This document shows positions 1 through 64,000 of a DNA stretch of 64,000 nucleotides, piece by piece. Positions within the stretch are counted from its first letter, which is position 1. Each line of letters starts with the position of its first letter. The notes under the pieces were generated by a model. It was not told the origin of the DNA, ran no database searches, and was given only the letters and a program-made list of their open reading frames with translations. Source of the stretch: Myxococcota bacterium (GTDB lineage: Bacteria > Myxococcota_A > Polyangia > Nannocystales > Nannocystaceae); contig JBCCHT010000032.1 in assembly GCA_039028615.1 (NCBI GenBank), positions 32,001 through 96,000 of the forward strand, read 5' to 3'. Position numbers and translations under genes: made by a program.

Positions 1-1378
1 GAGCGAGCAATGGCTGGTCTCTGGCCACATCGACCGGGGCACGGCGGCGCTACAGACCGTGCTCGAGCGGCTCGACCTGCGCTGGCCGAGCAGCCCCCGG
101 GCGGCCTGGACGGGAGTCTTACGGGACCTCCCGGCCATTGCCTTGCGCCGTGCCAAACCCCGCGCCGATGGCTTCGACCCCACCGTGCTCGAGCGGGTCG
201 ATGCCTGCTGGTCTGCCGTGCGTGGGCTGTCGTCGGTCGATCATGTGCGGGGCTTGTTCTTCGTCGTTCGGGGCATGCGGCTCGCTGTCGCGGCGGGTGA
301 GCCCACGCGGCTGGCTCGCTTTGGCATGTTCTTCGGCGCACAGCTACGCGCCATGGGGTTGCCGGGCGGGGAGGCGCTGTTCTCCCGCCATCGGGCGTTG
401 GTGGCGGTCGACGACGTCGAACTCTCCACGTATGTCGACTTCCTCGAGGGCTACGTCCGGCTTCAGCAGGGCGATGGCATCGGGGCGGCGGCGGTGCTCG
501 AGCGAGCCCTCGAACGCTTCGCCGACGAGTGCAGCGGCGTGGCCTGGGAGGTCTCGATCTGCCTCAACATGCTGTGCGAGACGGTCAGCGAGGGCGGAGA
601 CATGAATGCGCTGGCCGAGCTCGCGGGACGAGCCCGGCGGCGGGCCGAGTCTCTGGGCGACATCGGCGGGCTGCAGGGGGCCTACACGTTCTTGGCGGCC
701 TGCGCGATGGCCCAGGACCAACCCGGGAAGGCGCGGCGCTACTACGATGACCTGCTGGGCATGTGGACCGTCGAGGGCTTTCACTACCCGCACTTCATGG
801 TCGGGGTGGGGCGCAGTCTCTGCGACCTCTACGAAGGCGAGCCGCGGGCGGCGTGGGATCGCATGGAGTCGCTGCTCGGCCCGCTCGATGCCTCGGGCCT
901 CGGTCGGTCGCCACACATGCGCGCCAAGGCTCTGGCTCGGCGGGCGCAGTGCTGCTTGGCGTTGCTCGGTGCCGACGAGTCCACCCGCGCCGGGGTCGGC
1001 GAGCGAGCGCTGCTGCGGCTCGTTCGTCGTTGTGTCGGCGACTCCAAGCGCCTGCGACGAGCGGATGTGGCGGCCGAGGTGGCGCAGATCGAGGCCGCGC
1101 TGGCGTGGCACGGCGGCGACGTCGATGCGGCGGCGGCGGGCTTGCAGCTGGCCCGGGAGCGCTTCGAGGCGCTGGGTAGCCACGGGCGTGCCCGGCTGTG
1201 CGAGCTTCGCCATCGCCAGATCACGAGTGCATCGACCTCCGCCATCGACGAGGCCCGAGCCGAGATCGCGGCGCTGGGCATCGAGCAGCCGCTGCGATGG
1301 GCCCAGGCCTACGCGCCCGGGTTCTCCGGGAATCGCATGTCGCGGAACATCGCCAGCAAGTCGGCCTCGCTGAGGTAG
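1..1378 (+). CDS. C-terminal part (5'-truncated by window edge) of a helical/TPR-like protein, probably the tail of a myxobacterial Ser/Thr kinase-AAA ATPase
   Basis: Open frame runs from the window edge to TAG at 1376-1378. Ala/Leu/Arg-rich helical repeats end in 'GIEQPLRWAQAYAPG', which resembles the C-termini of myxobacterial kinase-AAA proteins. The kinase domain itself is not in the window. Confidence 0.6.
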   Translation, partial: SEQWLVSGHIDRGTAALQTVLERLDLRWPSSPRAAWTGVLRDLPAIALRRAKPRADGFDPTVLERVDACWSAVRGLSSVDHVRGLFFVVRGMRLAVAAGEPTRLARFGMFFGAQLRAMGLPGGEALFSRHRALVAVDDVELSTYVDFLEGYVRLQQGDGIGAAAVLERALERFADECSGVAWEVSICLNMLCETVSEGGDMNALAELAGRARRRAESLGDIGGLQGAYTFLAACAMAQDQPGKARRYYDDLLGMWTVEGFHYPHFMVGVGRSLCDLYEGEPRAAWDRMESLLGPLDASGLGRSPHMRAKALARRAQCCLALLGADESTRAGVGERALLRLVRRCVGDSKRLRRADVAAEVAQIEAALAWHGGDVDAAAAGLQLARERFEALGSHGRARLCELRHRQITSASTSAIDEARAEIAALGIEQPLRWAQAYAPGFSGNRMSRNIASKSASLR

Positions 1379-1938
1379 CGCGTACCGCTGTCGTCGCGAC
1401 GCGCGAAGCACCACCACAGCGGAATGAACTCCCCGTAGGCGCCCAGCGTGGTGAGGCCGTTGCCGTCGTCCTCACGCCGATGGGTCTGCACCATGGTGTG
1501 CAAGTCGGACAGCGCCAAGCCCCGCTCGTTGGGTCCGCCACCCTCGGGGACGAAGGGCCGACCCCACCGCTCGAAGATCCGGTCGAAGTGTTCGCGGCTG
1601 AAGCGGCCCGAGCCCAGCGCTTGCAAGATCTTGGTGTCCGCGCGTGGCTTGTCCAGGGGCCCGCCGGTCAGGCCCGCCGAGTCGAAGCTGAGGGTGAGCA
1701 GGTTCCGTAGGAAGTTGTGCGGGCCGAAGCCGTTGCCCATCAGCCCCACCCCGGCCACCACCGCGCCGAAGAGGCGTGAGCCGCTATGCGCCCGGGCGTG
1801 CTCGTAGAGCTGTCGTACCGAGGCTCGCCCCACCGCCAGCGGCCGCACGCCGGTCTGCGGCTCGTTGTCGGGGTTCGCCGCGCAGCGCAAGAAAGGGCAG
1901 GGGGTGCCCGGGAGTTGTTCGGGAGGATCGGTGGACAT
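1309..1938 (-). CDS. Small putative peroxygenase-like protein (N-terminal PCP heme-thiolate-like motif plus caleosin-like C-terminal half)
   Basis: ATG at 1938 with GAGG RBS overlapping the lipoxygenase stop. Motifs PCPFLR, GPLDK, GRFSREHFDRIFERW, LALSDLHTM, AYGEF, YLSEADLLAMF..RFP. Confidence 0.55.
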   Translation of the reverse strand: MSTDPPEQLPGTPCPFLRCAANPDNEPQTGVRPLAVGRASVRQLYEHARAHSGSRLFGAVVAGVGLMGNGFGPHNFLRNLLTLSFDSAGLTGGPLDKPRADTKILQALGSGRFSREHFDRIFERWGRPFVPEGGGPNERGLALSDLHTMVQTHRREDDGNGLTTLGAYGEFIPLWWCFARRDDSGTRYLSEADLLAMFRDMRFPENPGA

Positions 1939-1943
1939 CGGCC

Positions 1944-4259
1944 TCACACGTTGCTCGCCACCGTGACCAGCGATGGGCGAAGGTACTCGTAGGGGCGATC
2001 GGATCGGGTGGTCCGATTGTCGAGGGTGATCTCTCGTTCGATCCGAGCCAGGTGTCGCCGCAGCTGCGCGACCATGGGCCAGACGTCGGGGTCTTCGAAC
2101 CAGTCGAGGGCGTACTCGCCTAGGCAGTCGCCGCGAAGCTCGGAGAGCACGAACATCACGCCGGCCTGGGTCAGCGTCGTCTCACCGCCGGGCAGGAACG
2201 CACCGAGGTCGAGCTCGCGAACGCGCCGAGGATCGGCATAGATCGCGGCGGGCACGTGCGAGGGGTCGCACTGCAGGTCGAACTGCCCGTAGTTGACCCC
2301 GCTGTGGAACACGCTCGAGCGGAAGATGATGGAGGTGAGTACGTCGGCGAGCACCTCGGTGTCATCGAAGGACTCGGGGAAGCCGGCCACGTGTCCCCCT
2401 TGCGAGTCACACAGCTCGGCCCGCCAGGCCTCGAGCTCGTGGTCGTCCTTCAGCTCCCGTGCCGAGGGGTAGTAGTGCTGCACGTAGGCGGTGACGAACT
2501 CGTGCAGGGCGTCCCAGAGCCGCAGCCCGTCGTCGCGGAAGGGATAGTTGGGCAGGGCCTCGCGGTCGTCGACGCCGCGGCGGGCGAGCTCTTGCGGCAG
2601 GTGCAGGTCCCAGAAGTCCCACTGCCGATAGTGACGGCGCATGATCTCGATCGAGCCGTCTTCGAGGCGCCCGGACAGGAGCTGCTCGGTGAAGCCCTGC
2701 GGGTTGGTGAGCGTCTGGCGGCCCAGGAAGTTGTTCCACAGCACCAGCCGCAGGTGCACGGCGAGCAGGGCGGCGATGGGATGATCGCGATGCAGCTGGC
2801 GGGCGGTGGCCACGGCGAAGGCCTCGAGTACAAAGTGCACCCCCGCCAGATGCGTGGCCATCTCGTGGTGATTGAACTCGGCACACAGGTACAGCGCCTT
2901 GACCCGGGTCCACAGTTCGTCGCCATCGGCCGGGGTCAGGCACTCGAAGGCTTCGGGGTCGCGCCCCAGCTGAATCGCGATGGGCCACAGCCCCGACGCG
3001 CTGCCCTCTCCCCAGCGATAGAACAGCCCGTAGGGCGCAGGTAGATAGCGCTGACGGGCGGTCTCGGGGCCGAGCAGCTGCCCGAAGAAATCGCGGTCGG
3101 GGCTGTTTTGGCAGGGGATGTCCGCCACCATCCCGAAGTCGGTGAGGAACAGGCGCCCTTGCTCGACCGCCTGCGCCAGCGTGGCATTGCCCGCGGCTTC
3201 GTCGTCCATGCCATGCGCACGAAGGGCCGCTTGCAAGTGTCCGTCATTGACGGCGAAGCCCTCGGGCAGGCCGTGGTCGCCGTCGGTCCCCACACGCCGA
3301 AGCATCACCGGGTTCGTGCCCGCCACCGGACGACGTCCGAACTCGGTGTCGTCGAGCGTGGGGTTGGGCCCGGTCGGCAGGGGCAGGTCGCGAATGAGCC
3401 GGCTGAGGAACATCTGCCCGTCGGGCGCGACCGTGTGGTACCGCCGCATGCGAGCCATGAAGTTCACCAGCAGCTCGGCGGGGGCGACGATGCGCTTGAC
3501 GGAATCGGGCAGCCACGGGTCCGCGGCTCGTCCCGGCTCGGGCGGCAGCTCGGGCTCGGGTTCGGGTTCGGGTTCGCGCCCCACCAGCTGACGCGCATGA
3601 TCGCGGGCGTTGCCGACGACCGCCTCGACGGTGCTTCGGACGAAGCCCTGGACGATCGTCGCCAGCTGCTCCGCATCGGGAAGCGACAGGCCGCCGGACT
3701 CCTGCATCGTGGCCTCCACGACCTCGTCTTGGAGCGCGTCCATGGCTCGGCCCAGCGGGGTGGTGGTGCCCTGGTCGAGGACCCACGTGCTCAGCTCGTC
3801 GACCGAACGCAGCAGCAGATCCGTGAGGGTCATCGCCAGCTGCTGCGCGGTGGGAATCTGTACTCGAAGCACACGACGCTCACCCGGTGACGGCATCAGC
3901 TCTCGCAGGGCTTGCCCGACCCACTGCGGCACTTGCTCACGCGCCAGCTTTCGCGACTGCAGCATGAGGCCCAGCCAGTGCGTCCGAGGGACCCGCTCGA
4001 GCAGCTCGTAGATGGCCGGCCCGGCCCCCAGGGTCTTGCGAATCAGCCACTCGCTGGGCGGCTGTTCGGCGGCAGGAAGCCCGGCAAAGGAACCCGCGAG
4101 CACATCGTAGATCGACAGCACTCCGGTGCCGTCGACGTACGGGATGTGCAAGAACGGGAAGGGGGCGAGGTACTCGTGGTCCCAGCGGTAGAGCGAACGC
4201 TGTTGCTCGAGCTCGTCGGCACGGGCCGTGGAAGGGTCGTGTTGGGGCAAGCGAATCAT
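1944..4259 (-). CDS. Lipoxygenase
   Basis: ATG at 4259 with GGAG RBS. Bacterial LOX N-terminus LPQHDP..ELEQQRSLYRW; EFGRRPVAGTNPVMLRR; LWPIAIQL; iron-ligand motifs HHEMATHLAGVH and FHSGVNYGQ; LPNYPFRDDG; C-terminus PYEYLRPS..ASNV. Confidence 0.95.
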   Translation of the reverse strand: MIRLPQHDPSTARADELEQQRSLYRWDHEYLAPFPFLHIPYVDGTGVLSIYDVLAGSFAGLPAAEQPPSEWLIRKTLGAGPAIYELLERVPRTHWLGLMLQSRKLAREQVPQWVGQALRELMPSPGERRVLRVQIPTAQQLAMTLTDLLLRSVDELSTWVLDQGTTTPLGRAMDALQDEVVEATMQESGGLSLPDAEQLATIVQGFVRSTVEAVVGNARDHARQLVGREPEPEPEPELPPEPGRAADPWLPDSVKRIVAPAELLVNFMARMRRYHTVAPDGQMFLSRLIRDLPLPTGPNPTLDDTEFGRRPVAGTNPVMLRRVGTDGDHGLPEGFAVNDGHLQAALRAHGMDDEAAGNATLAQAVEQGRLFLTDFGMVADIPCQNSPDRDFFGQLLGPETARQRYLPAPYGLFYRWGEGSASGLWPIAIQLGRDPEAFECLTPADGDELWTRVKALYLCAEFNHHEMATHLAGVHFVLEAFAVATARQLHRDHPIAALLAVHLRLVLWNNFLGRQTLTNPQGFTEQLLSGRLEDGSIEIMRRHYRQWDFWDLHLPQELARRGVDDREALPNYPFRDDGLRLWDALHEFVTAYVQHYYPSARELKDDHELEAWRAELCDSQGGHVAGFPESFDDTEVLADVLTSIIFRSSVFHSGVNYGQFDLQCDPSHVPAAIYADPRRVRELDLGAFLPGGETTLTQAGVMFVLSELRGDCLGEYALDWFEDPDVWPMVAQLRRHLARIEREITLDNRTTRSDRPYEYLRPSLVTVASNV

Positions 4260-4329
4260 TCGAGTCTCCAACCGTCGTGAGGGAGTCTCTCACGGGGCTC
4301 GGGGTTTCGGCAGCTGCTACGATGGGCCC

Positions 4330-5262
4330 ATGGCCTGGTTGGAGGGACCCGGACCGTCGTCGACCGTCACGCTGGCGGCTCGCTCCGTGGTCGGGCGGGC
4401 GCCCAACTGTTCGGTGCGTCCCGCCGATCGCCGTGTCTCGGGAGAGCACGCCACGATCGCGTGGTCGGGGGAACGCTGGGAGATTCGCGATCTCGGCAGC
4501 CGCAACGGCACCTTCGTCAACGGCCAGCGGATCGAAGTTCGGCGGGCCGTTCCGCTGAGCGTAGGAGACCAACTGGGTTTCGGTGGCGTCGACGAGGTCT
4601 GGCGCCTGGCCGACGCGAGCCCGCCCGTGGCGACCGCGCGGCGCGTGGGGAGCGGAGAGGTCCTCGTCGCCGAAGGACAGCTGCTGGCCTTACCCAGCGC
4701 GGACGAGCCCTGGATCACCGTTTATCAGGACATGCACGGCACCTGGCAGGCCGAGTCCACCGCGGGGTGCCGGGCGGTCGAGGACGGCGAAGTGCTCGAT
4801 GTCGACGGCCAGGCCTGGGCACTGCACTTGCCCACCACCCTCGAGCCCACCGTCGACGTCGACCAGCGGAACCCGGCCTTCGGCGAGCTGGAGCTGAGTT
4901 TCTCCGTCAGCAGCGACGAAGAAGACGTCGAGCTCATCGTCCGTCACGAGGGGCAACCGCTCGAACTCGGAGGGCGAGCCCACCACTTCGTGCTCTTGTT
5001 GCTCGCCCGGGCCCGACTCGAAGATGCCCAACAACCCGGCCTGTCCGAGGCCGAGCACGGCTGGCGCTACGTCGAGGACGTCTGCCAGATGCTGCGGGTG
5101 GACGATCTACGCCTGAACACTGCGATCTATCGCGCCCGCAAGGAGCTGGGTGCCATCGGGGTTCGCGGGGCGCCGCAGCTGGTGGAGCGCCGTCGTTCGT
5201 CGCGAAGCCTGCGGCTGGGCACGGGCGCGGTCACGGTCACCCGCAGCGGCCCGATTCACTGA
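4330..5262 (+). CDS. FHA-domain protein with C-terminal winged-helix DNA-binding-like domain (putative transcriptional regulator)
   Basis: FHA motifs VGR..C, VSGEHA, IRDLGSRNGTFVNG. C-terminal 'LNTAIYRARKEL..LVERR' resembles an OmpR-type wHTH. Confidence 0.85.
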   Translation: MAWLEGPGPSSTVTLAARSVVGRAPNCSVRPADRRVSGEHATIAWSGERWEIRDLGSRNGTFVNGQRIEVRRAVPLSVGDQLGFGGVDEVWRLADASPPVATARRVGSGEVLVAEGQLLALPSADEPWITVYQDMHGTWQAESTAGCRAVEDGEVLDVDGQAWALHLPTTLEPTVDVDQRNPAFGELELSFSVSSDEEDVELIVRHEGQPLELGGRAHHFVLLLLARARLEDAQQPGLSEAEHGWRYVEDVCQMLRVDDLRLNTAIYRARKELGAIGVRGAPQLVERRRSSRSLRLGTGAVTVTRSGPIH

Positions 5263-5271
5263 GGTCGGCGT

Positions 5272-6105
5272 CTACGCTTTGTCGAGCCCGAGGTGCTCGA
5301 CGACCTCGGCCAGGTGCTGCGCGTCGCCATCGACGAGCTTCTCCAGCAGCTTGCGGAAGCGGTCGACCCCGGGGCGCGTGGCTGAGTCGTCCGGTCGATA
5401 CAGCGGCAGCGGCTCGTCGACGCCCTTGAGCGTGTAGCGATCGAGAAAGGTCAGGCACAGCTCCCGATTCATCTCGTTCATGCGCTTTTGGATCGCGATG
5501 CGGCGCTCGTCGTCCCGCTCGGCTCGCTCCTTGGCCCGCAGGTCGTTGAAGTTCTCCCCGTAGAACGCGGAGGCGCACATCTCGACGTTGGTGTCGCCGA
5601 TGATCACGCTGGCGTTGGAGATGATCTTGGTGAGGGCCTCGACGCGGGCGGAGACGTTGACGCAGTGCCCGATGAAGGTGTTGACCCCGGCCGCGCCCGC
5701 GCCCGCGCGGACCCGGGAGACCTCGCCCGACTCGACGCCCACGCCGAAGGACACGAAGGGGAGCAGGCCGGTGGAGTCCTCGCGCAGGTCACAGCAGCGC
5801 CGTAGCCCCGCCTCGAGCAGGTAGGCCGACAAGAGCCCGTTGGCGTAGTGCCGGGGGCCGAGGAACACGACGAGCAGCCCGTCGCCCGTGCCGTTGACCG
5901 ACAGCGTGGGCTCCTCGCGCTCGCTCGGCGCCAGCGCGACCATGCAGGCCTCGAGGGTGGCGGCATAAAACAGCGCCAGGAAGTGACAGAACTGGTTGGT
6001 TCCGTCCGGGTCGAGCGCGGCCGCGTTGAGGTTGGGCGTGAAGTTGCGCAGGTCCACGAGGACGCTGGTCGCGGGGACCGGGGGATCGACTCGGGGACGA
6101 CTCAT
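5272..6105 (-). CDS. Stand-alone class III nucleotidyl (adenylate/guanylate) cyclase-like protein
   Basis: Metal-binding VDLRNFT and TGDG, FIGHCVNVSARVE (N..R), LKGVDEP. Confidence 0.75.
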   Translation of the reverse strand: MSRPRVDPPVPATSVLVDLRNFTPNLNAAALDPDGTNQFCHFLALFYAATLEACMVALAPSEREEPTLSVNGTGDGLLVVFLGPRHYANGLLSAYLLEAGLRRCCDLREDSTGLLPFVSFGVGVESGEVSRVRAGAGAAGVNTFIGHCVNVSARVEALTKIISNASVIIGDTNVEMCASAFYGENFNDLRAKERAERDDERRIAIQKRMNEMNRELCLTFLDRYTLKGVDEPLPLYRPDDSATRPGVDRFRKLLEKLVDGDAQHLAEVVEHLGLDKA

Positions 6106-6150
6106 GGGCGCCCCCAGGTTCGCCCGAAATCGGACTCGACGTCGAGCCTG

Positions 6151-7257
6151 TCAGGACACGACCACCACCATGGCCGCCAGCCCCACCGCGACACGCGCAA
6201 ACTCGAGGGGCACCGCCCAGCGTCGTCGTTCGAGCAGTCCCCCGCCAGCGACCACGGAGACCACGAGCCAGGCGACCATGGCCACGCGAAAACCGAGGCT
6301 CCAGTCGTCGCCCACCAACAGCGTCCAGCCGAGCACGGGCGGAATCAGCAGCCCCGAAAGGCCCACGTACCAGCGCAACGACCTCGTGCCCAGGGCCTCG
6401 GGGTGGGTCTCGGGCGAGGAGCTGCGATGGCCGGGCACGAGCCGCGCGAGGTGGGCGGGACCCGCCAGCCACAGGCGCAGGCGGTTTGCACCGTGGGCTC
6501 GTTGCGTGGCCGCGACCAGCTCGCGGAAGATCGCGAAGTTGCCCCACACCGAGTTGAGCGTGTGCAGCGGCTTGGTGAGGCCATAGCTGGGCTCTTCGTG
6601 TTCCTCTTGGAAGGTCCCGAACAGCCGGTCCCACACCACCAGGATGCAGGCGTAGTTGCGGTCGAGATACTTCTCGTTGCGGCCGTGGTGCACCCGGTGA
6701 TGCGACGGCGTGTTGAACACCCACTCGATTGGGCCCAGCTTGGGCACGTAGCGGGTGTGCATCAGGAACTGATACAGGAAGTCGAAGACCACGATGCCGA
6801 TGAACATCTCGATCGGCATGATGAGCGCCAAGGGGATGCGCCAGGGCCAGGAGGTCAGCTTCTGGAACGCGGCCTGGCGCAGCGCGGCGGCGAGGTTGTA
6901 GTCCTCGGCCGCGTGGTGGACCCCGTGGATGGCCCACAGAAAGTGAATCTCGTGGTGGTGACGGTGCAGCCAGTAGCTGGACAGGTCGAACGCGATGATG
7001 CCGATGACCCAGGCCCACCACGCATCGGTGGGCAGCAGGTCCCAGGTGACCAGCTGGGCGACGGCGAGGAAGGGGAGCGCCATCAGGCCCTTGGTGAGAA
7101 AATCGAAGGCCTGGTAGACGACGCCGTGGCCGATGTTCACGACCATCTCGCCCACGCGATAGCCACCGTCCTGCCGTAGTCGGCTCACCGCCAGTTCCGC
7201 GGTGATGAGCGCCACGAAGAAGAGGTAGGCGATCGCGAGCATCTGCAGTTCGGTCAT
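6151..7257 (-). CDS. Fatty acid hydroxylase/sterol desaturase superfamily membrane di-iron enzyme, alkylglycerol monooxygenase-like
   Basis: His boxes YWLHRHHH, WAIHGVHH, YQFLMHT, TPSHHRVHHGRN..YLDRNY..WDRLFGTF; multiple TM helices. Confidence 0.9.
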   Translation of the reverse strand: MTELQMLAIAYLFFVALITAELAVSRLRQDGGYRVGEMVVNIGHGVVYQAFDFLTKGLMALPFLAVAQLVTWDLLPTDAWWAWVIGIIAFDLSSYWLHRHHHEIHFLWAIHGVHHAAEDYNLAAALRQAAFQKLTSWPWRIPLALIMPIEMFIGIVVFDFLYQFLMHTRYVPKLGPIEWVFNTPSHHRVHHGRNEKYLDRNYACILVVWDRLFGTFQEEHEEPSYGLTKPLHTLNSVWGNFAIFRELVAATQRAHGANRLRLWLAGPAHLARLVPGHRSSSPETHPEALGTRSLRWYVGLSGLLIPPVLGWTLLVGDDWSLGFRVAMVAWLVVSVVAGGGLLERRRWAVPLEFARVAVGLAAMVVVVS

Positions 7258-7859
7258 GAGGAGCCTCCGAGGGCGGGCAAGATGCGGCCCAGTTGCTCGA
7301 CCAGCGCGATGACGGGGTCCGACTGGCCGGGGCGTTCGTAGCTGGCACCGACCGCCAGCCCGTTGAAGATGGAAAACACCAGGCTGGGCAGGACCTCCGC
7401 GAGTGCGGGGGGCACATGGCGGAGATCGACCAGCGCCATGAAGGCGGAGCGGACCTCGTTGTCGAAGCGGGTCATCAGCGCCCGCATGGGTTCACGAAGC
7501 TGGGGGTCGGTACGGGCCGCGACCGCCAGCTCCAGCCACGCCACATAGACGGGGCCCTGCCACTCTGCCCACAGCTGCTGCACGAGCGCGGTCGGCTGCA
7601 GCGGGGACTGGCCCTGCCGCGACGCGACGAAGCGGGCGACTCGCTCGGCGAGGATCGAGTCGAGGGCGGCGAGCAGCAGCGCGTTGCGGTTGGGGAAGTG
7701 GTGCAACATCGTGCCGCGAGAAACCCCCGCGCGTCGGCACACCTCCTGGGTACTGGTGCCCGCATAACCGCACTCGGCCAGCGACTCGATCGTCGCGTCC
7801 ATCAGCTTGGCCCTCGTCTGTTCCGAGCGCGATTGCTTGGGTGTGCTGTCTGCGGACAT
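7254..7859 (-). CDS. TetR/AcrR family transcriptional regulator
   Basis: N-terminal HTH 'GYAGTSTQEVCRRAGVSRGTMLHHFP'; ATGA overlap with the downstream desaturase. Confidence 0.95.
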   Translation of the reverse strand: MSADSTPKQSRSEQTRAKLMDATIESLAECGYAGTSTQEVCRRAGVSRGTMLHHFPNRNALLLAALDSILAERVARFVASRQGQSPLQPTALVQQLWAEWQGPVYVAWLELAVAARTDPQLREPMRALMTRFDNEVRSAFMALVDLRHVPPALAEVLPSLVFSIFNGLAVGASYERPGQSDPVIALVEQLGRILPALGGSS

Positions 7860-7873
7860 GGCCAGCCGACTCT

Positions 7874-7891
7874 ACAGTCAGAGCTGACTGT
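7874..7891. promoter_or_regulatory. Probable TetR operator 1 (ACAGTCAG-ag-CTGACTGT)
   Basis: Perfect 8-bp inverted repeat 14 bp upstream of the tetR start. Confidence 0.75.
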
Positions 7892-7906
7892 TTAGCGCTG
7901 TGATCT

Positions 7907-7930
7907 AAAACCGTCAAGTGTGACTGTTTT
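7907..7930. promoter_or_regulatory. Probable TetR operator 2 (AAAACCGTCA-agtg-TGACTGTTTT)
   Basis: Second near-palindrome with the same ACAGTCA-N4-TGACTGT core (one mismatch), in an AT-rich patch. Confidence 0.65.
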
Positions 7931-8358
7931 TAAAAACCAGCTCTTCTCGGTCCGAATAACGTTGTTATCCGAACACCTACGCGGCCAATCGATGTTCTCC
8001 ATCGTTTTGTGCGGGGTGGGCCGAGGGCGATCGAAACTGAGGTTCGACGAACTCGAGGCCTTCCGGCGACGACCCATTGCCGATGGCATCGCCGTCGATG
8101 ACGGGCGGGTCCGGGCTCCGTGATCGATGTGGCGTCTGGTGGATCCGCGTGTCATTGAACCCGAGTCGACGCTCAATGGGTCGACATGAGACGAGGCCTG
8201 AATTGCGCAGCCCCCATCGCGCGTAGCCCTGGCTCGAATCTCGTGTGGTTAGTTCCCTGAGTCGTCGTCCCGACACTCGATCGCGACGCAATCCGATCGT
8301 CGCTCGTGCGTCTCCTTCACCATGTGCAAGCGGGTGCGAACGCTTGCCTCCAAGTCCC

Positions 8359-10371
8359 ATGAAGCTCTCTCGTCCCGCCCCCCTCGTTGCACTGTCTGCG
8401 TTGTCCGTTCTGGCTCCCGGTTGCGTGGACGTGACCGACATCGAGCCCGAGTTCATCGACGAGCCCGCCCACGAGCGTGACACCCAGACCGTGACCGAGG
8501 CCGACTACGCGGGTGCATGCCCGGATACGCGGTTCATCGCTCGCTCGATCAGCCCCAGCCACTGTCCCGAGATCGACGGATGGATCGCGAGGTCGCTGTT
8601 CGAGGAAGGCTCGCCGTGGCTGATGGCAGCGCCCTCGGCCGCGGTCTCCGACTCGGATGGACATCTGTGCCGCTACTCGTGGGACGAGGTGGTCGAGCTG
8701 GGGGAGGCGCATGACAACCTCGAGCTGGCCGCGACCGGCTTGGCCGCCACGGTCGATGACCCGGAGCCACCCGTCCCGCCCGTGTTGCACGACTACAGCT
8801 CCGACTGTGAGGTCGTACGGGGTCAGCGAGGCTCGGCCATCTCGGACGTCGTCGGTCCGGGGGTGCGTCAGGTCTTCCGCGATCAAATCGGCTGGGTCCC
8901 CGGGGTGGCGTTGCCGCCCGGGTCCTCACCCGTCGCCGTCGCCGTGGTCGACACGATGCCGACCAGCGAGCCCGACGACCCGCGTTCGGAGCACGGCGAG
9001 CTCATGGCCCGCATCATCGAAGACGTGGCGTGCTCGGGTGGATTTCCCTGCGACGTGTCCGTCAGTCGCATCCTGGGCTTGCCTCGCTACATCGCGGGCG
9101 AAGACCGAGATCGGGGCGGCTACGTGGGGAGCCACGGCGATCTGGCGGTGGGCATCGTGGAGTCGGTCGAGCGCTGGCGCCTCGGTCACCCCATCCCCGC
9201 CCTTCGTCCTCCGCTCATCATCAACCTGAGCGTGGGCTGGGAAGCTACGCTCTTCGGATCCGGCGAGACCGTCTCGACGGAAGCCGTCGAGATTGCCATG
9301 GAGTATGCCTCGTGCCACGGCGCCCTGCTGGTGGCGTCGGCCGGCAACTCCAACTCGGCGTGCCAAGCGGGCGCCATGGCTCCTGCGATGTGGGAGAACC
9401 GAGCGGCCCCGGACTCGGCTCGCTGTCAGGAGCTCGGGTTCCCGCCCAATAGCTGGAACTCCGGCTATCGCCCCTTGGTGCACGCGGTGGGCGGCTTGAC
9501 CTTCCAGGGCGAGGACATGCCGGGCACCCGCCCCGAGAGCATGCCGCGGATGGCCGCCCACTCGACCCATGCCTACGCGGGCAGTGCGGTGCTGAGTAGC
9601 TCGCTCACCGGGACCTCGGTCGGAGCGGCCGCGGTCACTGGAGCGGCTGCCTTGGTGTGGTCCTACGATCCTTCGCTGCAAGCCCACGAGGTCATGGAAC
9701 TCGTCTATGCGGGGAGCGCCGACTTGGGGCGCAATGCCGACCTGCACATCGCGGGCAACGGTGCAGACACCGTTCATCGGCTGGACGTCTGCGAGGTCCT
9801 GCAAAACCAGTGCTCGCAGGATGCCCTCTGCAGCGCGGCGGGGGTGAACCTCGGCTGCACGCCGCCGGCTCACCACGACATGGATGCGGTTGCGGATGCG
9901 GTCGCGAACATTCCCGTCGCCGATTCGTATGCGCCGGCCTTCGGTGCCGCCCTGGCGTGTGCACCCATCTGTGGCGTGCCCAGCGAGGCCTATAGCGAGA
10001 CGTCGACCGTCTGCAACGAGATCGAGCCCGATCCGGTGGTGTTGTTCGTCAACCCGCAGCCCAACCTGCCCACGTGCTCCAACTGCACGCTGACCGACGA
10101 TGATGCCGACGATGACGCCGAGGCGTGGCAGGTGCACGCCTCGCTCGACTCGTTCTACGACGGCGCGCCCATCGAGCGGGTCGTGGTGACGGTGACCAGC
10201 GACATCATGGAGCGCTTCGATTTCGGTGCCGTGCCGCTCAGCTCCGACCGCGTGACGGTGCTCGAGCTCGGTTCTTGGGTGGCGCCGCCCCATATCCGGG
10301 CGGCCGAGATCGACATGTACTTCACGGGAAAGGACGCGCCCGTCACGAACGACATCATCGTCAAGCAGTAG
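8359..10371 (+). CDS. Subtilase (peptidase S8) family lipoprotein, Cys-rich
   Basis: Lipobox LAPGC. Catalytic-type motifs VAVVDT (Asp), HGELMA (His), IINLSVG, SAGN (oxyanion), GTSVGAAAVTG (Ser). Confidence 0.85.
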   Translation: MKLSRPAPLVALSALSVLAPGCVDVTDIEPEFIDEPAHERDTQTVTEADYAGACPDTRFIARSISPSHCPEIDGWIARSLFEEGSPWLMAAPSAAVSDSDGHLCRYSWDEVVELGEAHDNLELAATGLAATVDDPEPPVPPVLHDYSSDCEVVRGQRGSAISDVVGPGVRQVFRDQIGWVPGVALPPGSSPVAVAVVDTMPTSEPDDPRSEHGELMARIIEDVACSGGFPCDVSVSRILGLPRYIAGEDRDRGGYVGSHGDLAVGIVESVERWRLGHPIPALRPPLIINLSVGWEATLFGSGETVSTEAVEIAMEYASCHGALLVASAGNSNSACQAGAMAPAMWENRAAPDSARCQELGFPPNSWNSGYRPLVHAVGGLTFQGEDMPGTRPESMPRMAAHSTHAYAGSAVLSSSLTGTSVGAAAVTGAAALVWSYDPSLQAHEVMELVYAGSADLGRNADLHIAGNGADTVHRLDVCEVLQNQCSQDALCSAAGVNLGCTPPAHHDMDAVADAVANIPVADSYAPAFGAALACAPICGVPSEAYSETSTVCNEIEPDPVVLFVNPQPNLPTCSNCTLTDDDADDDAEAWQVHASLDSFYDGAPIERVVVTVTSDIMERFDFGAVPLSSDRVTVLELGSWVAPPHIRAAEIDMYFTGKDAPVTNDIIVKQ

Positions 10372-10374
10372 CGC

Positions 10375-13134
10375 TCAGGGAACGAGCACGTGCAGCGTCG
10401 CCCAGCTCGAGCTCGGAGCATCGACTCTGAGCTCGAGCTGTACCGCACGGAGGGCGGCCGCGAGATCGGCCTTCGGCTGTTGGGCGAGCTGCTCGGCGAT
10501 GCCCTCACCCACGCGCAGCGCGAGCTGATCGTCGAGGGTCCCGCTGGCGGCCAGCACCTCCTGGGCTCCGGCCAGTACGAAGGCTCGACCGAGGTTGACG
10601 CCGCCCGCCCACGCTCCCGCGCTATGGGACCCGGTATCGCAGCCCGCCAGGATCACCGCGGGGGGCACTCGGGACACGGCGAGTAGATCGATGACGCCCA
10701 GCTCACCGCCGTGTAGCAACAGGGCTGCATCCCACCCACCGGCTCCTCGATGTGCCCCGTGACCGGCGTAGTGCAGCAAGGCCGCGCTCTTCAGGCTCTC
10801 GAGGACGTTGGCTCGGGTCGCGCCCTCTCCATCGTGGCGGCCCACCTGCCAGCCCGCGCTCACCAGGGTCTGTTCGACGGCCCGGGCCTCGTTGCGGGCG
10901 GCGGGGAGGTTCTGCGAGGGGTCGGCCACGACGATGGCCCGGCGGGAGTCCACCGCGGCGGCGGGACGAGGCGGAAGGTCGAGGGCATGCACCAGCGGCG
11001 CAACGTCGAGCAAGGTCCGGTCGCCCACCCGAACCTTGGCCAAGGTCGGGTCTCGGTCGCGGCCGTCCGCCATGATGCGAATGCGCGTGGCGCCGTGCAG
11101 CGCCTCGGAGAAGGTCTCGAGAGTCTCGGGGGTCCAGCGGGTAGGCCCGGGGCTCGAGGGCAGCTGAGCCACCTCGACTCGACCGGCATCGTCGCCCACG
11201 AACGCCAAGCTCTGGTTTTGGTGCGAGAGGATGAGCAGCACTCGCTCGCCGCTCGGCACGGGAGGCAGTTGCTCGCAGCTCGGGGGCGGAGGCTCGAGCA
11301 GCAGGGTTCGCGTGGCCTCTTCGAAGGCCGCCGTCGCCTCGAGGTGTCGTTCGGATCGCCGGGCGCGACGGTTGATCTGCTGGGTCTCCGAGAGCGTCCA
11401 GTCCTCGCGAGCCTGGGCCTGGAGTTCGGCCCGGGTCTCGAGCAGGCCGAACGAGACCTGCTCCCATCGTGTTCGCTCCGCTGCGGGCAGACCCGCGATG
11501 CGGGCGGCGCGGTCCATTCTTCGCAGCGCCCGACGCCGGGCCATGCGTGCGCGGCACAAGGCCTCGGTCCGCTGCCCGCGGGCGACGAGGCGCTGCACCA
11601 GGCCCCACGCACTGGCCGACCGATCCCACAGGAAGTTCTCCGCGCCCACGCCCGTGCCCCCGGACGCCGAGGCCTCGTCGAGCAGGCCTTCGGCTGCTGC
11701 GTAGGCTTCGATGGCGGCTTCGTCGAGGCCGAGCCGGGTCAGCAGCGCGCCCCGGCGCACGGCCACGCTCCAGTCGAGGCCGAGCTCACCCGAGGGCGGG
11801 GTGCGAGCGAGCAGGGGAGGGGCCTGCTCCCAGCGCCCGGTGGCCAGCGCGACTTGGGCTCCGATCTCCGCGACCCAGGGCTCGAGCCACTGCGGCACGC
11901 CGTCGGCCCGCAGTTGCTGGTAGCGATCGTGAGCGTGCTCGAAGTCGCCTTCGACCAGCGCGGCGATGGCCAGGTTCACGCGCTGGTTCACCGCTTGCGT
12001 CGGATCGGGGCACTCGTGCTCGGACGCCTGCAGCGAGCGTTCGAAGGTCTCCCAGGGCACGTCCGCGGTGTGCCCCATCTGCACCATGCGCAGCTGGGCC
12101 CATCCCAGGTTGCCGAGCAAGCCACGTCGCATATGGCAGCGCAGGCGGGTGGAGTCGGCCAGGCGCATGCCTCGTTGCACGACGGCCATGGCCTCTTCGG
12201 TGCGTCCCAGCTCGCCGAGGAGCACCGCGTGTTGCTCGAGGGTCGTCGCCTGGTGGCTGAACATGCCCAGGCGGTCGGCTCGACGCTCCGCTTCGGCGAT
12301 CTGGGCCACCGCGGTGTGGAGGTCGCCCGTGGCGCTCAGCAGCAGCCCGCGATAGTACGGCGCCCAGGAGCGCGCCTCGGAGACCGTCTCGGTCAGCTGC
12401 TCGAGCCGCTCGATCCACTGCTGCGCCCGGTGCAGTGATTTGTCGAGGATGGCCCGGTAGGCGATCGCGGAGGCGATGTCGGCGAGGTCTCGATCGGCGC
12501 CCAAGGTTCGCGCGAGTGCGGCCGCCCGCTCGGCGGTCTTGGTGCCCTCGTCGACCGCCCCGGTGTTGTCGTGCAACCGCCTCAGGCGCTGGAGCACGGC
12601 CAGCCGAGCTTCGGGCTCGAGCGTCGGCAGGGCGTCGGTGAGCACCTGAATCTCTCGGTCGTATCCCTCCGCTTTGCCGAGCGCCTTCGCTTCACCCAAG
12701 ATCGGAGGCGCGCTGGTCCACTGCAGCGGGAGGGCGAAGGGCTCGGGCCACTGCGGGTCGATGCCCCCGAGCTGCACGACCGCGGTGTCGCTCGGGGGCC
12801 GAAGCACCACGTGTTGACCGCCGTCCACCGGCCGGGTCTGCAGTTCCAGGGGCTGCCCGTCCGCCGTGGCCTGCAAGGTCGCGGATGCGTCGGCATCGAT
12901 CCACAGGTTGAGGGTGGCGGTGCCCTTGCGACCCGCTCGCACGACACACTTCGGGCCCTGGCGCGAACGGCATCCGCGGACCTCGACCGTCGGTGTCTCG
13001 CCCAGGACGATCGTCGAGGGGCTCGCGGGCGCGGGAGGAGGCGGCGGCTCCTTCGAGCACGCGGCGACCACCAGGGCGACCAGCGGTGCCCCGAGCCGTC
13101 TGCGTTCAGCCGGATGGCGACGTGACCGTCGCAT
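10375..13134 (-). CDS. TPR-CHAT (caspase-like cysteine protease) domain protein, probable lipoprotein
   Basis: LVALVVAAC signal/lipobox; TPR-like helices; CHAT motifs VVADP..LPAARNEA, LLHYAGHG (His), VILAGCDTG (Cys), AFVLAGA, LRAVQ..WA. Start approximate. Confidence 0.85.
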   Translation of the reverse strand: MRRSRRHPAERRRLGAPLVALVVAACSKEPPPPPAPASPSTIVLGETPTVEVRGCRSRQGPKCVVRAGRKGTATLNLWIDADASATLQATADGQPLELQTRPVDGGQHVVLRPPSDTAVVQLGGIDPQWPEPFALPLQWTSAPPILGEAKALGKAEGYDREIQVLTDALPTLEPEARLAVLQRLRRLHDNTGAVDEGTKTAERAAALARTLGADRDLADIASAIAYRAILDKSLHRAQQWIERLEQLTETVSEARSWAPYYRGLLLSATGDLHTAVAQIAEAERRADRLGMFSHQATTLEQHAVLLGELGRTEEAMAVVQRGMRLADSTRLRCHMRRGLLGNLGWAQLRMVQMGHTADVPWETFERSLQASEHECPDPTQAVNQRVNLAIAALVEGDFEHAHDRYQQLRADGVPQWLEPWVAEIGAQVALATGRWEQAPPLLARTPPSGELGLDWSVAVRRGALLTRLGLDEAAIEAYAAAEGLLDEASASGGTGVGAENFLWDRSASAWGLVQRLVARGQRTEALCRARMARRRALRRMDRAARIAGLPAAERTRWEQVSFGLLETRAELQAQAREDWTLSETQQINRRARRSERHLEATAAFEEATRTLLLEPPPPSCEQLPPVPSGERVLLILSHQNQSLAFVGDDAGRVEVAQLPSSPGPTRWTPETLETFSEALHGATRIRIMADGRDRDPTLAKVRVGDRTLLDVAPLVHALDLPPRPAAAVDSRRAIVVADPSQNLPAARNEARAVEQTLVSAGWQVGRHDGEGATRANVLESLKSAALLHYAGHGAHRGAGGWDAALLLHGGELGVIDLLAVSRVPPAVILAGCDTGSHSAGAWAGGVNLGRAFVLAGAQEVLAASGTLDDQLALRVGEGIAEQLAQQPKADLAAALRAVQLELRVDAPSSSWATLHVLVP

Positions 13135-13903
13135 GCACGCTGAGCGTACGCCACGCGGTGTCGTCGGGCGAACTCGGCAGCTGCTGCAACGACTCGGGGA
13201 GCGCGTCGGGGGGGCCGACCAACAGCTCGAGCGTCCATTCCCCGGGGGAGAGCGCAATGAAGCGATTGAGCGGCCCCTTCAGGTGGATACCGCCGTTGGC
13301 CGAGATCTCGACGCCCTGGGCCGGTCGTACCAGCTTCGCGGGCACGCCGTTGCGGCGCGCCACGACGACAACGGCGACCGTGTCCCGAAACGGCGTCTTC
13401 GGGGTCAGCACGAGATCGAGCGGGCCGTCGAACTGAAGCTCGATGCGCTGGCCGGGCTCGGGCTCGCCCGCGCGATCGGAGGCCTGGCCCGCGGCGAGGC
13501 GCGTGATGGAGTACGAGGGCAGCGACGCGACCAGGTCCCGTTCCGGGCTCGGCGAGCGCGGGCTGCCCCACCACAGCAGGAGCATGGCGGCGACGGCCAC
13601 CACGGCGACGACGACGGTGATCGCCGCTCCGCGACCACGGCTGGGCGACGGTGCGAGCGGGACCACGTTGTCCGACGTGTCGCTCGTAGCCTCGCCATCA
13701 TCGGTACCGGTATCGGCGTCGTTCGAAGCGTCGTCGTCCTCCGACGCATCGAGGCGCGCGAAGGCGCCATCCAGCACCGAGCCCCGCTCGTCACTCGACA
13801 AGAGGCGACTCAGCGCCTCGGGAGCATCGCCCCGGGACAGCTGGTCCTCTCGGTCTCGCAGGTCTTCGCCCAGCGCGTGCAAGATCTCGTCCTCCTCCGT
13901 CAT
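13106..13903 (-). CDS. Putative membrane-anchored anti-sigma factor
   Basis: ATGA-coupled to the ECF gene. Acidic cytoplasmic N-terminus, 'NVVPL', single TM (VVVAVVAVAAMLLLWW), extracytoplasmic beta-domain. Confidence 0.65.
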   Translation of the reverse strand: MTEEDEILHALGEDLRDREDQLSRGDAPEALSRLLSSDERGSVLDGAFARLDASEDDDASNDADTGTDDGEATSDTSDNVVPLAPSPSRGRGAAITVVVAVVAVAAMLLLWWGSPRSPSPERDLVASLPSYSITRLAAGQASDRAGEPEPGQRIELQFDGPLDLVLTPKTPFRDTVAVVVVARRNGVPAKLVRPAQGVEISANGGIHLKGPLNRFIALSPGEWTLELLVGPPDALPESLQQLPSSPDDTAWRTLSVHATVTSPSG

Positions 13904-14538
13904 CCCCCTACGGTCCCTCCTGCCTCGGCTCCCGTGGTCGAAGCGTTGGCGAGCCGTTGGCTCACGATGCGCGCCTGTTTGCGGGTGCGATAGCACCACG
14001 CGTTCACGGCCCCGCGCGACATCTCGAGTCGGCTGGCGACCTCCGTCGGCTCGAGTCCCTGCACGAACAGGAGATCGAATAGCTCCACGTCGCGTGGGCT
14101 CATTCGTGCGTGCAGAGCCTCGAAAATCTCACTGAGTCGGGCCCGGTCCTCGATTCGTTTGTCGAGGTCGCCATCGAGTTCCTCTTGGTACTCGAGCTCC
14201 CCTTCGCCCCATGGGTGCCCGCGGTGTCGATTGAGCACCCGGGCCACGCGACGCCGCGCCACCAGACGCACGAAGCTCTCCAGGCTTCGACCTCGCTGTG
14301 GGTCCCAGCGCCGGAGCTCTCGGGCGTCGTGTTCGAAGAGCGTGACCAGGACCTCCTGCACGAGGTCTTGCACGTCTTGTCGCGGGTCCCGGCCGCGGTC
14401 CTTGGCCGGCCGCAGCAGCGCGATGCCGACCTCCCGCGTGATCGCGTCGAGCAGTCGTTCGGCCAGGCGTCGTCGCGAGCTGGGTCGACCCGCCAGGGCG
14501 GCCTCGACCAGCTGGACGTCGTCGTGACGCGAACTCAT
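13900..14538 (-). CDS. ECF-type RNA polymerase sigma-70 factor
   Basis: Region 2 'DVQDLVQEVLVTL..LRRWDP.RG.SLESFVRLVARR'; region 4 'GLEPTEVASRLEMSRGAVNAWCYRTR'. Confidence 0.9.
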   Translation of the reverse strand: MSSRHDDVQLVEAALAGRPSSRRRLAERLLDAITREVGIALLRPAKDRGRDPRQDVQDLVQEVLVTLFEHDARELRRWDPQRGRSLESFVRLVARRRVARVLNRHRGHPWGEGELEYQEELDGDLDKRIEDRARLSEIFEALHARMSPRDVELFDLLFVQGLEPTEVASRLEMSRGAVNAWCYRTRKQARIVSQRLANASTTGAEAGGTVGG

Positions 14539-14824
14539 GACGCGGTGTTATCACAAGCCGCGGCTGCGCCCGGTCCGGTTCGATATCGACGCCGGCAAAT
14601 GCGGTTCGCGGCCCCCCGGCCCCGATACGCCCGGCGTGCGACCGCGGGGGCGGTCTCGGTCCGATGGGGCGGCCCCCGGGTGTCTGGTTCCTGCCGATTT
14701 GTTCCATCCCATGTGCCCGTTGTCGCTCGTCGCCCGGCCGATGACGGGCCGTATTTTTTTCGAGTGCAGGCGTCATCGATCGACGGGGCATGGCCAAGGG
14801 GTGGACAGAAAGGAACCCGTCATC

Positions 14825-15043
14825 ATGAAGCGTAAGAAGAACATCAAGCCGCAGCTCACTGCTACCCGAGGGCCCGCCACCGGCCTCGCCGAGATCGGCG
14901 AAGAAGAGTTGGCCGGCATCAGTGCCGGAAGTGGCTCCCACCATGTGCAGTGGTACGAGTGGTCGGTTTGGCGATTCAACGGCGGCCCGCAGGTTCCGGG
15001 ACAGGGTCCCGCTGCCCCCCACAACCCCAACACTCAGAGCTGA
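14825..15043 (+). CDS. Putative RiPP precursor peptide, 72 aa (double-Gly-type leader; Trp-rich core)
   Basis: AAGGA RBS. MKRKKNIKPQLTATRGPATGLAEIGEEELAGISAG|SGSHHVQWYEWSVWRFNGGPQVPGQGPAAPHNPNTQS. Hidden inside the longer 14537-15043 ORF call. Confidence 0.75.
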   Translation: MKRKKNIKPQLTATRGPATGLAEIGEEELAGISAGSGSHHVQWYEWSVWRFNGGPQVPGQGPAAPHNPNTQS

Positions 15044-15069
15044 GCTTCACCGCTGCTCGCCACGTTCGC

Positions 15070-15104
15070 CCCCCGGCCGCGAGGTTCGTCCTCGTGGTCG
15101 GGGG
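15070..15104 (+). terminator. GC-rich stem-loop between the precursor and oxygenase genes
   Basis: CCCCCGGCCGCGAGG-ttcgt-CCTCGTGGTCGGGGG: 15-bp stem with two G-U pairs. The T-run (15121-15126) lies 16 nt downstream, so it may be an mRNA-stabilising or attenuating hairpin rather than a strict terminator. Confidence 0.6.
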
Positions 15105-15134
15105 TCCACTCGGTCTGCCCTTTTTTGGAGCGAG

Positions 15135-17015
15135 ATGATGTCCGCGCAACGACCCACGCCCGACGAATTTTGGAACACGATCGTTCCCCGCCATGAACCC
15201 GCCGTCTGGCGCGGTGCCGTCTCCGACATGGAGATCGTGAAGCTCGCCCGCGATGGGGCCGACCCTCTGCTGGATCGGCTGTCGGCCACGTGTGGCGATC
15301 GCCGGGTTCATGTGACCGGGTGTCCGCCCAGCGCCGAGGGCAAGATGGGTTTTCACGAGACCTTGTGGCCCGACTGGTCGCGGCGGGGCTCGACCTTCGA
15401 TGCCTTCATCGCCGATCTTCGTACCGAGCGGGCGCAGCCCAGCGGTCACTGTGCCTACATGCAGTCGGCGCCCATCGGCTCCGCGCTGCCCGAGCTGCTG
15501 CCCCTGACCTCGATCTGGCTCGCCGACGAGCAGCGCATGCAGGCCGAGAGCCGACAGCTATGGATGGGCAGCGGCGGTCAGCGACTCGCCGTTCACCAGG
15601 ATTCGACCCACAGCATCATCTGCATGGTCTCGGGCCACAAGGAGTTCATCCTGTTTCCGCCCGACCAACATCGGAACCTCTACACCGCGCCGCAGGGGCG
15701 CCTGTTCGAGTGGCCGTGGCGCAGTCGCGTCGATCCGCGTCGGCCCGACCTCGAGCGCTACCCTCGGTTCGCCGATGCGTTGGCTGCCTCGCGGACGATT
15801 CGCATCGGCCCGGGCGACGTGTTGTTCTTGCCCGCATATTGGTGGCACTCGGTCGACTCGTTTGGGCTCAACATCATGTTCAACTCGCGGTGGCTCGACG
15901 TCGAAGCCTCGCGTCTCGACGACGTCACCGCGGCCTTTGCCCACGGGGTGGTGAGCGCCCGGACGCTGCCGCCGTCGTTGCAGGAGCGGCTCCGCTCCGA
16001 GATCTCGACGCATGCGCTCGGAGACGAGGTGGAGTCCGCCCTCGACGACCAAGAGCGGGCACCGTGGATCGATGCGCTGCGAGCCGGCACCGCCGTTCGA
16101 GCGTCCGCCTCCGCGCGGACGCTCGACTGGGACCGGGAACTCGAGCTCGGCCCCGACGTCGTGGCTACGATGGGGGAGGCAGGCGTCTGCCTGCGCAACG
16201 ACGATACCGGGGCCACGCGAACCCTGGACTGGGACTTCGCCCCCGTGCTCGAGCAGTTCGGCCGCCCACGAACGCCCGCAGATGCGCTCCGTGCTCTGCA
16301 AGAGCAGTTCGACGTCGACGCGGCGGTACTCGGTGAGCAGCTCGTCGAGCTGGTGGCGGGCGGAATCTTGGTGTGCACCGATCCGCGACAGCGTACCGAC
16401 GATGAAACCCGGCTGCGCGCGACGGTTGCCCATACCGTGCTCGCGGCCCGCGGACTGCCTCTCCATCACCGTCGAGCGCTGAGGTACGCGCTCGAGATCT
16501 TCGCGTTCTTGCGCGAGGGCGAGCCCTATCCCGAGACCGAGCCGGCCCACCGCGGGGTGCTCGGCGTGCCGATGCTCGATGCGAATCGGCGCTACCTCGA
16601 AGGCCTGGTCCGGGAGCGAGTGCAGCAGCGCTTCGGCGAAGAGCTCGTGCCGGACGACTCGTGGGAGACGCCATATCGACTGGACCACACGCGGTCGATG
16701 ACGGTGGGAGCGGGTGGGCTGGTGCTGGTCGGGACCTCGGAGCAGACGCTCCTGTTGCCGTGGCACGAGGTCGAAGTGCTGTCCGAATTCCGCGAACCGC
16801 GACGCCCCGCGGACGTCTTCGCCGAGATCGATGCGCAGTGGGACACGACGCAGGAGCAGTTTCGGGCGTTGGTGACCCGGTGGATCGCGTGGGGAGCCCT
16901 CGTGCCCGTGGAGCGGGCGGCGGAGGCGAACGGCGGCGGCTACTGCTGCAGGCAGACGACCGACCACTCCGCCGAGCAGTCGCTGCTGGCGCTGGGCAGG
17001 ATCCACTCCGCGTAG
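15135..17015 (+). CDS. JmjC/cupin-8 Fe(II)/2-oxoglutarate oxygenase fused to two RRE/PqqD-like winged-helix domains
   Basis: GGAG RBS. LWMG..VHQD (HxD), SGHKEFILFPP, PDLERYPRF, GPGDVLFLPAYWWHSV (His). Two C-terminal 3-beta/3-alpha units end in 'LVELVAGGILV' and 'VTRWIAWGALV'. Confidence 0.85.
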   Translation: MMSAQRPTPDEFWNTIVPRHEPAVWRGAVSDMEIVKLARDGADPLLDRLSATCGDRRVHVTGCPPSAEGKMGFHETLWPDWSRRGSTFDAFIADLRTERAQPSGHCAYMQSAPIGSALPELLPLTSIWLADEQRMQAESRQLWMGSGGQRLAVHQDSTHSIICMVSGHKEFILFPPDQHRNLYTAPQGRLFEWPWRSRVDPRRPDLERYPRFADALAASRTIRIGPGDVLFLPAYWWHSVDSFGLNIMFNSRWLDVEASRLDDVTAAFAHGVVSARTLPPSLQERLRSEISTHALGDEVESALDDQERAPWIDALRAGTAVRASASARTLDWDRELELGPDVVATMGEAGVCLRNDDTGATRTLDWDFAPVLEQFGRPRTPADALRALQEQFDVDAAVLGEQLVELVAGGILVCTDPRQRTDDETRLRATVAHTVLAARGLPLHHRRALRYALEIFAFLREGEPYPETEPAHRGVLGVPMLDANRRYLEGLVRERVQQRFGEELVPDDSWETPYRLDHTRSMTVGAGGLVLVGTSEQTLLLPWHEVEVLSEFREPRRPADVFAEIDAQWDTTQEQFRALVTRWIAWGALVPVERAAEANGGGYCCRQTTDHSAEQSLLALGRIHSA

Positions 17016-18142
17016 ACGGTGGATCCGAAGGGCCGGGCCGCATACGCCGTGTCGGTCCAGCCATCGCAGGTCGTCTCTGCCGTCGCCATGCTGGTGGGCG
17101 AGTCGACGCCCGTCCAGAACGCGGTGGAGGGCGTGACGGTCCCGGTCGCATCGAACAGGACCGGGGCCTCGGCGATCAGCCACTGCGAGGGATCGCCCGC
17201 GGTGGAGATCACGGTGACGCCATCGGCCCGCACCCAGTCGCCGCCGTCGAGAGCGTGTCGCTCCCAGAGCGTCTCGCCGGGCTCCGCCATCAGGGCGAGG
17301 ACGGTGCCCTCCAACCCGGCGGCGTTGGCCTCGAGTGCACACAGGTCATCGGCGGCTTGGCGCCCCGCATCGGCGGTCAGCAATCCCGCCGTCGCGAAGA
17401 TGCGTCGCGCGTCGGCGGGCGGAGTGGGGGCGGGCTGCGGCGCATCGGCGTCGATCCCCAGGCACAACAGGTGGCCCGTGTTCGCGCAGGAGAACAGCAC
17501 GAAGTCGACCCAGTACCGGTCGCCGCCGTCGGTATAGCCCCCGCGTCCGCGAACCTTGCCGTCGGTGGATTGCCAGTTTTCGCAGTGCTCGGGCGCGACC
17601 AGGCCGCTACGCAGGCTCCCCGTGAACGCGCTCGCGACCCCGTTGCCGTTCACCAGCGTGCCGGACTCGGTGTACATCAGGGGATAGCTGATCTGTCCCG
17701 AGGTCAGCGCTTGGCGATCGGTCGCGAACACGCGGCCGTCGGTGCGGGTCCAGCCGTTGGCGGAGCCCAGCCGGGTCACGGCGTCGGCGGTGCTGTCGGA
17801 CAGGTACGCGACATAGCTCCCGGGGAGCCCGGCCTCCGATGCGCGGTCGTTGCAGATGGCATCCGCGGCCGCCAAACCCCCGAACGAAGGGTTGTGGGCG
17901 GTGGAGGTCACGAATGCCAGGTTCATCTCGACCACGGGCCCTCGCGCCGTCGATTCGTCGCCCGAGCCCCCGCTGCTGTCGGAGCCGCTCGTCTGCGAAC
18001 CCGTCGAGGTGCTCTCACCCGTGGTCGGTACATTCGCGTAGCTGGGGTCGATCTCGACGCAGCCGGTCGTGCTGCCCACGACCACGAAGGACGCCGCGGT
18101 CAGCCAGCCTCGGGCCACGCATCGCGGAGTTCGACATGCCAT
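16940..18142 (-). CDS. Secreted/lipoprotein with two DUF1554-like (collagen NC10/C-type lectin-like) domains
   Basis: Ser/Thr/Gly linker, then duplicated 'AFVTS..GGLAAADAIC..A..AGL.G.Y.A..S' and 'W.R.DG', with 'C..W' and 'LLC' motifs. Confidence 0.75.
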   Translation of the reverse strand: MACRTPRCVARGWLTAASFVVVGSTTGCVEIDPSYANVPTTGESTSTGSQTSGSDSSGGSGDESTARGPVVEMNLAFVTSTAHNPSFGGLAAADAICNDRASEAGLPGSYVAYLSDSTADAVTRLGSANGWTRTDGRVFATDRQALTSGQISYPLMYTESGTLVNGNGVASAFTGSLRSGLVAPEHCENWQSTDGKVRGRGGYTDGGDRYWVDFVLFSCANTGHLLCLGIDADAPQPAPTPPADARRIFATAGLLTADAGRQAADDLCALEANAAGLEGTVLALMAEPGETLWERHALDGGDWVRADGVTVISTAGDPSQWLIAEAPVLFDATGTVTPSTAFWTGVDSPTSMATAETTCDGWTDTAYAARPFGSTVYAEWILPSASSDCSAEWSVVCLQQ

Positions 18143-18459
18143 CGTGAAGGTGTGCGTGCGGCGGGTCGTGACAACGACGAACCGCTGTACGCAGAGTACA
18201 CCGCAAAATCACTACGCATGCGTCGGGGATCCAACCCGGGCAACCCTCACGACGATCTCGTCATGCTCGCGACGTCGAGGTGGCCCACAATTGCACAAAC
18301 TTCATACGCGGCGTCAGCTTCGTTAGACCTCCGGGGAATCTCGGGCGCGACCTCGGACGAGCCGGCCCTCGAATGCCCTCGAAACGACCGCAAACGAGCG
18401 CTCCAGCGCTCTTCACGCTGTACGTCTCGGATACTCTGAAGCAGTCGGGTGACCGGGCG

Positions 18460-20540
<2,081 letters not shown>

Positions 20541-20544
<4 letters not shown>

Positions 20545-21425
20545 TGCGAGCCCGGGCCGGGAAGGCGTGGCTGGTCGCGGGGACACTGGCGATGGGCACC
20601 GTGCCGGGTGTCGTCCGTGCCGAGCCCGTGTCCGCCGTACCCGAAGCACCCGGCGACAGCGCCAGCCCACGAGGCACGGGCACGACGGTGGTGGTGCTCC
20701 CCGTGCGGCTGTCGGGTGAGCTGCCCCCCGGGACCGACGCCGAGGTTCGCGGGTTGCTCGAGACCAACCTGGCGCAGGAGGGCCTCGAGCTCACCGATGC
20801 GGATGCCGGGGTCGCGGCCGAGTGCGACGCGGCCTGCCGCAGCGCGACCGCGGGCCGCCTCTCCGCTGCGTTCCTCGTGCAGGCGGACGTCGTGGGCTCC
20901 GAGGACGAGTACTCGGTCACCGTGACGCTCTTCGACGGCACCACGGGGCAACCGCTGGCGCCCTTCGAAGCCGAGTGCTCCATCTGCGGCTTCGTCGAGG
21001 TCCGCGACATGGTGCGCCTGCGCGCGATGGATGCACGCGCCGAGATTGTCCGCCGCGCTCGTGAGATGGAGACGACGACCGAGGTGAAGCCGCCGCCTCC
21101 GGTCACCGATGAGCCCCGGCCTCGATCGCCGCTGCTGTCGGCGGGGTGGGCCTTGGTCGGGGCGGGAGCCGGCGCGACGCTCGGCGGCGTGGTGCTCATG
21201 TCGATGCACAAACAAAGTGCCGGTTGCGCCACCAACCCTCGCGGAGGGGAGTGCGTGCCGCTGCGCTACACCACGCTCCCGGCGGGCGCCGCGTTGCTCG
21301 GCGCTGGCGTGGCGGTGACGGTGGCCGGGGTCATCATGGTGCTTCGCGGGCGTCGCAAGTCGGCGCGACCGCCCTCCCAGGCACGCGTACGAAGCCACGG
21401 TGCCGGCCTGGCCTTGCGCTTCTGA
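20541..21425 (+). CDS. Hypothetical exported/membrane protein, translationally coupled to the kinase
   Basis: Signal peptide; TolB-N/CsgG-like alpha/beta segment with Cys pairs (CDAAC, CSIC); two Gly-rich hydrophobic C-terminal helices; terminal Phe. Confidence 0.65.
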
Positions 21426-21486
21426 GCGGCACGGGTGCGCACCCTCGTGCGCGCAGGTGACGGGGTATCGTCGCCCCGAGTTCATC

Positions 21487-22908
21487 ATGTCCGAGACGCG
21501 TCGTCGCGATTTCTTGCGCTGGCTCGGGGCCGGGTCCGTCGGTCTCTCCCTGCCGGCCTGTGCTCCATCGAAGCCCTCCACCACCACCACCACTCCCGAA
21601 CCGGCTGCCGCTGCGCCTGCGACCCCGGTCGTGCCTGCACGCCGCGGCAAGAGTGTGGCCGGCTTGGTCGTGCCCAAGCTCGACACGGTTCGGGTCGGCT
21701 TGATCGGCCTGGGGCGCCGAGGCTCGGGTCACGTGATCCACATGTGCAACCTCGAGGGAGTGGAGGTCACCGCGCTGTGTGATCTTCGACCGGAGCCGCT
21801 GGCGCGATCGCAGCGAGAGGTGGTCGCGCGGGGCCGGCCCGAGCCCGCGACCTACGGCGGGAGCGAGGACGCCTATCTCGAGCTTCTCAAGCGTGATGAT
21901 GTCGATGTGGTCATCATCTCCACGCCCTGGCGTTTTCATGCGCCGATGGCCATCGATGCGATGCGCGCGGGCAAGCACGTGCTGCTCGAGGTGCCCGCCG
22001 CGTTGAGCGTGCAGGAGTGCTGGGACCTGGTCGATACCGCCGAGCAGACCCAGCTCAACTGCATGATGCTCGAGAACGTCTGCTACGGGCGCGACGAGCT
22101 GATGGTGCTCAACATGGTGCGCCAGGGGGTGTTCGGAGAGCTGCTGCACGGGGAAGCGGCCTATATCCACGAGCTGCGCTTCCAGATGCACGACCTCACC
22201 GAGGGCACGGGCTTTTGGCGCACGGGCTGGCACGCCGAGCGCAACGGCAACCTCTATCCCACGCACGGGCTGGGGCCCATCTCCCAGTACATGGGCATCA
22301 ACCGGGGCGATCGCTTCGACTATCTCAGCTCGTTCAGCTCCCCCGCCCGCGGGCGCCAGCGCTACGCCGAGGCCAACTTCCCGCCCGAGAATCAGCGCAA
22401 CCAGGTGCGCTACATCTGCGGGGACATCAACACCACCGTGATCAAGACCAACGGCGGGCGCACGATCATGGTGCAGCACGACACCACCACGCCGCGGCCC
22501 TACTCGCGCCACAACCTGATCCAGGGCACCAAGGGGGTGTTCGGGGGCTTCCCCAATCGCATCGCCATCGAGCGCCCCGAAGAAGGCAAAGACGCGAGCT
22601 ACCACCGCTGGGACGGGAACATGGAGCCCTGGTACCAGCAGTACGACCACCCGCTGTGGACGCGGATGGGGACCGAGGCCGAGCGCAACGGCGGCCACGG
22701 GGGCATGGATTTTCTGATGTTCTGGCGGACGATTTCCTGCCTGCGCAACGGCGAGCCGCTCGACCAAGACGTCTACGACGCCGCCGCGTGGTCGGTGCTG
22801 GTGCCGCTCACCGCCGAGTCCGTCGCCAATCGCAGCCGCTCGGTCGATGTCCCCGATTTCACCCGCGGGGAGTTCGTCGACCGGACCCCGCTGCCCGTCG
22901 TGCGCTGA
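21487..22908 (+). CDS. Gfo/Idh/MocA family NAD-dependent glycoside hydrolase GH109 (alpha-N-acetylgalactosaminidase-like), Tat-exported
   Basis: Tat motif [63 protein letters not shown]. Confidence 0.92.
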
Positions 22909-22962
22909 TTTTTTCGGTCGAGTCGAGACCCATTGCCCAGCGTCGTGCGTTCAACGGCCCCC

Positions 22963-24351
22963 ATGTCGAGGTCGCTGCCCATCGTCTGTTCGTTGTTCGC
23001 ATCTGTGGCCGGCTGCGCCTCGACCTCGAGCCCTGCCCACGCCCCGGGGGCCGGCTCCGAATCCTCATCCGCGACGGAGGCCGAGTCCCCGCCGCCCGTG
23101 CTGCGCTGGCGGGCGATGTCGGCCGACGGCGCGCCCGTGGGGCGAGAGGACCACTCCGCGATCTGGACGGGGCAGGAGATGATCGTGTGGGGCGGCGAGA
23201 CCCGAGGCGGCGGCAACCAGCCGCTCGACAGCGGGGCGCGCTATGTCCCGGCGGAGGATCGCTGGGCGCCCATCTCCAGCGTCGGCGTGCCCGATCGCCG
23301 CAACGACCATACGGCGGTGTGGACGGGCACGGAGATGATCGTGTGGGGCGGCAACCAGCGCGACGAAGACTCGGAGCTGCTGGCCTCGGGCGGTCGCTAC
23401 GATCCGGCCCACGATCGCTGGACCCCCACCGCGGGTGGTCCTCTGTCTCCGCGCGACGATCCGACCGCGGTGTGGACGGGCACGGAGATGATCATCTGGG
23501 GCGGTCGAACCTTGGGCATGCAGCACGTGGGCTCGGGGGCTCGATACTCGCCGTACCGTGACGCCTGGGTGCTGACGAGCACGCAGGGCGCCCCGGAGCC
23601 TCGCGAGGACCACACGGCGGTGTGGACGGGCACGGAGATGATCGTGTGGGGAGGCTGGTCGGGGTACGACGACGATCGCCATCACCACGGCGACGGAGGC
23701 CGCTACGATCCCGAGACGGATACCTGGCGGACGATGTCCACCGTCGGCGCTCCCGAGCCCCGCGAAGACCATACGGCGGTGTGGACAGGCACGGAGATGA
23801 TCGTGTGGGGCGGCGTGGTGCATCGCTATGCCGAGCCCGAGCCGTCCGCCGAGGCTGCGAGCGAGCATGCCGACGAGGACGCCAGTGAAGACGCCGAGGC
23901 GCCCGAGGCCGCGGAGGCCATCGCCATCGAGCGCGTGGAGCCGGAGCTCGAAGACGCGCTCGACGATGCCGAAGAAGTCTCCTTCGAGTACGGCAAGGGC
24001 GGCCGCGGGCGGCTCGTCCAGCTCGGCAACGGTGCGGCCTACGACCCCGTCTCCGATACCTGGCGCCCCATCACCACGGTGGGTGCACCCGAGCCGCGCG
24101 AGGACCACGTGGCGGTTTGGCTGGGCGACGAGCTCCTCGTCTGGGGCGGCCGCCGGGGCACCGCAATGCTGGCCACGGGAGCGCTGTACGACCCGCGGCG
24201 GGATCGCTGGCGCCCGGTGAGCGCCGACGAGCCCCCGACCGCACGCTGGAACCACACCGCGGTGCTCGCGGGGGACCAGGTGATCATCTGGGGCGGATAC
24301 GCCGACGGCTACCCACAACGGGGCGCCCGCATCGTTCCGTCACGTCTCTAG
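22963..24351 (+). CDS. Kelch-repeat beta-propeller lipoprotein
   Basis: Lipobox VAGC; seven 'R.DH.AVWTGTEMIVWGG...G.RYDP..D.W' repeats with an acidic insertion. Confidence 0.9.
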   Translation: MSRSLPIVCSLFASVAGCASTSSPAHAPGAGSESSSATEAESPPPVLRWRAMSADGAPVGREDHSAIWTGQEMIVWGGETRGGGNQPLDSGARYVPAEDRWAPISSVGVPDRRNDHTAVWTGTEMIVWGGNQRDEDSELLASGGRYDPAHDRWTPTAGGPLSPRDDPTAVWTGTEMIIWGGRTLGMQHVGSGARYSPYRDAWVLTSTQGAPEPREDHTAVWTGTEMIVWGGWSGYDDDRHHHGDGGRYDPETDTWRTMSTVGAPEPREDHTAVWTGTEMIVWGGVVHRYAEPEPSAEAASEHADEDASEDAEAPEAAEAIAIERVEPELEDALDDAEEVSFEYGKGGRGRLVQLGNGAAYDPVSDTWRPITTVGAPEPREDHVAVWLGDELLVWGGRRGTAMLATGALYDPRRDRWRPVSADEPPTARWNHTAVLAGDQVIIWGGYADGYPQRGARIVPSRL

Positions 24352-24914
24352 GGCTCGTAGCCGTCCCACTGGTGCAGGGCGAAGCCCTCTTGGCCGCAAG
24401 GATCTCGCACCACCGCCTGCAGGGCGCTGCTGCCCCAGTCGTCGAAGAACATGCGGATGCCGTACTCCTCGACGTTGCCGTCGACCATGCGCCAGGGCTG
24501 GTCGCCGCCCAGGACCAGTCGCTCGTCGAAGCCTCCGTCCTCGCAGGGGACGTCCTCGGGCAGGCACTCGTCGTCTTGGAAGTAGGTGAGGGTCACCTCG
24601 ACGCGGTCGTAGTGCGCGGGGTCGATGCCCCCGATGCGTAGCGCGATGAACGAGTGCCCTCCGCCGCCCTGCGGCCCCGAGTACTGCACGGGGCTTCCGG
24701 CCAGGGTCTGGAACTCGTCGGCGCCTTGGCCCAGGGTGACGTCGAGATCGCCCATCAGCTCGCAGGTGGGATCGAGCTCGAACTCGCTGGGATTCTCGCA
24801 GCCCTGACAGTCGGGCTCGGGCCCGAAGTTCTGCGGCTCGGACCCACCGAAGAGGAAGCAGTTGCATGCCATCAGGCACCCCAGCAGACCCAGGGAGTGG
24901 AGCGCGGCTCTCAT
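24348..24914 (-). CDS. Hypothetical Cys-containing lipoprotein
   Basis: LMAC lipobox; 'GPQGGGGH' motif typical of myxobacterial lipoproteins; good codon bias. Confidence 0.7.
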   Translation of the reverse strand: MRAALHSLGLLGCLMACNCFLFGGSEPQNFGPEPDCQGCENPSEFELDPTCELMGDLDVTLGQGADEFQTLAGSPVQYSGPQGGGGHSFIALRIGGIDPAHYDRVEVTLTYFQDDECLPEDVPCEDGGFDERLVLGGDQPWRMVDGNVEEYGIRMFFDDWGSSALQAVVRDPCGQEGFALHQWDGYEP

Positions 24915-25155
24915 CTGTCCAGGTAGTGCCGCGACCGGGCGTTTCGATCGAGCGTGGGCCTAGAAAAAATCGCGCGGGGGAGCATCCTGCGCACCGTCGG
25001 GGTGGCAACTGTTCGAGCCACGCGGCTACTGCTTCCAGGGCGGTGCTCAGAGGCCGAAATCCGGCACTACGGGCCGAATTCTTGATGCGGTGAAGAGATG
25101 CGGGACATGTGGGTACTCCCCGTGCACCTTCGCTTCGCCTGTCGCGACTTCGCCG

Positions 25156-26577
25156 ATGACCACCTGCACGAACGACGCCTTGCTCACCCAGTCGCCCGCT
25201 CGGGCGTTGCGTGGACTCACAATCCCCGGGGTGCTCTCGCACCTGACCCTCATGGTCTTCGTGCTGGCCGACATGTACTTCGTGGGGCTGCTCGGTCCCG
25301 AGTCGCTCGCCGCGATGTCGTTCACGGTGCCGGTCGGGCTGTTCATCTTCACCGCCGCCGTCGGCCTGGGCTTCGGGGTCACCTCCAAGGTCTCCCACGC
25401 CTGGGGCAACGGCGACGCGACGCGGGCCCGCGGCCTGGCCACCGACGGGTTGCTCATGATGCTGGCCATCGTGGGCCTGATGTGCGGGCTGGGCCTGGCG
25501 ACGGTGGACCCGGTGTTCCGGGCGATGGGGGCGGGCGAGACCTCGCGCGTGCTCATCAGCGAGTACATGACGCCCTGGTACTTCGCGATGGTCGTGCTGG
25601 CGCTGCTCATCGCCGCCAATGCCATCCTGCGAGGAGCGGGGGACACCAAGACTCCGCTGCGCGTGTCGGCGCTGGCGGCCGGCCTGAACATCGCGCTCGA
25701 TCCTTGCTTGATGTTCGGCCTCGGCCCCTTCCCCGAGCTCGGCCTGGTGGGCGCGGTCCATGCCACGTTGATCTCGGCGGTGGTGGGCACCTCCTATGCC
25801 CTGTACGCGCTGTGCCTGCGCGACCGCCTGGTCAGCTCCGAGGGCTGGTCGGGTTCGCGGATGTTCGAGTCCTGGCGAGAGCTCATCGCGGTCGCCGTGC
25901 CCGGCATCGCCATCGCGGCCGTGCCCCCGCTGGGGCTGGCCATCGTGACCTCGTTGGTCGCCCGCGATGCGGAGACGAGCGTGGCCGCGTACGCGGTCGG
26001 CAGCCGCATCGAGGTGCTCGTGGTCGCGGTCCCGGCCGGGCTGTGCGACGCCCTGCTCGCCTACGTGGGTCAGAACGCGGGCGCGGGACGACTCGACCGG
26101 GTACGTGAGGGCATGCGCCACGCCATCGTCTGGGCAGCGGTGGCGGGCGTGGCCGTGTGTGCGCTGCTCGTTCCCTTGGCGCCGACCTTGGCCGCGTTGT
26201 TCACCGCCGAGCCCATCGTGCAGGCGGGCGTGGTGTCGTACTTGCGCATCATCTCAGTCAGCTATGCGCTGCTGGGCATCGCGATGATCGCAAGCCCCAT
26301 GTTCTTGGGGCTGCAGCGGCCGGGCATGGCCTTCGTGGTCGCCACGTTGCGGATGATCGTGCTGATGGTGCCCGCGGCGATCGTCGGGCTGCTCGTGGCG
26401 GGTCTGCCCGGGGTGCTGGTGGGCATCGCCATCGCCAACGTCGTGGGTGGGCTCTTCGCTTGGGCGATCTCGGCTCGGGCCTTGGGCTGGTTGCCCTCGG
26501 GTCGGGAAATGTGGGCGTTGCTCAAGGGCAGGTTCGCGTCGCGGCCGATGGCGACTGTTGCCAGGGTGAGGTCCTGA
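25156..26577 (+). CDS. MATE family efflux transporter
   Basis: D..FVG.LG..SLAA, LRGAGDTKTP, LNIALDP..FG, VGQNAGAG..DR; about 12 TM. Confidence 0.92.
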   Translation: MTTCTNDALLTQSPARALRGLTIPGVLSHLTLMVFVLADMYFVGLLGPESLAAMSFTVPVGLFIFTAAVGLGFGVTSKVSHAWGNGDATRARGLATDGLLMMLAIVGLMCGLGLATVDPVFRAMGAGETSRVLISEYMTPWYFAMVVLALLIAANAILRGAGDTKTPLRVSALAAGLNIALDPCLMFGLGPFPELGLVGAVHATLISAVVGTSYALYALCLRDRLVSSEGWSGSRMFESWRELIAVAVPGIAIAAVPPLGLAIVTSLVARDAETSVAAYAVGSRIEVLVVAVPAGLCDALLAYVGQNAGAGRLDRVREGMRHAIVWAAVAGVAVCALLVPLAPTLAALFTAEPIVQAGVVSYLRIISVSYALLGIAMIASPMFLGLQRPGMAFVVATLRMIVLMVPAAIVGLLVAGLPGVLVGIAIANVVGGLFAWAISARALGWLPSGREMWALLKGRFASRPMATVARVRS

Positions 26578-26711
26578 GGTCGACGACCGACGCACGGATT
26601 GGATTGATGCGGGCGTAGTCTCGGCTACGCCGTGGAGAACCGAACGGTGTTCGTCTCCTCCGAGTCGAGGCGGCTCGGGGTGGTACGCGATTTGCTTTTG
26701 ACGCAGGCGGA

Positions 26712-29612
26712 ATGACTGCTGCCGGCGATCGGGCGACGCGCGAGGGGGGAAGTGTTCCCACCATGGTCGACGAGGAGTCGGGTCAGCCACGCCCCGGAGA
26801 GCCGGCGGTCGGCGCCACCATCGGTCGCTACCAGATCCTCTCCCGCGTCGGGGCCGGAGCGATGGGAGCCGTGTTCGCGGCGCACGATCCGATGCTCGCC
26901 CGACGGATCGCCTTGAAGGTCCTGCACCCGGGGCGGCGAGGGCCGGTGGCGCAGCAACGCCTGCTGCGCGAGGCCCAGGCGCTGGCGCGGCTCGGTCATC
27001 CCAACGTGGTCACCGTCAACGACGTGGGCACGGAGGGCGACCTGCTGTACATCGCCATGGAGCTCGTCGAGGGGCAGAGCTTGGGCAAGTGGCTCGAGGC
27101 CTCACCGCGAGCATGGTCCGAGGTGCTCGACATCGTGCTGCAGGCGGGGCGAGGCCTGGCTGCGGTGCACCGGGCCGACCTCGTGCACCGCGATTTCAAG
27201 CCCGAGAACGTGATGGTCAGCGAGGGGCGGGCGCTCGTCGCCGACTTCGGCATCGCACAGAGCAAGGACGACGACGACTGGGCCGGGTCGAGCGATTCGA
27301 TGCCTTCGCGCGGTGGCGATGATGGCCGACACCTCGAGATCTCCGACCGGCTGACGCAGACGGGGACGATGCTCGGCACGCCGCGCTACATGGCCCCCGA
27401 GCAGTTCCTGAGTGAGCCGGTCGACTCGCGCACCGATCAGTTTTCGTTTTGCATCGTGCTGTGGGAGGCGCTGTACGGCCAGCATCCCTTCTCGGCGGGC
27501 TCGCTGACGTCACTGACGATGTCGATCACTTTGGGCGAGCTGCAGCCGCCGCCGTCGGGGCACGGCGTGCCGCCGCGGATCCATCGGGTCTTGGTCCGAG
27601 GGCTGTCCACGCGGCCCGCCGATCGCTTCGCGTCGATGCCGGCGCTGCTGAGCGAGCTGGAGCGGGCCGCGGCCCCTCGTCAGAAGGCGCTGGTGCTGGG
27701 CGTCGTCGCGGCCCTGGCCGTGGGTGGGGTTGCCCTCGCGGCGTATTTGCCCGCCTCGAGCACCACCGCGTGCGACGGGCGAGGGAGCATGGACGCCACG
27801 TGGGGCCCCGACGATGCGCGGCAGCTGCAGGAGGCCTTCGAAGCGACCGGCATCCCGATGGCGCGGGCCAACGGTCAGCAGGTCGTGCGGCGGCTCGAAG
27901 ACTACGCCGAGCGCTGGGTGCAGGCCCATGGCGCCCAGTGTCTCGAGCGGCGGGACGCGGATGCCGAGACCCAGATCCTGCTCGATCGTCGGATCGCTTG
28001 CTTGAAGGAGCGGCGAGGGAGCCTGGACGCGCTGATCCAGGTCTTGCAGGACCCCGATCCCACCATCGTCGAGAATGCGGCGAGCGCCGTGCTGGAGCTC
28101 GGTGAACTCTCGGCCTGTGCCGACGACGAGCGCCTGGCCGCCGAGGCGGAGCGTACGGTCGAACCCCGCCTGGCCGCGCGGGTCGAGGATGCGCAGCAGC
28201 AGCTCGACCAGGTCCGGGCTCTACAGTCGGCCAGAGCCGACGATCGTGGGCTGGAGCGGCTCGACGAGATCGAGGCCCAGCTCCGTAGCATCGATTACTT
28301 GCCGCTCCAGGCCGAGGTGTCCTTCCTCCGCGGCACGCTGCTCGACCACCAAGGCGAAAGCGATCGGGGACGGGCGGAGGTCGAGCGGGCCTTCGAGATC
28401 GCGACGGCGCAGGGCATGGACGAACTGGTGGCCAAGTCGGCGTTGCGCTTGACCAACATCGCATGGACCATGGGCGCGACCGCCGATCAAGCGCGTCGAT
28501 GGGCTCGCCACGCCGACGCGGCCATCGCTCGTCTTGGCCGCCCACCTCGGCTGCAGGTCGACTACCTGGAGTTTTCGTCCTTCGTCCTCGAGCGCGAGGG
28601 CAACCACCGGGAGGCGCAAGCCTTGCTTCGCGAGGCCCTGGCCCTCGTGCAGCGAGAGATGCCCGACAACCAGGTCGCGGCTTCGCATGTGCACTCGGCT
28701 CTGGGTCGGATCGCGTTGATGCTCGGCGAACACGACGAGGCCATCGAGCAGTACGGGCTCGCGCACGACCGGCTCACGGCCGCACTGGGCGAGGCGCACC
28801 CGGGGGCGGTGAGCATCCTGGGGTCGATGCAGGAGGTCTATCGGGCGCAGGGCAAGTTCGCCGAGGCGCACGCTCTGGACGAGCGGGTGTTCCCGCTGCT
28901 GGTCGCTGCGTACGGACCCAAACACCCCGAGGTGGTCAGCATGCTCGTCAAGCGGGGGTCGTTGCTCGCCTCCGAGGGCTTTGCCGAGGATGCGCTCGAG
29001 TACTACGGCCGGGCGCTCCGGATCACCGAGGAGCGCTACGGCCCCGACCATACCGGGGTGGGGGTCATTCGCTCCAATCGCGGGGTCGTGCTGAGTTCGA
29101 TTGGACGCCACGATGAAGCGGTGGCCGATCAGCGTCGGGCCTTGCGAATCGCGGAAGCGGTGTTTCCCGCCGAGCACCGGCGGATCGCCATCGCGCTGGA
29201 CAATCTGGGCTCTGCGCTGGTGGGCGCCGGGCGGCCTGCCGAGGCAATTCCCCTGCACCGCCGCAGTCTGCCGATCTGGTCCCGCCAGGGGGATCACTCC
29301 CCGAGCCTGGCCATCTCGCTCACCGACCAGGCGCTGGCGTTGCTCGAGCACGGTGAATCGGCCGAGGCGGTGCCGCTGGTCGAGCGGGCGGTGAAGATCT
29401 TCGAGTCTCGGACCATCGATCCGCTAGAGCTGGCCCGAGCCCGCTTCACCCTGGCGCGGTCGCTCGCGGCGAGCAACCGGGACTCGGCTCGCGCCCGACA
29501 GCTGGCCTCTCGTGCCCGTGCGGCCTATGTCGACGGCGGCGAGCGACGGTACGAACACGTGGACGCCATCGATCTGTGGACCCAGGGTCTTCAGGCCGCG
29601 GACGACGGGTAG
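26712..29612 (+). CDS. Ser/Thr protein kinase with TM and kinesin-light-chain-like TPR array
   Basis: VGAGAMG, IALK, HRDFKPEN, DFGIA, GTPRYMAPEQ; G..HP TPR repeats. Confidence 0.93.
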   Translation: MTAAGDRATREGGSVPTMVDEESGQPRPGEPAVGATIGRYQILSRVGAGAMGAVFAAHDPMLARRIALKVLHPGRRGPVAQQRLLREAQALARLGHPNVVTVNDVGTEGDLLYIAMELVEGQSLGKWLEASPRAWSEVLDIVLQAGRGLAAVHRADLVHRDFKPENVMVSEGRALVADFGIAQSKDDDDWAGSSDSMPSRGGDDGRHLEISDRLTQTGTMLGTPRYMAPEQFLSEPVDSRTDQFSFCIVLWEALYGQHPFSAGSLTSLTMSITLGELQPPPSGHGVPPRIHRVLVRGLSTRPADRFASMPALLSELERAAAPRQKALVLGVVAALAVGGVALAAYLPASSTTACDGRGSMDATWGPDDARQLQEAFEATGIPMARANGQQVVRRLEDYAERWVQAHGAQCLERRDADAETQILLDRRIACLKERRGSLDALIQVLQDPDPTIVENAASAVLELGELSACADDERLAAEAERTVEPRLAARVEDAQQQLDQVRALQSARADDRGLERLDEIEAQLRSIDYLPLQAEVSFLRGTLLDHQGESDRGRAEVERAFEIATAQGMDELVAKSALRLTNIAWTMGATADQARRWARHADAAIARLGRPPRLQVDYLEFSSFVLEREGNHREAQALLREALALVQREMPDNQVAASHVHSALGRIALMLGEHDEAIEQYGLAHDRLTAALGEAHPGAVSILGSMQEVYRAQGKFAEAHALDERVFPLLVAAYGPKHPEVVSMLVKRGSLLASEGFAEDALEYYGRALRITEERYGPDHTGVGVIRSNRGVVLSSIGRHDEAVADQRRALRIAEAVFPAEHRRIAIALDNLGSALVGAGRPAEAIPLHRRSLPIWSRQGDHSPSLAISLTDQALALLEHGESAEAVPLVERAVKIFESRTIDPLELARARFTLARSLAASNRDSARARQLASRARAAYVDGGERRYEHVDAIDLWTQGLQAADDG

Positions 29613-29959
29613 AGCCGTCGCCCGGTCTCCCACGACGCGATCGCCAGCGCCAGCGCAGCCGTCGCGGGCGCGAACTCTCCGTCACCGATGGCGACATGGG
29701 CCGTGGCAGCGAGGATGAGCTCGTAGAAGAACCCGGCGTAGGCCAGGTTGGTGAGCAGCGGGGACTTGCGGGTCAGGATCGCGGTCAGCCCCAGGAGCTT
29801 GGCGATTGCCAACGGACAGATGATGTACGCGGGGTAGCCGAGGGTCGCGAACTTGTCGGCGACCATGTCGTGCTGCACGAAGTACATCACTGCGCCCATC
29901 CCGATGAGCGCGGTGAACAGCCCGGTGGTGATGCGGTACGTCAGCTTGGTTTTGTTCAT
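29591..29959 (-). CDS. DoxX-like small membrane protein
   Basis: LGYP.Y..LAIAKLLG, AYAGFF..LILA..H; four TM. Confidence 0.85.
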   Translation of the reverse strand: MNKTKLTYRITTGLFTALIGMGAVMYFVQHDMVADKFATLGYPAYIICPLAIAKLLGLTAILTRKSPLLTNLAYAGFFYELILAATAHVAIGDGEFAPATAALALAIASWETGRRLYPSSAA

Positions 29960-30158
29960 CGTGCTCGCAAGCTAGGGCGCACCCGCGGACGCTTCGACGC
30001 TCGAGTTTGCGTACCGGCCGTGCATTCGTGCACAGCCCCATGAACTCCCGAATTCGGCCGTGAACGGTGGATCTGAGGTGTTCCACCGGGCGGGGCCAGG
30101 CAAGGCTGGCCACGACCGTGCTGCCGTGCACGGCCGTGGTGCGCCAAAGGCGAGGGGC

Positions 30159-31952
30159 TCAGAGCCAGGCCGGATCGAGGTCCACGTAGGACTCGTCGTG
30201 CTTGCAGCGATGGGCGAGCACGCGGACCCGCGGGAGCTCGGCATCGAAGAAATGCGCCGCCGCGGCCAGCTTGCCGCGCAGGAACCCCTCGGAACCTCGA
30301 CCTGCCGCCAGCATGTGCGTGGCCGTGCTGGCTTGCTTGAGCCACTGCCAGGCCACCGCGATGGTGGAGAGCAGATCGAGGAAGTCGGTCGCGTGGGCGA
30401 GGGCCCCCGACAGGTCCTTGGGTGCCCGTGCACCGAGATGACCGACCACGCCGCTGGCTCGGCCCATGGCGTCGAGCAGCGCCGGCCCGAAGCGAGCGTC
30501 GACGCCGGCTTCTTCCGCGGCCCGCACGTCGGATTGGATCTGCTCGGCGAGCATGGCCAGCGAGCGCCCCTGCTCGCGAAGGACCTTGCGGCCCAGCAGG
30601 TCCAGGGCCTGGATCCCGGTGGTGCCCTCGTGGATGGTGTTGAGCTTCTGATCGCGCAGCCAGGCCTCGGGCAGGTACTCGCTGCTATAGCCGTAGCCGC
30701 CGTGGATCTGCAGCGCCAGGGCATTGGCGTCGAAGCCCCGCTCGGCGGGGAAGCTCTTGGTGATGGGCGTGATGAGGTCGAGCAGGGCCTGGGCGCGCTC
30801 GCGCTCCTTTTTGTCCTCGCCGTGGGCCACCACGTCGGCCCAGCGCGCGGCCTCCATCACCAGCGACAGCCCGCCCTCGACGATCGCCTTTTGTCGCACC
30901 AGCATGCGTCGCACGTCCGCGTGCTCGATGATCGGCACGGGGGCTCGCTTCGGGTCGCGGTCGCCGATGGGGCGCCCCTGCGGCCGGCCGCGCGCGTAGA
31001 GCAGAGACTCGTGATACGCGACCGAGGCCGTCGCGGTGGCGTTGAGGCCGACCATGATCCGCGCCTCGTTCATCATCTGGAACATGCAGGCCAGGCCGCG
31101 ATGCTCGGGGCCCACGAGCCACCCGTGACAGTCGCCGCGCTCACCGAAGTTCAGCGCCAGGCTGGGAAGTCCACGCCAGCCGATCTTGTGGATCGCCCCC
31201 GCGACGCTGACGTCGTTGTCGACCCACTGCCCGTCGTGCTCGCGGCGCTGCGGCACGGCGAACAGCGAGATCCCGGCCGTGCCCTCGGGCGCCCCTTCGA
31301 TGCGGGCCAGGGTCATGTTGACGACGTTGTCGGTGATCCCGTGGTCGGAGGCGGAGATGAAGATCTTCGAACCCGAGATCCGGTAGCTCCCGTCCGGCAT
31401 GGGGGTGGCCTTGGTGGTGATGTCGCCCAGGCTCGAGCCGGCCTGCGGCTCGGTGAGCGCCATGGTGCCCGTCCACCGCCCCTCGAGCATCGGCACCATG
31501 AAGCGCTCGCGGACCTCGTCGCTGCCGAAGCTCTCGACCAGGTGAGCCGCGCCGCGAGTCAGCCCGACGTAGCCGAACGCGCTCCCGTTGGCGGCCATGA
31601 GATACAGGTCGGCCGCGGTCGAGATCAGCAAGGGCAAGCACAGACCGCCGACCGACTCGGGTCGCGTCACGCTGAGCAGGCCGAGGTCGACCATGCGCGG
31701 CCAGATCTCGTGCATGGCGGAGTGAGCCAGGACCCGACCGTCTTCGAGGGCGGGCGGGGCCTCGTCCATCGGGCGGTACGCGGGCCACAAGGTCTCCCGG
31801 GCCAGGCGTCGCGAGCTTCCGATGAACAGGTCGAAGGTCTCGCGATCGTGCTCGCCGAACGCAGACAGCTGCGTCAGCGCCTCGGCATCGTGCACTTCAT
31901 AGAGCAGGAACTCGATGTCGCGATCGTCGACGAGCGGATTGGCGTCGGACAT
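30159..31952 (-). CDS. Acyl-CoA dehydrogenase (long, C-terminal-domain type)
   Basis: GTMALTEPQAGSSLG, GSKIFIS, HKIG, MFQMMNEAR, QIHGGYGY, IHEGTTGIQALDL. Confidence 0.95.
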   Translation of the reverse strand: MSDANPLVDDRDIEFLLYEVHDAEALTQLSAFGEHDRETFDLFIGSSRRLARETLWPAYRPMDEAPPALEDGRVLAHSAMHEIWPRMVDLGLLSVTRPESVGGLCLPLLISTAADLYLMAANGSAFGYVGLTRGAAHLVESFGSDEVRERFMVPMLEGRWTGTMALTEPQAGSSLGDITTKATPMPDGSYRISGSKIFISASDHGITDNVVNMTLARIEGAPEGTAGISLFAVPQRREHDGQWVDNDVSVAGAIHKIGWRGLPSLALNFGERGDCHGWLVGPEHRGLACMFQMMNEARIMVGLNATATASVAYHESLLYARGRPQGRPIGDRDPKRAPVPIIEHADVRRMLVRQKAIVEGGLSLVMEAARWADVVAHGEDKKERERAQALLDLITPITKSFPAERGFDANALALQIHGGYGYSSEYLPEAWLRDQKLNTIHEGTTGIQALDLLGRKVLREQGRSLAMLAEQIQSDVRAAEEAGVDARFGPALLDAMGRASGVVGHLGARAPKDLSGALAHATDFLDLLSTIAVAWQWLKQASTATHMLAAGRGSEGFLRGKLAAAAHFFDAELPRVRVLAHRCKHDESYVDLDPAWL

Positions 31953-32986
31953 GGTGCCTCCATACCAGAGGTCGCGCCGGTTAGATCTCCATCCGGCGGC
32001 ACACGAGGGTTTGTGTCGTAGAGGTGGTCGCGTCGTTTCGTCGTCGCGGAGCGTTGCCGAAAGGTGCTCGACGAACGCTTCACGCTTCGGTTTTCAGGCC
32101 ACCTTCGTGACCACGACGCAAGTGCTCAGCGAGTCGCCACCCGGGGTTCATGGGGGCAACTTCGGGCAGCGTTCGTGTCCCCTATCCTGAACCAAAGCAG
32201 CCGTTGAGGGATGTAAGCGCCACCACCGGGGGCGAGTCTGGGAGGCGGGTCTTCCCTTACTCGGACGTCCTGTTCCGGGAAACATGTCGCCACGAATTGT
32301 CGGGTACGGGACTTTTTGCCTCGGGGTATCGAGACCACACCCGAGCGACGAAATTTGTCGCTCTGTCGGCGACCTCGTCGCGAGGGAATCGAGTGCGAAC
32401 ACGGGGTCGCACTCGTCGATCGAAACCGTCGTCGATGCGCAAACCGGGTTCCGTTTCCGGCGCTCATGACACGCACTGGATTCGAGTGGAGCATTCGTCG
32501 ACGTGTCGAGGTTCGTGCACGACGATCGAGCATTAGCTTTGTGAGCAACGAAGCGGCGCTCGCCTGCATCGACACCGACGATGCGTTGGGTCTGACAGGA
32601 TTGTGAACGCAGAGCGCTCGTTCGCGATCACGACGGTGTCGATCGACGACCGCGAGTTCGTGATCGTGCTCGCCTCGCGAGGTCGGAGGCCCCTTCGAAC
32701 CCCCTCCAATCGGCCACGAAACACCCGCTTTGCTCAAGTTGCCGAAGATCGAGAGCGCTCGTTCGTTCGCACCTGCGTGCGCCCTGCTCTCGGAGTTTGG
32801 CAAAACGCGAAGAAACTTCGTTTCGTCTCCGACACCGACCGCCTTCCCAGATCAGGACCAGGCCCCCCGATGTTCGGATTTGTAGGGCCGACTCGGACGG
32901 TCAGTCGAAAGTCGGCCACGGTAGGGCAGCTTACATCTCCTGAACTGCCGCTTGGGCCAACGTTGGTGCCGACGAAACGTGGCCCA

Positions 32987-35536
32987 ATGACCTACCGCAA
33001 AAAGCTCTTTCCTGACTACCGACTTCCGGCACCCGCCGGCCTCTCCATGTTGTTTGTCCTCGCGTGCAGCACCGGCTGCCCCAGCGACGACATCCCCACC
33101 GTGACGTCCGGCGACGACACCACGACGACCGACGCCGCGACGACCACCGGCATTACTACCCTCCCCACTCAGAACACCACCGACGTTGCGACGACCGACG
33201 TAGCAACCGGTGGCATGGACACTACGACCGGTGGTGTCGACACCGAGGGCGAAGACACCACCGAAGGCGCGGACGAGTCCTCTTCCGGCGGTGACACCTG
33301 CGGCGACGGTGTCCTCGACGACGGCGAAGACTGCGACGGCGACGACCTCGGCGGTGCGGCCTGTACTGACCAGGGCTTCGTCGGCGGCGACCTTGCCTGT
33401 AACGACGACTGTACCTTCGACACCTCTGCCTGCACCGAGGCCATGTGTGGTGACGGCATCATCGAGGGTGACGAGGACTGCGAAGGCATGGACCTCGGCG
33501 GCGAGGACTGCCTCAGCCAAGGTATGGACGGCGGCATGCTCGGCTGTACGGCCGACTGCGAGTTCGACCTCATGGGCTGCTTCATGATCAGCTGCGGGGA
33601 CGACACGATTCAGCCCCCCGAGGTGTGTGACGGCACCGACCTCGGCGGCGCGGACTGTGTCTCCGAGGGCTTCGACGGCGGCATGCTCGGGTGCGACCCC
33701 ATGGGCATGTGCATGGCCTTCGACACCAGCGGCTGCTTCGTCTGTGGCGATGACACCGTGGGTGGCCCCGAGACCTGTGACGGCACCGACCTCAACGGTC
33801 AGGACTGCGTCAGCCAGGGCTTCGACGAGGGCACGCTGGCCTGTAACGCCGACTGCGGTGGCTACGACACCTCCGGTTGCGCGACCTGTGGCGACGATGC
33901 CATCGGCGGCACCGAGACCTGCGACGGTACCGACCTCGGCGGTCAGACCTGCGTCGGCCTCGGCTTCGGCGGCGGCACGCTGGCCTGTAACGCGGACTGC
34001 GGCACCTTCGACACGTCGGGCTGCACGATGGACGTCTGCGGCGACGGTGCGGTCACTGGCCCCGAGGTCTGTGACGGTGCGGACGTCGGCGGGGCGACCT
34101 GCGTCGGCGAGGGCTTCGACGACGGCGTCATCGCTTGTAACGCGACCTGCGACGGGCTCGACACTTCGGGCTGCTTCTCCTGTGGCGACGGCGTCGTCGG
34201 CGGAGCCGAGGAGTGCGACGGTGCCGACCTTGCGGGGGCCGATTGCGCTTCGCAGGGCTTCGGCGGAGGCGGCACGCTCGCCTGCGCGGCCGACTGTACC
34301 TTCGACACCGCGATGTGCATCCCGGGCGGTACCAGCACCACGGTCTGCTCGACGCCGGGTACCCCGGTTGGTCCCGACGCTGGCTCGGTCAACACCGACA
34401 CCATTGTCGTGCCCGCGGGCGGCGACTTCATCACCGACGTCAACGTGTTCGTCGACGCCAACCACACGTGGGTCGGCGACCTCGAGATCTCGGTCACTCA
34501 GGTCGAGAACAACGTGCCGGCTCTCATCATGGAGAACCCGTGCGGAAACCAGGACGACATCTTCGCCACGTTCGATCAGGATCTGGGCGCCGCGCCGGCC
34601 TGCGCTGGCGTGCCGGCCATCTCCGGTGACATCCTGCCCGATCCGGGCTCCCTCGATGTCTTCACCGGTATCCCCGACGGCGATACCACCTGGCAGCTCG
34701 ACATCCTCGACGAGGTTGGCGGCGACGGCGGCACGCTCAACGAGTGGTGTGTCACCATCGAGTACGGCCCCGATCCCACCGCGTGTGGCGACGGCGTTCT
34801 CACCTTCGGTGAGCAGTGCGAAGGTGCCGACCTCCAGGGCAACGACTGCGTCTCGCAGGGCTTCCCCGCTGGCGGCACGCTGGCCTGTGACGCGGTGACC
34901 TGTGGCTTCGACACTTCCGCGTGTGATGCGTCGGCCGGTGTCTGTGGCAACGGCATCCTCGAGAACGACGGCGTGACCTCCTTCGAGGATTGCGACGGCA
35001 ACGAAGGCATCGCGGGCAACAACTGCGAGGGCTTGGGCTTCGCGGGCGGCTCGCTCGACTGTGGCTTCCCGGCTTGTGGCTTCGACACCAGCGGCTGCTC
35101 CGACACGGTCATCGCTGCCTGTAACAACGGCCTGGGGCTCACCATCGACGGCGACCTGCCGCCGGTGGAGAACGTCATCAACCTCGCCGATGCCGGCAAC
35201 GTGGGCGACATCGACGTCTTCGTCGACGCCAACCACGCTTGGGTCGGTGACCTGGACATCACCCTCGTCAACGACACCACGGGCACCTCCGTCGACTTGT
35301 TCTTCGACCAGTGCACCCTGCAGGACGACGTCTGGGCGTTCTTCAACGACGAGGGCAACGGCCCGGCGGACTGCGTCGAGCCGTTCGCGCTCGAGGGCAA
35401 CGTCACTCCCGACAACCCGCTGTCGGCCTTCGATGGTGGTGCCATCGCGGGCGACTGGCGACTCGTGGTCGCGGATGACGCTGGTCCGGATGACGGCGTG
35501 CTCAACGGCTGGTGTGTCTACATCACGCCCGAGTGA
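32987..35536 (+). CDS. Cys-rich repeat surface lipoprotein with two proprotein-convertase P-like domains
   Basis: Lipobox (LACSTGC); Thr/Asp-rich linker; nine 'CGDG...E.CDG.DL.G..C...GF.GG.L.C..DC.FDTSGC' repeats; two 'DVNVFVDANH.WVGDL.I...W.L...D...D.G.LN.WC' domains. Confidence 0.88.
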   Translation: MTYRKKLFPDYRLPAPAGLSMLFVLACSTGCPSDDIPTVTSGDDTTTTDAATTTGITTLPTQNTTDVATTDVATGGMDTTTGGVDTEGEDTTEGADESSSGGDTCGDGVLDDGEDCDGDDLGGAACTDQGFVGGDLACNDDCTFDTSACTEAMCGDGIIEGDEDCEGMDLGGEDCLSQGMDGGMLGCTADCEFDLMGCFMISCGDDTIQPPEVCDGTDLGGADCVSEGFDGGMLGCDPMGMCMAFDTSGCFVCGDDTVGGPETCDGTDLNGQDCVSQGFDEGTLACNADCGGYDTSGCATCGDDAIGGTETCDGTDLGGQTCVGLGFGGGTLACNADCGTFDTSGCTMDVCGDGAVTGPEVCDGADVGGATCVGEGFDDGVIACNATCDGLDTSGCFSCGDGVVGGAEECDGADLAGADCASQGFGGGGTLACAADCTFDTAMCIPGGTSTTVCSTPGTPVGPDAGSVNTDTIVVPAGGDFITDVNVFVDANHTWVGDLEISVTQVENNVPALIMENPCGNQDDIFATFDQDLGAAPACAGVPAISGDILPDPGSLDVFTGIPDGDTTWQLDILDEVGGDGGTLNEWCVTIEYGPDPTACGDGVLTFGEQCEGADLQGNDCVSQGFPAGGTLACDAVTCGFDTSACDASAGVCGNGILENDGVTSFEDCDGNEGIAGNNCEGLGFAGGSLDCGFPACGFDTSGCSDTVIAACNNGLGLTIDGDLPPVENVINLADAGNVGDIDVFVDANHAWVGDLDITLVNDTTGTSVDLFFDQCTLQDDVWAFFNDEGNGPADCVEPFALEGNVTPDNPLSAFDGGAIAGDWRLVVADDAGPDDGVLNGWCVYITPE

Positions 35537-35601
35537 TGTAGGACCTGGGCTGCGAACCCGGGGCGCGTGAGCACCCCGGTTCGCCTCCCACCGGTCACAC
35601 G

Positions 35602-35633
35602 AAAAGAGGGGTGCAGCAGCACCCCTCTTTTTT
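35602..35633. terminator. Bidirectional rho-independent terminator
   Basis: AAAAGAGGGGTGC-agca-GCACCCCTCTTTTTT between convergent genes. Confidence 0.9.
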
Positions 35634-35659
35634 CTTTGGTTGGTCCGGACGCCGACGGT

Positions 35660-37378
35660 TCAGTCGGCCCGGTCTTCGCGGTGGCTGTGCACCGACACCC
35701 CTTCATCGGGCGTGGTGACGTTCATGAACGGCTTGCCCTTCTGGGCTTTGCCGACCACCCACCCTTCGCCGAGCATCAGCTCGAGCCCTTGTACGGCCTG
35801 CTGGAAGGTCTCTTGGGCCGTGCGGGGGTCCATGCGTTGCTCGAGGTTCTTTTTTACCGCCGCGAGCAGGTCGGGCACCCGCGGGTGATGGGGGATGAGC
35901 TGGGCGACCAGACCGATGGGCCCCACGAAGAGCAGGCGACGCCCCTTCTTGGTGAAGGACCGAATGCGCACGACCTCGCCGTTGCGGTAGTAGGGCACCT
36001 CTTCGCTCTCGGCGTCGCCGAGCGCGAGCTTGACCTTGTTGACCGACGAGGTCAGCCACTTGGCGTTCTCCCCGAGGAAGCGCTGCGTGACCTGCTTGAC
36101 GGAGGCGAGGTCGTAGCCGCCGACCATGGCCTGCCCGAGCACGTCGTTGGAGAAGCCACCCTGGGCCAGCCAGCGCCACGCCTTGGACGCGGTCATGGTG
36201 AGCCCCGCGTCCTTGGCGATCATGCGGCACTGCTCCTGGAGGTCGGAGAACTGGCCGTTGGTGGCGTACCAGAAGTCGGCGAAGCGAATGTGCTGCTTGA
36301 TGCGCGTGCGCTGGTTGTCGTCGTAGTGGCGCTGGAGCCACTCGACCTTGTGCTGGCCCTTGTGGATCGCGGCCAACGAGTAGGCCAGCTCGCGCGCGCC
36401 GACCTGGGTGAGGGTCATGCCCGCCGCGAGGATCGGGTCGGCAAAGCCGATGGCCTCACCCACCAGAAACCAGTTCTCGCCGTAGCTGCGGTCGGCCACG
36501 AAGGACCAGTCCTTGGTGGCCTTGGTCTCGCCGCGCGCCTTCGCGTCGGTGAGCAGCTGCTTGACCCGGGGCTCGAGCTCCAGGGCCTCGAGGTAGAGCT
36601 GCTCGAGCGTCTTGTCGCTGCCCTTGACGTAGTCGGCGGGCACGACGAGGCCGACGCTGGCGCGGGTGGGGGACACGGGGATGAACCACAGCCACCCGTA
36701 GGCGATGCTGAGCACCTGCACTCGGGTTCCGCCCACGCCGATGGTCTCGGCCCAGGTGGCGTTGTCCCAGTAGTCCCAGGCGGCGACGTTCTTGAGCGAG
36801 GAGGGGCAGTGGACAGAGACCCCCATGGCACGGCGAATGACGCCGGGGCCTCCCGAGGCATCGACGTACCAGCGGGCGGTCACCGTGCTGCCGTCGGCCA
36901 GCTCGAGGCCAGTGATGCGGTCCTCTTCGCGCTCGACTCGGACCACGCCGCACGATTGCCGGACCTCGCAGCCCAGGCGCTCCGCCTGGTTGAGCAGGAT
37001 CTCGTCGTAGACGGCGCGATCGACCTGGAACGCAGTGAGGTGCCGCTGGCCCTTGAATCGGGCGGGGCGTGGCTCGGGCTTGAGGTCGCCGTGGGGGATG
37101 AAGTCGAAGTCCCACAGGTCCTTCTCCCGACCCCAGCGCAGGGTGGCGCCGATCTTGATGGGGAAGTTGGCCTTCTCCACCTCTTCCCAGCAGCCCATCT
37201 CCTCGAGGATGTGGCCGATGGGGGGCAGCTGGCTCTCCCCGACGTGTTCGCGGGGGAACTGGTCGCGCTCGACGATGAGGACGCGGGCATCCGAGTACTT
37301 GCGGAGCAACGCTCCAGTGGTGCTGCCTCCCGGCCCACCTCCCACGATGATCACGTCGTAGTCGAATCCGTCTGCCAC
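35660..37378 (-). CDS. Flavin-dependent halogenase family protein
   Basis: GGGPGG FAD motif, FPREHVGES, F..K.G, QVDRA.YD, DASG, GWLWFIP (WxWxIP), GEA..F.DP. Confidence 0.85.
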   Translation of the reverse strand: MADGFDYDVIIVGGGPGGSTTGALLRKYSDARVLIVERDQFPREHVGESQLPPIGHILEEMGCWEEVEKANFPIKIGATLRWGREKDLWDFDFIPHGDLKPEPRPARFKGQRHLTAFQVDRAVYDEILLNQAERLGCEVRQSCGVVRVEREEDRITGLELADGSTVTARWYVDASGGPGVIRRAMGVSVHCPSSLKNVAAWDYWDNATWAETIGVGGTRVQVLSIAYGWLWFIPVSPTRASVGLVVPADYVKGSDKTLEQLYLEALELEPRVKQLLTDAKARGETKATKDWSFVADRSYGENWFLVGEAIGFADPILAAGMTLTQVGARELAYSLAAIHKGQHKVEWLQRHYDDNQRTRIKQHIRFADFWYATNGQFSDLQEQCRMIAKDAGLTMTASKAWRWLAQGGFSNDVLGQAMVGGYDLASVKQVTQRFLGENAKWLTSSVNKVKLALGDAESEEVPYYRNGEVVRIRSFTKKGRRLLFVGPIGLVAQLIPHHPRVPDLLAAVKKNLEQRMDPRTAQETFQQAVQGLELMLGEGWVVGKAQKGKPFMNVTTPDEGVSVHSHREDRAD

Positions 37379-37526
37379 GCCGCGAGTGTAGACGGGCGAT
37401 GTCCCAATGAACATTGGCTAGCTCTCGTCTCGAACGACGGAAATGAGCGAGGTTGCGCCCTGGGCGCGGGAGCGCGGCGTCCGAGTGCGAAACCGTTCGG
37501 CATTCCCAGGCATACTCCAGGCAACG

Positions 37527-38162
37527 ATGCGAATCCTCCTCGGTCTCGTCTGTCTGGTGCCTTTTGCGTGCTCGTCTCCCGTCTCCGATTCCTCGGCCAC
37601 GGCCGAGCCAGCGTCCGCATCGGCGGCACCCGTGGCCGCGGCCGAGCCCGCGGTCAAGACCGAGGCCGAAAAGCGCGAGCAGGTGGCCTACTTCGCGGGG
37701 GGCTGCTTCTGGGGCGTCGAGCACTACCTCGAGCAAATGGACGGGGTGGCCAGCGTCGAGTCCGGCTATATGGGCGGGCACGTGGAGTCGCCCACCTATC
37801 AGCAGGTCTCGAGCCAGACCTCCGGGCACCTCGAGACGGTCGAGGTTCGCTTCGACGCCAATCGGGTGAGCTACTACGACGTCGCCCAGCGCTTCTTCGA
37901 GATCCACGACCCCACACAGGCCAACGGTCAGGGGCCCGACATCGGGCCCGAGTACCTGTCGGTGGTGTTCTATGCCGATGAAGCGCAGAAGAAGGACACC
38001 GAGACCCTCATCGGCCTGCTGCGCCAACGGGGCTACGACGTGGTGACCACCGTGCGCAAGGCGGAGAAGTTCTGGCCGGCCGAGGACTACCACCAGGACT
38101 ACTACGCGAACTCGGGCAAGAAGCCGTATTGCCACGCGCGGGTCCGTCGCTTCGACGATTGA
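37527..38162 (+). CDS. msrA: Peptide-methionine (S)-sulfoxide reductase MsrA, lipoprotein
   Basis: FAGGCFWG, SGYMGG, GHLETV, HDPTQ..QGPD.G..Y, FWPAEDYHQDY, PYCH; PFAC lipobox. Confidence 0.95.
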   Translation: MRILLGLVCLVPFACSSPVSDSSATAEPASASAAPVAAAEPAVKTEAEKREQVAYFAGGCFWGVEHYLEQMDGVASVESGYMGGHVESPTYQQVSSQTSGHLETVEVRFDANRVSYYDVAQRFFEIHDPTQANGQGPDIGPEYLSVVFYADEAQKKDTETLIGLLRQRGYDVVTTVRKAEKFWPAEDYHQDYYANSGKKPYCHARVRRFDD

Positions 38163-38257
38163 AGCAGGCCCCGCGGGCCGCCGCCACGGGAGGCCCCACA
38201 CGGGCCGTGGTAGCCCGAATTCACGCCATCGACCGCGGAGTCTGCTAACACGCGGTC

Positions 38258-39733
38258 GTGTCCGATCTGCGACTGCGGGTGCTCGATGATCGACCGGTCG
38301 ATCCCAAGGGACGCTACGTCCTGTACTGGATGATCGCGGCCCGACGCACCCGCTTCAACTTCGCGCTTCAGCACGCGCTGCAGTGGGCGAAGCGCCTGGG
38401 CCGACCCTTGCTGATCTTCGAGCCGCTGCGGGCCGGCTACGCGTGGGCGGCGGATCGACACCACGCCTTCGTGATCCAGGGCATGGCCGACCACGCGGCG
38501 CGGCTGTCTCGGCTCGGCGTGCGGTACCTGCCCTATCTCGAGCCGAAGCCGGGGGCTGCCCGAGGGCTGCTGCGGGCGCTCGCCGAGTCGGCGGCGGTGG
38601 TGGTGACCGACGACTCGCCGGCGTTCCACTATCCCCGCATGCTCCGGGCCGCGGCCGCGCAGGTCGAGTGTCGGCTGGAGGCCATCGACGGCAACGGGTT
38701 GCTGCCCCTGCGCGCACCCGACCGCGACTTCACGCGGGCGCACTCCTTTCGGGCCTATCTGCAGCGGGAGCTCCCGGCGCATCTCGAGCGCTTGCCGGTC
38801 GTCGATCCGCTCGCAAAGTACGACCTGGGGGCCGCCACCATCCCGCGTACGGTGTTGCAGCGGTGGCCGGGCGTGAGCGCGGCGGCCCTACGCGAGCCCG
38901 CGCGCCTGGTGGCCGCGCTGCCTCTCGATCGCGAGCCCGACATCGTCGAGGGAGTCTCGGGCGGGGAGGTCGCGGGAGCCCGCCGTCTCGAAGCCTTCGT
39001 GGCGGATCGGCTGGCGAACTACGGCTCGGCTCGCAACCACCCCGACGACGAGGACTCGGGCAGCGGCCTGTCTCCTCACCTTCATTTCGGTCACGTGGGG
39101 GCGCACCAGGTCTTCCACGCCATCTGCCGCCGCGAAGGGTGGAGCCCGGCGTCGCTCGGTCCTCCGCAGGGCGGCTCACGAGGCGGCTTCTGGGGCATGA
39201 GCGAGGCGGCGGAGGCCTTCGTCGATCAGTTCGTGACGTGGCGAGAGATGGGCTACGTCATGAACCTCCGCGACCCCGATTTCCATCGCTTCGAGTCGCT
39301 GCCTCCGTGGGCGCGGAAGACCATGGCCGAGCACGCCAAGGATCCGCGACCGTCGCTGTACACCACGGCGCAGCTCGAGAACGCGGAGACCTACGACCCG
39401 CTGTGGAACGCGGCGCAGCGTCAGCTCCGCGTCGAAGGACGGATCCACAACTATCTGCGGATGCTGTGGGGCAAGAAGATCTACGAGTGGTCGGCCAGCG
39501 GCGAGGAGGCCTTCACCCGGCTCGTCGAGCTCAACGATCGCTGGGCGCTGGACGGGCGCGACCCCAACACTCTGTCGAGCATCGGCTGGGTGCTGGGCCG
39601 CTTCGACCGGGCCTGGGGCCCCGAGCGGCCCATCTTCGGCAAGCTGCGCTACATGAGCTCGGACAGCGCGCGTCGCAAGCTTCGGCTCACCCAGTACCTG
39701 CAGCGCTGGAGCGACCAGACCTCCATGTTTTGA
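38258..39733 (+). CDS. phrB: Deoxyribodipyrimidine photolyase, class II CPD type
   Basis: YVLYWM..R...NFAL, SGLSPHLHFGH, T.D.LWNAAQ, IHNYLRMLWGKKI.EW, LDGRDPN, DRAWGPERPIFGKLRYM. Confidence 0.92.
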   Translation: MSDLRLRVLDDRPVDPKGRYVLYWMIAARRTRFNFALQHALQWAKRLGRPLLIFEPLRAGYAWAADRHHAFVIQGMADHAARLSRLGVRYLPYLEPKPGAARGLLRALAESAAVVVTDDSPAFHYPRMLRAAAAQVECRLEAIDGNGLLPLRAPDRDFTRAHSFRAYLQRELPAHLERLPVVDPLAKYDLGAATIPRTVLQRWPGVSAAALREPARLVAALPLDREPDIVEGVSGGEVAGARRLEAFVADRLANYGSARNHPDDEDSGSGLSPHLHFGHVGAHQVFHAICRREGWSPASLGPPQGGSRGGFWGMSEAAEAFVDQFVTWREMGYVMNLRDPDFHRFESLPPWARKTMAEHAKDPRPSLYTTAQLENAETYDPLWNAAQRQLRVEGRIHNYLRMLWGKKIYEWSASGEEAFTRLVELNDRWALDGRDPNTLSSIGWVLGRFDRAWGPERPIFGKLRYMSSDSARRKLRLTQYLQRWSDQTSMF

Positions 39734-39790
39734 GGCCACCGCCACGAACATGCGCGGCGATGGCCTCCTTCTGCGGACCCGAGCGCAGCG

Positions 39791-42433
39791 CTACGGGAAC
39801 TGGGCCGTGTAGCGCTGGAGTCGAATGTTGCGGTCGGTGAACCCGACGTCGCCTTCGCTCCACACCCCGACGATCTCGTCCGCCCCGCGGATGGCCACGT
39901 CGGGCTCCTCCTGCAGACCGAAGACGGTGGGGTTGACGAGGAACTCGGTGTTGAAGGCCACACCCGCGTCGTCGTAGCGCTGGGCGAAGACCCCGGTGAG
40001 CACGCCGTCGTCGGCCGTCTGCCAGGCGATGACGAAGTCGCCGTCGGCGTTCACGGCCGCGGTCGGGTTGTTCTGGGCGCCTGCGGTGGTGGTGTTGACC
40101 CCGAACTCGTTGCCGAGCGGGACGCCCACCGCGTTGTAGCGACGGGCGAAGATCCCGGTGTTGCTGCCGTCCTGATCGTCGCTCGACCAGGTGACCACGT
40201 ACTCGCCGCCCGCGTTCATCCCGATGGCCGGGCCCTGCTGATCGAGGGTGTTGAACTGGTTGACCTGCTCTTCGACGTCGATGGGGACGCCGCCGGAGGT
40301 GAAGCGACGCATGAACACGCCGACGCCGTCGCCGTCCTGGTCACCGCCCGACTGCCACACCACGGTGAACTGGCCGCTGTCGGCGAGCTCGACCACGGGG
40401 AGGTTTTGGTTGTCGGAGGTCACCGAGTTGACCGTCTGCTCGCTGCCCGTGGGGACGCCCGCCGCGGAGAACTGGCGGCACACGATGTCGACGGTGGCTG
40501 GCTGCTCCTCCCAGCACACGACGAACTGACCGCCCGAGCCCATCGCGATGTCGGGCCGGCGTTGCTCGTTGTCCGGGGACTCGTTGACGACGATCTGGCT
40601 GCCGACGGGCGCGCCCCCGGTGTTGAAGCGCTGGGCGTAGATCCCGTTGCCGTCCGCGTCGGGGCCCTGCCAGGCGACCACGAACCCGGTGTCCTGCGCA
40701 TCGATGGCGGGGAAGGCCTGGTTGCCCGCGGTGGTCGCGTTGACGAGCACCTCGCCCGTGAGCAGCACGCCCGCCGCATCGTAGACGCGGAGGTAGACGC
40801 CCGCTCCGTCGCCGTCTTGTGGTGGATCGTTGACGGGGAAGCTCGCCCAGGTGGCGACCATATAGAGGCCGCTGGGCGGCGTGGCCACGGCCGGCTGCAC
40901 CTGGAAGTCGGGCAGCGTGGAGTTGACGAGGTACTCCGTGCCGACGGGGCAGGGCTGCGAGCACGGGCCCGCGCAGTCGATGCCGAGCTCGGTCCCGTTT
41001 TGTACGTCGTCTTCGCAGGTCGGAGCCTGGCAGACCCCGAGCACGCAGACGCCCTCGGTGCAGTCATTGCCCGTCAGGCAGTTCTCTCCGGGGACGCAGG
41101 TGGCTCCGCAGATGCCACCGCAATCGAGGTCGGTCTCGTCGCCGTTCTCCACGCCGTCGTCGCAGACCGGGGCATCGCATGTGCCTCCTGCACCGCAGAC
41201 GCCTTCGATGCAATCGCCACCGAGGTTGCAGTTCTCCCCGAACTCGCAGGTCGCACCGCACACGCCACCGCAGTCGAGGTCGGACTCGTCCCCGTTGGTG
41301 ACGCCGTCGCTGCAGTCGGGGGCGGAGCACTGGCCGAACTCGCAGACCGCCTCGACGCAATCGTTGGAGGAGTTGCAGTCCTGCCCCGGGTTGCAGGTGG
41401 CCCCGCAGACGCCACCGCAGTCGAGGTCGGACTCGTCGCCGTTCTCGACCCCGTCGTCGCAGAGCGGGCCGAGGCACATGCCCGCGTCGCAGACTCCGCT
41501 GCCGCAGTCGGTTCCGATGTCGCAGCTGCCACCGTCGGGGCAGGTGAAGCAGTCGGGACCGCCGCAGTCGACGTCGGTCTCGTCGCCGTTGAGGACCATG
41601 TCGATGCACGAGCCGGCGACGCAGGTTCCACCGTCGCAGACCCCCTGGGCGCAGTCGCTGCCGTCGGTGCAGGAGCTACCGTTGGGGCACACGTCGCACG
41701 AGCCACCGCAGTCGATGTCGGTCTCGTCGCCGTTGAGGGTCGTGTCGTCGCAGGCCGCCGAAGCGCAGAGCCCATCGGGGCCGCAGACCTGCGTGTCGCA
41801 GTCGGCTTCGGAGTCGCAGTTCTGGCCCGGCCCGCAGTTGGGACAGTCGGGCCCGCCGCAATCGACGTCGGACTCGAGGGTGTCCTGCATCTCGTTTTCG
41901 CAGGACGAGACCTGGCACTCGCCGTCGAGGCAGAACTCGCCTTCTTTGCAGTGGCCATCGACGCGGCAGCCCACCTGCCCGCACGCGTTGGGGCACGAGC
42001 CGCCGCAGTCGATGTCGTCTTCGTCTCCGTTTTGAAGTCCGTCGTAGCAGGTCGGTGTCTGGCAGAACCCACCGCTGCAGATCATCGTGTCGCAATCTTC
42101 GTTGGCACCGCACTGCCCACCGGGTCCGCACGGATCACAAGCGCCACCGCAATCGACGTCGGACTCGTCTTCGTCGAGCATTCCGTTTTCGCACGACGAC
42201 ACCTCGGCACCCGTCGAAGAGTCGGCGCCGCTGGTACTACTTCCACCTCCGGCGGTTCCACTGGACGCGCCTCCATCGAGACTCCCAATGCCCATCCCAC
42301 CATCGGCTGCAACGCCGCCATCATCTCCGCACGACAGCGTCGCCAAGGTAACCAGAAGTGGCGAATATCGGATTAGGTGGGCTCGTTTCACGTTGGTTAG
42401 GCCTGTCCAAGAATCAGGATTACGCACGATCAA
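39791..42433 (-). CDS. Cys-rich repeat exported protein (ETDVDCGG-type repeats) with C-terminal beta-propeller
   Basis: LSCG lipobox-like; ten 'C.D...NGDETD.DCGG.C..C..G..C...DC...C..G.C' repeats; 'E..VN....G.Q..P.IA....G.FVV.W' blades. Start approximate. Confidence 0.85.
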   Translation of the reverse strand: MIVRNPDSWTGLTNVKRAHLIRYSPLLVTLATLSCGDDGGVAADGGMGIGSLDGGASSGTAGGGSSTSGADSSTGAEVSSCENGMLDEDESDVDCGGACDPCGPGGQCGANEDCDTMICSGGFCQTPTCYDGLQNGDEDDIDCGGSCPNACGQVGCRVDGHCKEGEFCLDGECQVSSCENEMQDTLESDVDCGGPDCPNCGPGQNCDSEADCDTQVCGPDGLCASAACDDTTLNGDETDIDCGGSCDVCPNGSSCTDGSDCAQGVCDGGTCVAGSCIDMVLNGDETDVDCGGPDCFTCPDGGSCDIGTDCGSGVCDAGMCLGPLCDDGVENGDESDLDCGGVCGATCNPGQDCNSSNDCVEAVCEFGQCSAPDCSDGVTNGDESDLDCGGVCGATCEFGENCNLGGDCIEGVCGAGGTCDAPVCDDGVENGDETDLDCGGICGATCVPGENCLTGNDCTEGVCVLGVCQAPTCEDDVQNGTELGIDCAGPCSQPCPVGTEYLVNSTLPDFQVQPAVATPPSGLYMVATWASFPVNDPPQDGDGAGVYLRVYDAAGVLLTGEVLVNATTAGNQAFPAIDAQDTGFVVAWQGPDADGNGIYAQRFNTGGAPVGSQIVVNESPDNEQRRPDIAMGSGGQFVVCWEEQPATVDIVCRQFSAAGVPTGSEQTVNSVTSDNQNLPVVELADSGQFTVVWQSGGDQDGDGVGVFMRRFTSGGVPIDVEEQVNQFNTLDQQGPAIGMNAGGEYVVTWSSDDQDGSNTGIFARRYNAVGVPLGNEFGVNTTTAGAQNNPTAAVNADGDFVIAWQTADDGVLTGVFAQRYDDAGVAFNTEFLVNPTVFGLQEEPDVAIRGADEIVGVWSEGDVGFTDRNIRLQRYTAQFP

Positions 42434-42693
42434 TCACCATTTCAGGGCACTTTTCAGCGGAACGCTCGAGGAGGTTTGTTCTCGAACAGCGCGTTGCTCG
42501 CTTTGGATCTTCAGTTCGTTAGTCTTCAGCTCGAACCAGTTCTCCGATTGCTAGCCCCTCCGCAGGAACCTTGCTCGTCAACGATATCAGCTATCAAACG
42601 TGAGTGCTTTACGGATGGAAGATAGTTGGCATTTCGGGTATGAGGAAAACTGGAATCTTTATGACGGCTGTAAGACGGAAGGAAGGCCGCACC

Positions 42694-44964
42694 ATGAGCC
42701 GCTACGAGCTTGGTCTACTAGGGACCGTACTCATCGCCGCATCGGGGGGTGCGTGCGGTGGAGACGATACCGTTGCAATGTCTGCCTCGGCGGGAATGGG
42801 ATCAGGGGGTTCCCTGACGACGACGGCAACTGCAGCAACGGCAGCGAGCACCAGCGGAGGTGTTGGCGAAGCAACCGGAGACGACGGTGTCGGCTCGGGC
42901 AATGGCAATGAGGGTAGTGACAATGGCACTCCCGATGGCACCGGTAACGACACCACGGGTGGCACGTCCATGGGAGTCTCTGCATCGGCCACCGATGGCA
43001 CGGCAGACGACCAGGGCGATGGCATGGACACCGGATCCGACGATGGTGGACCGGGGCCCGTTCCGGGTCGCTTCCCCGGTGTCGAAGTAGGTTTGTGTGC
43101 TCCTCCGGGAACAGTGCGTTATTGCTACACAGGCTCCCCGCTCACGTACAACGTGGGCGAGTGTACTCCCGGAACCCAACAGTGTTTGGCGCTCGACCTC
43201 GATGTGGGTGAGTGGGGTGAGTGCGAAGGTGAGACATTGCCCGAGATGGAGGTCTGCGATGGCCTCGACAACGACTGCAATGGTGAGATCGACGATGGCC
43301 TCGGCACCACGATGTGCGGAATTGGGCCATGTGAACACGAGGTCGCCAATTGTGTGAATGGGGAGGAGCAGGTCTGCGATCCGCTCGATGGCGCGACGCC
43401 CGAGATCTGCGACCTTCAAGACAACGACTGTGACGGCGACATCGACGAAGGGCTCGGAGACGAGACCATCACCTGCGGTGTCGGTCAGTGTGAGCACGAG
43501 GTCTCCGCGTGCGAGGGCGGTATCGTGCCTCCCTGCGATCCCTTCGAAGGGGCATCGCCCGAGACCTGCGACGACGTCGACAACGACTGCGATGGAGCGA
43601 CCGACGAGGGGTTGCCCGACATCACGTGTGGGTGTGGCGTCTGCGACCACACCATCCCTTCGTGCATCAACGGGTTCCCTCAGGTCTGCGATCCCTTCGA
43701 GGGGGCGGGCCCCGAGGTCTGCGACGGGCTCGACAACGACTGCGACTGCATCGAGGACGAGGACCAGGGCAACTGGACCTGCGGCGAGAACGAGTGCGAG
43801 GTCACCGTGCCGCAGTGCATCGCGGGCGTGCCTCAGCCCGAGGACACCTGCGCGCCGATTCCGGGCGGCGACGAGATCTGCGGCGACGGCATCGACAACA
43901 ACTGCGACGGTGTCGCGCCGCCGTGCGCCGAGGGCTTCCTCGTCGGCACCGACACCGCGACCCGCCCGGTCGACGTGATCTGGGTGGTCGACTCCTCGGG
44001 CTCGATGGCGGCCGAGATGGCGACCGTCGAGGCGGAGATCAACTCGTTCGCCAACGACCTGGCGGCCTCGGGTTCGTCGACGCAGCTCCACCTCATCGCC
44101 GACCGTGGCCTCGAGAACTTCGAGATCTGCGTCGCGCCGCCGCTGGGCGGAGCCAACTGCACGGACAACCCGGGGGCGGGCTTTTGGCACTACGACACCA
44201 ACGGCGACGTCAACGGCAACGAGATGGTGCACTCGAGCAACGGCATCGGGCGGACCATGCAGCAGGCGTCCACGTGGATTCCGCGGCTGCAGCCCAACTC
44301 GTACATGGCGTTCATCTTCACCAGCGACGACAACGGGGACGACCCCGACTGGGAGATCGCCGACGGTGACCCCTCGGACGTCGACGACTGCGGTCCGGGC
44401 TTCATCTTCGACGGCACGGTCAACAACCTGTGCCGCTGGGTCGCCCCCGGCCCGCTCGACTACACCTCGCTCGCGTTCGACCACGCCGGCTACGGTGGCT
44501 TCGAGACGTTCATGAACAACTTCTTCCCGGGCACTACGCCCGAGGCGGACTGGGGCGTGTTCCCCATCATCGGCAACACCGGCACCACCGTGCTGTCGGG
44601 CGCCGACGACATGTACGAGTTCAACTCCTGCATCACCGGAGTCGAGGACGGCGAGGAGTACGTCAAGCTCGCACAGCTGACCAACACGCTGCCCTCGATG
44701 TTCTCGATCTGTGACGCACCTTGGGACCTCAGTGGGTTGGCCACCGACATCCTCAGCGGCGTGCCCAACGACCTGTACATCCTGGAAGGAGTCCCCGCTG
44801 GAAACTGCCTGATGATCGATCCCGCGACGATCACCGTGATCGTCAACGGTATCCCAATGCCGGCCGCCGACTGGACTTACGACGCGGCGAGTTGCACCCT
44901 TCAGATTCTCAACAACGTCCCCGTCATCGGTGACAATGTCGTCATCGTCTACGAGAACTTTTAA
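42694..44964 (+). CDS. Lipoprotein with Cys/Asp metal-binding (MopE-related) repeats and a vWA domain
   Basis: AAGGAAGG RBS; GGAC lipobox; five 'E.CDG.DNDC.G..D' repeats; MIDAS-like VDVIWVVDSSGSM. Confidence 0.85.
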   Translation: MSRYELGLLGTVLIAASGGACGGDDTVAMSASAGMGSGGSLTTTATAATAASTSGGVGEATGDDGVGSGNGNEGSDNGTPDGTGNDTTGGTSMGVSASATDGTADDQGDGMDTGSDDGGPGPVPGRFPGVEVGLCAPPGTVRYCYTGSPLTYNVGECTPGTQQCLALDLDVGEWGECEGETLPEMEVCDGLDNDCNGEIDDGLGTTMCGIGPCEHEVANCVNGEEQVCDPLDGATPEICDLQDNDCDGDIDEGLGDETITCGVGQCEHEVSACEGGIVPPCDPFEGASPETCDDVDNDCDGATDEGLPDITCGCGVCDHTIPSCINGFPQVCDPFEGAGPEVCDGLDNDCDCIEDEDQGNWTCGENECEVTVPQCIAGVPQPEDTCAPIPGGDEICGDGIDNNCDGVAPPCAEGFLVGTDTATRPVDVIWVVDSSGSMAAEMATVEAEINSFANDLAASGSSTQLHLIADRGLENFEICVAPPLGGANCTDNPGAGFWHYDTNGDVNGNEMVHSSNGIGRTMQQASTWIPRLQPNSYMAFIFTSDDNGDDPDWEIADGDPSDVDDCGPGFIFDGTVNNLCRWVAPGPLDYTSLAFDHAGYGGFETFMNNFFPGTTPEADWGVFPIIGNTGTTVLSGADDMYEFNSCITGVEDGEEYVKLAQLTNTLPSMFSICDAPWDLSGLATDILSGVPNDLYILEGVPAGNCLMIDPATITVIVNGIPMPAADWTYDAASCTLQILNNVPVIGDNVVIVYENF

Positions 44965-46035
44965 ATGAGTATCAGCGTTCAGACCCCACGTTCCTTTGGA
45001 TTCGTCTTGGCTGTCGTTGCTGCGGCGGGCTTCATGGCCTGCGGAGGAGGAGGCCAATCCGATGATGGCTCCTCGGATGGAGGCATCGATCTCACGGCAG
45101 GCACGGGCGGCTCCACCACCGGAGAACCCGACGACAGCCTCGACGATGGTGCCGACGACACGACCGGCGGGACCGAAGAAGGCCCGACCTTCCGCTGCGA
45201 CAGCGTCGACTTCGTTTTCGTCGTCGACAACTCGCCGAGCATGCTCGACGAACAGCAGTTCTTGGTGCAGGGCGTGCCCGGCTTCATCAGCGCGATGCAG
45301 AACGCATTGCCCAGCGTCGAGAGCCTCCGCGTCGGGGTGATCGACACCGACAGCTATCCCGGCTTGGGCACGCTCGAGGCTCCGCTCGATGGGTGCGACC
45401 CCGAGGCCGTCGACGACTGCAACGTCTGCGACTACCAGCTCGGGGCCTTCCTCACCAAGCCCGAGAGCGCGGTCGACTCGTCGCAGACCTGCGACTTCTC
45501 GACCGGGGCCAGCTACATGGACGGCACGGCCGAGACCTTCGCCAACGAGTTCGGCTGCGCCGCCATCGTGGGCGCGGTGGGCAATCCCATCGAGCAGCAA
45601 GCGGGCGCTCTGGTGGCCGCGGTCTCCGACGACCTGACGGACGCCGGGGCGTGCAATGAAGGCTTCGTTCGCGACGAGGCTCTGCTCGTGTTCCTCGTCA
45701 TCAGCGACGAAGAGGACAACTACGCGTCGCCGCCCGATCCACAGGGCGGTAGCTTCGGCGAGCCTGCCGACTGGTACGACGCACTGGTGGCCGCCAAGAA
45801 CGGGCGCGAGGCGAACGTCGTCGGTCTCGGCCTGCTCGGCGGGTCTCCCCGCTTCCCCGACTGCTCCGACTTGTCGCAGGGCGTCGACGGGGCCGAGCAG
45901 TCGTCGCGCTTGGTCGACTTCGTGGAGCGCTTCCCCACCAACTTCGTGGGCAGCGTGTGCAGCGATGGCTACGGCGGCTTCTTCCAGGAGGCGCTCGACC
46001 GCGTCGCCGAGGGCTGCGCCAACTTCATCCCGTAG
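44965..46035 (+). CDS. vWA-domain Cys-rich lipoprotein
   Basis: FMAC lipobox; DFVFVVDNSPSM (MIDAS-like); GFVRDEALLVFLVISDEED; ATG directly after the upstream TAA. Confidence 0.82.
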   Translation: MSISVQTPRSFGFVLAVVAAAGFMACGGGGQSDDGSSDGGIDLTAGTGGSTTGEPDDSLDDGADDTTGGTEEGPTFRCDSVDFVFVVDNSPSMLDEQQFLVQGVPGFISAMQNALPSVESLRVGVIDTDSYPGLGTLEAPLDGCDPEAVDDCNVCDYQLGAFLTKPESAVDSSQTCDFSTGASYMDGTAETFANEFGCAAIVGAVGNPIEQQAGALVAAVSDDLTDAGACNEGFVRDEALLVFLVISDEEDNYASPPDPQGGSFGEPADWYDALVAAKNGREANVVGLGLLGGSPRFPDCSDLSQGVDGAEQSSRLVDFVERFPTNFVGSVCSDGYGGFFQEALDRVAEGCANFIP

Positions 46036-46115
46036 CACGGGTCACTTCGTCGCCCCGGGCTCGCCCGATGCTCCGCGCGTCGTGTGACCCGGGGCTGCGC
46101 TATGGTTCGTCGCGC

Positions 46116-47333
46116 GTGTCGGACCCGGTCACCGATCCCTTCTCCGCTGGTCGACTCGGTCCGATCACGCTGCGCAACCGCTTCATCAAGTCGGCGACCT
46201 ACGAGGGCATGAGCCCGGGTGGGGTGGCTTCGGAGGCGCTGGTGGAGCATCACCGTCGGTTGGCCGAGGGCGGGGTGGGGATGACGACGGTGGCCTACGC
46301 CGCGGTGCATCCCGACGGGCGGACCTTCGACGATCAGCTCGGCATGGTCCCCGAAGGGATCCCGGCGCTGCGGGCCCTGACCGACGCGGTGCACGAGGCG
46401 GGCGCCGCGGCGGCGGTGCAGCTGGGCCACTGCGGGTTCTTTAGCAAGCTGCGGCCGGCCGACGGCGGCCGCCCGCGCGGTCCCTCGCCCACCTTCAACA
46501 AGTACGGCGCCGCGTCGGGGTTGCCGTGGGCCCGGGCGATGACCGAGGCGGAGATCGAGGCCATCCCCGGGCAGTTCGTGGCGGCGGCCCAGGTCGCGGC
46601 AGAGGCGGGCTTCGATGCGGTGGAGCTGCACCTCGGGCACGGCTATCTGCTCAGCCAGTTCCTGAGCCCGGCCACCAACCGTCGTCGCGATGCGTGGGGG
46701 GGAAGCCCGTCGGCGCGGATGCGGCTGCCGCTGGAGGTCGTGCGGGCGGTGCGAGAGGCAGTGGGCGACTCGCTGGCGGTGACCGCCAAGCTCAACGTGG
46801 AGGATGGCTTTGCCGGAGGAGCGACGGTCGAAGACGCCTGTGCCCTCGCCGAGCAACTCGACGCGGCGGGGATCGATGGCCTCACCACCAGCGGCGGCTC
46901 GACCAGTCGCAACCCGTTGTTTCTGATGCGAGGGCAACGACCGCTGGCTGCGATGGTGGCGGTGGAGCGAAGCCGACTGCAGCGGGTCGCGCTGCGGCTG
47001 CTGGGGCCGGCCGTGCTGCGACGCTACCCCTTCGAGGAGACCTTCTTTCGGGCGCCGGGTCAGCAGCTGCTGGCGAGGGTGGAGTGCCCGGTGATCTTGC
47101 TCGGCGGGGTGGTCTCGCGGGCCAACGTGCAGCAGGCCATGGCCGACGGGTTCTCGTTCGTGCAGATGGGGCGCGCGTTGCTGGCCGATCCCGACCTCGT
47201 GCAGCGGTTCGAGCGAGGCGAGGCCGAGCGCACGCGCTGCACCGCGTGCAACCAATGCGTGGCCGCGATGGACGACGGCGGCGTGCGCTGTGTCCTGGAC
47301 GACCCCGAAGGCCGATTCCAAAAACGGACCTGA
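46116..47333 (+). CDS. NADH:flavin oxidoreductase / Old Yellow Enzyme family
   Basis: LRNRFIKSATYE, QLGHCG, AGFDAVELHLGHGYLLSQFLSP..NRR.D.WGG, GRALLADP, C..CN.C. Start approximate. Confidence 0.93.
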   Translation: MSDPVTDPFSAGRLGPITLRNRFIKSATYEGMSPGGVASEALVEHHRRLAEGGVGMTTVAYAAVHPDGRTFDDQLGMVPEGIPALRALTDAVHEAGAAAAVQLGHCGFFSKLRPADGGRPRGPSPTFNKYGAASGLPWARAMTEAEIEAIPGQFVAAAQVAAEAGFDAVELHLGHGYLLSQFLSPATNRRRDAWGGSPSARMRLPLEVVRAVREAVGDSLAVTAKLNVEDGFAGGATVEDACALAEQLDAAGIDGLTTSGGSTSRNPLFLMRGQRPLAAMVAVERSRLQRVALRLLGPAVLRRYPFEETFFRAPGQQLLARVECPVILLGGVVSRANVQQAMADGFSFVQMGRALLADPDLVQRFERGEAERTRCTACNQCVAAMDDGGVRCVLDDPEGRFQKRT

Positions 47334-47397
47334 GGCCGAAATGCGCCCAGACTGGCGCGCGGTGGGGTTTCTGGCAAGATGCATCGACGCGAACGCG

Positions 47398-47949
47398 ATG
47401 GAACTCGAAGCCCACATCACGGTGGCCTCGTTGCAGGGGCTCGATGCCGCGGCCGATGAACTCGGCCTTCGCGTCATCGACATCGTGCTCGATCGGGGCG
47501 CACACGTCAGCCAGCCGATGGTGACCTGGTCCGGGTCGACGAGTGTCGAAGGGGCACTCGAACGACTCTCCGAGATCCGCGAGCGACTGAGGGAGGCCGG
47601 GCACGAGGTCCTGCGTACGAAGCTCGAGGCACCGCCCGAAGAGCCCACGGAGCTTTATCTCGAGCAACACGTCAAGCTGCGGATCCCCGACGGGGTCGCG
47701 CTCGAGGGCCTGGCGCAGCTCGGCCGGTCGCACGGTGCCAATCTGTCCCGCAACGCTCGTCGTCGCGGTGATGGCTTCAGCTGGCGTTTCCTGACGCAGC
47801 GGCACCTGGGGCCCTGGTCGCACGCCCGCGCACCCTTCGACGCGCTGGTCGACGCGTTGCGAGCCGCGGGCTGGGCCGTCGACGCGCTGGAGCGCGAGGC
47901 GGTGTTGCTCGATACGGCCATCGAACTGGACGCGGGGTGGTTGTCATGA
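47398..47949 (+). CDS. Hypothetical protein coupled to the AbiEii-like gene
   Basis: ELEAHITV..YLEQHVKL..LSRNARR..RFLTQR..EREAVLLD..LDAGWL; ATGA overlap with the next gene. Confidence 0.7.
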   Translation: MELEAHITVASLQGLDAAADELGLRVIDIVLDRGAHVSQPMVTWSGSTSVEGALERLSEIRERLREAGHEVLRTKLEAPPEEPTELYLEQHVKLRIPDGVALEGLAQLGRSHGANLSRNARRRGDGFSWRFLTQRHLGPWSHARAPFDALVDALRAAGWAVDALEREAVLLDTAIELDAGWLS

Positions 47950-48944
47950 CGCTCGATGTCTTCAAGCAGTGTTTCGAATCTCGTTCCTTCCTGCCGGAAC
48001 TTCAGACGGGAGACCGCGATCAGGTCCACCTGTCCTTCGATCCCCCACGGGAGGCGGATACTCCAAAGACGGCGGGGCCGCCTCCGGGCGAGTCTTGGGA
48101 CGCGGGGCGTCTCCAGTTCGACCCCGCGATGAAGCACTTCATGAACGGCTGGCGCAGCGAGGCGCCCGAGCTCGACGAACCGGCCCGCACCCAGTGGCGC
48201 CGTGCTCACGGCGAGTTCATGGCCCATGTGCTGCAGCGGGTCGCAACCTCCCCGCTCTGCGAATCGCTCGTATTGCGGGGGAGCTCGGCGATGCCGTTTT
48301 GGGTGGGGAACCTGGCGCGGGAGCCCAAAGACATCGACTTCGTGGTGGTACCACCGTCGGTCGACATCCGTTCCGCGGAGGCAGGGCGCATTCGCGAACG
48401 CTTGCGCGAGCAGGTGGAGCAGCAGGCTCCCTCCGGGATCACGGTGATGTCCGATGCCACCGCCTTGTCGGAGATCTGGACCTACGATCGCGTGCCCGGG
48501 GAGCGGCTGGTCTTCACGTGGCGCTGCGGGGACTTTCCCTGGGCGCATACCCAGATCGATCTCGTCTACCGAGAGCAGCTCCCCGAGCCGCCGCGGCGAT
48601 TGCCCGAGCTGGGGGTGCTCGCGGCCGGGCCGGAGCTGTCGCTGGCGTGGAAGATTCTATGGCTCTGGGGCGACATGCACCCTCGAGCCAAGGATCTCTA
48701 CGACGCGATGGTGTTGGCCGAACGCTACTCGCTCAGCGAGGAACTCTTGCGACGGGTCTTCGGCGACGAAATCCGAGCCCGCAGGTTCTTGGACCTGACC
48801 AAGATCGACAACGATCAGCTGGAATGGGTCGGGATGCAGCAACGCTCACCCTGGACCGATTCGAGCAGGGCGCTCGCACGTAGCTGGTGGGAACGCCTGC
48901 GCGCGGCGGCCCCGCGCTTGGCCGACCCCACGCCTCTGAAGTGA
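47946..48944 (+). CDS. AbiEii/AbiGii-family nucleotidyltransferase
   Basis: LVLRGS, REPKDIDF (G-S...DxD), LAWK, RAKDLYD. Confidence 0.85.
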   Translation: MTLDVFKQCFESRSFLPELQTGDRDQVHLSFDPPREADTPKTAGPPPGESWDAGRLQFDPAMKHFMNGWRSEAPELDEPARTQWRRAHGEFMAHVLQRVATSPLCESLVLRGSSAMPFWVGNLAREPKDIDFVVVPPSVDIRSAEAGRIRERLREQVEQQAPSGITVMSDATALSEIWTYDRVPGERLVFTWRCGDFPWAHTQIDLVYREQLPEPPRRLPELGVLAAGPELSLAWKILWLWGDMHPRAKDLYDAMVLAERYSLSEELLRRVFGDEIRARRFLDLTKIDNDQLEWVGMQQRSPWTDSSRALARSWWERLRAAAPRLADPTPLK

Positions 48945-49203
48945 AACTCGCTTCTACGCGGTCGGACAGGAGTCGGCCGAGGGCGAAGTCCTCTGGCAGA
49001 CCGGACACGACTTCGACGGGGAAGGCGCCGAGATCCAGTCGGTGACCATCGCCCCGGACGGTTCCATCGTGGCAGGCGGGACCGTCCCCTCGCGCCGCGG
49101 GCTCGGTTCGGAGTGCGGACGGGTGAAGTCACTTGTGGTTCGCCGGATGCGCCGAGTCGAACGGTCGACCGCGTGCAGCGGAGGCGCCAGAATGCTCGGG
49201 TGA
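48940..49203 (+). pseudogene. Start-less remnant encoding about one beta-propeller blade
   Basis: Stop-to-stop frame translates RFYAVGQESAEGEVLWQTGHDFDGEGAEIQSVTIAPDGSIVAGGTV, with strong GC3 codon bias. Confidence 0.45.
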
Positions 49204-49223
49204 CGGGGACGCCCTCCGGTCCG

Positions 49224-52112
49224 ATGGCCGACGAGACGGTCGACATCGAAGTCGAGTCGCGATCGAAATCGCCGGCCGATGTCGACTCGGGGCCGTCGAC
49301 CGTGCCCGGGACTTCGGTCGGTCGCTACTTGCTCATCGGTCGCGTCGGCGCCGGAGGCATGGGCGTCGTGTGGCGCGCCTACGACCCCAAGCTCCAGCGC
49401 GAGGTGGCGTTGAAGATGGTCCGCACCGACCGGCTCTCGTCCACCGCTCGGGCACGGATGGTTCGCGAGGCGCGATCGATGGCCCAGGTCGCGCATCCCA
49501 ACGTGGTCGCCGTGTACGACGTGGAGCTCGACGCGCAGATGGTGGTGCTCGCGATGGAGTACATCGAGGGGCCGAACCTGCGCGCGTGGCTCAAGGAACA
49601 GCCGCGTTCGTGGTCGGAGATCGTCGACGTCTTCGTCGGGGCCGGGCGTGGCCTGGCCTCTGCCCACACCGCCGGGCTGCTCCACCGGGACTTCAAGCCG
49701 AGCAACGTGATGGTGGGGCAAGACGGGCGCCCGCGGGTGACCGACTTCGGCCTGGCCCGCGTGCCCCTGCCGGAGTCCGAGATGCCGGACGAACTCGTGG
49801 CGCGCGACAGCTGGGACGGGGACCTGACCTCCGTGGCGCTCGGCGAGTCGCTGCGGGGAGAGCTCACCGAGGCGGGCACGGTCATGGGCACGCCGGCCTA
49901 CATGGCGCCCGAGCAGCATCTCGATGCCGACCTCGATGCTCGAGCCGATCAGTATGCGTTCTGCATCTCGTTGCGAGCGGCGCTGCTGAGCGAGAATCCG
50001 TTTCGCGGGAGAGGTGAAGCCCTCGCCGACGCGAAGCTCGGGGGGCCGCCGCCGTGGCCGCGCACGTCGACCATCCCGCGGCGGATCACCGCGGCGATCG
50101 ATCGAGGCATGGCCCCGCGGGTCTCCGATCGCTGGCCCTCGATGAGCGCGCTGCTCGAGGTGCTCCAGTACGACGAGGGGCGACGACGCCGAACCATGGC
50201 CGTGGTGGTGGGGGTGATGCTGGGCAGTGCGGTCATCGCCCTGCTCGCGCCCTCGGCCTCCACGGTGGCCGCGCCATGCACGGGTGCCCGAGAGCAGCTC
50301 GACGAGGTCTGGGGGGAGGCCCGGCGGGCGCAGGTCGAACGCGCGGTGCGGTCGACGGGGGTGGCCTTCGCCGACGCGGTGTGGGCCGAGAGCGCGTCCT
50401 CGCTCGATCGCTACGCCGAGGACTGGACGGCGATGTACACGGAGGCCTGCGAGGCGACCAACATTCGCCGCGATCAGTCGGCCGCGGTCATGGACCTGCG
50501 GATGTCGTGCCTGCGGCGGGCGCGAGGGCAGCTACGCGCGGTGACCACGGTGCTCGCCGAGGCCGATGCAACCGCGCTGGCCCGCGCCCACGAGCTTTCG
50601 CGAGGGCTGCCGAGCCTGGAGCGCTGCGCCGACGTGGAGGCGCTGTCCTCCGAGATCGCGCCGCCCGACGACCCCGCGGTCGCGACGGCGGTCGAAGGCG
50701 CGCGAGAGCGGCTGGCGGAGGTCTCGGTGCGCTTGCGGGCGGGCGAGCTCCCCCGGGCGCGCCAGATCGTCGAAGAGGTCACGGCGCAGATCGAGGCCAT
50801 CGACTATTCCCCGCTGCAGGTGGAGCTGGCGGAGATGCGCGGGCGGACCCTGTACGAGGAAGGCGAGTACGCCCGGGCGGAGCAGGTGCTGCGCGACGTC
50901 ATCGAGTCGGGGCTGGCGCAGGGACAGTGGGGGCTGGTGCGGTCGACGGCGGCCACCATGTCGTTCGTGGTCGGGCAGGGGCTCGGGCGCCACGAAGACG
51001 CGATGGCCTACCTCGCGGTCGCCCTGGGCCTGTCGCAGCGCACGGGCTTCGGCGGGCGCGAGGAGGCCTCGGCGCGGCTGGCCCTGGGCACCACGCTGCG
51101 GCTGCGGGGCGAGCTCGAGCCGGCCGAGCGAGAGATTCGCCAGGCCTTGGCGCTCCAGCGCGGCAGCGGCGTCAGCGAGCTGACCATCGCGGTGACGCAC
51201 AACAACCTCGCCAACAACCTGTTCTCGCAGGGGCGCTTTGCCGAGGCGATGACGGAGCACGACACGGCGCGGTCGATCTACCTCGAGATCCTCGGTCCCC
51301 GGCACCCCGAGGTCGCGATGTCGCAGGGGAACCGCGGCTCCGTGTTCATGAGCCTCAAGCGCTACGAGGAGGCCGAGCGCGACTTCCGAGAGGCGCTCGA
51401 CATCAACCGGGTCTCGCTCGGTCCCGATCATCCCGAGACGTCGCGCATGCAGATCAACCTCGCGGTCGTGCTGCTCGCGCAAAACGACTTCGAAGGGGCG
51501 GCCACTCAGCTCGAGCGGACCATCGACACCTATACGCGGACGATCGGGCTCCACCACCCGCGGATGGCCGCCGCGCGCGTCAACCTGGCGACCACGCGCT
51601 TCGAGCAGGGGCGGCTGGCGGACGCGAAGACCCAGCTGGACGCGGTCATCGAGGCGCTGTCGCCATCGACGGGGACGGGGCAGATCATCGTGGGCAAGGC
51701 CTGGCACACGCTGGGGCAGGTGCTGCGGGCCGAAGGCGAGCTCGAGGAGGCCGAAGCTGCGGTGCGCAAGGCCCTGGCCATTCGAGCACAGTCACAGGGC
51801 GACGATCACGTCGAGGTCGCCGTGACCCGACAGACGCTGGGCACGGTGGTGGCGGCCCGCGGCCGCAACGAAGAGGCGGCGCAGATCTTCGAGGAGGCGC
51901 TGCGCCGGGTCTCGGACGAGGGCTCGGACGGCGCCACCCGGGCCAGCCTCATGCGGTCCCTCGCCGATGTGCTGTGGGATGCCCGTCTCGATCGAGCGCG
52001 AGCGGTGGAGCTGGTCGAAGGCGCGCGCGAGCGGGTCGCGGACGGCCCCGAGAACGAGAAGCTCCGCGGCGAGCTCGATCGGTGGGTGGCCGAGCACCCG
52101 CGGCCCCGCTAG
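49224..52112 (+). CDS. Ser/Thr protein kinase with TM and TPR array
   Basis: VGAGGMG, VALK, HRDFKPSN, DFGLAR, GTPAYMAPEQ; LGP.HP TPR repeats; paralog of 26712-29612. Confidence 0.93.
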   Translation: MADETVDIEVESRSKSPADVDSGPSTVPGTSVGRYLLIGRVGAGGMGVVWRAYDPKLQREVALKMVRTDRLSSTARARMVREARSMAQVAHPNVVAVYDVELDAQMVVLAMEYIEGPNLRAWLKEQPRSWSEIVDVFVGAGRGLASAHTAGLLHRDFKPSNVMVGQDGRPRVTDFGLARVPLPESEMPDELVARDSWDGDLTSVALGESLRGELTEAGTVMGTPAYMAPEQHLDADLDARADQYAFCISLRAALLSENPFRGRGEALADAKLGGPPPWPRTSTIPRRITAAIDRGMAPRVSDRWPSMSALLEVLQYDEGRRRRTMAVVVGVMLGSAVIALLAPSASTVAAPCTGAREQLDEVWGEARRAQVERAVRSTGVAFADAVWAESASSLDRYAEDWTAMYTEACEATNIRRDQSAAVMDLRMSCLRRARGQLRAVTTVLAEADATALARAHELSRGLPSLERCADVEALSSEIAPPDDPAVATAVEGARERLAEVSVRLRAGELPRARQIVEEVTAQIEAIDYSPLQVELAEMRGRTLYEEGEYARAEQVLRDVIESGLAQGQWGLVRSTAATMSFVVGQGLGRHEDAMAYLAVALGLSQRTGFGGREEASARLALGTTLRLRGELEPAEREIRQALALQRGSGVSELTIAVTHNNLANNLFSQGRFAEAMTEHDTARSIYLEILGPRHPEVAMSQGNRGSVFMSLKRYEEAERDFREALDINRVSLGPDHPETSRMQINLAVVLLAQNDFEGAATQLERTIDTYTRTIGLHHPRMAAARVNLATTRFEQGRLADAKTQLDAVIEALSPSTGTGQIIVGKAWHTLGQVLRAEGELEEAEAAVRKALAIRAQSQGDDHVEVAVTRQTLGTVVAARGRNEEAAQIFEEALRRVSDEGSDGATRASLMRSLADVLWDARLDRARAVELVEGARERVADGPENEKLRGELDRWVAEHPRPR

Positions 52113-52128
52113 GCCGCCCGGCGCCGGC

Positions 52129-53709
52129 TCAGCAGCGACCGCCCTTTTTGACTTTGCCCTTCTTCAGGCAAAAGCTGCCCAGCTCGACCCCGTCGCTGCC
52201 CGAGGGCGAGAAGCGGGGCCCGCCGAAGAACTCGACGCGGCACGACTTGGGCTCGACCTCGAGGGCATGGCTGCCGAAGGCGCTGGCGGTCATGCGCGTG
52301 GTCTCGCCCGGCAGCAGGTAGTAGAGTTCGGTGCCGAACAGGTAGGCCGACTCGACGCGGGTGTCCTTGCCCGCCTTGCAGCTGACCTTGGCGGTGACGC
52401 CATCGTTCTGGGTCACGGGCAGCTCGAGGGTGATGTCGGCCTGGATCTTGAGCTGGAACTTCCCGGTGGCGCCGTAGGGCTCGGCCAGGGCCAGCTGCAC
52501 CTCGTCGACCACGATGGACTCGGCGGCCAAGGGCGCGGCGGCGGGAGGCGGAGCCGCCGTGGGGTCGCAGCGGGTCTCGGTGAGCGTGCCCGCCTTGAAG
52601 CACGCGTCCTGGAGCCGCACTTCCTCGTACTCGCCGAAGGTGCCGGTCTTGGTCCGCCACAGCGAGGTGGTCACGTCGCAGTCGTCGGGGGCGTCGGCGA
52701 ACTCGAAGGCGCTCGACCAGTACAGGCTGGCGGTGCGAGCGACGGTCTCGCCCGACTCGTACTTGAAGGGGCCCGCGCTCAGGTTGGCCTGGCCCAGGTC
52801 GGCGAAGGAGCGGTCCCCGACCCGACATGCGGTCTTGAAGGTGAGCCGCACGTTGTTGGCCATGGGCTCCTGGATCTTCAGGAGATAGTCGAGGGTGAGG
52901 TTTTTGGAGCCGCCGATGCTGCCGCCGGGCGTGACGTCGAGGGACGAGACCTCGATCGGGTGCTTGGCGCCCGACATCGCGATCGGCACGAGCACGGGGT
53001 CGCACTGGCCCGGGGTGACGCTGCCGTCCTTCCAGCACGCATGGCCCACGGGCACCGAGAGCCCGCCGCCCATGCCCCCCACCCGGAACTCGAATTGGCA
53101 CAGCTTCGGGGTGACCTTGCTGCCCTGTGTGTAGAGGTTGCCCTTGATCTCCGCCTGCTCGCCCACCGCGTATTGCTCGAGCGGCTTGGTGTAGTGGGCG
53201 TTGAGGTAGCCGACGTCGGCGAGCAGCTCGTCCTCGCGCTTGCACAGGGACTTGATGTGCACGTAGGTCGAGGTGCCGAGCGCCTGGTTGAGCGTGGCCT
53301 TGGCCCGGACCTCGATCATGCCGCTGCTCGAGAACATCGAGCCCATGGTCTTGACCGCGATCTCGTCGAGCTTCACCGGGCGGCGGCTCTGCTCGTCGGC
53401 GGCCTTCTTGGCCGCGGCGGCTGCTTCGGCGTCGGCCTGGGCCTTGGCCTCGGCCGCCTGCTTGGCCTTGGCCGCCTCCGCTTCGGCGGCTTGCTTGGCC
53501 TTGGCCGCCTCTTCTTCCCGCTGGACCTCGACGAGGCTCTTGGTCTGCTCTTCGGCCTTCGGGGTCGCGTCGGCCTCGGCGTCGGCCTTGTTCGCCCCGT
53601 CGTCCCCGCCGGGCAGTCGATCGCAGCCGCTGCCGACGAGCAGGCCGAGAGCGACGAGACCACGCGTGACGCCGCGAATGGAGCGGGGGGCTGCCATGCG
53701 CGGCACCAT
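52129..53709 (-). CDS. Hypothetical lipoprotein with Ala/Lys/Glu-rich linker and three repeated Cys-containing beta-domains
   Basis: GSGC lipobox; AAEAEAAKAK linker; three units each ending 'C(W/F/L)K.G.(V/L)...RC/QC'. Confidence 0.75.
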   Translation of the reverse strand: MVPRMAAPRSIRGVTRGLVALGLLVGSGCDRLPGGDDGANKADAEADATPKAEEQTKSLVEVQREEEAAKAKQAAEAEAAKAKQAAEAKAQADAEAAAAAKKAADEQSRRPVKLDEIAVKTMGSMFSSSGMIEVRAKATLNQALGTSTYVHIKSLCKREDELLADVGYLNAHYTKPLEQYAVGEQAEIKGNLYTQGSKVTPKLCQFEFRVGGMGGGLSVPVGHACWKDGSVTPGQCDPVLVPIAMSGAKHPIEVSSLDVTPGGSIGGSKNLTLDYLLKIQEPMANNVRLTFKTACRVGDRSFADLGQANLSAGPFKYESGETVARTASLYWSSAFEFADAPDDCDVTTSLWRTKTGTFGEYEEVRLQDACFKAGTLTETRCDPTAAPPPAAAPLAAESIVVDEVQLALAEPYGATGKFQLKIQADITLELPVTQNDGVTAKVSCKAGKDTRVESAYLFGTELYYLLPGETTRMTASAFGSHALEVEPKSCRVEFFGGPRFSPSGSDGVELGSFCLKKGKVKKGGRC

Positions 53710-53829
53710 GACAGAAGAACCCGACCACCGTCCACGCTTCGCGGCGCGAGGGGGTCGGGCGCGACAATCGGCGCGAAACGGTGTCCCGTTCGGCGCGCCG
53801 TCAGCCTGCGGGCCGGGCGGCCGTGGCTC

Positions 53830-54822
53830 TTACGCGGGCGGGGTGAGGCCCAAGGCGCTCATGTCGTGGGAGAGCGTCTCGCGGAGCCCTTCTTCGAGCG
53901 ATCGCACCGTCCAGCCGAGCTCGCGGCGAGCCTTGTCGGCGCGGGCGAGGTACGTGACGCCCGCCGTGCCGCGCAGCGATTCCGCCCGGTAGGTGGAGGG
54001 GATCGGCACGTAGCGCTCGACCTTCTCGATGAGGTTGGCGACGGCCTTGATCGGTGCGGCGGGCAAGCGCAGGCGCGGCGCCTTGATCCCGGTGATGCCC
54101 TCGGCGAGGTCGAGCGCGTCGAGCAGACCGGCGGGCTCTCCGGCCAGGATGTAGCTCTGGCCGACCTGGCCCTTGTCCATGGCGAGGATGTGTCCGCGGG
54201 CGATGTCGTCGACGTGGCCCCAGCAGTAGCGCGCGCCCTTGGGCACCATGGGCAGCTTGCCGCGCAGGTACTGCACGAAGGCCTCGTGCAGGTCGCTGGT
54301 GTCCCCCGGGCCGTATACGACGCCGGGCATCACCACCACCAGCGGCAGGCCCTTTTCGATCATCGGCAGGGCGACCTGGTAGTGGGCGTGATGCTTGGTG
54401 CGCTCGTACTCGCTGAGCATCGGCCCGTCGTAGCGGAAGCTCTCGTCGACGAGCTGGCCGTGGGTGTCGGAGTTCACGGCCACGGTGCTGGTGTAGACCG
54501 CCTTGGGGATCTCCAGCTCCTTGATGAGTCGCAGGACGTTCTGCGTGCCGCTGACGTTGATCGACTGCGCGTACGCAGCCTCGTCGCTGCCGAGCTTGTA
54601 CCAGGCGGCGATATGGAAGACGCCGTCCACGCCCGCCATGGGCCCGCGCATGCTCGACGGGTCGCGGATGTCCCCCGCGTGCAGCTCCACGCCGAGCTGC
54701 TCGAGGTGTCGCGCCCTGCTGGGATCGCGGACGAGGGCACGCACTTCATGCCCGACTTCGCGAAGCTGACGGACGACCCGCCCGCCGATGAAACCGGTGG
54801 CTCCCGTGACGAAGTATCGCAT
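53830..54822 (-). CDS. NAD-dependent epimerase/dehydratase (extended SDR, dihydroflavonol reductase/HpnA-like)
   Basis: VTGATGFIG, VFHIAA, YTST, YERTK, PGVVYGPGD. Confidence 0.92.
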   Translation of the reverse strand: MRYFVTGATGFIGGRVVRQLREVGHEVRALVRDPSRARHLEQLGVELHAGDIRDPSSMRGPMAGVDGVFHIAAWYKLGSDEAAYAQSINVSGTQNVLRLIKELEIPKAVYTSTVAVNSDTHGQLVDESFRYDGPMLSEYERTKHHAHYQVALPMIEKGLPLVVVMPGVVYGPGDTSDLHEAFVQYLRGKLPMVPKGARYCWGHVDDIARGHILAMDKGQVGQSYILAGEPAGLLDALDLAEGITGIKAPRLRLPAAPIKAVANLIEKVERYVPIPSTYRAESLRGTAGVTYLARADKARRELGWTVRSLEEGLRETLSHDMSALGLTPPA

Positions 54823-54912
54823 CGAGGGGCGACGCTAACCCGAATCCCGGGGCGACGGAACCGAGGGCGCTCACCCGTTCCGATTGCGGGCGTGCAGGCC
54901 CGCTGGCGCGCT

Positions 54913-55284
54913 CTATCGCCCGCGGAGGCGACGAAGCTGGCGGAGGTCCCTCTTGCTGGGCCGCCCCGCGCCTCGATCACGCGTGATCTGCTCGGCCTGC
55001 TCCTCTTTGGGCAGCGGCGCGGGGGTGTGGTCGATGTACAGGGTTCGCGCGACGCTGGCCGGGCCGCGGCGATCGCCGAGCGCCACGACCTCGAGGATGC
55101 GCAGGCCGCCGTGGGTGCGGACCTCGACCCGAACCCCCGGGCTGATGGACTTGGCCGCCTTGACGGAGGTGCCGTCGACCTTGACGTGGCCGGCCGAGCA
55201 CGCGGTGGACGCTTGCGAGCGCGTCTTGAAGCAGCGCGCGGCCCACAGCCACTTGTCGATGCGAACCTCGGTCAGCTCGGCCAT
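54913..55284 (-). CDS. hslR: Ribosome-associated heat shock protein Hsp15 (S4 RNA-binding domain)
   Basis: VRIDKWLWAARCFKTRS.A, RRGPA..A..LY, GRPSKRD.R. Confidence 0.92.
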   Translation of the reverse strand: MAELTEVRIDKWLWAARCFKTRSQASTACSAGHVKVDGTSVKAAKSISPGVRVEVRTHGGLRILEVVALGDRRGPASVARTLYIDHTPAPLPKEEQAEQITRDRGAGRPSKRDLRQLRRLRGR

Positions 55285-55301
55285 GCGGGCAGGATAGCGC
55301 G

Positions 55302-58300
55302 TCAGCGCCGTCGTGGGGCGAGCTTGCGCCATCCCCGACGCGCGGAGTCGGAGAGGTCTTCGAGCGTGGCGTAGGCCGCAGGCAGGAACATCAGGCTCAT
55401 CAGCGTGCTGGTGGTCAGCCCGCCCGCGATCACGATGGCGATGGAGTGGTAGTAGACCCCGGCCAGGGTGGGGTGATGGATCAGCATGGGCACCAGGCCC
55501 AAGATGGTGGTGACCATGGTCATCATGATCGGCCGGATGCGGTCCTTGCCCGCGCGGCGGAGGGCTTCGTCGCGCGTCATGCCCTGGGCCCGCAGCTGGG
55601 TGATCCGATCGACCAGCATGATCCCGTTGTTGACCACGATGCCTATCAAGATGAAAAAGCCGACGACCGCGGTGGTGTCGAGCGTGGTGTCGGTGAGCCA
55701 TAGGGCCCACGGCGCACCGAAGCAGCCGAGCAGGCAGGTCACCAGGATGCCGAGCGGCTGTAGGAAGCTCTCGAACAGCGAGGCCATCACCGCGTAGACG
55801 AGCAGCAGGCACAGGCCGAGATTGATCAGCATCTCGTTGCCGGCCTCCTGTTGCTTGCGCCACCGCGTGCCGCGACCCCAGCTATATCCCAACGGCATCT
55901 CGAAGTCGGCCATCGCCTCGTCGACCACTTCCCAGTTACCCCGCGGGTCGGGCTGGAAGAAGTGGACCTGGAGCTTGACCTCGGTCTGCCGATCGACGCG
56001 CTGGATCCAGAAGGGGCGCCGGGAGATCTCGATGCTGGCGATGGCGCTGAGCGGGACCTCTTGGTCGCTGCCCAGCGGGATCCGCAGGTCGCGGAGCTCG
56101 GCCATGCCCGCCTCGCTGTTCTCGCCGAACTGCGCGCTCAGCCGCAGCTGAATCTCGCCGCGAGAGCCTCGCACGCTGCCCAGCGGCAGCCCCTGGAAGG
56201 CCAGGGAGATGCGTCGCGCCACCTCGTCGGCAGAAAGGCCCAGGCTGCTCAGGCGCGCGCGGTCGAGGGTGACGTGCAGCTCCTCGGCCCCCTCCTCGTA
56301 GGGGGTATTGATGAAGTCGTAGGTGCCCTCGGCCGGCTCCTCGCGGTCGCCCTTGGTGAGGCGGGCCGCGAGGTGGTCGGCGACCCGTCGCGACAGCGGC
56401 ATCAGCTCGCCCATGTCCTCGCCGCGGATGGCGAACTCGACGACGCGAGGGTCGTTGTTTTCCCGCCATGAATCGCGGCGCTCGCCGACCCGGTACTGCA
56501 CGCCGGGCTGGGCGGGCAGGGCTTCTCGCAGCGCGGTCTTGAAGGTCAGGACTTCTTTTTCGCTCTGGAACGCTTCGTGGGGGTAGGCGCGGCAGTTGCC
56601 CCACCAGTCACCCCACGAGCACGAGACCGACTCGACCCCGAGCTCGTCGCGGCGGGCCAGCAGGGCCTGCTCGGCGACGGCGACGACCTCTCCGATCTTC
56701 TCGGCGCCCCGGCTGCCCGCCAGCTGGAAGCGAATGGGGACGTTGTCCTCCTGCTCCTCCGCCTCGCCGAGCTTCATGTTGTCGATGAGCGGGCTGCCGG
56801 GGATCTGCACCGACGCGGCGAGCACGAGCCCCAGCAGGATCGAGATGCGAGGGAGCCGGAGCGTGCGCTCGATGAGCCAGGCGTAGCCGTTGGCCACCCG
56901 GTCGAGCACGGGGTGGTGCAAGACCTTGGGGCGAGGCTTGAGCACACGCCCCATCAACAGCGGCACTGCGGTCTGCGAGATGACGAGGCTGGCGATGAGG
57001 CCGATGGCGAAGGTGCTGCCCAGCGGTCGTAGATAGGCCGAGGCCCGGTCGCTGGGGTCGCCCATCTGCAGCGGGATGAACACGATGATCGTGCTCAGGG
57101 TGGAGGCGATGGTGGCGAAGCCGACCTCGCGCGCCCCGAGCTGGGCCGCGCGCAAGGGGGGCTCGCCGCGGCGGCTATGCGACGCGATGGCCTCGACGAT
57201 GACCACCGCGTTGTCGATGAGCATGCCGACCGCGAGCACCAGGCCGAGCATCACGATGCAGTTGAGGTCGCTGCCCTGCATGAACAGCACCGCGCACGCG
57301 GCCGTCACGCTCAGCGGAATGCACAGCGCGGCGGCGAAGGTCGTGCTCATCCGATGCAGGAACATCAGCAGCACGAAGAACGCGAGCAGCCCGCCCCATA
57401 GACCGGTGTCCCGTAGGTCCGACAGGGTCTGGAGGATGATCTCGCCCTGGTCGTGGAACACCAGGAGCTCGATGCCGTCGAGGTCCGGGTCGCGGCCGAG
57501 CTTTTCGATCTCCGCGCGGATGGCCTGGGTGACCTCGACAGTGCTGGCCCCGGCCGAGGCGAAGATCTCGAGGTTGATGGCGGTGCGCCCGTTGAGCGTC
57601 TTGCCGTCGCGGTTTTCTTCGGGGTGCACCGACACGTCCGCCACCTCGCTCAGCGCGGCGAAGCCAGTGTTGGCGGTGGTCGGCACCTCGACCGTGGCCG
57701 TGACCCCGTCCGAGCTGACGGTGGCGGCCTCCGAGCGCGCGGCCGCGGCATCGATGGCATCGCCGCGCCGCCGCAGGGGCAGCTGCGCAAAGGCCTCGGG
57801 ATCGGCGGGCCGGGCCGGGCTGCGAATCCCCGCCTCGGTGCCGCCAGGCTTGAGCACGCCCAGGCTGCGACCCTGCCGGGCATCGCGGACGGAGGTGCTC
57901 AGCTCTTGCAGCGAGACCCCGGTGCGCCCCGTTTCCTCGATGTCGACCGCGATCTCGAGCTCGTGCGGCTTGACGCCTTGCAGCTCGACGCGGGCCACCC
58001 CCGGCACGCGCTCGACCGCCCGGACCACCTTCTCCTCGATGAGGTAGTAGTCCTGGGAAAGGTCGGTGCCGCTGGAGATCCGCATCTCCATGACCGGGTC
58101 GTCCGAGGAGTCTCCGCGGGTGCCGATCTGGATCTGGCGCACGAAGTCGGGCAGCTTGGGCCGGGCGCGCTCGATGCGGTCGCGCAGCTCGAGCTTGCGG
58201 GCGTCGAGATCGGTGCCGGGCTCGAACGCGAGGTTGAGGCGCACGCCCCAGGTGCCCGTGCCCACCTGAATGCGGCTGAGGTCGCGGATGCCCGAGACCT

Positions 58301-58517
58301 CCTCCTCGAGCGGCCGAACGACGTCGCGCTCGAGGACCTCCGGGCTGGTGCGGTCGATGCTGACGCGGACCCAGGCGTTGGCCGAGGTGCTGCGCGGCAG
58401 GAAGGCCAGCGGCATCTGAGTCGCCCCGATGACCCCCAGCACCAGCACGGCGACCAGCAGCATGCCGACCGTGACCGGGCGGGCGAGGGCGAAATCCGAG
58501 AGGCTCCAGCGACGCAT
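55302..58517 (-). CDS. RND efflux transporter permease (AcrB/AcrD/AcrF family)
   Basis: RPVTV, GMLIDNAVVIVE, ASTLSTIIVFIP, LIGIVVNNGI, RIRPIMMT. Confidence 0.93.
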   Translation of the reverse strand: MRRWSLSDFALARPVTVGMLLVAVLVLGVIGATQMPLAFLPRSTSANAWVRVSIDRTSPEVLERDVVRPLEEEVSGIRDLSRIQVGTGTWGVRLNLAFEPGTDLDARKLELRDRIERARPKLPDFVRQIQIGTRGDSSDDPVMEMRISSGTDLSQDYYLIEEKVVRAVERVPGVARVELQGVKPHELEIAVDIEETGRTGVSLQELSTSVRDARQGRSLGVLKPGGTEAGIRSPARPADPEAFAQLPLRRRGDAIDAAAARSEAATVSSDGVTATVEVPTTANTGFAALSEVADVSVHPEENRDGKTLNGRTAINLEIFASAGASTVEVTQAIRAEIEKLGRDPDLDGIELLVFHDQGEIILQTLSDLRDTGLWGGLLAFFVLLMFLHRMSTTFAAALCIPLSVTAACAVLFMQGSDLNCIVMLGLVLAVGMLIDNAVVIVEAIASHSRRGEPPLRAAQLGAREVGFATIASTLSTIIVFIPLQMGDPSDRASAYLRPLGSTFAIGLIASLVISQTAVPLLMGRVLKPRPKVLHHPVLDRVANGYAWLIERTLRLPRISILLGLVLAASVQIPGSPLIDNMKLGEAEEQEDNVPIRFQLAGSRGAEKIGEVVAVAEQALLARRDELGVESVSCSWGDWWGNCRAYPHEAFQSEKEVLTFKTALREALPAQPGVQYRVGERRDSWRENNDPRVVEFAIRGEDMGELMPLSRRVADHLAARLTKGDREEPAEGTYDFINTPYEEGAEELHVTLDRARLSSLGLSADEVARRISLAFQGLPLGSVRGSRGEIQLRLSAQFGENSEAGMAELRDLRIPLGSDQEVPLSAIASIEISRRPFWIQRVDRQTEVKLQVHFFQPDPRGNWEVVDEAMADFEMPLGYSWGRGTRWRKQQEAGNEMLINLGLCLLLVYAVMASLFESFLQPLGILVTCLLGCFGAPWALWLTDTTLDTTAVVGFFILIGIVVNNGIMLVDRITQLRAQGMTRDEALRRAGKDRIRPIMMTMVTTILGLVPMLIHHPTLAGVYYHSIAIVIAGGLTTSTLMSLMFLPAAYATLEDLSDSARRGWRKLAPRRR

Positions 58518-58757
58518 TGTTCCCGAAAACGGCGCTCAGGGTAGCAAGGAAACCGGCTGACCCGGGGGCCTCGCCGACTGCGCCGACGCGGGCTTCCCGA
58601 CGTCGACGAGTGAAACCCGCGGTCGGCCATCTTTGGGCCGTGAGTGTGTGTTTCGGCGAGGCCGCGTTCGGCGTGCGGAGGGTCCCGTCGCGAGTGGAGC
58701 GGGAAAATCGGGTGCTGGTGTTCGCCGCGAGCGCCGCCAAGTACCATCCAGGGCGAC

Positions 58758-60146
58758 ATGACCGACATCGTCAGTCCCATCGACGACCAGGCCGTCTACA
58801 CCTTCCGCGAGCTCACGGAAGACGAAGCGCGACAGCGGCTGGCCACGGCGGCCGAGGTGCAGAAGCAGTGGGCCCAGGTTCCGCTGTCGCAGCGCCTCGA
58901 GGTCTGCCGCGGGATGCTCGATCGCTACGCCGAGTTCGAAGAGGACTACGCCGAGCAGATCAGCCGCATGATGGGCAAGCCTATCGGTCAGGCCCGCGGG
59001 GAGTTCCGCGGACCCATGCGCGAGCGGACCTTGAAGCTGTGCGAGCTGGCCGAGGCTGCGCTCGCCGACGAGACGCTCCCCGCCAAGACCGGCTTCCATC
59101 GCTTCATCCGTCGCGAGCCGGTCGGCACCGTGCTCGATATCGCGGCCTGGAACTACCCGCTCATCATCCCGATCAACGTGGTGGTGCCGGCCGTGCTCGG
59201 CGGCAACGCGGTCATGATCAAGCACGCCTACCAGACCGCGCTGGTGGCCGATCAGCTCGAGCAGGCGTTCACCTCGGCCGGGGCCCCCGAGGGCTTGGTG
59301 CAGGCGCTCCCCGTGGGGCACGTGACGGTGGCCGAGCTCATCGCGCGCCGCAGCTTCGGGTTCGTGGCCTTCACCGGCTCGGTTCGTGGCGGCCACGAGG
59401 TCTACCGCACGGTGGCCCGCGACAACTTCATCGGTGTCGGCCTGGAGCTGGGCGGCAAGGACCCGGCCATCGTCCTGCCCGATTGCGACTTCGAGCACGC
59501 GATCGAGTCGCTGGTGGACGGCGCGTTCTTCAACGCGGGCCAGAGCTGCTGCGGCATCGAGCGCATCTACGTGCACGGCGACATCTACGACCGCTTCGTC
59601 GAGGCCTACGTGGCCAAGACCCGCGAGCAGGTGGTGGGCAACCCCCTCGAGGCGGGCACGACCATGGGCCCGGTGGTCAACGCGGCCGCGGCCGAGCGCA
59701 TCTCCGGCCACATCGAGCAGGCCGTGGCGCGCGGGGCCACCATCCGCTGTGGCGCCAGCGACTTCGAGGTGCCCGACCTCAGCAGCTGCTACCTCGCGCC
59801 GCACGTGTTGGTCGACGTCGACCACGAGATGGACGTGATGACCGAAGAGACCTTCGGCCCGGTGGTCGGCATCATGAAGGTCGGCGACGAGGCCGAGGCC
59901 CTGCGACTGGCCAACGACTCCGAGTACGGCCTCACCGCGTCGGTGTGGACGGCGGACCAGCGGCGCGGCATGGCGCTGATGCAGCAGCTCGACGCGGGCA
60001 CCGTGTATCTCAACCGCTGTGACTATCTCGACCCCGGCCTGGCCTGGACCGGGGTCAAGGACTCGGGGCACGGCGCCTCGTTGTCCTCGCTGGGATTCCA
60101 GTCCGTGACCCGTCCCAAGAGCTTCCACCTGCGTACGGAGACCTGA
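58758..60146 (+). CDS. Aldehyde dehydrogenase
   Basis: AWNYP, FTGS, LELGGKDP, NAGQSCC, EETFGP, YGLTAS. Confidence 0.95.
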   Translation: MTDIVSPIDDQAVYTFRELTEDEARQRLATAAEVQKQWAQVPLSQRLEVCRGMLDRYAEFEEDYAEQISRMMGKPIGQARGEFRGPMRERTLKLCELAEAALADETLPAKTGFHRFIRREPVGTVLDIAAWNYPLIIPINVVVPAVLGGNAVMIKHAYQTALVADQLEQAFTSAGAPEGLVQALPVGHVTVAELIARRSFGFVAFTGSVRGGHEVYRTVARDNFIGVGLELGGKDPAIVLPDCDFEHAIESLVDGAFFNAGQSCCGIERIYVHGDIYDRFVEAYVAKTREQVVGNPLEAGTTMGPVVNAAAAERISGHIEQAVARGATIRCGASDFEVPDLSSCYLAPHVLVDVDHEMDVMTEETFGPVVGIMKVGDEAEALRLANDSEYGLTASVWTADQRRGMALMQQLDAGTVYLNRCDYLDPGLAWTGVKDSGHGASLSSLGFQSVTRPKSFHLRTET

Positions 60147-61537
60147 TGAGCGACGAGCCGAGTCCCACCCTCCAACTTCGCACCAGCACCATCGCCGAGC
60201 TGCCCGAGGTCCTCGACCGACACGGCATCAAGCACCACAAGATCGGCATCTTCGATATCGACGGGGTGCTGCGGGGCAAGTACGTCGACCGCAACAAGTT
60301 CCTGTCGGTGATGGACAAGGGCCTCGGCTTCTGTGACGTCGTGCTCGGCTGGGACAGCGCCGATCAGCTCTACGACAACGCCACCGTCTCGGGCTGGCAC
60401 ACCGGCTATCGCGACGCCCCGGTCACCCTCGACCCTCAGACCGCTCGCCTGCTGCCCTTCGAGCCCAACACGGTCATGGTGGTGGGAGGCTTCTCCGGCG
60501 ACTACGAGGCGGTGTGTCCCCGCGGCGTGCTGCGCAAGATGATCGAGCGGGCGGCCGCGCTGGGCTTGGCCCCCAAGGCCGCGCTCGAGTACGAGTTCTT
60601 CGTCTTCAACGAGACGCCCCACAGCGCCCGCGAAAAGGGCTACCGCAACCTCGAGCCGCTGACGCCGGGCATGTTCGGGTACTCGGTGCTGCGCAACAGC
60701 GTGCATCACGAGCTTTACCACGAGCTGCTCGAGACCATGACGGCCATGGATTGCGAGATCGAGGGCCTGCACACCGAGACGGGGCCCGGGGTCATCGAGG
60801 CCGCGCTGCGAGTCGATGAAGCGCTGCGAGCCGCCGACAAGGCCGCGCTGTTCAAGACCTTCACCAAGGTCCTCATGCAGCGTCGCGGGCTCATGGCCAC
60901 GTTCATGGCCAAGTGGAGCAACGACTACCCGGGGCAGAGCGGGCACATCCACGTGTCGCTGTGCGACGAGGAAAGCGGGGCCAACCGCTTCTACGACGAC
61001 AAGGGCGAGCACCAGATGAGCGCGCTGATGCGGCACTTCGTGGCCGGTCAGGTGCGCTACATGCCCGAGCTGCTGCCGATGGTGTGCAGCACGGTCAACG
61101 CGTTCCGACGCCTGGTGCCCGGGATGTGGGCGCCGACCCACGCCAACTGGGGCGTCGAAAATCGTACGACCGCGGTGCGGGCCATCCCCGGGGGCACCAA
61201 GGGCACGCGCTCCGAGTATCGAGTGGGGCCGGCCGACGCCAATCCCTACCTCGCCCTCGCGGCGGCGCTGGGATCGGGCCTGCGGGGCATCGAGCAGAAG
61301 CTCGAGCTGTCGCCGCCGGTCTCGGGCAACGGCTACGAGAACCCGGGCGAGGGCGCAGCCTCGTTGCCCGGCACCCTGCGCGAGGCCACCGAGGCCTTCC
61401 GCGGCTCCGAGGCGGCACGCGAGCTGTTCGGCGACACCTTCGTCGATCACTTCGCCGCCAGCCGCGACTGGGAAGACCGCGAGAATCGCAAGCACGTGAG
61501 CGACTGGGATCTGTCCCGCTACTTCGAGATCATCTGA
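60146..61537 (+). CDS. Glutamine synthetase-like gamma-glutamyl-amine ligase
   Basis: D.DG.LRGK, EYEF, HTETGPG, TFMAK, GQSGHIH, WG.ENRT, EYR..AD.NPY. Confidence 0.92.
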   Translation: MSDEPSPTLQLRTSTIAELPEVLDRHGIKHHKIGIFDIDGVLRGKYVDRNKFLSVMDKGLGFCDVVLGWDSADQLYDNATVSGWHTGYRDAPVTLDPQTARLLPFEPNTVMVVGGFSGDYEAVCPRGVLRKMIERAAALGLAPKAALEYEFFVFNETPHSAREKGYRNLEPLTPGMFGYSVLRNSVHHELYHELLETMTAMDCEIEGLHTETGPGVIEAALRVDEALRAADKAALFKTFTKVLMQRRGLMATFMAKWSNDYPGQSGHIHVSLCDEESGANRFYDDKGEHQMSALMRHFVAGQVRYMPELLPMVCSTVNAFRRLVPGMWAPTHANWGVENRTTAVRAIPGGTKGTRSEYRVGPADANPYLALAAALGSGLRGIEQKLELSPPVSGNGYENPGEGAASLPGTLREATEAFRGSEAARELFGDTFVDHFAASRDWEDRENRKHVSDWDLSRYFEII

Positions 61538-61549
61538 CGGAGCCGAGCC

Positions 61550-62740
61550 ATGAGCGAGACCTCTTCCCCGATTGGCAACTTCAACTATCCGGCCGCCTAT
61601 CGCATCGGGTGTGGGCGTCGCAGCGAGCTGCCCGAGGCCTGCGCGCAGCAGGGCATGGCACGGCCGCTGGTGGTCACCGACCCCGGCGTCGCCAAGCTCG
61701 AGTGGTTTTCCGCCATCGTGCAGGGGCTGCGGGCGGCCAAGCTCGGGGTCGAGGTCTTTGACGCGGTGGCGGCCAATCCCGACGGCGCCACGGTCGAGGC
61801 GGGGCTCGCCGCCTATCGCCAGGGCAACCACGACGGCATCGTGCTCATCGGCGGCGGCTCGGCCATGGACGCGGGCAAGTGCATCGCGCTTCTGGCCGAC
61901 AACCCGGGCACGGTCTTCGACTACGAGGACGTGGGGGACAACTGGACGCGGGCCGACCCCGCCAAGATCGCCCCCATCATCGCCATGCCCACCACTTCGG
62001 GCACGGGGTCCGAGGTCGGTCGCGCCAGCGTCATCGTCGACGCCAGCGATCACAACAAGAAGATCATCTTCCACCCCAAGATGCAGCCCGGCTTCGTGCT
62101 CGCCGACCCCGAGCTGACCTTCGGCCTGCCGCCCTTCATCACCGCGGCCACGGGCATGGACGCGCTGGCCCACTGCTTCGAGGCCTTCTGCGCGCCCGGC
62201 TATCACCCCATGGCCGACGGCATCGCCATCGAGGGCATGCGACTGGTCCGCGAAAACCTCCCGAAGGTGTTCGCCAACGGTCACGACGCCACTGCGCGCA
62301 CGCACATGATGATGGCCGCCTCGATGGGCGCCACCGCCTTCCAGAAGGGCCTGGGCATGGTGCACAGCCTCTCCCATCCCTTGGGCGGAGCGACGGGCAT
62401 CCACCACGGCCTGGCCAACGCGATCTTCATGCCCTACGTCATGGAGTTCAATCGCGACGTCATCGAGGACCGCATGGTCTGGCTGGCGCGGGCGCTCGAC
62501 CTGCCGCGCCCCGGTTTCGACGGGGTCATGGCGTGGATGCTCGAGCTGAGGGCACAGCTGAAGCTGCCGCATACGCTCGAGGGCTCTGCGCCCGGCTTCG
62601 ACGAGGCCATGGCCAAGCGCCTCGCACCGTTGGCGGGCCGCGATCCCTCGCAGGGCACCAACCCCAAGCCGGCCACCGACGCCGAGCTCGAGGCGGTGTT
62701 CCTCCAGGCGTGGCGCGGCGAGCTGGCTTTCTCCGGCTGA
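61550..62740 (+). CDS. Iron-containing alcohol dehydrogenase
   Basis: GGGSAMD.GK, PTTSGTGSE, GMDALAHCFEA, H.LSH, HHGLANA. Confidence 0.95.
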   Translation: MSETSSPIGNFNYPAAYRIGCGRRSELPEACAQQGMARPLVVTDPGVAKLEWFSAIVQGLRAAKLGVEVFDAVAANPDGATVEAGLAAYRQGNHDGIVLIGGGSAMDAGKCIALLADNPGTVFDYEDVGDNWTRADPAKIAPIIAMPTTSGTGSEVGRASVIVDASDHNKKIIFHPKMQPGFVLADPELTFGLPPFITAATGMDALAHCFEAFCAPGYHPMADGIAIEGMRLVRENLPKVFANGHDATARTHMMMAASMGATAFQKGLGMVHSLSHPLGGATGIHHGLANAIFMPYVMEFNRDVIEDRMVWLARALDLPRPGFDGVMAWMLELRAQLKLPHTLEGSAPGFDEAMAKRLAPLAGRDPSQGTNPKPATDAELEAVFLQAWRGELAFSG

Positions 62741-62750
62741 GCCGCGACCG

Positions 62751-63827
62751 TCAGACCATCGGCCGGGACAGCCCCGCCCGGTCGATCGCCTTTTGCGGCG
62801 AGAGGCCGTCTCGCATCAGCTCCAGTGCCTGTGCGATGTCGGGCGTGCTGGGGTCGAGCAGATCGGCGAGCTCGTCGAAGGATCGCGGGTAGCGTTGCGT
62901 CAGCCGTAGGCTGTCGCTGCCTTCGCGGAGCAGCTCCAGCCCGGTCAGCTCGCCGTTGGTGCGCTCTCTTCGGACGCCCCGCAGCTCCCGCCAGGGGATC
63001 TGGATGCTCGGCGACGAGCGTGAGCCGAGCGAGAGGCCTTCGCCGTCCAAGGTCAGGAAGCGATGGGCGAGCCATAGCTTGACGGTGCCGAAGGACAGAA
63101 AACCGAAGGTCCCCACCGCCAGCAGGAGCAGTACGTGGGTGAGCCAGTAGTTCATCGAGACCGCGAGGAACCCGAAGAAGCCGACGATGGCGACGGTGAG
63201 GCCGACGATGAAGATGAAGCTGCTGGGGCTGGCCTCCCACCGCACGGGGCGTTCGAAGCGAGCGGCGCAGAGGCGGGCGAAGTCGCTGCTGGCCTTTGGG
63301 TCGCGAGGGGACTGGCGGTCGAGGTAGTCGAGCAGTCGCTGCTGGATGGTGGAGGCGGTGACGTCGAAGCCGTCGTCGGGGATCTCGAGCACGCCCTGCG
63401 GGGTGGTGATGTGCAGGGCGCTATCGCTGACCCCATTGACCGTGTAGGTGTGGGTCTTGAGCTCCCCAACCGCCGACCACGGCAGCTCGCGGTCGAAGCG
63501 GCGCAGCCACGGCAACAAGATGATCTTCTTGGACCAAGCCACGCGCAGGCCCTTGGGGCGCGCGACGACGAGGTGAGGGATGAACCACGCGTGGACGCCC
63601 CGGGTCGCGGTGAGCACGGCGTAGGGCATGAACAGGAACGAGGCGACGACGAGCAGAGGCGAGACGGACTCGGCTCGGGTGCCGAGCGAGGTGGCGGCGA
63701 CGCAGCCCAGACCGAACACCAATCGGAGGATGCGGGTGTTTCGGCCGCCCTGGGCCAGCACGACGGAGCCCGACTCGTCGCCGGAGGCTCGGTAGGGATC
63801 GGACGAGCCCGCCACGACGACCAGCAT
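62751..63827 (-). CDS. Hypothetical membrane protein with two TM-hairpin plus PH-like beta-domain units
   Basis: Duplicated 2TM followed by 'L.....GL.......(L/I)PW..(V/L)......NG....L'. Start approximate. Confidence 0.65.
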   Translation of the reverse strand: MLVVVAGSSDPYRASGDESGSVVLAQGGRNTRILRLVFGLGCVAATSLGTRAESVSPLLVVASFLFMPYAVLTATRGVHAWFIPHLVVARPKGLRVAWSKKIILLPWLRRFDRELPWSAVGELKTHTYTVNGVSDSALHITTPQGVLEIPDDGFDVTASTIQQRLLDYLDRQSPRDPKASSDFARLCAARFERPVRWEASPSSFIFIVGLTVAIVGFFGFLAVSMNYWLTHVLLLLAVGTFGFLSFGTVKLWLAHRFLTLDGEGLSLGSRSSPSIQIPWRELRGVRRERTNGELTGLELLREGSDSLRLTQRYPRSFDELADLLDPSTPDIAQALELMRDGLSPQKAIDRAGLSRPMV

Positions 63828-64000
63828 ACTGCGACCACCCGGCGCTGGGGTGGGGGCGATGACGCAAATCCTGGTACGGTTGGGGCATGGATACGACGCG
63901 CGGCGCGTCCTCCAGCTCCGACCCTGCAGCCGGCGAAGGCTCGTGGGTGCTGACGCTCGCGTGCTCACCCCGGCTGGAGGCGATTGGAACTTCGTTGTTG

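Follow-up and report, generated by a model that had tools for sequence, protein, structure and literature searches.

The nearest described counterparts of P0001, the 209-residue protein examined here, are the bacterial unspecific peroxygenases (BUPOs; Lopez-Tavera et al. 2026, PMC13394420), in particular HydBUPO (clade V) and clade VI. P0001 has in common with them a PCP cysteine, a Lys/Glu pair, a length of about 210 residues and a chloroperoxidase-like fold, and like them it lacks a Mg-binding EHD motif. Where BUPOs that share this Cys/Lys/Glu set have been characterised, they contain thiolate heme and are slow with H2O2, and the authors suggested organic peroxides as preferred co-substrates; the main text of that paper makes no mention of lipoxygenase, hydroperoxide or caleosin (PMC13394420). 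Fungal short and long unspecific peroxygenases (UPOs) and chloroperoxidase (PDB 9iz8, 7o1r, 9he6, 1cpo) share with P0001 the predicted fold (Z 10.9-13.5), an N-terminal PCP, a distal Glu and a C-terminal F-x-D/E-x-R-F/L-P motif. In contrast to these enzymes, to which it is 10-18% identical, P0001 has no EHD/EGD Mg site, carries Lys in place of His or Arg, and has no PF01328 match.

Two further groups have a proposed place in lipoxygenase (LOX) pathways. Caleosin/peroxygenases (PF05042, EC 1.11.2.3) resemble P0001 in a proposed role downstream of LOX, but P0001 has Cys14 and neither of the two caleosin histidines. In the coral and cyanobacterial catalase-related AOS-LOX systems and plant CYP74 systems, a LOX likewise stands beside a heme enzyme whose expected substrate is the LOX hydroperoxide, and the LOX is of the Gly type. 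P0001 differs from these partners in its predicted UPO fold, a third fold, in its separate and probably translationally coupled gene, and in the acid-base pair that it keeps. Among literature titles and abstract openings, with most subscription journals outside this scope, we found no report of a linked LOX-UPO pair; a literature search of similar scope returned no statement of a caleosin-chloroperoxidase link. The BUPO family is already known, and what appears to be new is its pairing with LOX, a partner that we did not find in print for this family.

Organization of the locus

The window is a stretch of 64,000 nucleotides from a Myxococcota bacterium. Its first genes, with the predicted catalytic residues of P0001, are as follows.

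1..1378, plus strand: 3' part of a large Ser/Thr kinase and AAA_16 (STAND-type) NTPase gene with a helical-repeat tail (Pfam Pkinase 4e-46, AAA_16 1.5e-23)
1309..1938, minus strand: BUPO-family protein P0001, 209 aa, predicted heme-thiolate peroxygenase fold (ORF, profiles, model)
1429..1431, minus strand: Glu170, predicted distal acid-base catalyst
1648..1650, minus strand: Lys97, predicted charge stabiliser
1897..1899, minus strand: Cys14 of the PCP motif, predicted axial heme ligand
1939..1947, minus strand: boundary of LOX stop and BUPO start (TGA and ATG 5 nt apart, or a GTG that overlaps the TGA)
1947, minus strand: in-frame GTG overlapping the LOX stop, start of an alternative 212-aa form of P0001
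1944..4259, minus strand: lipoxygenase P0002, 771 aa (ORF 4259-1944; Pfam PF00305 E 6e-48)
4260..4329, no strand: 70-nt spacer between the divergent LOX and FHA genes (from sequence)
4269-4266, minus strand: GGAG, 6 nt before the LOX ATG (from sequence)
4330..5262, plus strand: FHA-domain protein, divergent from LOX, member of a conserved cassette (Pfam FHA E 8.6e-20)

Both the LOX gene and its partner gene are real by these measures. The LOX reading frame stops at 1946-1944, and the 209-aa ORF begins with an ATG 5 nt downstream, a spacing that the initial annotation had given correctly. Its further claim that the stop overlaps a ribosome-binding site does not hold: the purine patch GAGG that overlaps the stop ends 3 nt before the BUPO ATG, too close for a normal Shine-Dalgarno sequence, and a canonical site at this junction was therefore rejected. 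Given the in-frame GTG over the stop and the stop-start overlaps at the junctions of relatives (TGATG in L001 and L006, ATGA in L008), translational coupling by re-initiation is the likelier reading. The kinase-NTPase gene, whose start precedes the window, converges on the BUPO gene and overlaps its 3' end by 70 nt. No sigma-70 consensus promoter was found in the LOX/FHA spacer, and terminator-like sites occur at chance level (2 observed, 1.5 expected).

P0002 has the iron ligands of a lipoxygenase, His470, His475, His652, Asn656 and a C-terminal Val where Ile is usual; the three His and the Asn are invariant in 20/20 aligned LOXs. Gly513 of P0002 aligns with Ala300 of PDB 5med, which we take to be the Coffa site, and P0002 is on this basis predicted to be an R-type LOX. 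A Gly/Ala switch at the Coffa site has been described, and a LOX is able to turn the hydroperoxide that it makes into an epoxy alcohol by itself (PMC13319228), which counts against the two-enzyme pathway considered below. Polyunsaturated substrates for such an enzyme are plausibly available in the host, as its genome encodes 12 desaturases, one fused to cytochrome b5, and a PfaD gene with a PKS-like gene behind it.

Family, predicted fold and predicted active site of P0001

Comparison of its predicted structure places P0001 among the UPOs. Four UPOs and chloroperoxidase take the first five places among the VIA matches of the model (pLDDT 93), with Z 13.5-10.9 and rmsd 2.8-3.1 A over 168-174 residues, led by a fungal UPO (Z 13.5, rmsd 3.0 A, 171 residues), and the score falls to Z 6.0 at the sixth. 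Among the Foldseek matches listed to rank 31, all are UPOs (TM 0.53-0.61). Profiles of the P0001 family match solved UPOs with E 5.6e-4 and 2.5e-4, and P0001 scores 0.96 against the Peroxidase_2 set in the Atlas. Searches with the single sequence were far less informative: phmmer against the PDB gave nothing under E 0.99, NCBIfam gave no match, and Pfam gave a weak caleosin match and no PF01328. PF01328 matched 0/44 relatives at E <= 1, and at the same threshold no P450 or catalase domain was detected in P0001, a protein of 209 aa with its Cys at residue 14. We found no relatives of P0001 in viral contigs or, with P0021 as query, in plasmids. No longer or fused forms, including a LOX-BUPO fusion, occurred among 7999 candidates, which is a weak test.

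The predicted active site is strongly conserved in alignment A2, which comprises 44 relatives. The N-terminal PCPFLR motif noted in the initial annotation occupies residues 13-18. Its Cys14 and Pro15 are kept in 43/44 rows and align with the PCP of solved UPOs; the 44th row, P0009, is a truncated record, and a PCP motif is present upstream at the P0009 locus. Glu170 (42/44) aligns with the GE glutamate of solved UPOs 9he6 and 9wa6. Lys97 (42/44 Lys, 1 Arg) was matched by eye with Lys95 of HydBUPO, using the paper's text and Table S2, and HydBUPO Lys95 has been equated with HspUPO His110 (PMC13394420). An Arg stabiliser as in long UPOs was considered and rejected, as the equivalent position is Thr163 and is not conserved. 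The EHD/EGD Mg-binding motif is absent from the alignment of relatives, as had been noted, but the idea that no distal motif exists was rejected, since Lys97 and Glu170 are both present. P0001 begins at the PCP region and has no visible signal peptide.

Taken together, fold searches and the conserved cysteine strongly indicate that P0001 is an enzyme with the chloroperoxidase/UPO fold and a Cys-ligated heme, as originally proposed. The PCP Cys, the Lys/Glu pair, the UPO fold and the absent EHD are all common to BUPOs, so P0001 fits that family as a divergent branch of it. The P0001 profile reaches P0021, which we matched by eye to HydBUPO, and fusions of 668-935 aa with a long CxxCH-bearing C-terminal domain (P0028, P0041), as described for clade VI (PMC13394420). 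P0001 differs from these relatives in being only 22-33% identical to them, in its LOX coupling and in its separate branch; the tree sets this branch apart from the HydBUPO-like group, the published BUPO sequences having been compared with P0001 by eye only. The idea of a new enzyme family was therefore rejected: P0001 joins a family described in 2025-26 (PMC13394420), in which a missing EHD is normal.

Linkage to lipoxygenase and candidate chemistry

The LOX linkage is conserved within the P0001 clade and has a single origin. In 4/4 lineages of the clade with retrievable context (the window; L008; L001/L006; L002), a LOX gene lies directly upstream of the BUPO gene; P0004-P0007 and P0010-P0020 fall outside this count. 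One of the four linked copies, that of L002, is broken by deletion and frameshift. The three intact lineages all retain stop-start contact, through three different junction sequences, at identities of 58-68% for BUPO and 67-68% for LOX. The linked BUPOs form one clade (98/95) and the linked LOXs form one clade, which argues for one origin and not for repeated recruitment. Outside the clade, no LOX was found near BUPO relatives in the DNA fetched (0/3: L009, L013, L014), one of which is 52% identical. None of 27 other LOX loci has a BUPO within about 1.5 kb; among these loci are those of the sister LOX clade, which also has Gly at the Coffa position.

With the LOX gene directly coupled to the BUPO gene, LOX likely supplies the lipid peroxide for the BUPO. 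Our favoured reading, drawn from gene order and held at about even odds, is that the LOX hydroperoxide serves P0001 as co-substrate in place of H2O2 and yields hydroxy/epoxy oxylipins. In such a pathway P0002 would make a fatty-acid hydroperoxide. Glu170, held by Lys97, would cleave its O-O bond heterolytically at a heme presumably ligated by Cys14, giving a hydroxy fatty acid and Compound I. The latter could then oxygenate a double bond, either in that fatty acid or in a different one, to form epoxy-alcohols or epoxides, an oxygen transfer that would resemble that of plant caleosin peroxygenases with their His-ligated heme. The kinase-NTPase and FHA genes on either side may control when the pair is expressed, and we infer that the FHA protein is a regulator.

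The kinase/LOX/BUPO/FHA cassette is found in three of the four linked lineages, so plain block inheritance is possible. P0001 would then be an ordinary BUPO that uses H2O2 on small substrates, and its LOX neighbour would reflect ancestral gene order kept by descent or cassette transfer. The single origin of the linkage fits this account, as do the co-inheritance of all four genes in three lineages, the activity of published BUPOs with H2O2 (PMC13394420) and the three BUPOs outside the clade that have no LOX nearby. Kinase-NTPase counterparts are 50-52% identical in L012, L006 and L008; those of the FHA protein are 56% identical in L012 and L006, with a 52-residue start in L008. Block inheritance nevertheless leaves the persistence of stop-start contact across three junction sequences to be explained. 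In addition, the pair persists in L002/L049 without the FHA and kinase-tail genes, and the 12-Mb genome contains no further LOX match besides P0002 and no further BUPO match besides P0001. We regard this account as unlikely.

The same linkage evidence that suggests a LOX-fuelled peroxygenase would suit CYP74-like chemistry on a UPO scaffold, in which homolytic cleavage leads by rearrangement to an allene oxide, an aldehyde plus oxo-acid, a divinyl ether or an epoxy-alcohol, with no second substrate. Known heme-thiolate (CYP74) or catalase-related LOX partners rearrange the hydroperoxide in this manner, and the coral AOS-LOX fusion (PDB 3dy5) is among the PDB matches. Against this stands the distal Glu/Lys pair for heterolysis, which the P0001 family retains and which CYP74 enzymes are not known to have; we think such chemistry improbable here. 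Slightly less probable again is a detoxifying role, in which P0001 would act as a peroxidase with a small reductant and convert the LOX hydroperoxide to an alcohol, protecting the cell or completing a hydroxy-fatty-acid signal without oxygen transfer. BUPOs do show one-electron peroxidase activity and are poor on unactivated palmitate, yet all three characterised BUPOs transfer oxygen (PMC13394420), and epoxidation of unsaturated fatty acids is known from fungal UPOs (PMC11719350).

Caleosins and the peroxygenase fold

That P0001 is itself a caleosin-type, His-ligated peroxygenase is very improbable, although family profiles align over 174 columns and P0001 gives a weak match to Pfam PF05042 (14.6 bits, gathering cut-off 27): 0/44 relatives reach the cut-off, only 4/44 match at all (best E 0.011), the PCP Cys stands in 43/44, and where caleosins have their two invariant His, P0001 has Cys19 and Lys97/Pro98. 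The assignment was rejected because these His are not kept. Caleosins are described as carrying two invariant His together with an EF-hand that binds Ca and a segment that binds lipid (PMC6309107). The P0001 sequence shows no acidic EF-hand loop for Ca binding past the position of the first His and no hydrophobic segment for lipid binding, its highest 19-residue hydropathy being 1.08. In genome G209, a gene of the caleosin peroxygenase family neighbours an unrelated LOX, which speaks for the LOX-fuelled reading of P0001.

The caleosin likeness that had been seen by eye in the C-terminal half is thus weak for P0001 alone, but it rises above chance at the level of families. Alignment of BUPO and caleosin family profiles with hhalign gives 93.9% (E 1.6e-7), and a bacterial caleosin model finds its best matches among UPOs, at Z 8.7-9.3 with 156-160 of 189 residues aligned; the top one has Z 9.3 and rmsd 3.7 A (156 residues). 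These results support the structural link between the two peroxygenase families that the initial annotation had raised. The invariant second His and near-invariant Glu of caleosins align with Lys97/Pro98 and Glu170, respectively. Several observations run against the link: the narrow profile A3 gives 28.6% against caleosin, the N-terminal half alone gives 0.9%, and Foldseek of the caleosin model ranks calmodulins first. When PF05042 was excluded, a caleosin searched against the Atlas matched only EF-hand and unnamed clusters (<=0.77), and no solved caleosin is among the 60 matches shown. On balance, profiles and predicted models suggest that caleosins share the whole UPO fold and are probably homologous to UPOs.

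A broader reading joins these strands. A LOX-made lipid hydroperoxide would drive a UPO-fold heme-thiolate peroxygenase within a kinase/NTPase-controlled cassette, producing a new bacterial lipid signal. Caleosins and UPOs would form one superfamily with a doubled EF-hand-like fold, a shared distal base/Glu pair and, on the same N-terminal helix, either Cys or His as the ligand; BUPOs would bridge the two. As a whole we hold this reading tentatively, at somewhat below even likelihood.

The operon names a specific candidate co-substrate for a BUPO. If LOX does feed P0001, the pair would bring a third heme fold into LOX pathways, after CYP74 and the catalase-related enzymes, and would suggest a fatty-acid-epoxidising biocatalyst that supplies its own peroxide. 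The fold match between caleosins and UPOs, in turn, would point to one Glu of plant and fungal caleosins as catalytic and would separate the roles of their two His.

Identity of the 209-aa protein

The two genes under study are encoded as follows.

1938-1309, minus strand: BUPO-family protein (bacterial unspecific peroxygenase, UPO), 209 aa
4259-1944, minus strand: lipoxygenase (LOX), 771 aa; Pfam lipoxygenase E 6e-48

Single-sequence searches of Pfam, PDB and NCBIfam gave no useful match for the 209-aa protein. A profile of its close relatives (n = 7, 50-69% identity) matches the solved heme-thiolate peroxidase 9he6 (E 5.6e-4) over the stretch around the catalytic Glu and over the C-terminal motif, and an exhaustive profile search recovered 62 proteins at E <= 0.001. 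We aligned eight close proteins with 36 near-full-length, single-domain matches, leaving out fragments and five long fusions. Across these 44 rows, the predicted axial ligand Cys14 and Pro15 are each conserved in 43, and the predicted distal residues Lys97 and Glu170 in 42 each; the resulting profile matches further UPO structures. Comparison of a predicted model with Peroxidase_2-type structures, as the initial annotation proposed, supports this assignment: the AlphaFold2 model (pLDDT 93) matches four fungal UPOs and chloroperoxidase (Z 13.5-10.9, rmsd ~3 Å, ~170 residues), followed by EF-hand proteins at Z <= 6.0 over the C-terminal half only. Foldseek likewise returns UPOs, and the Atlas score is 0.96, in a cluster that is 15% PF01328.

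According to the accessible part of PMC13394420 (Lopez-Tavera et al. 2026), to which later citations of that paper also refer, BUPOs carry a PCP motif and a His/Lys/Arg-Glu pair without the Mg-binding EHD motif of fungal UPOs, and three purified members have a CO band between 441 and 443 nm and are modestly active with H2O2. The missing EHD is therefore normal for a known family; the initial annotation correctly found no EHD, but a distal pair, Lys97/Glu170, is present. A new enzyme family was accordingly rejected. HydBUPO uses Lys95 (PMC13394420), by eye the lysine of the motif to which Lys97 belongs, and database protein P0021 closely resembles HydBUPO. The window protein differs from this HydBUPO-like group (22-33% identity, separate tree branch), and Myx1UPO, Myx2UPO and PolUPO, from the accessible part of a second preprint (10.1101/2025.11.27.690923), may be closer to it.

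Several relatives have unusual architectures. In P0044, P0050 and P0060 the BUPO domain ends proteins of 1672-1846 aa with long hydrophobic regions, an arrangement we did not find in PMC13394420. P0009 (L009:5986-6825), whose gene adjoins transposase-like ORFs, lacks its N-terminus in the database, and starting at an upstream GTG brings back the PCP motif; close to their C-termini, P0009, P0020 and P0045 carry Cys-Pro-Phe a second time. The BUPO-like P0046, P0031 and P0040 have eukaryotic-looking N-termini, with a signal-like start in P0046 that we take to resemble diatom plastid-targeting sequences.

The lipoxygenase gene and its linkage

The upstream gene is a lipoxygenase, as first annotated: its best PDB match is 5med (E 3.8e-60), and all 20 aligned LOXs keep the iron ligands His470, His475, His652 and Asn656. 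The C-terminal residue is Val. Gly513 aligns with Ala300 of 5med, presumably the Coffa site, and Gly at this position predicts R-products. A long insertion ahead of the catalytic domain, with a Pro-Glu repeat (window 3541-3580), is common to the linked LOX clade only. The BUPO ORF begins at an ATG 5 nt past the LOX stop, as annotated, or at a GTG overlapping that stop. The proposed ribosome-binding site did not stand: GAGG lies only 3 nt before the ATG, too near for a true site, making re-initiation likelier.

With duplicate loci merged (L001, L007, L010, L012 and L017; L002, L004, L018 and L049), four close-clade lineages have genomic context: the window, L008, L001 (with near-identical L006) and L002; P0004-P0007 stand outside this count. 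LOX lies directly upstream of BUPO in all four, so the neighbourhood survey upholds the linkage, with one pair broken: in L002 a deletion fuses the LOX start to the BUPO end, plus a frameshift, which may be an assembly error. Stop-start contact is retained in the three intact lineages, whose junctions differ (TGATG, ATGA or the window's form). An FHA gene, divergent, and a kinase-AAA_16 gene, convergent, are common to them as well, at 50-60% identity; beyond these genes only generic kinase matches connect the loci. This block is not a chance neighbourhood, because kinases of this type number ~4 and FHA proteins of this type 2 in the window genome. The LOX could be a neighbour inherited with the block, which we consider unlikely; contact persists across the differing junctions, and in L002 the pair lacks an adjacent FHA gene and kinase tail.

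Nearby, 2 kb from the LOX, a TetR regulator gene precedes a gene of the fatty-acid hydroxylase/sterol desaturase family (window 6151-7859, minus strand); these genes were not found next to the other linked copies. A subtilase-family gene is convergent with a TPR-CHAT domain gene (window 8245-13257).

No LOX occurs in the DNA fetched around three more distant BUPOs: L009 (52% identity; 6 kb each side), L013 and L014. BUPO matches were found in 4/73 genomes of the family, 4/401 of the class and 2/401 of the phylum sample, and LOX matches in 32/73 genomes of the family. Among the 30 LOX loci listed, none of the 27 outside the clade has a BUPO within ~1.5 kb, the Gly-type sister LOX clade included. 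In the 12.3-Mb window genome, LOX and BUPO are each the sole match to their own query; size, GC and gene content suggest that the host is a myxobacterium. Linked BUPOs form one clade and linked LOXs another (P0008 being labelled linked by its near-identical copy in L001). With so few matches, these trees indicate that the pairing is rare and arose once.

Predicted chemistry

In established UPO chemistry, a Glu/Lys pair favours heterolytic O-O cleavage. By such cleavage, BUPO would turn the LOX hydroperoxide into a hydroxy acid, forming Compound I in the process, and Compound I would then epoxidise a double bond; we give this predicted chemistry an even chance. Fungal UPOs epoxidise unsaturated fatty acids (accessible part of PMC11719350), and for BUPOs the preferred co-substrates are suggested to be organic peroxides (PMC13394420). 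Lipid substrates in the host are plausible, because its genome encodes 12 desaturases and carries a PfaD gene with a PKS-like gene after it. The PfaD-family and PKS-like genes and a cytochrome-b5-fused desaturase lie in L055 and L052, elsewhere in that genome.

A CYP74-like rearrangement of the hydroperoxide by BUPO would suit the linkage to LOX, but set against the Glu/Lys pair it seems quite improbable. An enzyme acting as a reductase only would yield the hydroxy acid and forgo the epoxidation seen in fungal UPOs; we rate it lower still.

Caleosins and the standing of the pair

The initial annotation also noted a likeness to caleosins in the C-terminal half of the 209-aa protein. That the protein is itself a caleosin we rejected as scarcely credible: the Pfam score falls short, and the caleosin His columns, among the defining features in the accessible parts of PMC6309107 and PMC5808235, are unmatched.

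The annotation's suggested structural link between the two peroxygenase families fared better, with evidence on both sides. The 44-row BUPO alignment matches a profile built from 30 bacterial caleosins over 174 columns (93.9%, E 1.6e-7). The trimmed comparison without P0082 scores 40; 60 block shuffles scored no higher than 26, and reversal gave 9.5. Against the BUPO alignment, LOX slices (n = 8) and EF-hand ORFs (n = 2) reach at most 14.5 and four single caleosins 25-30. In the profile alignment, the second caleosin His corresponds to Lys97/Pro98 and the conserved Glu to Glu170, and the first His falls 5 residues past Cys14. The top matches of a bacterial caleosin model (pLDDT 91.5) are three UPOs over 156-160 of 189 residues, at Z 9.3-8.7, within the range where the tool cautions about helical proteins; EF-hand proteins cover ~60-90 residues. 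The model appears to have a UPO fold. Against the link, an Atlas search of the caleosin gave no support for it, a narrow profile reached 28.6%, and Foldseek ranked calmodulins first, although the sole listed row with TM > 0.5 is a UPO. On balance, caleosins and UPOs probably share ancestry. Two His-ligated Foldseek matches set aside in PMC13394420 could be of the bacterial caleosin type.

Bacterial caleosin-family proteins exist (29 matches; L046:1477-2046 and alignment A4). Genome G209 has one of two caleosin matches in 301 genomes, a Pfam caleosin gene (L047:1360-2055, plus strand) convergent to an other-clade LOX (L048:6871-8778, minus strand) ~0.5 kb away; the spacer contains runs of N and repeated sequence from the LOX end.

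A term search of the main texts of PMC13394420 and 10.1101/2025.11.27.690923 found no mention of lipoxygenase or caleosin. The enzyme family itself is known and barely studied; the LOX-BUPO pairing we did not find described in the literature covered.

Follow-up and report, generated by a model that had tools for sequence, protein, structure and literature searches.

Within the window (the whole 64,000-nucleotide stretch of contig JBCCHT010000032.1 that was analysed), two adjacent genes on the forward strand form a cassette in which a short Trp-rich peptide, P0001, is followed by a JmjC oxygenase with a duplicated helical-RRE half. The host genome (G000) has a size of 12.3 Mb and a GC content of 68%. 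The features of the cassette are the following:

14810..14814, + strand: RBS of the peptide gene (sequence AAGGA), 10 nt ahead of the ATG
14825..15043, + strand: precursor peptide, 72 aa, with a Lys-rich start, a leader (residues 1-35) ending in LAEIGEEELAGISAG, a Trp-rich core and a Pro/Gly tail
15070..15104, + strand: intergenic 15-pair hairpin (z -3.36; 0 of 200 shuffles fold equally well)
15096-15125, + strand: second, weak terminator-like stem with a U-run, downstream of the 15-pair hairpin
15135..17015, + strand: JmjC-[helical-RRE]2 oxygenase, 626 aa, probable start at 15138
15159..15893, + strand: Cupin_8/JmjC domain, with Fe ligands H154, D156 and H238, K169, and the near-invariant, family-specific H159
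15906..16088, + strand: helical unit A, a degenerate copy (residues 258-318)
16125..16376, + strand: RRE 1 (residues 331-414), strands followed by three helices
16401..16634, + strand: helical unit B (residues 423-500), putative dimerisation helices
16650..16907, + strand: RRE 2 (residues 506-591)

The peptide ORF has the GC3 typical of coding sequence (GC of 0.63, 0.54 and 0.76 at codon positions 1, 2 and 3). Its translation displays a core with W43, W46 and W49, that is, Trp at i, i+3 and i+6, and a total of five aromatic residues within nine positions, followed by the Pro/Gly tail; the leader/core cleavage site is a putative one. A leader motif ending in GG, GA or AG, in a short ORF preceded by an RBS, is present in P0001. 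In its loose form the double-Gly leader motif occurs at 15 of the 46,859 small-ORF stops of the genome, P0001 among them, and several of the other small ORFs carrying it adjoin RiPP enzymes (YcaO, ATP-grasp, lanthipeptide); in its strict form, which is narrow and misses other precursors, it gives four six-frame matches in the genome, P0001 being the only small ORF. Across the 4.3 million positions of long ORFs, the WxxWxxW pattern is found 27 times. No homologue of P0001 beyond itself was retrieved from the protein collection (1 candidate), and the PDB matches to the peptide were set aside as chance.

Through the hairpin between the two genes, peptide mRNA is probably kept in excess over enzyme mRNA. 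Upstream of the cassette lies an unrelated, divergent ECF sigma/anti-sigma/CHAT/S8 module and, downstream, a convergent, unrelated DUF1554 gene, which overlaps the last ~30 residues of the oxygenase, unconserved and modelled with low confidence. The ECF/anti-sigma/CHAT/S8 genes are present in 3 of the 5 other genomes of the genus (E<=1e-40), and the three excised regions, one of them with only ~1.6 kb upstream, contain no match to the peptide or the oxygenase; the module, being kept elsewhere without the cassette, was rejected as a part of the system. No protease or transporter is encoded at the locus. One sequencing run that may be the source of this DNA has contigs over positions 13800-16029 and 16122-18300, for which no mismatches were listed, and none of them bridges the stretch from end to end; among the sequencing runs searched, no RNA run was listed with the cassette.

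The second ATG of the oxygenase gene (15138) is its probable start because of the RBS spacing and of a 625-aa database protein. From domain content, fold and metal triad, the product is predicted to be a JmjC/Cupin_8 Fe(II)/2OG oxygenase: residues 9-253 match Cupin_8 (PF13621) with E 5e-48 and 164.7 bits against a cut-off of 27.4, and H154, D156, H238 and K169 align with their counterparts in FIH (E 4e-19). The metal triad and the Lys are intact in 11 or 12 of the 12 aligned family members, one row being a fragment. The best catalytic fold matches of the full model are JMJD5 (Z 25.7, rmsd 2.4, 226 aligned), TYW5 (Z 23.8), JMJD7 (Z 23.6) and FIH (Z 21.1), which are protein or tRNA hydroxylases. 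The positions of Thr196 and Asn205 of FIH, which we take to have a role in 2OG binding, are occupied by Leu151 and Ser160, so that the co-substrate pocket appears altered; moreover, H159 is near-invariant in the double-RRE family and not so in single-RRE relatives. Judged from these residues, the changed pocket (L151, S160, H159) may leave room for an unusual chemistry, which it does not show.

The C-terminal half consists of two copies of one unit. An alignment of residues 255-416 with residues 419-595 gives 28% identity over 172 columns (E 2e-9), and the profile alignment to 20 single-RRE relatives (~440 aa) omits exactly one unit (probability 100); this half is therefore a tandem duplication within the protein. 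In the AlphaFold model (12 sequences, pLDDT 81), the JmjC domain is followed by two successive sets of three helices and an RRE, and both RRE units comprise about 85 aa folded as three strands and then three helices. RRE 1 matches TbiB1 (Z 8.3, rmsd 2.6, 80 aligned) and 6JX3 (Z 8.1, rmsd 2.5, 81 aligned), and RRE 2 matches TigE (Z 10.2, rmsd 2.1, 82 aligned), MibB (Z 9.2, rmsd 2.0, 86 aligned) and MccB (Z 8.9, rmsd 2.8, 81 aligned). When the C-terminal half was folded separately (pLDDT 69), 8 chains among 48,161 had Z>=8, MINA53 (Z 7.2) and NO66 (Z 4.8) were among the fold matches, and the best Foldseek match was ThcOx (E 8e-4), through an alignment that spans both units. By sequence the RRE signal is weak and below the cut-off (PqqD E 0.063, lasso PqqD E 0.088), whereas the predicted fold identifies both units clearly; they are predicted leader-binding domains. 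Helical unit B has its homologue in the helical tail of bacterial Cupin_8 proteins with a single RRE or none, and the alignment of the full model to FIH extends to residue 482, consistent with a modelled position of unit B where FIH has its C-terminal helices. The initial annotation had read the locus as a 72-aa peptide with its own RBS and a double-Gly leader, with three regularly spaced Trp ahead of a Pro/Gly tail, next to a JmjC/cupin oxygenase with an intact HxD...H triad, and these points agree with the translation, the AAGGA site, the motif scan, the Cupin_8 match and the FIH alignment; its two RRE-like units are supported by the match of both predicted folds to solved RREs, and the lack of other maturases and of a C39 transporter by the domain search of the neighbourhood.

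The double-RRE oxygenase family is rare, with about ten proteins. A word search gave five full-length homologues with 39-56% identity, and 8 representatives span both parts of the oxygenase. The distribution is patchy: orthologues occur in 4 of 72 other genomes of the family, all from genus g17 (5 of 73 with G000), none is present at E<=1e-30 in the 5 other genomes of the source genus (72-95% complete), and the C-terminal half is matched in 3 of 401 genomes of a phylum sample, with none outside the family. In a tree of 26 JmjC domains, from which P0011, P0012 and P0056 were excluded as fragments, the 12 rows with two RREs group together as a single clade (100/100). One member, P0007, is extended by 390 aa, which share 35% identity (E 1e-70) with a protein encoded three times in G000, each time beside double-Gly precursors; for the extension itself the Atlas search gave only leads below 0.9, metalloprotease-like. 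In G067 the enzyme gene lies in an operon, translationally coupled to an upstream gene that the contig end cuts, and the g17-type peptide is on a separate contig. Of 195 confirmed metagenome loci 80 were kept, and 5 of these were used; from sets of 78 and 80 genome loci, those already known and L191 were used. Two single-RRE relatives sit in RiPP-like clusters, L013 with a bacteriocin-type ABC transporter, glycosyltransferases and a RiPP radical SAM, and L191 with a 66-aa peptide and an M29-like protein, for which no PDB match was found at E<0.001.

Cognate peptides beside the orthologues, anticipated when the locus was first described, were indeed found: an adjacent double-Gly Trp-rich peptide is present in all 4 distinct loci that have both flanks (G000, G063, G064 and G065). 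In this count L011, a near-copy of G063, is not separate; L012 and G067:C16, truncated at contig ends, and P0004 and P0005, the two closest enzymes (about 55% identical), are not included. The three g17 loci, since they form one clade, count as one event. Their peptides lie directly downstream of the enzyme gene and have an MKRK start, a leader end VAGG and a core REWGWWQ[IV]QP, followed by a Gly/Tyr-rich tail; in G067:C16 a small double-Gly-like ORF is located about 2 kb downstream. The core REWGWWQ[IV]QP aligns to EWSVWRFN of P0001 with E45, W46 and W49 invariant, and the third Trp of P0001 (W43) is missing from the relatives' peptides. A peptide profile uncovered four further g17 loci without the oxygenase. 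Of the seven loci, 6 contain an orphan protein of 230 aa (X), 6 a GNAT and 6 a P-loop protein, presumably sulfotransferase-like and without a Pfam match, and at 3 the oxygenase is adjacent. No Pfam, NCBIfam or Atlas assignment was obtained for X, whose search returned 5 loci only, all known g17-type loci; the upstream fragment of G067, tried as a piece of X, gave no match. The motif WWQ[IV]Q occurs in 3 of 3 g17 peptides beside the oxygenase vs 0 of 4 without it, an association that, at the level of sequence, points to the segment aligning with EWSVWRFN as the probable target.

The relatives' profiles do not detect P0001, which comes 14th among 80,955 small ORFs (E 12) under the profile of seven peptides and 50,583rd under that of three, and therefore the shared EWxxW may reflect convergence or chance. 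Membership of P0001 in the g17 Gly/Tyr-rich peptide family was rejected on this E value, on its different tail (PTN..YGG in the family) and on the absence of X from G000, in which neither X nor GNAT homologues were found (tblastn E<0.01; X profile). As the profiles miss P0001 and G000 has no homologue of X or GNAT, the G000 pair is a distinct, minimal version of the peptide-oxygenase pairing.

A RiPP role of the cassette is likely, because of the peptide adjacent in 4 of 4 loci and of the fusion of P0007 to a precursor-adjacent type of protein. The most likely reading, held with middling confidence, is that the RREs bind the leader and that the JmjC site hydroxylates the Trp-rich segment. From the ORFs, domains, fold, duplication and neighbourhoods observed here, we infer that the 72-aa precursor would be made in excess by means of the hairpin between the genes and that one or both RREs, judging from their fold, would bind its acidic leader. 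The Fe(II)/2-oxoglutarate JmjC site would hydroxylate at least one residue of the EWSVWRFN segment, by analogy with the nearest structural relatives most probably at C-beta of Trp46 or Trp49, or else at Arg50 or Asn52. The duplicated [helical+RRE] unit would probably act as an intramolecular pseudo-dimer in place of the homodimer of single-RRE relatives, and would thus provide one catalytic domain with two leader-binding sites. Leader removal and export would occur in trans, for instance by one of three C39 transporters: action in trans is possible because three C39 transporters and five YcaO genes are present at other sites in G000, and export in trans is plausible since several of its precursor clusters also have no adjacent C39 transporter.

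The initial annotation had made the JmjC enzyme the sole, class-defining maturase; it is the sole one at the G000 locus, but in g17 it is an optional add-on (3 of 7 loci) beside other genes. The g17 loci, with four of seven peptides lacking the oxygenase and six accompanied by X, speak for the idea that the enzyme merely tailors and that what lies in G000 is part of a larger pathway, reduced or displaced, with the other enzymes elsewhere or lost. The second domain of P0007, the operon of G067, the many other RiPP enzymes of G000 outside the locus, the three places in G000 that hold a homologue of the sulfotransferase-like gene, and the lack of orthologues in the 5 other genomes of the source genus would all fit this idea. 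It is nonetheless unlikely: G000 has no detectable homologue of X or GNAT, the cassette has its own RBSs, its hairpin and an intact active site, G063:C2 is also without X, and the tail of P0001 is unlike that of the X-linked peptides.

Hydroxylation (+16 Da) within EWxxW-x-hydrophobe-N/Q is considered likelier than cross-linking because the nearest solved structures are protein hydroxylases. The same cassette could instead cross-link, desaturate or cyclise the WxxWxxW array by oxidation (-2 Da), which would make it a new macrocyclic RiPP class. The JmjC oxygenase as the only enzyme at the locus, the crowding and spacing of the aromatic residues, the second-shell residues unlike those of FIH and the family-specific H159 are in keeping with such a reaction, and for crocagin, beta-hydroxylation of Tyr/Trp is described as the trigger of ring closure (PMC10070186). 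That ring closure, however, requires CgnB/CgnE, and no such gene is present at the locus; furthermore, W43 is missing from the relatives' peptides and the nearest solved relatives hydroxylate protein or tRNA. This outcome is accordingly quite unlikely, and for the cross-linking of aromatic residues originally suggested nothing was found that favours it over hydroxylation. A new RiPP class, with a lone JmjC maturase, a duplicated helical-RRE pseudo-dimer, cross-links or multiple oxidations on WxxWxxW and a remodelled pocket (H159, S160), is doubtful, and it is improbable that the chemistry of the cassette is both new and class-defining. It is very unlikely that the enzyme is a protein hydroxylase of the ribosomal-oxygenase style, with winged helices that bind a cellular protein and a regulatory or unrelated peptide ORF, even though the JmjC-helical-winged-helix layout is common to MINA53 and NO66, both among the fold matches, the RRE sequence signal is below cut-off and the Cupin_JmjC_RRE model of RRE-Finder has 60% true positives (PMC12710340, Table S1), since the JmjC domain is Cupin_8 (164.7 bits) and not JmjC_2 (PF08007; 15.7 bits, cut-off 22), the distribution is patchy, and every one of the 4 loci has a double-Gly peptide next to the enzyme gene, vs 15 of 46,859 such ORFs genome-wide.

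The cassette is rare and uncharacterised; it resembles known Fe/2OG RiPP hydroxylases and lies outside the described classes tested. FIH, JMJD5, JMJD7 and TYW5 belong, like the oxygenase, to one JmjC subfamily by sequence and by fold (Z 21-26), with the metal triad and the Lys, but they are eukaryotic and without an RRE, and the Thr196/Asn205 positions of FIH are changed in the oxygenase. MINA53, NO66 and YcfD, ribosomal oxygenases whose substrates are ribosomal proteins, share the layout of JmjC, helical and RRE-like winged-helix domains, but they have a different JmjC domain (PF08007), a single winged helix and a weaker fold match (Z 11-14); membership in this group was rejected on the PF08007 score.

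The cyanobactin oxidase ThcOx is the top Foldseek match to the C-terminal half, and LAEIGEE in the leader of P0001 resembles the conserved cyanobactin LAELSEE (PMC4558948, PMC5460452). The cyanobactin leader family TIGR03678 was the sole one listed for the 37-aa leader, at E 7.3 and 7 bits against a cut-off of 39.6, and P0001 is not among its 13 matches in the genome, which leaves the cyanobactin resemblance of the leader at the level of a motif. No PatA/PatG proteases or heterocyclase occur at the locus, where the nearby S8 gene belongs to the ECF-CHAT module. Double-Gly systems are recognised by a C39 peptidase transporter in the cluster; none is encoded at the locus, and the three of G000 are elsewhere.

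Crocagin CgnC is, like the oxygenase, a myxobacterial Fe/2OG enzyme; it beta-hydroxylates Tyr/Trp in a precursor whose leader is Lys-rich, in dependence on CgnB/CgnE (PMC10070186). It has, however, about 300 aa, does not itself bind CgnA, and the core is a C-terminal tripeptide (PMC10070186). The core of P0001 is internal, not a C-terminal X-Tyr-Trp, and the locus has no CgnB/CgnE partners, so membership in the crocagin group was rejected. By eye, the CgnC sequence has neither an RRE nor Cupin_8 motifs and looks like a different dioxygenase family; its inclusion in the oxygenase family, an idea raised by the VIYW peptide and M29-like gene of L191, was likewise rejected. The crocagin dioxygenase, cited at first as an example, is therefore a poorer one than CzlI and BipG/PbsQ. 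These are Fe/2OG JmjC hydroxylases of precursor peptides, CzlI converting Phe to Tyr in curacozole (PMC11575548) and BipG/PbsQ acting on Orn in biphenomycin (PMC12707348, PMC12257519). As described there, they act in tailoring within clusters of the YcaO or MNIO/radical-SAM type, whereas the JmjC enzyme stands here alone with its peptide, and the accessible parts of these papers mention no fused RRE, whereas the oxygenase has two.

No description of a two-gene JmjC-RRE-RRE system and no characterised JmjC-RRE fusion were found in the literature searched, which left out most subscription papers. The original statement that no such system was known agrees with this for the two-gene arrangement and has to be narrowed with respect to its parts, as JmjC RiPP hydroxylases are known and JmjC-RRE fusions are catalogued, the latter in RRE-Finder as the Cupin_JmjC_RRE model RREFam042, with a score threshold of 20 bits (PMC12710340). 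Like the oxygenase, the RREFam042 fusions join a JmjC/cupin domain to an RRE-fold domain, and bacterial members occur in RiPP-like contexts; the accessible text of that paper (PMC12710340) discusses PF08007-type proteins and reports no chemistry for the fusions, whereas the oxygenase studied here has a PF13621 domain, its [helical+RRE] unit is duplicated, and a candidate substrate can be named. The duplicated unit raises the testable question of how RiPP enzymes employ two RREs, and the chemistry of the cassette would tell whether Trp can be oxidised or cross-linked by JmjC enzymes under the guidance of a leader. An aromatic or beta-hydroxylase that is directed by a leader would, if confirmed, be a portable tool for peptide engineering. 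With one enzyme and one peptide at the locus, the candidate substrate is named outright, and therefore co-expressing the pair once would be enough to reveal, for the first time, a chemistry in the catalogued fusion family.

Beyond the cassette, the source Nannocystaceae genome (G000) carries an unannotated RiPP-like module which, as a candidate for a new class, may be better than the JmjC-RRE-RRE cassette. It is present in three copies, on contigs C16, C27 and C1:

G000:C16:200199-203150, first copy
G000:C27:93150-96420, second copy
G000:C1:732200-738800, third copy, with a C39 transporter

Each copy encodes one to three double-Gly precursors with a leader of the LxLxDLxxVRGG type, most of them showing a C-terminal CxC. 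It also encodes an HDYxH protein (~400 aa) and a further protein of ~500 aa, perhaps YdiU/SelO-like, both without a Pfam match.

Other precursors of double-Gly type were found in the same genome, together with an S8 protease matching the PatG C-terminal domain, the latter not within any recognised cyanobactin cluster:

G000:C8:196200-208500, double-Gly precursor locus (L300)
G000:C17:14900-22755, precursor with two YcaO genes alongside, plus a probable radical SAM gene
G000:C63:7900-14627, precursor adjoining YcaO and a probable dioxygenase
G000:C47:17167-18844, precursor adjoining a probable radical SAM gene
G000:C18:214226-218716, precursor with repeated TTLAIGEED cores, ATP-grasp-like gene, C39 transporter
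G000:C21:42950-43126, precursor without obvious enzyme
G000:C39:82179-85158, S8 protease, PatG C-terminal domain match

In L300 the precursor is accompanied by a dehydratase of LanB type, an enzyme that is probably a B12 radical SAM, several JmjC/cupin genes and, probably, a carbamoyltransferase, the last labels being given by eye.

The cassette itself is flanked on both sides:

window 8245-14538, S8 subtilase, CHAT/TPR protein, anti-sigma-like protein, ECF sigma factor
window 16940-17015, overlap of the oxygenase gene with the end of a convergent DUF1554/endostatin-like gene

The former module is conserved within the genus, and G000 carries it twice, the other copy being marked by an ECF match at C1:126025. 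The overlap amounts to 76 bases of the unconserved oxygenase tail.

The oxygenase is an optional member of a peptide cluster of g17, a genus with oxygenase orthologues, seen at these loci:

L008:7725-12540
L010:3500-10199
L184:7431-10178
L185:8478-10573
L186:8011-10787
L187:7259-10010

Its double-Gly precursor is Gly/Tyr/Trp-rich and ends in WY; the cluster also has a GNAT gene, a divergent P-loop sulfotransferase-like gene and the gene of X, an orphan protein of 230 aa that matches no family and nothing in Atlas.

Finally, one locus of Nitrosomonas aestuarii combines a Cupin_8 protein that has a single RRE with an M29-like protein (E 7e-4) and a 66-aa peptide in which VIYW occurs:

L191:4082-7272, crocagin-reminiscent locus

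Its layout recalls that of crocagin, but its oxygenase appears to belong to a different family.
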